This document shows, one piece after another, positions 1-64,000 of a stretch of DNA of 64,000 bases. The position numbers and the translations under genes are program-made. Numbering within the stretch: the first letter of the stretch is position 1; each line of letters opens with the position of its first letter. The DNA is from an uncultured Mycoplasmatota bacterium (lineage in GTDB: Bacteria; Bacillota_I; Bacilli_A; RF39; UBA660). The DNA lies in contig CAMFED010000002.1 in assembly GCA_945949305.1 (NCBI GenBank), forward strand, positions 14,605 through 78,604. The letters are read 5' to 3'. Below the pieces are notes generated by a model. That model did not search any database. It saw only the letters and a program-made list of their open reading frames with translations, and was not told the origin of the DNA.

Positions 1-102
1 TACTTGCTAACAATAGATACATTTTACTTTATGAGCCATATATTCACACCTTTCATAAAATTCTTCTTTTATATATTATAACATAAAATAATAAAAAAAT
101 CA

Positions 103-132
103 ACCCAAGGCGATTTTTATCTCGTCTTGGGT
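103..132 (-). terminator. rho-independent terminator hairpin (acccaag...cttgggt) downstream of the gene ending at 141
   Basis: Inverted repeat followed by a T-run on the minus strand. Confidence 0.4.
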
Positions 133-140
133 CTATCTTA

Positions 141-1130
141 TTAAGACTGAGGAACTAATTCTTCCTTAATCTCATTAATAATTAAACTAATGAACTCTGC
201 CTGATCCATTGTAGCTTCTGAAATTTTCTTACCCTTACCAAGATACTTTTCAATAACTCTTGTAATACGAGGAGCATAATACTCAGAATTCTTTGCCATT
301 AAATCACCAACTAATTGCTGGAATTCAGCCATTAAAGCATCATAATCATAATTCTTAGCAATAGAAGTTGCTTCACGCTGATCAGTAACGAATTTATTAT
401 CATACATCTGAGCTTCCTTATCAATAGCATCATTCAATGCCTTAACCAAATTTTCATAAGAAAATTCAATAGAAGGAACAATATACTTAAAACGGCAACC
501 AGTTTCAGCACTGTTATCAACAGAACGTAGGATTAAACGAACTTTAGCTTCACCATTTTCAGTATATTTCTCAGCATAAGCATAAATATCAGCCATATTC
601 TTAGCAATATCATTGTAAGAAGTAGGGCAAGTAGGAATAATTTGATTATACTCTACGCCAGTCTTAGTCTTAAAAGTCTTATCTTTACTATGAGAAATAA
701 AAACGACAGCATAACCAAGCTGAGCAATAGTTCTAAACATTTCCTCAAATTCTTTCTTTACAAGGGTCCAACCTTGTCCATAAGGAATACCAGAAAGAGT
801 ATCTACACTATTCTGTGCGCAAACATATTTTTCACAGAACTATCCAGCAATATCAACTGTATCAACTGCGATAGACTTAAATCTTTCTTTTACTTCTGGC
901 TTTTTTAATTCTCGAAGAATTTGCTTCATATCGCCCCAAGAAGTAATATCCTATGCTAATACACCAGGTAAAGCATTATATCCTCGTTCAAAAGCAAGAA
1001 TCAATGCTGAAGGCATATGAGAGGCAAAAGTAGTTTTACCAGATTTTTCAGCACCATAGATATAAGTAATATATCCAGAAAGATCACGACTAACCTTATG
1101 AGGGGTAAGACCTAACAGATTAATAGCCAT
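141..1130 (-). CDS. AAA_24 / Sak4-like RecA-family ATPase (recombination)
   Basis: Walker A motif GAEKSGKTTFA near the N-terminus. The ORF track gives the C-terminal 199 aa. It extends to the ATG at 1130 through two in-frame TAG codons, with an RBS ggag upstream. Confidence 0.55.
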
Positions 1131-1287
1131 TATTTAATTTTCTCCTTTTTTCTCCAATTCAAATAATTTACAATATTCATCTAGTAATTTATCTATTTCT
1201 TCTTTATTTAACAAAACATCATCATCATATAATATATTTAGTTTAGCATGAAGGCCTCTCTAGAGGCCATCATCTATTGGCTATTTA

Positions 1288-2220
1288 TTAAAAATTAAAT
1301 CCACCGGGAGCAGGAGCAGCGATGCTTGCATTTTTAGCCGCCTTGTATTCATCTTGTCTTTGCTTAATAGTAGCAAGATAAGTCTGACGCTGAGTCATAG
1401 CATCAGTTAATTCCTTTGCGGTCAAGAATTCTTCGTCATCCCAAGGATATGGATCCTTAGCGCCACCAGTAATTACAAAGTCCTTACGAGTAGTCTGTAC
1501 TTCACGAACATTATCTTCACCAAAAGCAGACTCTTCACGAATCTCACGCACAATAGTTTCAGATACCTGACGGCCCCAAACCTTAGTAAATACTGGTTCT
1601 GAGTTAGAAGCACCAAGTCCTTCATAATAAGCCATAGCTCCTGGATTGGTAGCAGAGAATTCAACTGGCAATAAAGCTTTACGGAAATCAAAAATTGCTC
1701 CCTTAACAATTACCTTCTCAGGAAGTTTCTTTTCTTCATCACCATCAATATGAGTTACACCAGTAATAACCATATCACACTTAAAAGTATTTCTTACTTT
1801 TTCATCTTCTGCTAAAGTATTAGTCAGATGAACAAATCCACCTTCATTGCGCTTAGTGCTAACAAGTTCTGACTTACCATTACGATCAGAATAGAACTCA
1901 TTCAAACCAATAGCAGAATCAACACGAAGTTTAGCAGCCTTATCAGCGCCATCCTTCATATAAGTACCTACTAAGCCATCAATAATATTCTGAAGAAGAG
2001 TATAAGTGGCATTTGCACTTCCCTTAGAAGTTGTAGGAGTTACATAAGTAAAATGAACTTGAACGATATTAGTTAAAGCATCATCCGTAGCGATGCTAAT
2101 AGTACCAGAAATAAAAGGAGTGCCAGGAGTCTTAGAATTAGGTCCAGAAACCTTTGATTCCAAATTATGTTCATACAAAATACCTTCAATATGAGTTACA
2201 TTTTCCATAGTTTTCTTCAT
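1288..2220 (-). CDS. hypothetical protein (possible phage ssDNA-binding/annealing partner of the Sak4-like ATPase)
   Basis: Intact 310-aa ORF immediately downstream of the AAA_24 gene. No recognisable motif, so the function is inferred from position only. Confidence 0.3.
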   Translation of the reverse strand: MKKTMENVTHIEGILYEHNLESKVSGPNSKTPGTPFISGTISIATDDALTNIVQVHFTYVTPTTSKGSANATYTLLQNIIDGLVGTYMKDGADKAAKLRVDSAIGLNEFYSDRNGKSELVSTKRNEGGFVHLTNTLAEDEKVRNTFKCDMVITGVTHIDGDEEKKLPEKVIVKGAIFDFRKALLPVEFSATNPGAMAYYEGLGASNSEPVFTKVWGRQVSETIVREIREESAFGEDNVREVQTTRKDFVITGGAKDPYPWDDEEFLTAKELTDAMTQRQTYLATIKQRQDEYKAAKNASIAAPAPGGFNF

Positions 2221-2242
2221 AAATTATTTTTCTCCTTAATAA

Positions 2243-2605
2243 TTACACAATTTCAATATTTTTACCTTTTTCTGTTAAAGTATAAACAATTGGATTTTGA
2301 CTCACTTTTTCTACAAATCCATCAGATACCAATTTACGCATTGAACCAGAAATTGCTCGACTTGAAATAAATAAACCTTCAGCAATATCTCTTGATTTAA
2401 CCATAACTTGATCCTGATTGTCTCTCATCCATTGAAGAATTTGTTTACCACTATCAGTGAATAATGGCTTTTCAACTTCTTCTTCACTTTTCAACGCATT
2501 CCAATAAAGTTCAGCGTCTTCATTCATTTCTGTTGGAATACCATTATTAGCAGCATTATTAATTAAATCTTCAACGAATTTTACAAATTCCTATTTTTTA
2601 CTCAT
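2243..2605 (-). CDS. winged-helix (MarR-like) transcriptional regulator
   Basis: 94-aa ORF with an HTH-like segment (SRDIAEGLFISSRAISGSMRKLVSDGFV). Extended N-terminally to the ATG at 2605 through one in-frame TAG. Confidence 0.45.
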
Positions 2606-2639
2606 TAATTTTTACTCACTTTCTTTACCTTGTATAAAT

Positions 2640-2668
2640 ATTATAACATATTTATTAAGAAAAATCAA
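2640..2668 (-). promoter_or_regulatory. sigma-70-type promoter, TTGATT-N17-TATAAT (minus strand)
   Basis: The revcomp of aatcaa (2663-2668) gives TTGATT and the revcomp of attata (2640-2645) gives TATAAT, 17 nt apart. It sits upstream of the regulator gene. Confidence 0.5.
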
Positions 2669-2675
2669 CTAACGA

Positions 2676-3305
2676 TTAATTAATCAAGAATTCTTCGGCA
2701 TAAGGTAAAGTCTCAATCCATTTACAAAACTCTCGCCACTCAGGTAATCTATGATCTTTTCTTTGTTTATAAATATTTCTTAAACATCTATAATTAGTAG
2801 TCATACGAGCAGTTAGAGTAAATCCAGCAGGATTAGAATAAAGAATCTCTAAATACATTTCTTTTAGTATTCTATTCAATTCAGCGACTATTTCAGGATA
2901 TCCTTTCGCTGCTTCCCGCACTTCAATAAACGCATTATATTCTTTGACTTTTTCTTTCATAATTTCAATAATACGTTTATCAACATATCCGTTATATGCT
3001 TGGTCTAAATCAAATTTAGTGATACGATGCATTGTAGATTGAGAACTTACAAATTCTAAGAATCTATAACGCTCTGCTTCAACCCACATTTTATTACTAC
3101 AAGTTAAATCAAAATTAACTCGAATACCAGTTAAAAATTGGCTATGAGCAGTATTACCATCTTTAGTAGCTTTAACTAAATTTAGACCTCTATTTTTATC
3201 TTGTTCTGTTACTGGATGCTATTCTGCGACAGTGCGCATTGGATATCCAGCAGCAACAAGGCATTCATCTAAATCATAAATTTTTACATTATTTACAATT
3301 GACAT
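2676..3305 (-). CDS. hypothetical protein (weak resemblance to the ThyX R-x-R...S motif)
   Basis: ORF with one in-frame TAG (3209-3211). The segment ERYRFLEFVSSQSTMHR loosely resembles the ThyX RHRxxSxxxxSxR motif. Start ATG at 3303-3305 overlaps the upstream stop (TAATG). Confidence 0.3.
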
Positions 3306-3593
3306 TAATCATCATCCTCCGAAAGAGAATAACCAATTACATTACCAAGTCCACGGACTAAAACCTCAATTTCATCAATTAAAAATTTTTGATTTGAACT
3401 TCTTCCTTGGTAATGATTAACAAAATCAGCATAAGACATAAAATTTAAATCTTTAAATCCATATCTTAATGCTTTATCCTACATCATAGCAGGGTTGGAA
3501 CATACAATAGTAGCATTAGTATCTTTAGCAATTAAAAATAATCTACCAGTTTTACCTGTACCACGTTTATCAATAACTCTATACATAAAATTA
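3305..3593 (-). CDS. small hypothetical protein (RGTGKTGRL P-loop-like segment)
   Basis: ORF of about 95 aa with one in-frame TAG, sitting between flanking genes. Confidence 0.3.
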
Positions 3594-3598
3594 TCCTT

Positions 3599-4566
3599 TA
3601 CTTAATACTATAACCAAATTCTTTTGCTTTAAAATAATCTTGCCAATAATCTTCTCTAGCATCTAACTAATCGCGAGAACATTCCTCAATTACTTCAAAG
3701 CTGAAATTTTCTACTCCAATAGCCAACATAGCAGGATATAATTTATTGCGGGTTGGTGTTTCAGCACCTATTCCACGTTTAATATGCTATTTCCATCGGT
3801 CAGCTAAATTAACTGCCTAGCCGACATAGCACATATTATTATTTAAATTTGTAATTTTATAAATACCAGTATGGACTCCTAACCCAATTACACGGCCAAT
3901 TAAATCAGTTGTAGGTTTTTCATAATAACATTTCCAAATAACTTTATTAAGAGGCTCTGGATTGCGCAAATGCTTACCTACTTCATGTAATTCTTTTATT
4001 TCATCTAAATCCTCTACTGGAAGAACTAATCTATAAAAATCATTCTTTACTCGAATTTCTTCGGCACGCTTACTTGCTTCAACAGAAGCATCGACTTTTT
4101 TCTATTGTTCTTGGATTGCTTTATCTAATTTATCTAATTCAATTTTTTTCTCAGCAATTAAATTAGAAATAGATTGCGCACAATCCGCCATTATATTTTT
4201 ATAATCGCTCTAGTATTGTTCTGCTTGAGCATTATAATAATTGCTAGCATTCTCTAAAGATTTATCTAAATTAGTTTGTGCTAATTCCATATTTTTTTGA
4301 TAGAAAATATCAGCCGATTCTTTTGCTTGCTATTCTAAAGCAGAAATACTTGATTGAATTTCATCTCTTTTACCTTGTAAAGACCCTAATTCAATTTGTA
4401 AATCTTTAGTTACTTTTTCTAGCTGTTGTTTTTCAGCGTATAAATTATTATTTAATTTTTCAATGTTTAAATCATATTCTTTAGTTTTTTTTATTTTAGG
4501 CTAAAGAATAAAATAAACAATCGCTCCGCCAATTAGTAATGATATTAAACAAAATAAATAAGGCAT
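3599..4566 (-). CDS. membrane-anchored coiled-coil protein with a C-terminal GIY-YIG nuclease domain
   Basis: N-terminal hydrophobic helix followed by a coiled coil. The C-terminus reads GIYKITNL...CYVG(TAG)AVNLADRWK(TAG)HIKRG, with at least 5 in-frame TAGs. One TAG occupies the conserved Gln of the GIY-YIG Y-V-G-Q motif. Confidence 0.5.
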
Positions 4567-4620
4567 ATTATAATTAAAAGGGGTAGATTATTAATAAATC
4601 TACCCCTTAATATATCTTAA

Positions 4621-4887
4621 TTACTCAGCGTCGGGAGCATCAGGGTCAAAACTCATACCGGCTGGGGTAAGAGAAAGGAACTTAACCTGCTTGTGAGTTC
4701 CATCTTCAATCTCGATTTCAGCAGCGGTACGAACACCAAGGCCCTTGCGCTGAATAGCAGAGGTAAAAATACCATCAACAGAGCGCTTTTCAAGACCGAG
4801 AGCAGCAGCAACATCAGCAGCAGTAACGTCCTGGCCATTGACTTCCTTCAAATAATTCAAAACTTTCTTAGAATTTTCCTTCATCAT
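4621..4887 (-). CDS. hypothetical protein (GC-rich gene)
   Basis: 88-aa intact ORF with clearly higher GC than its surroundings. Confidence 0.45.
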   Translation of the reverse strand: MMKENSKKVLNYLKEVNGQDVTAADVAAALGLEKRSVDGIFTSAIQRKGLGVRTAAEIEIEDGTHKQVKFLSLTPAGMSFDPDAPDAE

Positions 4888-4980
4888 AATAAATAAATCT
4901 CCTTTTAAAATACATAAATAATTTTTTTAATTTTTTTCTTTAAGCCTTTAGCTTATGTAAATATTATATCAAAAATTTTT

Positions 4981-5181
4981 TTATTTGTCAAGAGTTTTGC
5001 TAAGAATTTCTTGAACCATTTCATCAATAATGGTAATATCTTCCAAACTATCAACATGACTTGAGTATTCCATAATCTAATTCTATGCTTTATGAATCTA
5101 ATCTTTATCAGTGCTAGTTTGAACAACTAATTCAGCCTAAGCAATCTTTTTAGCTAAATTCTTGAGTTCTTTAGTTTTCAT
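4981..5181 (-). CDS. small hypothetical protein
   Basis: ATG at 5181 with four in-frame TAGs and a TAA stop. Confidence 0.25.
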
Positions 5182-5239
5182 TTAAAAAATTTCATCCTTA
5201 ATTTTTACAAATTTATTTTACAATATTTTTTTCTTTTTG

Positions 5240-6445
5240 TCAAAATAATGCGCTCAAAGTACAATCTTCAAGATTCTTATCATCTCTGAATCCTTTAAAA
5301 AATCCATGACGCAATGTATGCTCTTTACAATCTTTCTGCATACATTGAATAGAAACTACTTTATTAATATATAATTCTGGATTTGTTGAAAATTTTTCTT
5401 TTAATTCATCTGTTAATCCAGATGAAACAGTGCCTATTTCAACTATGTTTCCTTTATCATCCAAGGCGCCTAACTTCATAGATGTCTTCCATCCATAATA
5501 GTATCCTTTTGTTACTGGTTGATAATACTTTTCATTATCTTCTAAAAAATTACTTCCATTAGCAGGAGGATTCTTCAAATAATTTTGATAAAAGCTTCCT
5601 TTTACTAATCGTGGCTCTGACCACCCATTAAAGCGATGATCTTCTTCAAAACAATCATAAAATATTGGACTTTTTACTTCCCAATATTGCCATGTTTCAA
5701 TTTCTTTTCCATCATAATAATGAGTTGCATCCTCAAATCCAATACAAATACAATCTAAGAAATCCATTTTTTTAATTTTAATTGAAGACCAAGCTGGTCT
5801 TTTATCTGGAGCATATGGAGCATCTCTCTTTTTTAAGACAGCTCCTTCCTCTCCATTAGATAAAGCTTCCGCAGTAAATTCTTGAATATTATTCTCAACT
5901 GCTTCTGCTAATTCCATAAAAGGATATTGACTTAAATTATATTTATTCCAAACTGATACCAGCACCTAATAGCGTGTCCAAGCACCCTCTTTTTGTAAAT
6001 CAAATCCGTTAAACTTAATAATATCATGTAAATAAAAATGAATTAATCCGTTAGTTTGCTGACGCCTTATCGCTTCTGGCGCTAAACATCCCATAATTTT
6101 AGTTACATCTTTAGAAGTTTTGCCTGGATAATAAATTTCACCAATTAAGATAGTACCGCATGGAAGAATTTTAAGAGCTTCTTGAATATGAGGAACATTA
6201 GCTAATTTTTCAGTTAAAATTCCTGTTGTAGCACTAACATTTCTACTAAATAAATATTCATAATTATCAGTTTTTTCAAATTCATACCAATAACCATCTT
6301 TTTTTAATTCAGCAAAATAATCACCACTATTACAAGCATTTGGAAATAAATTTTCTTTTCCATCCGGTAATTTCCAAATTTTCATTGCCTGAATACATTC
6401 TGCTTCAGGTGCATATTTGTCTAATAATTCTTTTGAAAAACTCAT
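5240..6445 (-). CDS. ATP-dependent DNA ligase
   Basis: K-x-D-G adenylation motif (ELKKDGYWYEF). Two ORF-track segments (5966-6445 and 5240-5965) are contiguous in one frame and separated only by TAG at 5966-5968. Confidence 0.8.
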
Positions 6446-6508
6446 TTAAAATTTCTCCATATTTCTTATCTTTAATAATATTATATAAAAAAAATTTCAA
6501 AAAATCAA

Positions 6509-6537
6509 CCGAAGGAGAATTTATTTCTCCTCCGGTT
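6509..6537 (-). terminator. rho-independent terminator after the topoisomerase A gene
   Basis: Hairpin ccgaaggagaa...ttctcctccgg followed by a T-run on the minus strand. Confidence 0.5.
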
Positions 6538-6542
6538 ATTCT

Positions 6543-8918
6543 TTAAACCTTGGTTACAGATTTAATTGACCCGCTTTTAATCATTTGATTACCAATAGAA
6601 ATACGACCTAATACTGGAATATCTTTCGCAGAAATACAAATAGACGCACTATTACCGCTAATCAATAAATTATCATTATCGTCAATTAAAGAAGCTGAAA
6701 TTACATTTCCAGTGCTCGCAGTTGGTTTATAAATATATAATCCCTTACCGCCACGCTTTTGAATTGTAATTTCAGTTAATGGAACTTTCTTGCCCATTCC
6801 TCCGGTTGTAAAAACAGCTAGATTATCAGTATCATGGCGAATCGGTAAAGTCATTACAACTTCATCGCCTTCACTCAGAGTAATACCTTTAATGCCATAT
6901 GTACTTCTGGATGTTGGTGTAATTTCAGATGAATTAAATCTAATAATATAACCATTTTTAGTTAATAACAAAATAGGTTCATTATCAATTAATGATACTG
7001 AAGCCAATCTATCATTTTCTCTAAGAGCGATCGCCGCAATACCGGTTTTCTTTTTAGTTTTAATATATTCATCTAAAGTAGTCTTTTTTACCAAACCATT
7101 TTTAGTTGTAAATAAAACATATTTAGCATTAGTATCTCTATAAATAGAATACATTGTCGCAGGATTTTCATCAACTGCCATATTTACTAAAGATTTAATA
7201 GATTGACCTACTGAGGTGTTTGTACCAACAGGAATATTATCTACCAATAGACGATACATAATCCCTTTATCAGAGAAAATCATTAAATTATCAATAGTAT
7301 TTGTTCTTAATACGCAAGAAGTAATATCATCCTGAGATTTAATGCCTTTACCATTTTTCTTTTGAGTGCGGAATGAAGAAGTAGGAATTCGTTTAATACT
7401 ACCACCTTCAGTCATTACAACAACACATTTTTCGGGTTCAACAAATTCGATCTCTTTTTCTTCTTTAGTAATCGCTACTTGAGTAATTGTACTACGACGT
7501 TCATCGCCATAATTTTTCTCAATCTCTGTATAAATATTTTTCATTTCAGGGATTGGATTAGCTAAGATATTATTTAAATGGTCTAATTCTTTAACTAAAT
7601 TATTCTTTTCCTCTTGGATTTCAACTTTTTCCAATTTAGCTAATTTAGCTAATTTCATATCAAGAATTGCCTTTGCTTGGGCTTCTGATAAATTATATTG
7701 ATTAATTAAATTAACTTTTGCTGCTGCCGCAGATTCACTCTTTTTAATTAACGCAATAACATTATCAATATCTTCAAGAGCAATTAATAATCCATCTAAA
7801 ATATGAATTCTAGCACGAATTTTTTCTGCTTCAAAATTAGTCTTCCTAATTAAAACATCTTTTTGATGTTCATTATAAATTTCCAATAGTCGTTTAAGAT
7901 TAAGTACTTCAGGCTTTTTATTAACCAATGCGACTTGATTAATACTATAAGTATCTTCTAAACGAGTATTTTTAAATAATTTTGAAATGATAGGTTCAGC
8001 AGAAACGCCCTTTGCCAATTCAATTACAAAACGAACACCTTGAATATTACTTTCATCACGAATTGCTGTAATACCTTCAAGAGTTCCATCTTCACATAAT
8101 TTATCAATATCTAAAATTAATTGAGTTTTAGATACTTTATAAGGAATACTGGTAAATACAATACTATCTTGTCCTTTATTGCTTTCAATAGTATATTCTC
8201 CACGGATTCGAGCGCGCCCTTTACCAGTAATATAGGTATTTAATAATTCATCTTTATTAATAATCATTCCACCTGTTGGGAAATCAGGACCTTTAATAAA
8301 AGTTAATAAATCTTTAATTTCACAAGTGGGATTATCCAAAAGATATTTAGCAGCATCCATAACTTCATTTAAATTATGAGGGGCAAAAGAACAAGCCATA
8401 GCAACTGCAATACCAGAAGTACCATTAACTAATAGATTAGGAATACGTCCCGGCAAATATATAGGTTCTTCCTCTTCATCAGTATATGCTAATTGCCAAT
8501 CACAAGTGTTTTTCTTAATATCGGCAAGCATTTCTTCGCCCATTTTAGATAATTTACATTCAGTATAACGATAAGCCGCGGCTTCATCTCCATCGCGGCT
8601 ACCATTATTTCCATGGAAAGAGATTAAAGGATAACGCATATTCCATGGCTGACTTAACCATACTAATGCTCCATAAATAGAGCTATCACCATGAGGATGG
8701 AATCGACCCATTGTATCTCCTACTGGCTGAGCACACTTAACGAATTTCTTATTATTAAAATATCCTTTATCGAACATATCCCATAAAATTCGTCTTGCTA
8801 CTGGCTTTAATCCATCTTCAGCAGAAGGAATAGCTCTATCTGTAATAACACTTAGACTATAATCAAGGAATGATTGTTCTACTTCATGAATAATTGGAGT
8901 TTGTAAAATTTCACCCAT
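6543..8918 (-). CDS. type II DNA topoisomerase A subunit (GyrA/ParC/T4 gp52-like)
   Basis: 791-aa intact ORF with clear GyrA N-terminal and C-terminal beta-pinwheel features. Confidence 0.85.
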   Translation of the reverse strand: MGEILQTPIIHEVEQSFLDYSLSVITDRAIPSAEDGLKPVARRILWDMFDKGYFNNKKFVKCAQPVGDTMGRFHPHGDSSIYGALVWLSQPWNMRYPLISFHGNNGSRDGDEAAAYRYTECKLSKMGEEMLADIKKNTCDWQLAYTDEEEEPIYLPGRIPNLLVNGTSGIAVAMACSFAPHNLNEVMDAAKYLLDNPTCEIKDLLTFIKGPDFPTGGMIINKDELLNTYITGKGRARIRGEYTIESNKGQDSIVFTSIPYKVSKTQLILDIDKLCEDGTLEGITAIRDESNIQGVRFVIELAKGVSAEPIISKLFKNTRLEDTYSINQVALVNKKPEVLNLKRLLEIYNEHQKDVLIRKTNFEAEKIRARIHILDGLLIALEDIDNVIALIKKSESAAAAKVNLINQYNLSEAQAKAILDMKLAKLAKLEKVEIQEEKNNLVKELDHLNNILANPIPEMKNIYTEIEKNYGDERRSTITQVAITKEEKEIEFVEPEKCVVVMTEGGSIKRIPTSSFRTQKKNGKGIKSQDDITSCVLRTNTIDNLMIFSDKGIMYRLLVDNIPVGTNTSVGQSIKSLVNMAVDENPATMYSIYRDTNAKYVLFTTKNGLVKKTTLDEYIKTKKKTGIAAIALRENDRLASVSLIDNEPILLLTKNGYIIRFNSSEITPTSRSTYGIKGITLSEGDEVVMTLPIRHDTDNLAVFTTGGMGKKVPLTEITIQKRGGKGLYIYKPTASTGNVISASLIDDNDNLLISGNSASICISAKDIPVLGRISIGNQMIKSGSIKSVTKV

Positions 8919-9375
8919 ATTTCTTCATAGCCTCCTCTGGACTAATCTTGCCTGTGGCTAATTGATCAGCCAATTCATTCCATATATGGCCAGAATGTCC
9001 TTGAATTTTTCTTAAATCAATTTTTCTTTCTCCAGTTGTAGTTAAATCATAATAAGTTTTAATTAAATCTAAATTTTCTGGTGATTTTTTATCACTTTTA
9101 ATCCAATTATTTCGTTGCCACGAATACATCCATTTAGTAAAAGTATTAACACAGTAATTAGAATCACTGTAAACCACAACATTTGGTTCGTCTCCATATT
9201 GGATTAACGCATATAAAATTGCTTTTAATTCTTCTTTGTTATTTGTTGTATTTTGAGACATTTTGCTATAAGTAGCAATTAAATGTTCATCTTTAACTAC
9301 TACTACACCAAAACCGCCATTATTATTTATAGAACCGTTTTTAGAACAAGATCCGTCAGTATAAATTACTAGCAT
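8911..9375 (-). CDS. rnh: ribonuclease H
   Basis: RNase H fold motifs (LVIYTDGSC ... HSGHIWNELADQLA). Confidence 0.8.
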   Translation of the reverse strand: MLVIYTDGSCSKNGSINNNGGFGVVVVKDEHLIATYSKMSQNTTNNKEELKAILYALIQYGDEPNVVVYSDSNYCVNTFTKWMYSWQRNNWIKSDKKSPENLDLIKTYYDLTTTGERKIDLRKIQGHSGHIWNELADQLATGKISPEEAMKKYG

Positions 9376-9588
9376 AAATCCTCCAAGTTAATTAAAAATG
9401 GATTCGTATCTATTTTGTTAGTAAATACAGTAAATCCTTCTACTAATTCATTATTAATAAGGCTTACCTAATTAGAAGGAAATAGTTGAGTTAATGACTA
9501 ATAAATCTATCGGGCCATATCAGGTGATACTCGATCACTAACATGAACTAATAAAGTATCACCGGGGTGTAAAACTATTGCTTCAATA

Positions 9589-11506
9589 TTAAACATCAAT
9601 GTTAGCCCTTTCTGCATTCTTTTCGATAAAATCTTTTCTTGGAGTTACTGCTTCGCCCATTAAACTCATAAAAGTCTTAGCAACAGCAGTTGCATCTTCC
9701 ATAGTAATTTGTTTTAAAGTCCTTGTCTCAGGATTCATAACTGTTTCTTCCATCTCAGGAGGGTCCATTTCACCAAGGCCTTTCATACGACCAAGTTCAA
9801 ATTTCTTAGTTGTATTTTTGCGGAATTTCTCTAATGCGTCATCATCTTTTAGATATTGAATTTTTGTTCCAATGGTAGCCTTATAAAGAGGAGGAACTGC
9901 CGCATAAATATATCCTTTTTCAATTAACTCTGGACAGAATTTCCAAATAAAAGTTAAGAACAAAATACGAATATGACTGCCATCAACATCAGCATCAGCG
10001 GTAATAATAATTTTACCATATCGTAATTTAGATTCATCTAAAATAACTTTTCCATCTTTTACTTCAAGTCCAAAAGCATCAATCATTCCACTAATTTCTT
10101 TATTCTGTAATGCTTTATGCAAATCAGCTTTTAAAACATTCAAAATCTTACCACGTAATTGGAATACTGCTTGAGTAGAACGATTTCGTGCTTCTTTTGT
10201 CGAACCTGCAGCAGATTTACCTTCTACAAGGAAAACTTCACATTTATAACGTTCTTTAGAAGAAGCATCTGCTAGAACATCTGGCATTACTACTCGACGT
10301 TTATTATCGACTTTACGCACTGTTTCTTTTGCTTTCTTTGCCTTTTCACGAGCAGCGCGTGCCAATAATGCTTTATCTACAATTGCTTTTGCGTCTTTTG
10401 GATTGCCTTCTAACCAAGTCTTTAAATCTTTAGAAACCAATCTTTGAACAATAGTTCTTGCTTCACTACTGGATAAAACATCTTTAGTTTGTCCAGAAAA
10501 CACTGGATCAGGCATAATAAAAGAAAGAACTAAAGTTAAACCTTCCTTTAATTCTTCACCTGTAATATTACTATCTTTTTCTTTCAAAAGATTTTTTTCA
10601 CGAGCATAATCATTGATAGAAGTTGTTAAAGCAGTTCTAAATCCAGTTAAATGAGTACCGCCACTATTTGGAATAGAATTAGTATAAAGCTTATAAGTAT
10701 CAATATAAGTATCATTATATTGTAAAGCAATCTTAACACCAATTCTATCTTCAATATTTTCAGTGTAAAATACAGAAGTTAAAGTATTTTTATTATTATT
10801 TAAATCTTTAATATAGTCAAGAATACCATTATTAGATTGAATAATTTCTTCTTCTTTATCTTTGTATTTTAATGTAAATTTTAATCCAGGAGATAGATAA
10901 GCTAATTCTTGAATTTGTTTCTTTAAAGCAGTATAGTCTAAATCAATTCCTTCTTTAAAGATTTTTGAATCAGGAATAAAACTTACAATAGTTCCAGTTT
11001 TAAAATTATATTTATTAATATCATTAGTTACTTCATATTTAAGTAACTTACCTTCTTTAAAAGAAGCATATGCTACTTTATTATCTCTGATTGAAGTAAC
11101 AGTAAAAGATTCTGATAACGCATTTGTAGCTTTCGCACCGACACCATTCATACCACCAGAAGTGTTATATCCTGTGCGGCCATCAGAGTCAAACTTTGCG
11201 CCAGTATGTAACTTAGTATAAATATTTACTAAAGTTTCACTACCATCTTTAGCTTTTCCAAAAGGGACGCCACGTCCATTATCAGAAATAGTAATATTAT
11301 TATCATTTGTAACTTGAATATTACATTCAGTACAATATCCATTTAAGTATTCATCAACAGCATTAGAAATAATTTCGAGCGTAATATGTCTAACTCCATC
11401 AGGCCCAATAGAACCAATATACATACCTGGTCTAAGTCTAATGGCTTCAATACCTTCAAGAGTTTTTATGTCTTTTACGCCATAATTTGTAATCTAATTA
11501 GACATA
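9589..11506 (-). CDS. type II DNA topoisomerase B subunit (GyrB-like ATPase + Toprim)
   Basis: 611-aa ORF with GHKL and Toprim motifs. Extended to the ATG at 11506 as MSN(TAG)ITNYGVKDIKTLEG...RPGMYIG, where codon 4 is TAG. RBS aaaggaga. Confidence 0.85.
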
Positions 11507-11641
11507 CTAATTCTCCTTTTATTTTTTCTATAAATATTATATAATAAATAATTATAAAAGTCAAAATTTATATCAAATTTGACAGAAAGAAAAAAATATT
11601 TTACTATATTAATAGATAAATTAATTTGAATAAAAAAAAAT

Positions 11642-11668
11642 AAAGGATAGCCTATTAGGCTATCCTTT
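11642..11668 (-). terminator. rho-independent terminator (aaaggatagcc...ggctatccttt)
   Basis: Perfect hairpin flanked by A/T runs. Confidence 0.5.
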
Positions 11669-11673
11669 ATTTA

Positions 11674-12090
11674 TTAAATACCATAATCAGTATTTAAAAT
11701 TGAACTATCTTGTGTATCAGTATAAGTCGTAGTATTACTACTTGAAGAATTAAATAAATCGTTCAAAACTTCATTGAAATCGGTATTATTAGAAGTCATA
11801 TTATGATATCTATCATAAGCTTGATCTAATTCTTTTAATACTGTTTCATATTTAATACCATTTTTAGAATTTTCAATCATTGATTTTTTATAATAAAAAA
11901 CTTGGCTTACTCCATAAGCTGCCCAAGGAAGACTAGCACTTGCTGTAATCCAAGGTAATGATCCTGTATAGCCATTACTAATACAATAAAATGCTAATAC
12001 AATATAGGCTAAACTTGTAATCCAAATTAAAGCAGATTCTTGAATCAATAAACTTTTAGAAAATTCTTTTTTATTTTTTCTATGTCTCAT
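11674..12090 (-). CDS. membrane protein (holin candidate)
   Basis: Two predicted transmembrane segments. It is adjacent to the endolysin and its start overlaps the upstream stop (ATGA). Confidence 0.4.
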   Translation of the reverse strand: MRHRKNKKEFSKSLLIQESALIWITSLAYIVLAFYCISNGYTGSLPWITASASLPWAAYGVSQVFYYKKSMIENSKNGIKYETVLKELDQAYDRYHNMTSNNTDFNEVLNDLFNSSSSNTTTYTDTQDSSILNTDYGI

Positions 12091-12308
12091 TATATTAAAG
12101 ATTTATCCTTTAAAATACGATATAAAACTGTAATCATTTCTTCACGAGTCATAAACTTCTTATACATTTTACGGCCTTTTTCGTCACCTTTAATATATCC
12201 ATTTTTTTCTGCCCAAGCACGAGCATCTGTAGAATAAGTATTAGGATTTTTTTCAGCTAATTCAATTAAATAATTATTCATCATTTCATTAAATGTTTCT
12301 TGTGTCAT
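12090..12308 (-). CDS. hypothetical protein (in frame with the endolysin, separated by a single TAG)
   Basis: Its own RBS gaggagg lies 8 nt upstream of the ATG, but the gene is also in frame with the endolysin across the TAG at 12336-12338. Confidence 0.4.
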   Translation of the reverse strand: MTQETFNEMMNNYLIELAEKNPNTYSTDARAWAEKNGYIKGDEKGRKMYKKFMTREEMITVLYRILKDKSLI

Positions 12309-12335
12309 ATCTTCATCCTCCTCAACAACTCCAAG

Positions 12336-13393
12336 CTAAGCATTAACCTTAGCAGCAATATCTCCATGACGACTATATAAATATTCGCCGGGACAAGATT
12401 TATTAGTATAATCTCTATGAACTGTCATATTACATCCATTTAAATGATTTACTCTATCATTTTTATTAGTAGACCATACTAATTTTTTTATATTATTTCT
12501 TTTACAAATATCAACTAGAAGTTTAATTAAAGCCGCATATGCTTTATCAGTAACGGCATATGGACTTGTAGTATCACTAGCTACTTCAATGGTAATAGCA
12601 CGATTATCATTAGCTGCATTAGAAGAGCACCATGAACGATCTTTTTCTTCAACATACATACCAATTCTACCATCAGGGCCAATACCATAATTAGAAGAAG
12701 CTTGTTTTGATGTCGGCGCAAATATGTTTCCAAGAGCTTCAACAGAACATTGTCCAACTACACAATGAATTGTAACAGTATCAATTACATGATTACGAGG
12801 ACTAGTTTTATTAGGACTAATCTTAGTATAATTAACTAAAGGACTATTAGTTTTACCAAATCCATATTGGTTACTTGTATCAGTATCAACGTCTCCAGTG
12901 TCTGTTACTGCTGGATTATAAATAAATCCAAGAAATTTATATCCAGCGCCTGCGCCCCAGTTACCATTTCCTTTTTCACGAGTAGCATTCCAGAATGGAT
13001 TTTTACTGCCCCAACCACTCTCAGAAGTCATAATTTTTGTAGGACTATAAATCTTTTCAACAATAGCAACGTGTCCAACACCGTCTCCACTATTTAAAGT
13101 GGGGCCACCTCGCCATACCATACAAGCTCCAAGCTTTGGAGTCTATCCCATTGGAATACCAGTATTATTATATTGCGGAAAACGTTCAGCATTAACTGGA
13201 CTTAAATATTTACAATATCCATATCCGCCGATTTCATTAAAACGGCCATATGCGTATCCAACACAATTACTTAAAACATCATTCTATTTATCTGTTGGAC
13301 TGCCTTTAATAGCATAAGAATACCCACCATTAGCTTTAGTAATATAATATTTATTACCAGCTTCTGGACGAGTTGTTCTCATTTTAAAAGCCA
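12336..13393 (-). CDS. endolysin: N-terminal CHAP peptidase + C-terminal amidase_2 (N-acetylmuramoyl-L-alanine amidase)
   Basis: C-terminal HRDYTNKSCPG amidase_2 signature. N-terminal Cys/His CHAP-like segment (CVGYAYGRF ... GHVAIVEK). Two in-frame TAGs sit in the N-terminal part. Confidence 0.7.
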
Positions 13394-13462
13394 TATATAT
13401 TCCTCCTTTTTAAGGTTATAAAATTAGCCAAAAGAGAATTTAACTCTTTTGGCTAAATAAAA

Positions 13463-14717
13463 TCACATATTTTCAGCAATGCGTGCTATAGCAGAACGAT
13501 GTATATTCTTTAATTCAATTTCACCGTATACATTAGTTCCTCTAAAAATTTTAGAAGCTCTACGCATACCATTATTAGCACCAGCAAATGAAATATCATC
13601 AACCTAAGTTTTATCATCACCGTCAATGATACAAATACTATCACTACCAATACGTTGTAAAGCTAATTTCATCAAAGAAATATCCATATTCTATGCTTCT
13701 GAAATATAAATACCAGCACACATACCAGTAGTATCATAACCACGAATATCACTTAAAGGTAAAAGAATCAATTTTTCTTGTTCAATCATTTGTTCAACTA
13801 CTATTCTTCCACCAAATTTACTGATTAATAAATTACCAATTTGAGAATCTAATAATTTTTCATCTCTAGTTCCAGGATAATATCCTAATTTAGCAGAATT
13901 TTTAGTAGCTATGGTGTTACAGAAAATAATTATTTTATCAATGCGGCCTTTTTCAAGCTAATTTAATAAGAATGCTAGACTCAAATAAGTTTTACCTGAG
14001 CCGGCCGGACCTCGTACCATTGTTATAGTATTATTTAAAAGACTATCTGCAAATAATGCTTGATAGGCATCATCTTTCATTGGTTTAATTTTACCAAACC
14101 ATTTAGAATCAAAGTTGCCATAGACTATTGGACGGTATTTTTCTCCTGTCCAGCATCTTTTATCTACAATTTGACCATCATCATCTTTAATTAATAGGTA
14201 TTCTCCTACTAATAAATCAAAATAATTTTCTTCTTGATTAGAATAAAAATCAACCATAGCTTCATTATTCATAGTTACTTCTAAATAACCTGTATATTCA
14301 TCTAATGTATCTTCATTAATACTTTCTATATTAGTATTAAAAAATAATTTTGCCATTGTTTTTAATGACAAATCATTTGTTACAAAAATAGTATTAGGAT
14401 GACATTCCTTAAAATTAATAGCGGTAGCTAAAATTCGTGTATCATCAGTAACTGGGAGATTCATTTCTTCTATAGCTTCTGTATAATGTACTTTAAATAA
14501 ATGAATAAGATAATTATCAGGGTTCTCGTTTAATTTATGTAATAATTTACGAGCCGCATATTTTACATCAGGATCTTTATTACTTGATGTTTTTATATTT
14601 TCTAATTCATTTAAAGTAATTGAAGAAATTACTGGTATAGATTCTTCATCCTAAAATAAAGTATCTACAACCATTAATAAGCTACAAGTGTCATAAAATT
14701 TATATATCTCAGTACTC
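13463..14717 (-). CDS. phoH: PhoH-like ATPase
   Basis: Walker A motif GPAGSGKTYL. Several in-frame TAGs and a TGA stop. Confidence 0.65.
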
Positions 14718-14721
14718 ATTA

Positions 14722-14951
14722 TCATCTTCCTCTTCTTCATAATCTGGTGTGGCAAATCCAATAGCATGGATGGAAGTGCTATTTTCATTAGCCAGTTTTT
14801 TGATTTGGGCATTATATTCTGCTGTTTTAACAGCAATTTTGCCCTTGACCATCTCGAAGAAAGCTACAATTACACTTATTAGGCTATCTCCTATGGGACA
14901 TAAGTAAGCGATAAAAATCATTCCAAAAATAAATAGTAAGATAAATATCAC
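14722..14951 (-). CDS. small membrane protein
   Basis: Hydrophobic N-terminus and an acidic C-terminus. Confidence 0.3.
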
Positions 14952-15022
14952 CCTTTCTTTAGAATTGTAAGAATAAAGGCTTAAATTCTCTTATTATTTA
15001 TAAATATTAGTATAAAAATATT

Positions 15023-15470
15023 ACTCACTTTTGTCCTTGGCGCGATTCGCGCGGATACGCTTATAGAATTTATCTTTTCCATCTATCCAATCTCTTAAAT
15101 ATTTTTGGTATGGCGGAATTAATTCATTTCTAATAAAATCTAAGTAATTTTCTCGTTCTCGAATCTATCTCCGCAATGTTTTAGTTTCATAAGAATTATA
15201 ATTAAAATTTTTAGATTGTGTCATTGAATAATATAATTGTTTTAGAGTTTTTAATTCAGTCTTAACTTCTTCACGATGAACACGTAATAATTGAATTTGT
15301 AATCTCCATTCAGCAATGGTCATTCCAGTATTTTCATTCATCATATCTTGGTCTTCTGGATGACAATGCGCGATTCCAGTATATTTTATATTATTATAAT
15401 CACATGAACAAGTTGCGGTTCCAGTATCAGGGTCCCATTCATATTTAGCATTTTTTACTTTAAGTTCCAT
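15023..15470 (-). CDS. hypothetical protein
   Basis: ORF 15165-15470 extended through one TAG to the TAA stop at 15023. Confidence 0.35.
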
Positions 15471-15615
15471 ATGTTACTCCTTTTATATATTTCTTTATAT
15501 AATTATACCATTTTTTTTAAGTAAAATCAATATTCTGACATTTTTGATCAAAAAATTGCTAGCGTGCCAGAATTTCCGAACTACGGCCGATTTCGATATC
15601 TAAGCATAAAAAATC

Positions 15616-15641
15616 CCTTATGAGATTTCTCTCATAAGGGA
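15616..15641 (-). terminator. rho-independent terminator downstream of the flotillin gene
   Basis: Hairpin cccttatgag...ctcataaggg followed by a T-run on the minus strand. Confidence 0.55.
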
Positions 15642-15648
15642 TTGAGTA

Positions 15649-17037
15649 TTAATTTTCTTTCTTTGCGATAAAGGAATTAAGCAACTGTGCAAGATCAATG
15701 CCAGTGGCTTCAGATACAGCCTTAGTAATCTGATCAGCCGTTTTCATAACATCACCAGCAAGCTTGGCACTATTGCCTTCGCCATACATGGTAATTTTAT
15801 CAACGTTCGTCAGAGGCGCAGAAGCATTAGCAACAATCTTCGGCAGAGCATCGAAGTACATTTCCATGATGGATGCTTCACCCATCTTCTTTTGTGCTTC
15901 TGCTTTCTTTTCGATAGCAGCAGCTTCTGCTTCACCAACTGCGGCAATACCAGCAGCCTTCTGTTCAGCAGCATACTTCTCAGCTTCAGCTTTTGCTTTC
16001 ATAGCGCGAGCTTCCTGTTCAATTTCATAAGCACGAGCTTCAGCATCTCTCTGACGCTTAATCAGATCAGCCGCAGCCTTCTGTTCAGCCGCATACTTGT
16101 CAGCATCAGCCTGCTTACGCACAAGGGCATCCAGTTCATATTCCTTCAACTGAATCTGCTTCTGCTTCAAATCAGCTTCGCGTTCTGCCTTAGCAATATT
16201 AGCGTCAGTAGCAGCAACATCTCTCAACTTACGCTGATTCTCTGCCTCAATGCCAGCCGCAGCATCAGCCTGAGCCTGACGAGTATCAGCTTCCTGCTTC
16301 AATTGAGCCTTCTTAATTGCCAAGTCATTATTACGAACTGCCATTTCTTCAGCAGCCTTAACCTTAGCTTCATTAGACTGCTTAGCATTTTCTGCCTTAG
16401 CAACCTCAATTTCACGTTCAGCATTAGACTTAGCAATTGCTGCGTTTTTACTAATCTGAGCAACGTTATCAATACCAAGATTGGTAATAACATCATTATC
16501 ATCAGAGAAGTTCTGAACATTGAAAGTAATCAACTGAAGACCATACCGAGCCAGATCAGGAACCGCATTCTCCTGAACTTTCTCACTGAATAATTTTCTA
16601 TCGCTAACCATATCAGTCAGTTTCATCTGACCAACAATTTCACGAATATTACCTTCCAAAAGGTCATTAATCTTAGTAGCAATAGTATCTCTATCAACAT
16701 TCAAGAAGTTCTGTGCGGCAAGAGCAATCATTTCATCAGTCTCGCCAACTTTAACAGATACAGTAGAATCAACTTTAACATTAATATATTCAGCAGTAGG
16801 GACAGCAGAACCAGTCTTTACATCAATCTGAATTGCGCCAAGATACAACTTATCCAATCGTTCAAAGAAAGGAATCTTAATACCGGCTTTACCGATTAGA
16901 ATACGAGGTTTCTTGTGAGCACCACTAATAATGAAAGCCATATCAGGCGGAGCTTTCACATAACCACTACACAGAAGGATAAAAACGAAAATAACGCCCA
17001 ATACAATGGGAATCAAAGTAATAAGAAAAGCAGGCAT
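15649..17037 (-). CDS. flotillin-like SPFH/band-7 protein
   Basis: N-terminal transmembrane helix, an SPFH domain, and a long Ala/Glu-rich EA-repeat coiled coil typical of flotillins (FloT/YqiK). Intact 462-aa ORF with GC higher than the genome background. Confidence 0.8.
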   Translation of the reverse strand: MPAFLITLIPIVLGVIFVFILLCSGYVKAPPDMAFIISGAHKKPRILIGKAGIKIPFFERLDKLYLGAIQIDVKTGSAVPTAEYINVKVDSTVSVKVGETDEMIALAAQNFLNVDRDTIATKINDLLEGNIREIVGQMKLTDMVSDRKLFSEKVQENAVPDLARYGLQLITFNVQNFSDDNDVITNLGIDNVAQISKNAAIAKSNAEREIEVAKAENAKQSNEAKVKAAEEMAVRNNDLAIKKAQLKQEADTRQAQADAAAGIEAENQRKLRDVAATDANIAKAEREADLKQKQIQLKEYELDALVRKQADADKYAAEQKAAADLIKRQRDAEARAYEIEQEARAMKAKAEAEKYAAEQKAAGIAAVGEAEAAAIEKKAEAQKKMGEASIMEMYFDALPKIVANASAPLTNVDKITMYGEGNSAKLAGDVMKTADQITKAVSEATGIDLAQLLNSFIAKKEN

Positions 17038-17084
17038 TTTATTTTTCCTTTCATTAAAATATTTAATTGTTTATAATTTATATG

Positions 17085-17651
17085 TTAAAGAAATGATTTA
17101 CATTCCTCAACTTTATCTTTCATCTGTTGGATAATATCATCCAACAATACAGGGTATCCATCATGGGAATCAACACCTACATGATACATAAAAGGCATAT
17201 CCTGATAAAAATTTGTAATTTGATGGGTATGACCATAAAGATTAAGAGTCATTTGATGAAGGCTTTCTCTTTGAAGATTTCCTGTCATAGTAGGATAATG
17301 GCTCATATAAAAATAATATTTTCTATATTTTAAAATAGTAGCATCGCCAAGAAATCCGATATTAGCATTTTGTTCATCTATATAAAGATTTACTCTAACA
17401 TCAGTATCATGATTTCCTCGTACAAAATACTTATTGCCATTAAGCCGTTTAAGACATTTAATGCCTTCATCATTGTTACCGAGCATCAAATCTCCAAGAA
17501 TATATACTGTGTCATCAGACTGAACAAGAGAATTAAATTTCTCGATCTGAATTTCATTCATTTCTTCAACTGAAGAATAACCTCGTGCTTTCCAGACAAA
17601 TTCTCTATCATGCCCGAAATGAAAATCACTTGTAAGCCAAATATTACTCAT
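17085..17651 (-). CDS. calcineurin-like metallophosphoesterase
   Basis: GDLMLGN ... GNHD motifs. Confidence 0.7.
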   Translation of the reverse strand: MSNIWLTSDFHFGHDREFVWKARGYSSVEEMNEIQIEKFNSLVQSDDTVYILGDLMLGNNDEGIKCLKRLNGNKYFVRGNHDTDVRVNLYIDEQNANIGFLGDATILKYRKYYFYMSHYPTMTGNLQRESLHQMTLNLYGHTHQITNFYQDMPFMYHVGVDSHDGYPVLLDDIIQQMKDKVEECKSFL

Positions 17652-17669
17652 AAATTAATCATCCCCTTT

Positions 17670-18230
17670 TTATACTTGAATTGGTTTTCCAATCCAAGTA
17701 CAGTCATAATAGTTTCTTCTTTTTCCATCATTGCTACACCAAAGGACATCTCTATACTCATATTTTTCACCATGATCGGGAAGAACATAAGTATCATACA
17801 TCCTTTTAATAGCAGCAGCAGGAACGTTTTCTAAACCACTTCTCTGCTTATTATACTCATAGCACTTTTTAAGAGAAGTAATCATACCAACACAAGTAAT
17901 ATCAATATCTTTTAAAAAGTCTGCCCCAAGAGCATTAAGAAGTTTATTTCGAGAACGCTCATTTAAATGAGTAGCATCAGCAATTACAACATCATACTTT
18001 TCAAAGCTCTCTTTAATAGTTTTTACATATTCATTGAAAACTTCAGATTCATGTTCAAAGTAATTGGTAGAAGAATTCTTTTTAAGAAAAGAAAAACGAA
18101 TCTTATCTCTTGAAACAATAACCCAAGACTTTTTACTCCAATAAGGATCTTTCGTAAAATAAAAATTAGCAAAAGTACTTTTACCGGATGCCGGAGGTCC
18201 GCACATAATCCAAAGATCTTTCCGCTTCAT
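17670..18230 (-). CDS. P-loop kinase (polynucleotide-kinase-like)
   Basis: Walker A motif MCGPPASGKSTF. Confidence 0.5.
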   Translation of the reverse strand: MKRKDLWIMCGPPASGKSTFANFYFTKDPYWSKKSWVIVSRDKIRFSFLKKNSSTNYFEHESEVFNEYVKTIKESFEKYDVVIADATHLNERSRNKLLNALGADFLKDIDITCVGMITSLKKCYEYNKQRSGLENVPAAAIKRMYDTYVLPDHGEKYEYRDVLWCSNDGKRRNYYDCTWIGKPIQV

Positions 18231-18444
18231 CTTTATACACTCCATTCTTAAAATTTTCAAGAAATTCTTCAACATCTTCTTCATTCTTACACTCTACATG
18301 ATTTACTTCCTCTTGGCAATAAATACAATAGAGCTTTTTACGATGAAATTTACTGTGTTGGAATCCAGATTTACGCTGAATAGGAATTCCTTTATGACCA
18401 CATTTCATACAATAGAATGAATGTTCTTCGAACATATTTATCAA
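18181..18444 (-). CDS. zinc-ribbon protein
   Basis: C-x2-C ... C-x2-C motif pairs. Confidence 0.4.
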   Translation of the reverse strand: MINMFEEHSFYCMKCGHKGIPIQRKSGFQHSKFHRKKLYCIYCQEEVNHVECKNEEDVEEFLENFKNGVYKDEAERSLDYVRTSGIR

Positions 18445-18468
18445 TTCCTTTCTTAACTTTCTATAAAT

Positions 18469-18497
18469 ATTATAATATATTTTTTATAAAAAATCAA
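18469..18497 (-). promoter_or_regulatory. sigma-70-type promoter, TTGATT-N17-TATAAT
   Basis: The revcomp of 18492-18497 gives TTGATT and the revcomp of 18469-18474 gives TATAAT, with the ATG about 25 nt downstream. Confidence 0.55.
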
Positions 18498-18720
18498 TTT
18501 TCTTTTTTTAATTCAGGATGTTGTTCAAGGTAAGCCGAATACTCGCGGTCCATTTCTTCCATAAAATCAAAATATGCTTGTTGGGCAATTTTTGTCTTTC
18601 ATCTTTTTAAAGCAGAACAATCTTTTCCACAATAATTTGCTCGACGACATTTACCGCATTCTCCTTCTAATTTCCATTGGTCAGAAATAGGAATATTTTT
18701 CTTCATTCATTTCTCCTTTA

Positions 18721-19464
18721 TTAACAACAAAAAATATGTTCATCAAAAGTGTCAAGGTCAAAGCAAATTGTCATATTGGTTGCATAAGTTCCACAATCAA
18801 TATTAATATTATGACCATTGTGAGAATACATAACACCGGGATCTTTTATAAATTCTTCTTCTGAAGAAAGATATGGAATAGGAGTGTGTCCATATACTTG
18901 ATAATCAAATTCACAAGATTTATAACCAGTATTATGCTTACGGTTCCAAATAAGTTCTTTCCGCAGATAATCCTGCATTTCTTGCGATTCTTTATCAAAT
19001 TGCCCATTTTCAAAATGACGGATTGTATTCCAAGAAAGTCCAGCATGAGAAAGAAAAATTTTCTTCTTTTCTACATTTTCATAAACATAAAAAGGAATAG
19101 TCTTTTTAAGAAGAGCTAACCAGTTAGGCATAAATCCATCATTAGTTGCCGCGGTAAATGTTTCATATCCACCATTTTGACAAAGCAGATAAAAAGCATA
19201 ATCACACATACCATCATAATTAATGTAATCATCAAGAGCATTAATAAGCATTTGCTCATGATTGCCGCGCACATAAGTAATCCAACCTTCATGTACGCCA
19301 CAAAGTACATCTGTAATGATTTCCCAGCCATCAAGACCACGATCTGCGCAATCTCCAAGACAAATTAACTTATCTTCTTTTGGATTAATAAAATCTTTAA
19401 TTTGACGCCAAAGATTAATATTACCATGAATATCTGAACAACTATAAACAGCCATAATTATCAA
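18721..19464 (-). CDS. Ser/Thr-phosphatase-like metallophosphatase (PP2B/Ap4A-hydrolase family)
   Basis: GDCADRG ... GNHE motifs. Confidence 0.7.
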   Translation of the reverse strand: MIIMAVYSCSDIHGNINLWRQIKDFINPKEDKLICLGDCADRGLDGWEIITDVLCGVHEGWITYVRGNHEQMLINALDDYINYDGMCDYAFYLLCQNGGYETFTAATNDGFMPNWLALLKKTIPFYVYENVEKKKIFLSHAGLSWNTIRHFENGQFDKESQEMQDYLRKELIWNRKHNTGYKSCEFDYQVYGHTPIPYLSSEEEFIKDPGVMYSHNGHNINIDCGTYATNMTICFDLDTFDEHIFCC

Positions 19465-19482
19465 TCCTTTCTATAAATATAT

Positions 19483-19535
19483 TATAATATATTTTTATAT
19501 AAAAATCAAAGGTGGGATTTTATTAACCCACCTTT
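19483..19535 (-). promoter_or_regulatory. terminator hairpin (19508-19535) followed by a TTGATT-N17-TATAAT promoter
   Basis: Hairpin aaaggtggg...cccaccttt. The revcomp of aatcaa at 19504-19509 gives the -35 element and attataat at about 19483 gives the -10. Confidence 0.45.
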
Positions 19536-19720
19536 GTAAGTTTTACAATTAAAGTAATAAGATTCATTACTAAGCAACTAGCTAGCATCATAACAGTCCA
19601 AGTAAGACCTTCTCCCCAATCTTTATGGATTGCTTTAATAATCCAATTGACAAAAGAAAATAGCCAGAAAATAGCAACTAAAATCCAAATTACGAATAAG
19701 ATAATCTCAGGAACACTCAT
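19523..19720 (-). CDS. small membrane protein
   Basis: Two hydrophobic helices. Confidence 0.3.
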   Translation of the reverse strand: MSVPEIILFVIWILVAIFWLFSFVNWIIKAIHKDWGEGLTWTVMMLASCLVMNLITLIVKLTKVG

Positions 19721-20132
19721 TTTGGATCTCCTCTCTTACTTTCATAAGTAAAAGTCCTAAATTATTTTCTCCAGTACCATTACAAACACCCCAATAGCAA
19801 TCTCCCCAAGTATTACCTTCTTCAAGGTAAGCATCTCCAGTATCAAGAAGTTTCTGCCTTAACTCAGGAATAGCAAATTTCTTGCGCAATCCTTCAAGCA
19901 TAATATCCTTTTTGACGTATTCCCAATCAGGTCTAATCTTAACCTTTCGACCTAATCGTTTTGCTTGGCCTGGTGTAGGAGCATTAGCAATTTCCAAAAG
20001 ATCTTCCTGATTAGTCGCTTTCATCGCTTGAAAGTAGTGTTCCATTGTAGGGAACACTACTCCATTTACTGTGAAAGGACTCAATTCATAATTGCTTAAA
20101 AAAGAATATTTGTTTCTAAAACTATCAATCAT
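19707..20132 (-). CDS. NADAR (YbiA-like, DUF1768) domain protein
   Basis: PF..MEHYFQA.K ... GDCYWG pattern typical of the NADAR family. Confidence 0.6.
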   Translation of the reverse strand: MIDSFRNKYSFLSNYELSPFTVNGVVFPTMEHYFQAMKATNQEDLLEIANAPTPGQAKRLGRKVKIRPDWEYVKKDIMLEGLRKKFAIPELRQKLLDTGDAYLEEGNTWGDCYWGVCNGTGENNLGLLLMKVREEIQNECS

Positions 20133-20135
20133 AAA

Positions 20136-20936
20136 TTAAAACTCCCAACACGTCCCCTGAGAAGGACCAACTCGGCTGCACATTGGCATAGGTCTAACCT
20201 TATGAATATTTCTCTTATGACGTTCCATAATATTTTTATAAACTTCATAATTTTCAGGAGGAGTGCCAGTCTCAAGGAAGGTATCAAGTACCTCATAAGT
20301 AAAACCAAGATTATCTTCATCAGTTTTACCGCTCAGGCCATCTTCAGGAGCTTTATCAATAAACTTAGCCGGAATGCCAAGAGCATAACCAATAGCTTTC
20401 ACAGCATGAACAGTATAATCACTCAAAGGAGAAAAATCGCCCGCAGAATCACCAAACTTAGTAGAATAACCTACAAAGTCCTCAGAAGCATTACAAGTAT
20501 TAACAACTCGACCATGAAGCATACCTGCGATTGCATAAAGAACAGACATACGAATTCTTGCTGGGCTGTTGGATGTAACCACCGAATTTTCTCTTACATC
20601 ATCAAAAGGAAAAGCATTGTCGAAACTTTCATAAAAAGTATCACAAATCTTACCAATATTTACTTCAATAGTCTGAATCTGAAGATACTGACCAACTTCA
20701 TGCGCAATATCAATATCATGCTGCTTACCCTGTGGCATATAGACACCGATAACCTTATCTTTACCAAGAGCTTCAACACAAAGCTTCGCTGCGACAGTGC
20801 TGTCCTTGCCGCCACTCAGCCCAATAATCGCTTTACAATCAGGACCATTCTCTACGAAATAATTCTTAATCCAGTCTTTAATGTGATTAATTTCAACATT
20901 AATATCTTCAGCAATAGGATAAATAAGAGTACGCAT
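20136..20936 (-). CDS. nadE: NH3-dependent NAD+ synthetase
   Basis: SGGKDS PP-loop motif with NadE-like length and architecture. Confidence 0.8.
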   Translation of the reverse strand: MRTLIYPIAEDINVEINHIKDWIKNYFVENGPDCKAIIGLSGGKDSTVAAKLCVEALGKDKVIGVYMPQGKQHDIDIAHEVGQYLQIQTIEVNIGKICDTFYESFDNAFPFDDVRENSVVTSNSPARIRMSVLYAIAGMLHGRVVNTCNASEDFVGYSTKFGDSAGDFSPLSDYTVHAVKAIGYALGIPAKFIDKAPEDGLSGKTDEDNLGFTYEVLDTFLETGTPPENYEVYKNIMERHKRNIHKVRPMPMCSRVGPSQGTCWEF

Positions 20937-20937
20937 A

Positions 20938-21432
20938 TTACTTTTCCTCCAATCTATAAATGTAAATATTTTTGTTAGTAAGAATATTTTGAATCATAGT
21001 ACGAATAATTTCCCAATTGGCACCACCACGATCACTACCAATTTTATAAGGAAAAGCAATCGAAGTACCATCCGCGAGTTTAGAGTTCAATTCCTCAAGA
21101 CAAGAAGCAAATGCTTCATAATTGGTATATCGTTTACCGTCATAACCAAATTTATCTTGAGCATACATATTCGCAATCGTATGACCATCATTTGTCTTAA
21201 CAAGCTGTGTTTTTCCAAGAGGAGCAGGATTATTAATAAAATACATCTGATAAGCCTGCGCTACTTCTGGCCATTTATCTTTAATCTGTTTAGCAACACC
21301 AGATCCCATTGTTTTCTGACAATTTACTTGATGGCAAATTACACAGCCATGATTATCAAGTAAATCGCCATTTAATTCGTGATAAGTATTCATATTATTC
21401 TCCTTCTGGATACATATTCTCTCTAACTTCAT
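20938..21432 (-). CDS. macro domain (ADP-ribose binding/processing) protein
   Basis: HQVNCQ ... MGSGVAKQI macrodomain signature. Confidence 0.7.
   Translation of the reverse strand: MKLERICIQKENNMNTYHELNGDLLDNHGCVICHQVNCQKTMGSGVAKQIKDKWPEVAQAYQMYFINNPAPLGKTQLVKTNDGHTIANMYAQDKFGYDGKRYTNYEAFASCLEELNSKLADGTSIAFPYKIGSDRGGANWEIIRTMIQNILTNKNIYIYRLEEK

Positions 21433-64000: not shown

Follow-up and report, generated by a model that had tools for sequence, protein, structure and literature searches.

A complete flotillin gene in a conserved genomic slot of gut phages that read TAG as glutamine

The window, the whole 64,000-nucleotide stretch of DNA that was analysed, is phage rather than host DNA and represents a gut phage with a genome of roughly 200 kb in which TAG is read as Gln. 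It encodes a flotillin, a protein with an SPFH domain and an EA-rich coiled coil. The gene occupies a fixed slot in related phage genomes and groups with other phage copies in a phage-specific clade. The protein is probably a functional scaffold of the FloT/flotillin-1 type, encoded by a long-standing accessory gene of phages of ~100-200 kb with TAG read as Gln, and probably forms a membrane cage early in infection. The gene and its domains are as follows.

15649..17037, minus strand: flotillin coding sequence, 462 aa, ATG to TAA (ORF list, Pfam, NCBIfam, PDB, Foldseek)
16966..17034, minus strand: N-terminal hydrophobic membrane anchor, aa 2-24 (Kyte-Doolittle hydropathy and modelled helix)
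16417..16947, minus strand: SPFH / Band 7 domain, aa 31-207 (Pfam PF01145, AlphaFold and Foldseek)
15883..16416, minus strand: Ala/Glu/Lys-rich helical region, aa 208-385 (composition, repeat counts and modelled helix)
15751..15993, minus strand: match to the flotillin C-terminal domain, aa 349-429 (Pfam PF15975 and conserved alignment columns)

The initial annotation had described a complete flotillin-like protein, and this description holds: the SPFH domain, the EA-rich helix and the flotillin C-terminal domain are all present, the protein aligns along its whole length with human flotillin-1, and both the SPFH and the flotillin Pfam models match. Pfam PF01145 (Band_7) matches aa 31-207 with E=1.8e-18 (67.6 bits, cutoff 23.6). 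Pfam PF15975 (Flot) matches aa 349-429 with 27.3 bits, barely above its cutoff of 27 and marginal alone; the C-terminal domain is therefore assigned from this match together with collinearity with flotillin-1 and end-to-end coverage of the FloT profile. The phage protein covers positions 6-475 of 477 in the NCBIfam FloT profile (NF058507, 229.4 bits). In the PDB sequence comparison, aa 30-452 align collinearly with residues 6-419 of human flotillin-1 (E=4e-47), and both chain types of solved flotillin cages, flotillin-1 and flotillin-2, align along the full length of the phage protein.

The membrane anchor proposed earlier is likewise borne out. Residues 2-24 are hydrophobic, with a Kyte-Doolittle 19-mer maximum of 3.15 at aa 4-22, and membrane insertion is predicted. 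The AlphaFold monomer contains a helix at aa 3-23, an alpha/beta domain at aa 35-179 and a long helix at aa 189-358 that overlaps the Ala/Glu/Lys-rich stretch. This stretch (aa 208-385) is 28% Ala, 14% Glu and 13.5% Lys, has 10 EA and 11 AE dipeptides, and contains the repeat KYAAEQKAA at aa 314 and aa 354. Confidence in the model is moderate (mean pLDDT 63.8, with the last 100 residues below 50), so its C-terminal part is used for no conclusion. In Foldseek, the best matches to the model are the flotillin cages 9bq2 and 9l3g (E=1.8e-12); the SPFH domains of stomatin, prohibitin, HflK/C and QmcA also match. These results establish the domain architecture and fold class. Within the C-terminal domain, the stretch KKAEAQKKMGEAS...APL.NVD..T.YG is invariant in the alignment of phage copies, and the C-terminal block is near-invariant among phage flotillins that are otherwise 48-81% identical. 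This conservation is compatible with retained oligomerisation determinants and hence with assembly, which it does not prove.

The phage origin of the window is supported by several features. The genes all share one strand and include matches to tail-fibre and Sak4-like PHROGs, and a 201,031-bp IMG/VR contig matches the window at 99% identity. Reading TAG as coding raises the ORF content of the minus strand from 14,402 to 19,648 aa, and window TAG positions align with Gln at 46% of homologous positions. A megablast search of 12-36 kb against INPHARED returns no match. A tblastn search of the same database with the flotillin returns nine records, the three best of which are unannotated human-faecal 'Bacteriophage sp.' contigs. 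The flotillin matches no PHROGs family, so there is no phage-family annotation to borrow. The hosts of these phages are probably Oscillospiraceae-like Clostridia of the gut and rumen.

The slot and the signals around the gene are given below.

17085..17651, minus strand: MPE1, a metallophosphoesterase (Pfam Metallophos_2), left border of the slot, adjoining the flotillin gene in 59 loci
17046..17050, minus strand: Shine-Dalgarno-like AAGGA, 9-13 nt upstream of the flotillin ATG (direct sequence reading)
15606..15643, minus strand: intrinsic terminator with a 14-bp stem, 4-nt loop and T6, 5 nt past the flotillin stop (terminator scan)
15502..15530, minus strand: Sigma-70-like promoter of the next gene, TTGATT, 17 nt, TG-TATAAT (promoter scan)
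15021..15470, minus strand: unk149, a 149-aa gene with one in-frame TAG (phrog_32438, unknown function), right border of the slot

The flotillin is found at 66 loci in IMG/VR. The assembly collection contains an identical protein in 47 blocks, with the same context in all 6 contigs listed. The gene order AAA_33 kinase, MPE1, flotillin, unk149 and PIN-PhoH is kept down to ~53% flotillin identity, and divergent copies (35-44% identity) lie in the same slot. The slot is conserved across dozens of viral contigs of 100-200 kb, and unk149 has homologues in 47 loci. This fixed position places the flotillin in phage genomes; the suspicion that it might be contaminating host DNA does not stand against a syntenic slot shared by so many viral contigs.

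Not all related phages carry the gene. In a presence/absence scan anchored on MPE1, which covered 77 informative related loci, the flotillin is present in 41, another Band 7 protein in 5 and no SPFH gene in 31. In the 31 SPFH-less loci, MPE1 runs directly into unk149 and PhoH. The flotillin is therefore a dispensable, accessory gene, and the idea that it is a core gene of the clade was dropped on the count of 41/77. At loci L166-L169 and L171, a 323-aa membrane protein with only a Band_7 domain (Pfam 4.3e-27) replaces the flotillin. We read these swaps, as they appear from sequence, as suggesting selection for an SPFH function at this slot.

The flotillin is separated from MPE1 by 47 nt, and the two genes are probably co-transcribed. 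Downstream, the gene has its own terminator, as first annotated (stem 15643..15612, dG -18.8 kcal/mol). A hairpin with a T-run lies 3' of the flotillin in 45 of 48 distinct phage loci, compared with 11 of 300 random 70-mers, and this terminator closes the transcription unit. The promoter of the downstream gene has 10/12 matches and an extended -10. When homologous intergenic regions are aligned, this -10 proves conserved, and the promoter marks the start of a separate transcription unit downstream of the flotillin. The conserved CGGCCGTAG element after the terminator was considered as a recurring promoter or operator motif and rejected, as its single occurrence in the window is at chance level. 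An Rfam scan returned tRNAs only. No nfeD or ftsH partner is linked to the flotillin, either in the window or among the conserved neighbours of related loci, so the gene context implies no client.

The codon usage of the gene bears on the time of its expression. Its GC content is 41.7%, compared with 31.3% for the window; the earlier description of the gene as GC-rich is thus correct relative to its surroundings and not otherwise. Its GC3 is 0.325 against a median of 0.178, and it ranks 54th of the 57 window genes. The gene is TAG-free, as had been reported: none of its 24 Gln-type codons is TAG (P=0.0035 with the TAG rate of the whole window, 2e-5 with that of late genes), and avoidance of the recoded codon in this gene is complete. 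This is not a peculiarity of the flotillin. TAG-freeness and raised GC are common to a block of probably early, cell-derived genes, and the 21 genes between 15 and 36.6 kb contain 3 TAG in 180 Gln-type codons. The window's MVP, DUF2828, NAMPT and NAD synthase genes, which are probably cell-derived, also combine TAG avoidance with high GC3, so both features may be typical of a gene class and not specific to the flotillin.

The same usage is found across the clade. The 58 phage flotillin homologues contain 1 TAG in total, whereas their neighbours have TAG at 561 of 5,855 Gln-type codons. GC3 is higher in the flotillin than in its neighbours in 58 of 58 loci, and the CAG share of CAA+CAG is 0.86 in phage flotillins compared with 0.35 in neighbours. 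This bias persists despite saturation of synonymous sites between lineages. The TAG-free, GC3-rich and CAG-preferring usage across the clade fits translation before recoding starts.

The phage flotillins evolve under purifying selection, as judged from a dN/dS of 0.09-0.2 in most pairs and 0.32 in one distant pair (dS 0.4 to >3). In a neighbour-joining tree of pattern-selected sequences, as distinct from a maximum likelihood tree on an unbiased sample, 179 of 200 bootstraps (89.5%) unite the phage copies, together with one bacterial group nested among them, in a phage-specific clade. Among free-standing bacterial relatives, the nearest are flotillins from Oscillospiraceae and other Clostridia, with 46-57% identity. 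One group of rumen Oscillospiraceae flotillins is 66-70% identical and clusters with the phage copies. This group is nested inside the phage clade in 200/200 replicates, which points to either phage-to-bacterium transfer or an old event. The phage clade has retained the flotillin over the long term, and recent capture from a host, an origin that the initial annotation had raised for testing by phylogeny, is rejected on the tree, the saturation of dS and the synteny.

The window contains a second gene that is relevant to the SPFH fold.

30753..33239, minus strand: major-vault-protein-like (MVP-like) gene (Pfam MVP_shoulder, E=1.8e-19, and Vault_3), 13.7 kb from the flotillin

The initial annotation had called the MVP shoulder domain SPFH-like and counted two SPFH-fold proteins in this region. 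At the level of fold, the likeness is sound: the flotillin model matches vault chains from rat, rabbit and human (4v60, 9z4w and 9bw5) with E~1e-4, and the shoulder domain has been described as SPFH-homologous (PMC13347060). It does not extend to sequence: for the flotillin against the MVP-like protein of the window, the hhalign probability is 0.9%. The MVP-like gene is indeed present but lies 13.7 kb away and is not adjacent. Of 40 viral contigs that bear an MVP gene, 25 recur in the list of flotillin contigs and a further 4 have a flotillin by the MPE1-anchored scan. MVP is soluble and forms closed vaults, whereas the phage flotillin is predicted to be membrane-anchored. Viral MVPs have already been reported, in a preprint that does not mention flotillin (10.1101/2023.11.10.566534).

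A probable function of the phage flotillin can be sketched. The protein would be made early, while the host still reads TAG as stop, and its N-terminal helix would place it in the cytoplasmic membrane. Oligomerisation through the long helix and the C-terminal domain could then produce a dome or cage that fences off membrane patches. Cage formation by this fold class is established structurally (PDB 9bq2, 9l3g, 7wi3, 8z5g, 9oh9 and 8rrh); the analogy sets solved assemblies of flotillin, HflK/C, stomatin and prohibitin beside a predicted monomer model of the phage protein. The phage flotillin may add to the host flotillin scaffold or take it over, and mixed phage/host assemblies are conceivable since host-type relatives are 46-57% identical. 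Remodelling of host membrane domains, as suggested in the initial annotation, would be in keeping with such a role. The likely benefit would be membrane integrity and the organisation of membrane-bound complexes through the long infection of a large phage. The phages offer a concrete, testable case of a virus that would benefit from its own supply of membrane scaffold, and flotillin-positive, flotillin-negative and SPFH-swapped sister genomes exist in nature for comparison.

A broader and rather unlikely proposal is that the position between MPE1 and unk149 is a dedicated 'SPFH cage' slot, filled by varied flotillins or by a non-orthologous Band 7 protein, and that these phages need a self-made membrane cage early. 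Such a cage might enclose a particular membrane machine of the host, FtsH for example, or hold a site of replication or assembly in place, and the flotillin might act together with a second cage-former, the MVP-like protein, which many of these genomes also encode. If this were true, no virus before these would have been shown to build SPFH membrane microdomains itself, and the phages would provide a genetic handle on the roles of bacterial flotillins, whose function is still debated. The nested rumen Oscillospiraceae flotillin would then represent export of a membrane scaffold from phage to host.

A narrower role, also unlikely, is that the phage flotillin encloses or regulates host FtsH or another membrane enzyme and thereby stabilises phage proteins or alters host proteostasis. 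The HflK/C-FtsH cages 7wi3 and 9cz2 are among the Foldseek matches (E~5e-5 to 1e-4), and the prohibitin/HflC-like Band_7 swap in the slot fits a generic SPFH-cage function. B. subtilis flotillins have been reported to interact with FtsH, and HflK/C were discovered through their effect on phage lambda lysogeny. However, flotillins match far better than HflK/C, neither ftsH nor a gene resembling an FtsH substrate is linked to the flotillin, and the sequence identifies no client.

The downstream genes could suggest a role in lysis, in which the scaffold would delay or shape holin damage or repair membrane stress, so that a large phage can finish its long cycle. On the same strand, the third gene downstream encodes a CHAP + amidase endolysin (12090-13394) and the fourth a 138-aa membrane protein (11674-12090). 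There are precedents on the host side: membrane-remodelling proteins such as DynA of B. subtilis are known to affect how phage lysis turns out (PMC8844932), and a B. subtilis SPFH protein recruits the phage-shock protein (PMC8581546). We regard such a role as quite improbable, since the terminator and the separate promoter split the flotillin from the downstream genes and flotillin-less loci retain both the lysin and the membrane protein. The endolysin, moreover, has 3 in-frame TAG codons, so its expression probably falls in another phase than that of the flotillin.

The flotillin could also block superinfection or neutralise membrane-acting abortive-infection effectors, which is very improbable. 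It is an accessory, patchy gene with swaps in a fixed slot, a pattern typical of conflict genes, and its inferred early expression fits. Against this, its dN/dS is low and gives no sign of diversifying selection, and we know of no anti-defence family with an SPFH/flotillin fold. The sole hit in PADLOC-DB v2 is a coiled-coil match to JetC (E=0.005, 13 bits); a defence system as the primary explanation was rejected, as PADLOC gave nothing meaningful. Recent host capture or contaminating host DNA, with no phage-specific role, can hardly account for the gene: its GC is 10 points above its surroundings, it prefers CAG over CAA, and Clostridia have flotillins of 46-70% identity, including the rumen group that clusters with the phage copies (66-70%), but dozens of viral contigs have the gene in the same slot, the highest identity to a bacterial flotillin in a true chromosomal context is 70%, the GC3 excess still holds in 58/58 loci despite saturation of dS among phage copies, dN/dS is 0.09-0.2 in most pairs, and the bacterial group is nested inside (200/200) a phage clade with 89.5% bootstrap support.

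Several known systems are close to the phage flotillin. In the eukaryotic flotillin-1/flotillin-2 complex, too, the SPFH domain is followed by a long helix and then the C-terminal domain, with ~25% identity to the phage protein in Foldseek alignments. The phage flotillin differs in its hydrophobic N-terminal helix (aa 2-24); it aligns with flotillin-1 only from aa 30 onwards. The eukaryotic complex is built from two paralogues, whereas the phage encodes one, and its assembly is predicted from analogy.

Bacterial FloT-type flotillins, encoded on chromosomes of Oscillospiraceae, Lachnospiraceae, Ruminococcus and Romboutsia, share the N-terminal anchor and the length class of the phage protein. 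They are also free-standing, without an adjacent nfeD, and no upstream nfeD-sized gene was recognised among the neighbours of the examined bacterial relatives, which were read by eye. The phage flotillin has 462 aa compared with 496-548 aa in the bacterial copies examined, and when it is aligned with other phage copies its helical region shows gaps. The bacterial FloT genes are cellular, whereas the phage flotillin is phage-borne and falls in a phage-specific clade. Its score of 229.4 bits lies far below the 700-bit equivalog cutoff of NF058507; it is thus a member of the family without being an equivalog, and the functions of B. subtilis FloT (YuaG) are not simply transferable.

The gene does not belong to the SPFH-NfeD operon type (QmcA-YbbJ, YuaF-FloT and YqeZ-FloA), as its flanks are a metallophosphoesterase and unk149. 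It is also not a member of HflK/HflC: the match is at the level of fold alone (E~5e-5), and it is a single gene rather than an hflK/hflC pair. The HflK/HflC-FtsH, QmcA-YbbJ, stomatin, prohibitin and erlin systems have the SPFH fold and a helical wall in common with the phage flotillin (Foldseek E=5e-6 to 5e-4), and QmcA also matches by sequence (E=1.7e-8). HflK/C, QmcA, stomatin, prohibitin and erlin form closed or dome-shaped, membrane-attached oligomers. They are of other subfamilies and lack the flotillin C-terminal domain.

A literature search found no study of a phage-encoded flotillin; the Perkons phage paper, considered as a precedent, concerns integration into host floA. Phage-encoded SPFH proteins have been on record since 2006, with SPFH/Band 7 ORFs annotated but unexplained in the T4-like phages 44RR, Aeh1 and RB43 (PMC1524935), and another annotated for a lipoprotein of phage GIB1 (PMC13239085). 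Authors who discuss phage SPFH proteins regard the reason for their presence as unclear. Vibrio phage KIT04 has a 'flotillin family protein' (LC487410.1) whose identity across aa 25-206 is 27%. The previously annotated phage SPFH proteins are short and SPFH-only or distant, whereas the protein described here is a complete flotillin and, unlike those ORFs, belongs to a separate phage clade that is found only in metagenomes and has recoded TAG. It is a further, full-length member of the known phage-encoded SPFH proteins rather than a new type of protein or mechanism.

The flotillin gene is encoded on the minus strand as follows.

15649-17037, minus strand: flotillin ORF, ATG start, 462 codons
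9-13 nt upstream of the flotillin ATG, minus strand: AAGGA, read from the sequence

In the Pfam search, residues 31-207 match Band_7 (E=1.8e-18) and residues 349-429 match the C-terminal flotillin model PF15975 with 27.3 bits, barely over the cutoff of 27. The protein covers positions 6-475 of 477 in the NCBIfam FloT profile. Its score of 229 bits is far below the 700-bit equivalog cutoff, and the FloT equivalog threshold is therefore not reached. Among PDB sequences, residues 6-419 of human flotillin-1 are collinear with residues 30-452 of the phage protein (E=4e-47), and flotillin-2 also aligns with it (E=3e-37). Residues 2-24 are strongly hydrophobic. The AlphaFold model, which is moderately confident (mean pLDDT 63.8), contains a helix at residues 3-23, an alpha/beta domain at 35-179 and a single long helix at 189-358. 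In residues 208-385, corresponding to the EA-repeat coiled coil of the initial annotation, Ala accounts for 28% and Glu for 14%; this region has 21 EA/AE dipeptides and a duplicated KYAAEQKAA motif. The top Foldseek match of the model is the flotillin complex (9bq2 and 9l3g, E=1.8e-12). Lower matches include stomatin, prohibitin, HflK/C, QmcA and erlin, and major vault protein (MVP) chains at E about 1e-4. An HflK/C identity is rejected because the flotillin complex ranks above HflK/C. The C-terminal block is near-invariant across phage copies, which argues that assembly is retained. No nfeD partner gene is present beside the phage flotillin, and no partner gene is linked to it.

The flotillin gene is followed by a 14-bp hairpin and T6 that begin 5 nt past the stop codon (dG -18.8 kcal/mol). 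The next gene has a good extended -10 promoter beyond this terminator. Of 48 distinct phage loci, 45 have a terminator 3' of flotillin, and the stem sequence differs among them; flotillin thus regularly ends a transcription unit. One further element is conserved here.

15560-15600, minus strand: conserved element after the flotillin terminator and before the next promoter, core CGGCCGTAG at 15581-15589

The core occurs only once in the window. The element is kept in the homologous loci L003, L004 and L059, and variants are present in L010 and L049. It matches no Rfam family; a role as a second terminator or as an operator is possible. Taken together, the domain, anchor, repeat and terminator results confirm every descriptive element of the initial annotation, which had claimed a complete flotillin-like protein with an N-terminal membrane anchor and its own terminator. 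The phage flotillin is real, its identity is correct, and it has the testable defining features of a flotillin.

The substantial ORFs of the window are all on the minus strand. When TAG is read through, the minus-strand ORF content rises from 14,402 to 19,648 aa (ORFs of at least 100 aa) and many adjacent ORF fragments fuse. Where window genes have TAG, the residue at the homologous position is Gln in 46% of cases, with Lys next (10%). TAG is read as Gln across the whole window, especially in 40000-64000, which is TAG-rich and encodes tail-fibre proteins. The IMG/VR contig 3300045988_151351 (201,031 bp) is 99% identical to the window at flotillin. With the Sak4-like protein below, these features bear out the claim that the gene resides in a phage.

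141-1130, minus strand: Sak4-like protein
36642-39999, minus strand: five tRNA genes (Cys, Lys, Leu-CAA, Leu-TAA, Thr) among ORFs; five found by ARAGORN, four confirmed by Rfam

The anticodon CTA is absent among these five tRNAs of the window, so the window has no suppressor tRNA. An ORF at 37861-38604 (minus strand) with nine TAG codons is homing endonuclease-like, judged by eye from its translation. The assembly collection records the identical flotillin protein in 47 blocks, and all six assembly contigs shown have the same flotillin neighbours. In the window, the genes around flotillin encode a CHAP and amidase endolysin, PIN-PhoH, two metallophosphoesterases, an AAA_33 kinase and NADAR. 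Further neighbours are an NAD salvage set, an RNA ligase, MVP-like, DUF2828/DUF7788 and SLH-domain proteins. Judging from the SLH domain and from the nearest homologues in bacteria, the host would be Clostridial, probably Oscillospiraceae.

A pattern scan of IMG/VR yields 66 viral loci whose flotillins have 46-99% identity, and most of these loci lie on contigs 100-200 kb long. The order AAA_33 kinase, MPE1 (the upstream metallophosphoesterase gene), flotillin, unk149 (the downstream 149-aa gene) and PIN-PhoH, then lysin, TM138 and GyrB, is held to approximately 53% flotillin identity. The universality of flotillin was tested by scanning IMG/VR with a profile of MPE1, and 77 of the best 80 loci have enough downstream sequence to judge. 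Flotillin is immediately 3' of MPE1 in 41 of the 77. In 31, MPE1 leads directly into unk149 and PIN-PhoH, or unrelated small genes are found there, and flotillin is therefore a dispensable, accessory gene. In the remaining five (L166, L167, L168, L169 and L171), a 323-aa membrane protein with Band_7 only (Pfam E=4.3e-27) replaces flotillin. Two examples are listed.

L167, 5147-6118: Band_7-only replacement
L166, 5904-6686: Band_7-only replacement

These five are close relatives of the flotillin-bearing phage L165. The replacement belongs to the SPFH superfamily as well but is not orthologous to flotillin. That another SPFH subfamily fills this position suggests that selection there maintains an SPFH-type function.

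A separate group of viral contigs (L060-L066), with low GC (0.26-0.29) and lengths up to 144 kb, carries its own flotillin, 46-47% identical, in a context unrelated to the window slot. Phage PHROGs are present. By eye, the neighbours in L061 and L063 include DNA polymerase III alpha-like and NrdD proteins; others match PHROGs without assigned function. Phages have thus acquired flotillins more than once. In bacterial data with one genome per species, the closest chromosomal flotillins are 46-57% identical and come from Oscillospiraceae, Acutalibacteraceae, Lachnospiraceae, Ruminococcus, Romboutsia and others. Four "MAG" matches with 57-81% identity (L067-L069 and L080) are mis-binned phage contigs, with 8-11 window genes and phage-like low GC. 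Their labels include "uncultured Mollicutes", "Clostridium sp. SUG910" and "uncultured Eubacterium sp."; the SUG910 MAG is read as a possible lysogen in the MVP preprint (10.1101/2023.11.10.566534).

Eight contigs from rumen Oscillospiraceae/Clostridia MAGs (L070-L077) contain a flotillin that is 66-70% identical. Their GC is about 61-64% in seven and 51% in L072. The single locus inspected was L070, where the flotillin neighbours resemble housekeeping genes (RpiB-like, cytochrome c biogenesis, Upp-like, TsaB-like and FtsW-like, judged by eye from the translations). The syntenic phage flotillins and the rumen group are monophyletic in 89.5% of 200 neighbour-joining bootstraps, and all 200 nest the rumen group within the phage copies. 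This nesting suggests a phage-to-bacterium transfer, with limited confidence in its direction because the tree is neighbour-joining on a pattern-biased sample. Between the window flotillin and its phage homologues, dN/dS is 0.09-0.2 for most pairs and 0.32 for the distant L057, and dS ranges from 0.4 to saturation. Recent host capture is ruled out by synteny, divergence, the tree and this pattern: the slot is conserved, the phage copies form a clade and dS reaches saturation. The acquisition is old, and its most likely source was the Oscillospiraceae part of the flotillin tree. Vertical inheritance followed, then probably one transfer back to bacteria.

As first described, flotillin is GC-rich (41.7% versus 31.3% for the window) and TAG-free. 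Its GC3 is 0.325 versus a median of 0.178, and CAG makes up 22 of its 24 Gln codons. The late genes of the window use CAA and TAG for Gln, with CAG almost absent; TAG is 36% of their Gln-type codons, and CAG is kept in TAG-free genes. Across 58 phage loci, flotillin GC3 always exceeds the neighbour median (mean 0.40 versus 0.245) and the CAG share is 0.86 versus 0.35 in neighbours. The flotillins contain one TAG in total, versus 561 of 5,855 Gln-type codons in neighbours. Synonymous sites are saturated between flotillin-bearing phage lineages, so the bias is being maintained and is not the fading trace of a transfer. Recoded stops are held to mark late genes in TAG-recoded phages, a published idea summarised in PMC10607447. 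On that basis, the simplest reading is that flotillin would be translated early, with TAG still terminating and host-like codon usage. The MVP, DUF2828, NAMPT and NAD synthase genes share the TAG-avoiding, CAG and GC3 traits and are probably cell-derived.

By analogy with the cages of flotillin, HflK/C, QmcA, stomatin, prohibitin and erlin, the protein would be anchored in the cytoplasmic membrane, where its oligomers would form a dome isolating a membrane patch. Our preferred reading is that the phage would supplement or take over the host flotillin scaffold during infection. Mixed phage/host assemblies are conceivable because host-type flotillins are 46-57% identical. That the phage flotillin instead controls FtsH is unlikely, and a part in lysis timing or membrane protection is somewhat less likely again. 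Exclusion or counter-defence is the least probable role: no defence model matches flotillin, and a known defence protein identity is rejected.

Two other modules are present in the window. A RiPP-like biosynthetic cluster (40086-52820, minus strand) lies in the TAG-rich part with very low GC (0.20-0.26).

40086-41864, minus strand: YcaO cyclodehydratase (Pfam 2.8e-27)
42145-43506, 43519-44862, 47726-49111 and 49108-50547, minus strand: radical-SAM-like, CX3CX2C motifs
51042-52820, minus strand: radical-SAM/glycosyltransferase-2 fusion
44878-45645 ("GSSTNSYGSSTNSY...") and 50582-51079 ("SYDGGYRG..."), minus strand: Ser/Gly/Asn/Thr/Tyr-repeat proteins
19707-24375, minus strand: NAD module (NADAR, NAD synthase, NAMPT-type phosphoribosyltransferase, PRPP-synthetase-like)

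The two repeat proteins could be RiPP precursors. The NAD module agrees with NAD+ systems of gut jumbo phages as described in PMC11662467.

MVP homologues of related gut phages are described in the MVP preprint, which does not mention flotillin. The corresponding region of the window is given here.

30753-35074, minus strand: MVP-like gene (MVP_shoulder and Vault_3) adjoining a DUF2828/DUF7788/vWA protein

The window MVP-like and DUF2828 genes are both TAG-free and CAG-preferring. Of 40 viral contigs with MVP, at least 29 have flotillin as well: 25 were matched by contig name, and the MPE1-anchored loci add four. Phage SPFH ORFs have been on record since 2006 (PMC1524935) and were still termed unexplained in 2026 (PMC13239085); the literature search found no study of a phage flotillin. 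Beyond the initial annotation, the flotillin has long occupied one fixed slot, which in some relatives holds a non-orthologous SPFH protein instead; it shows clade-wide TAG avoidance and host-like codon usage, and was probably transferred from phage to bacterium. Vibrio phage KIT04 has a gene annotated as "flotillin family protein", and the JGI label of a 99%-identical protein is "flotillin". Here, a complete flotillin is an accessory gene of a clade of large TAG-recoded gut and rumen phages.
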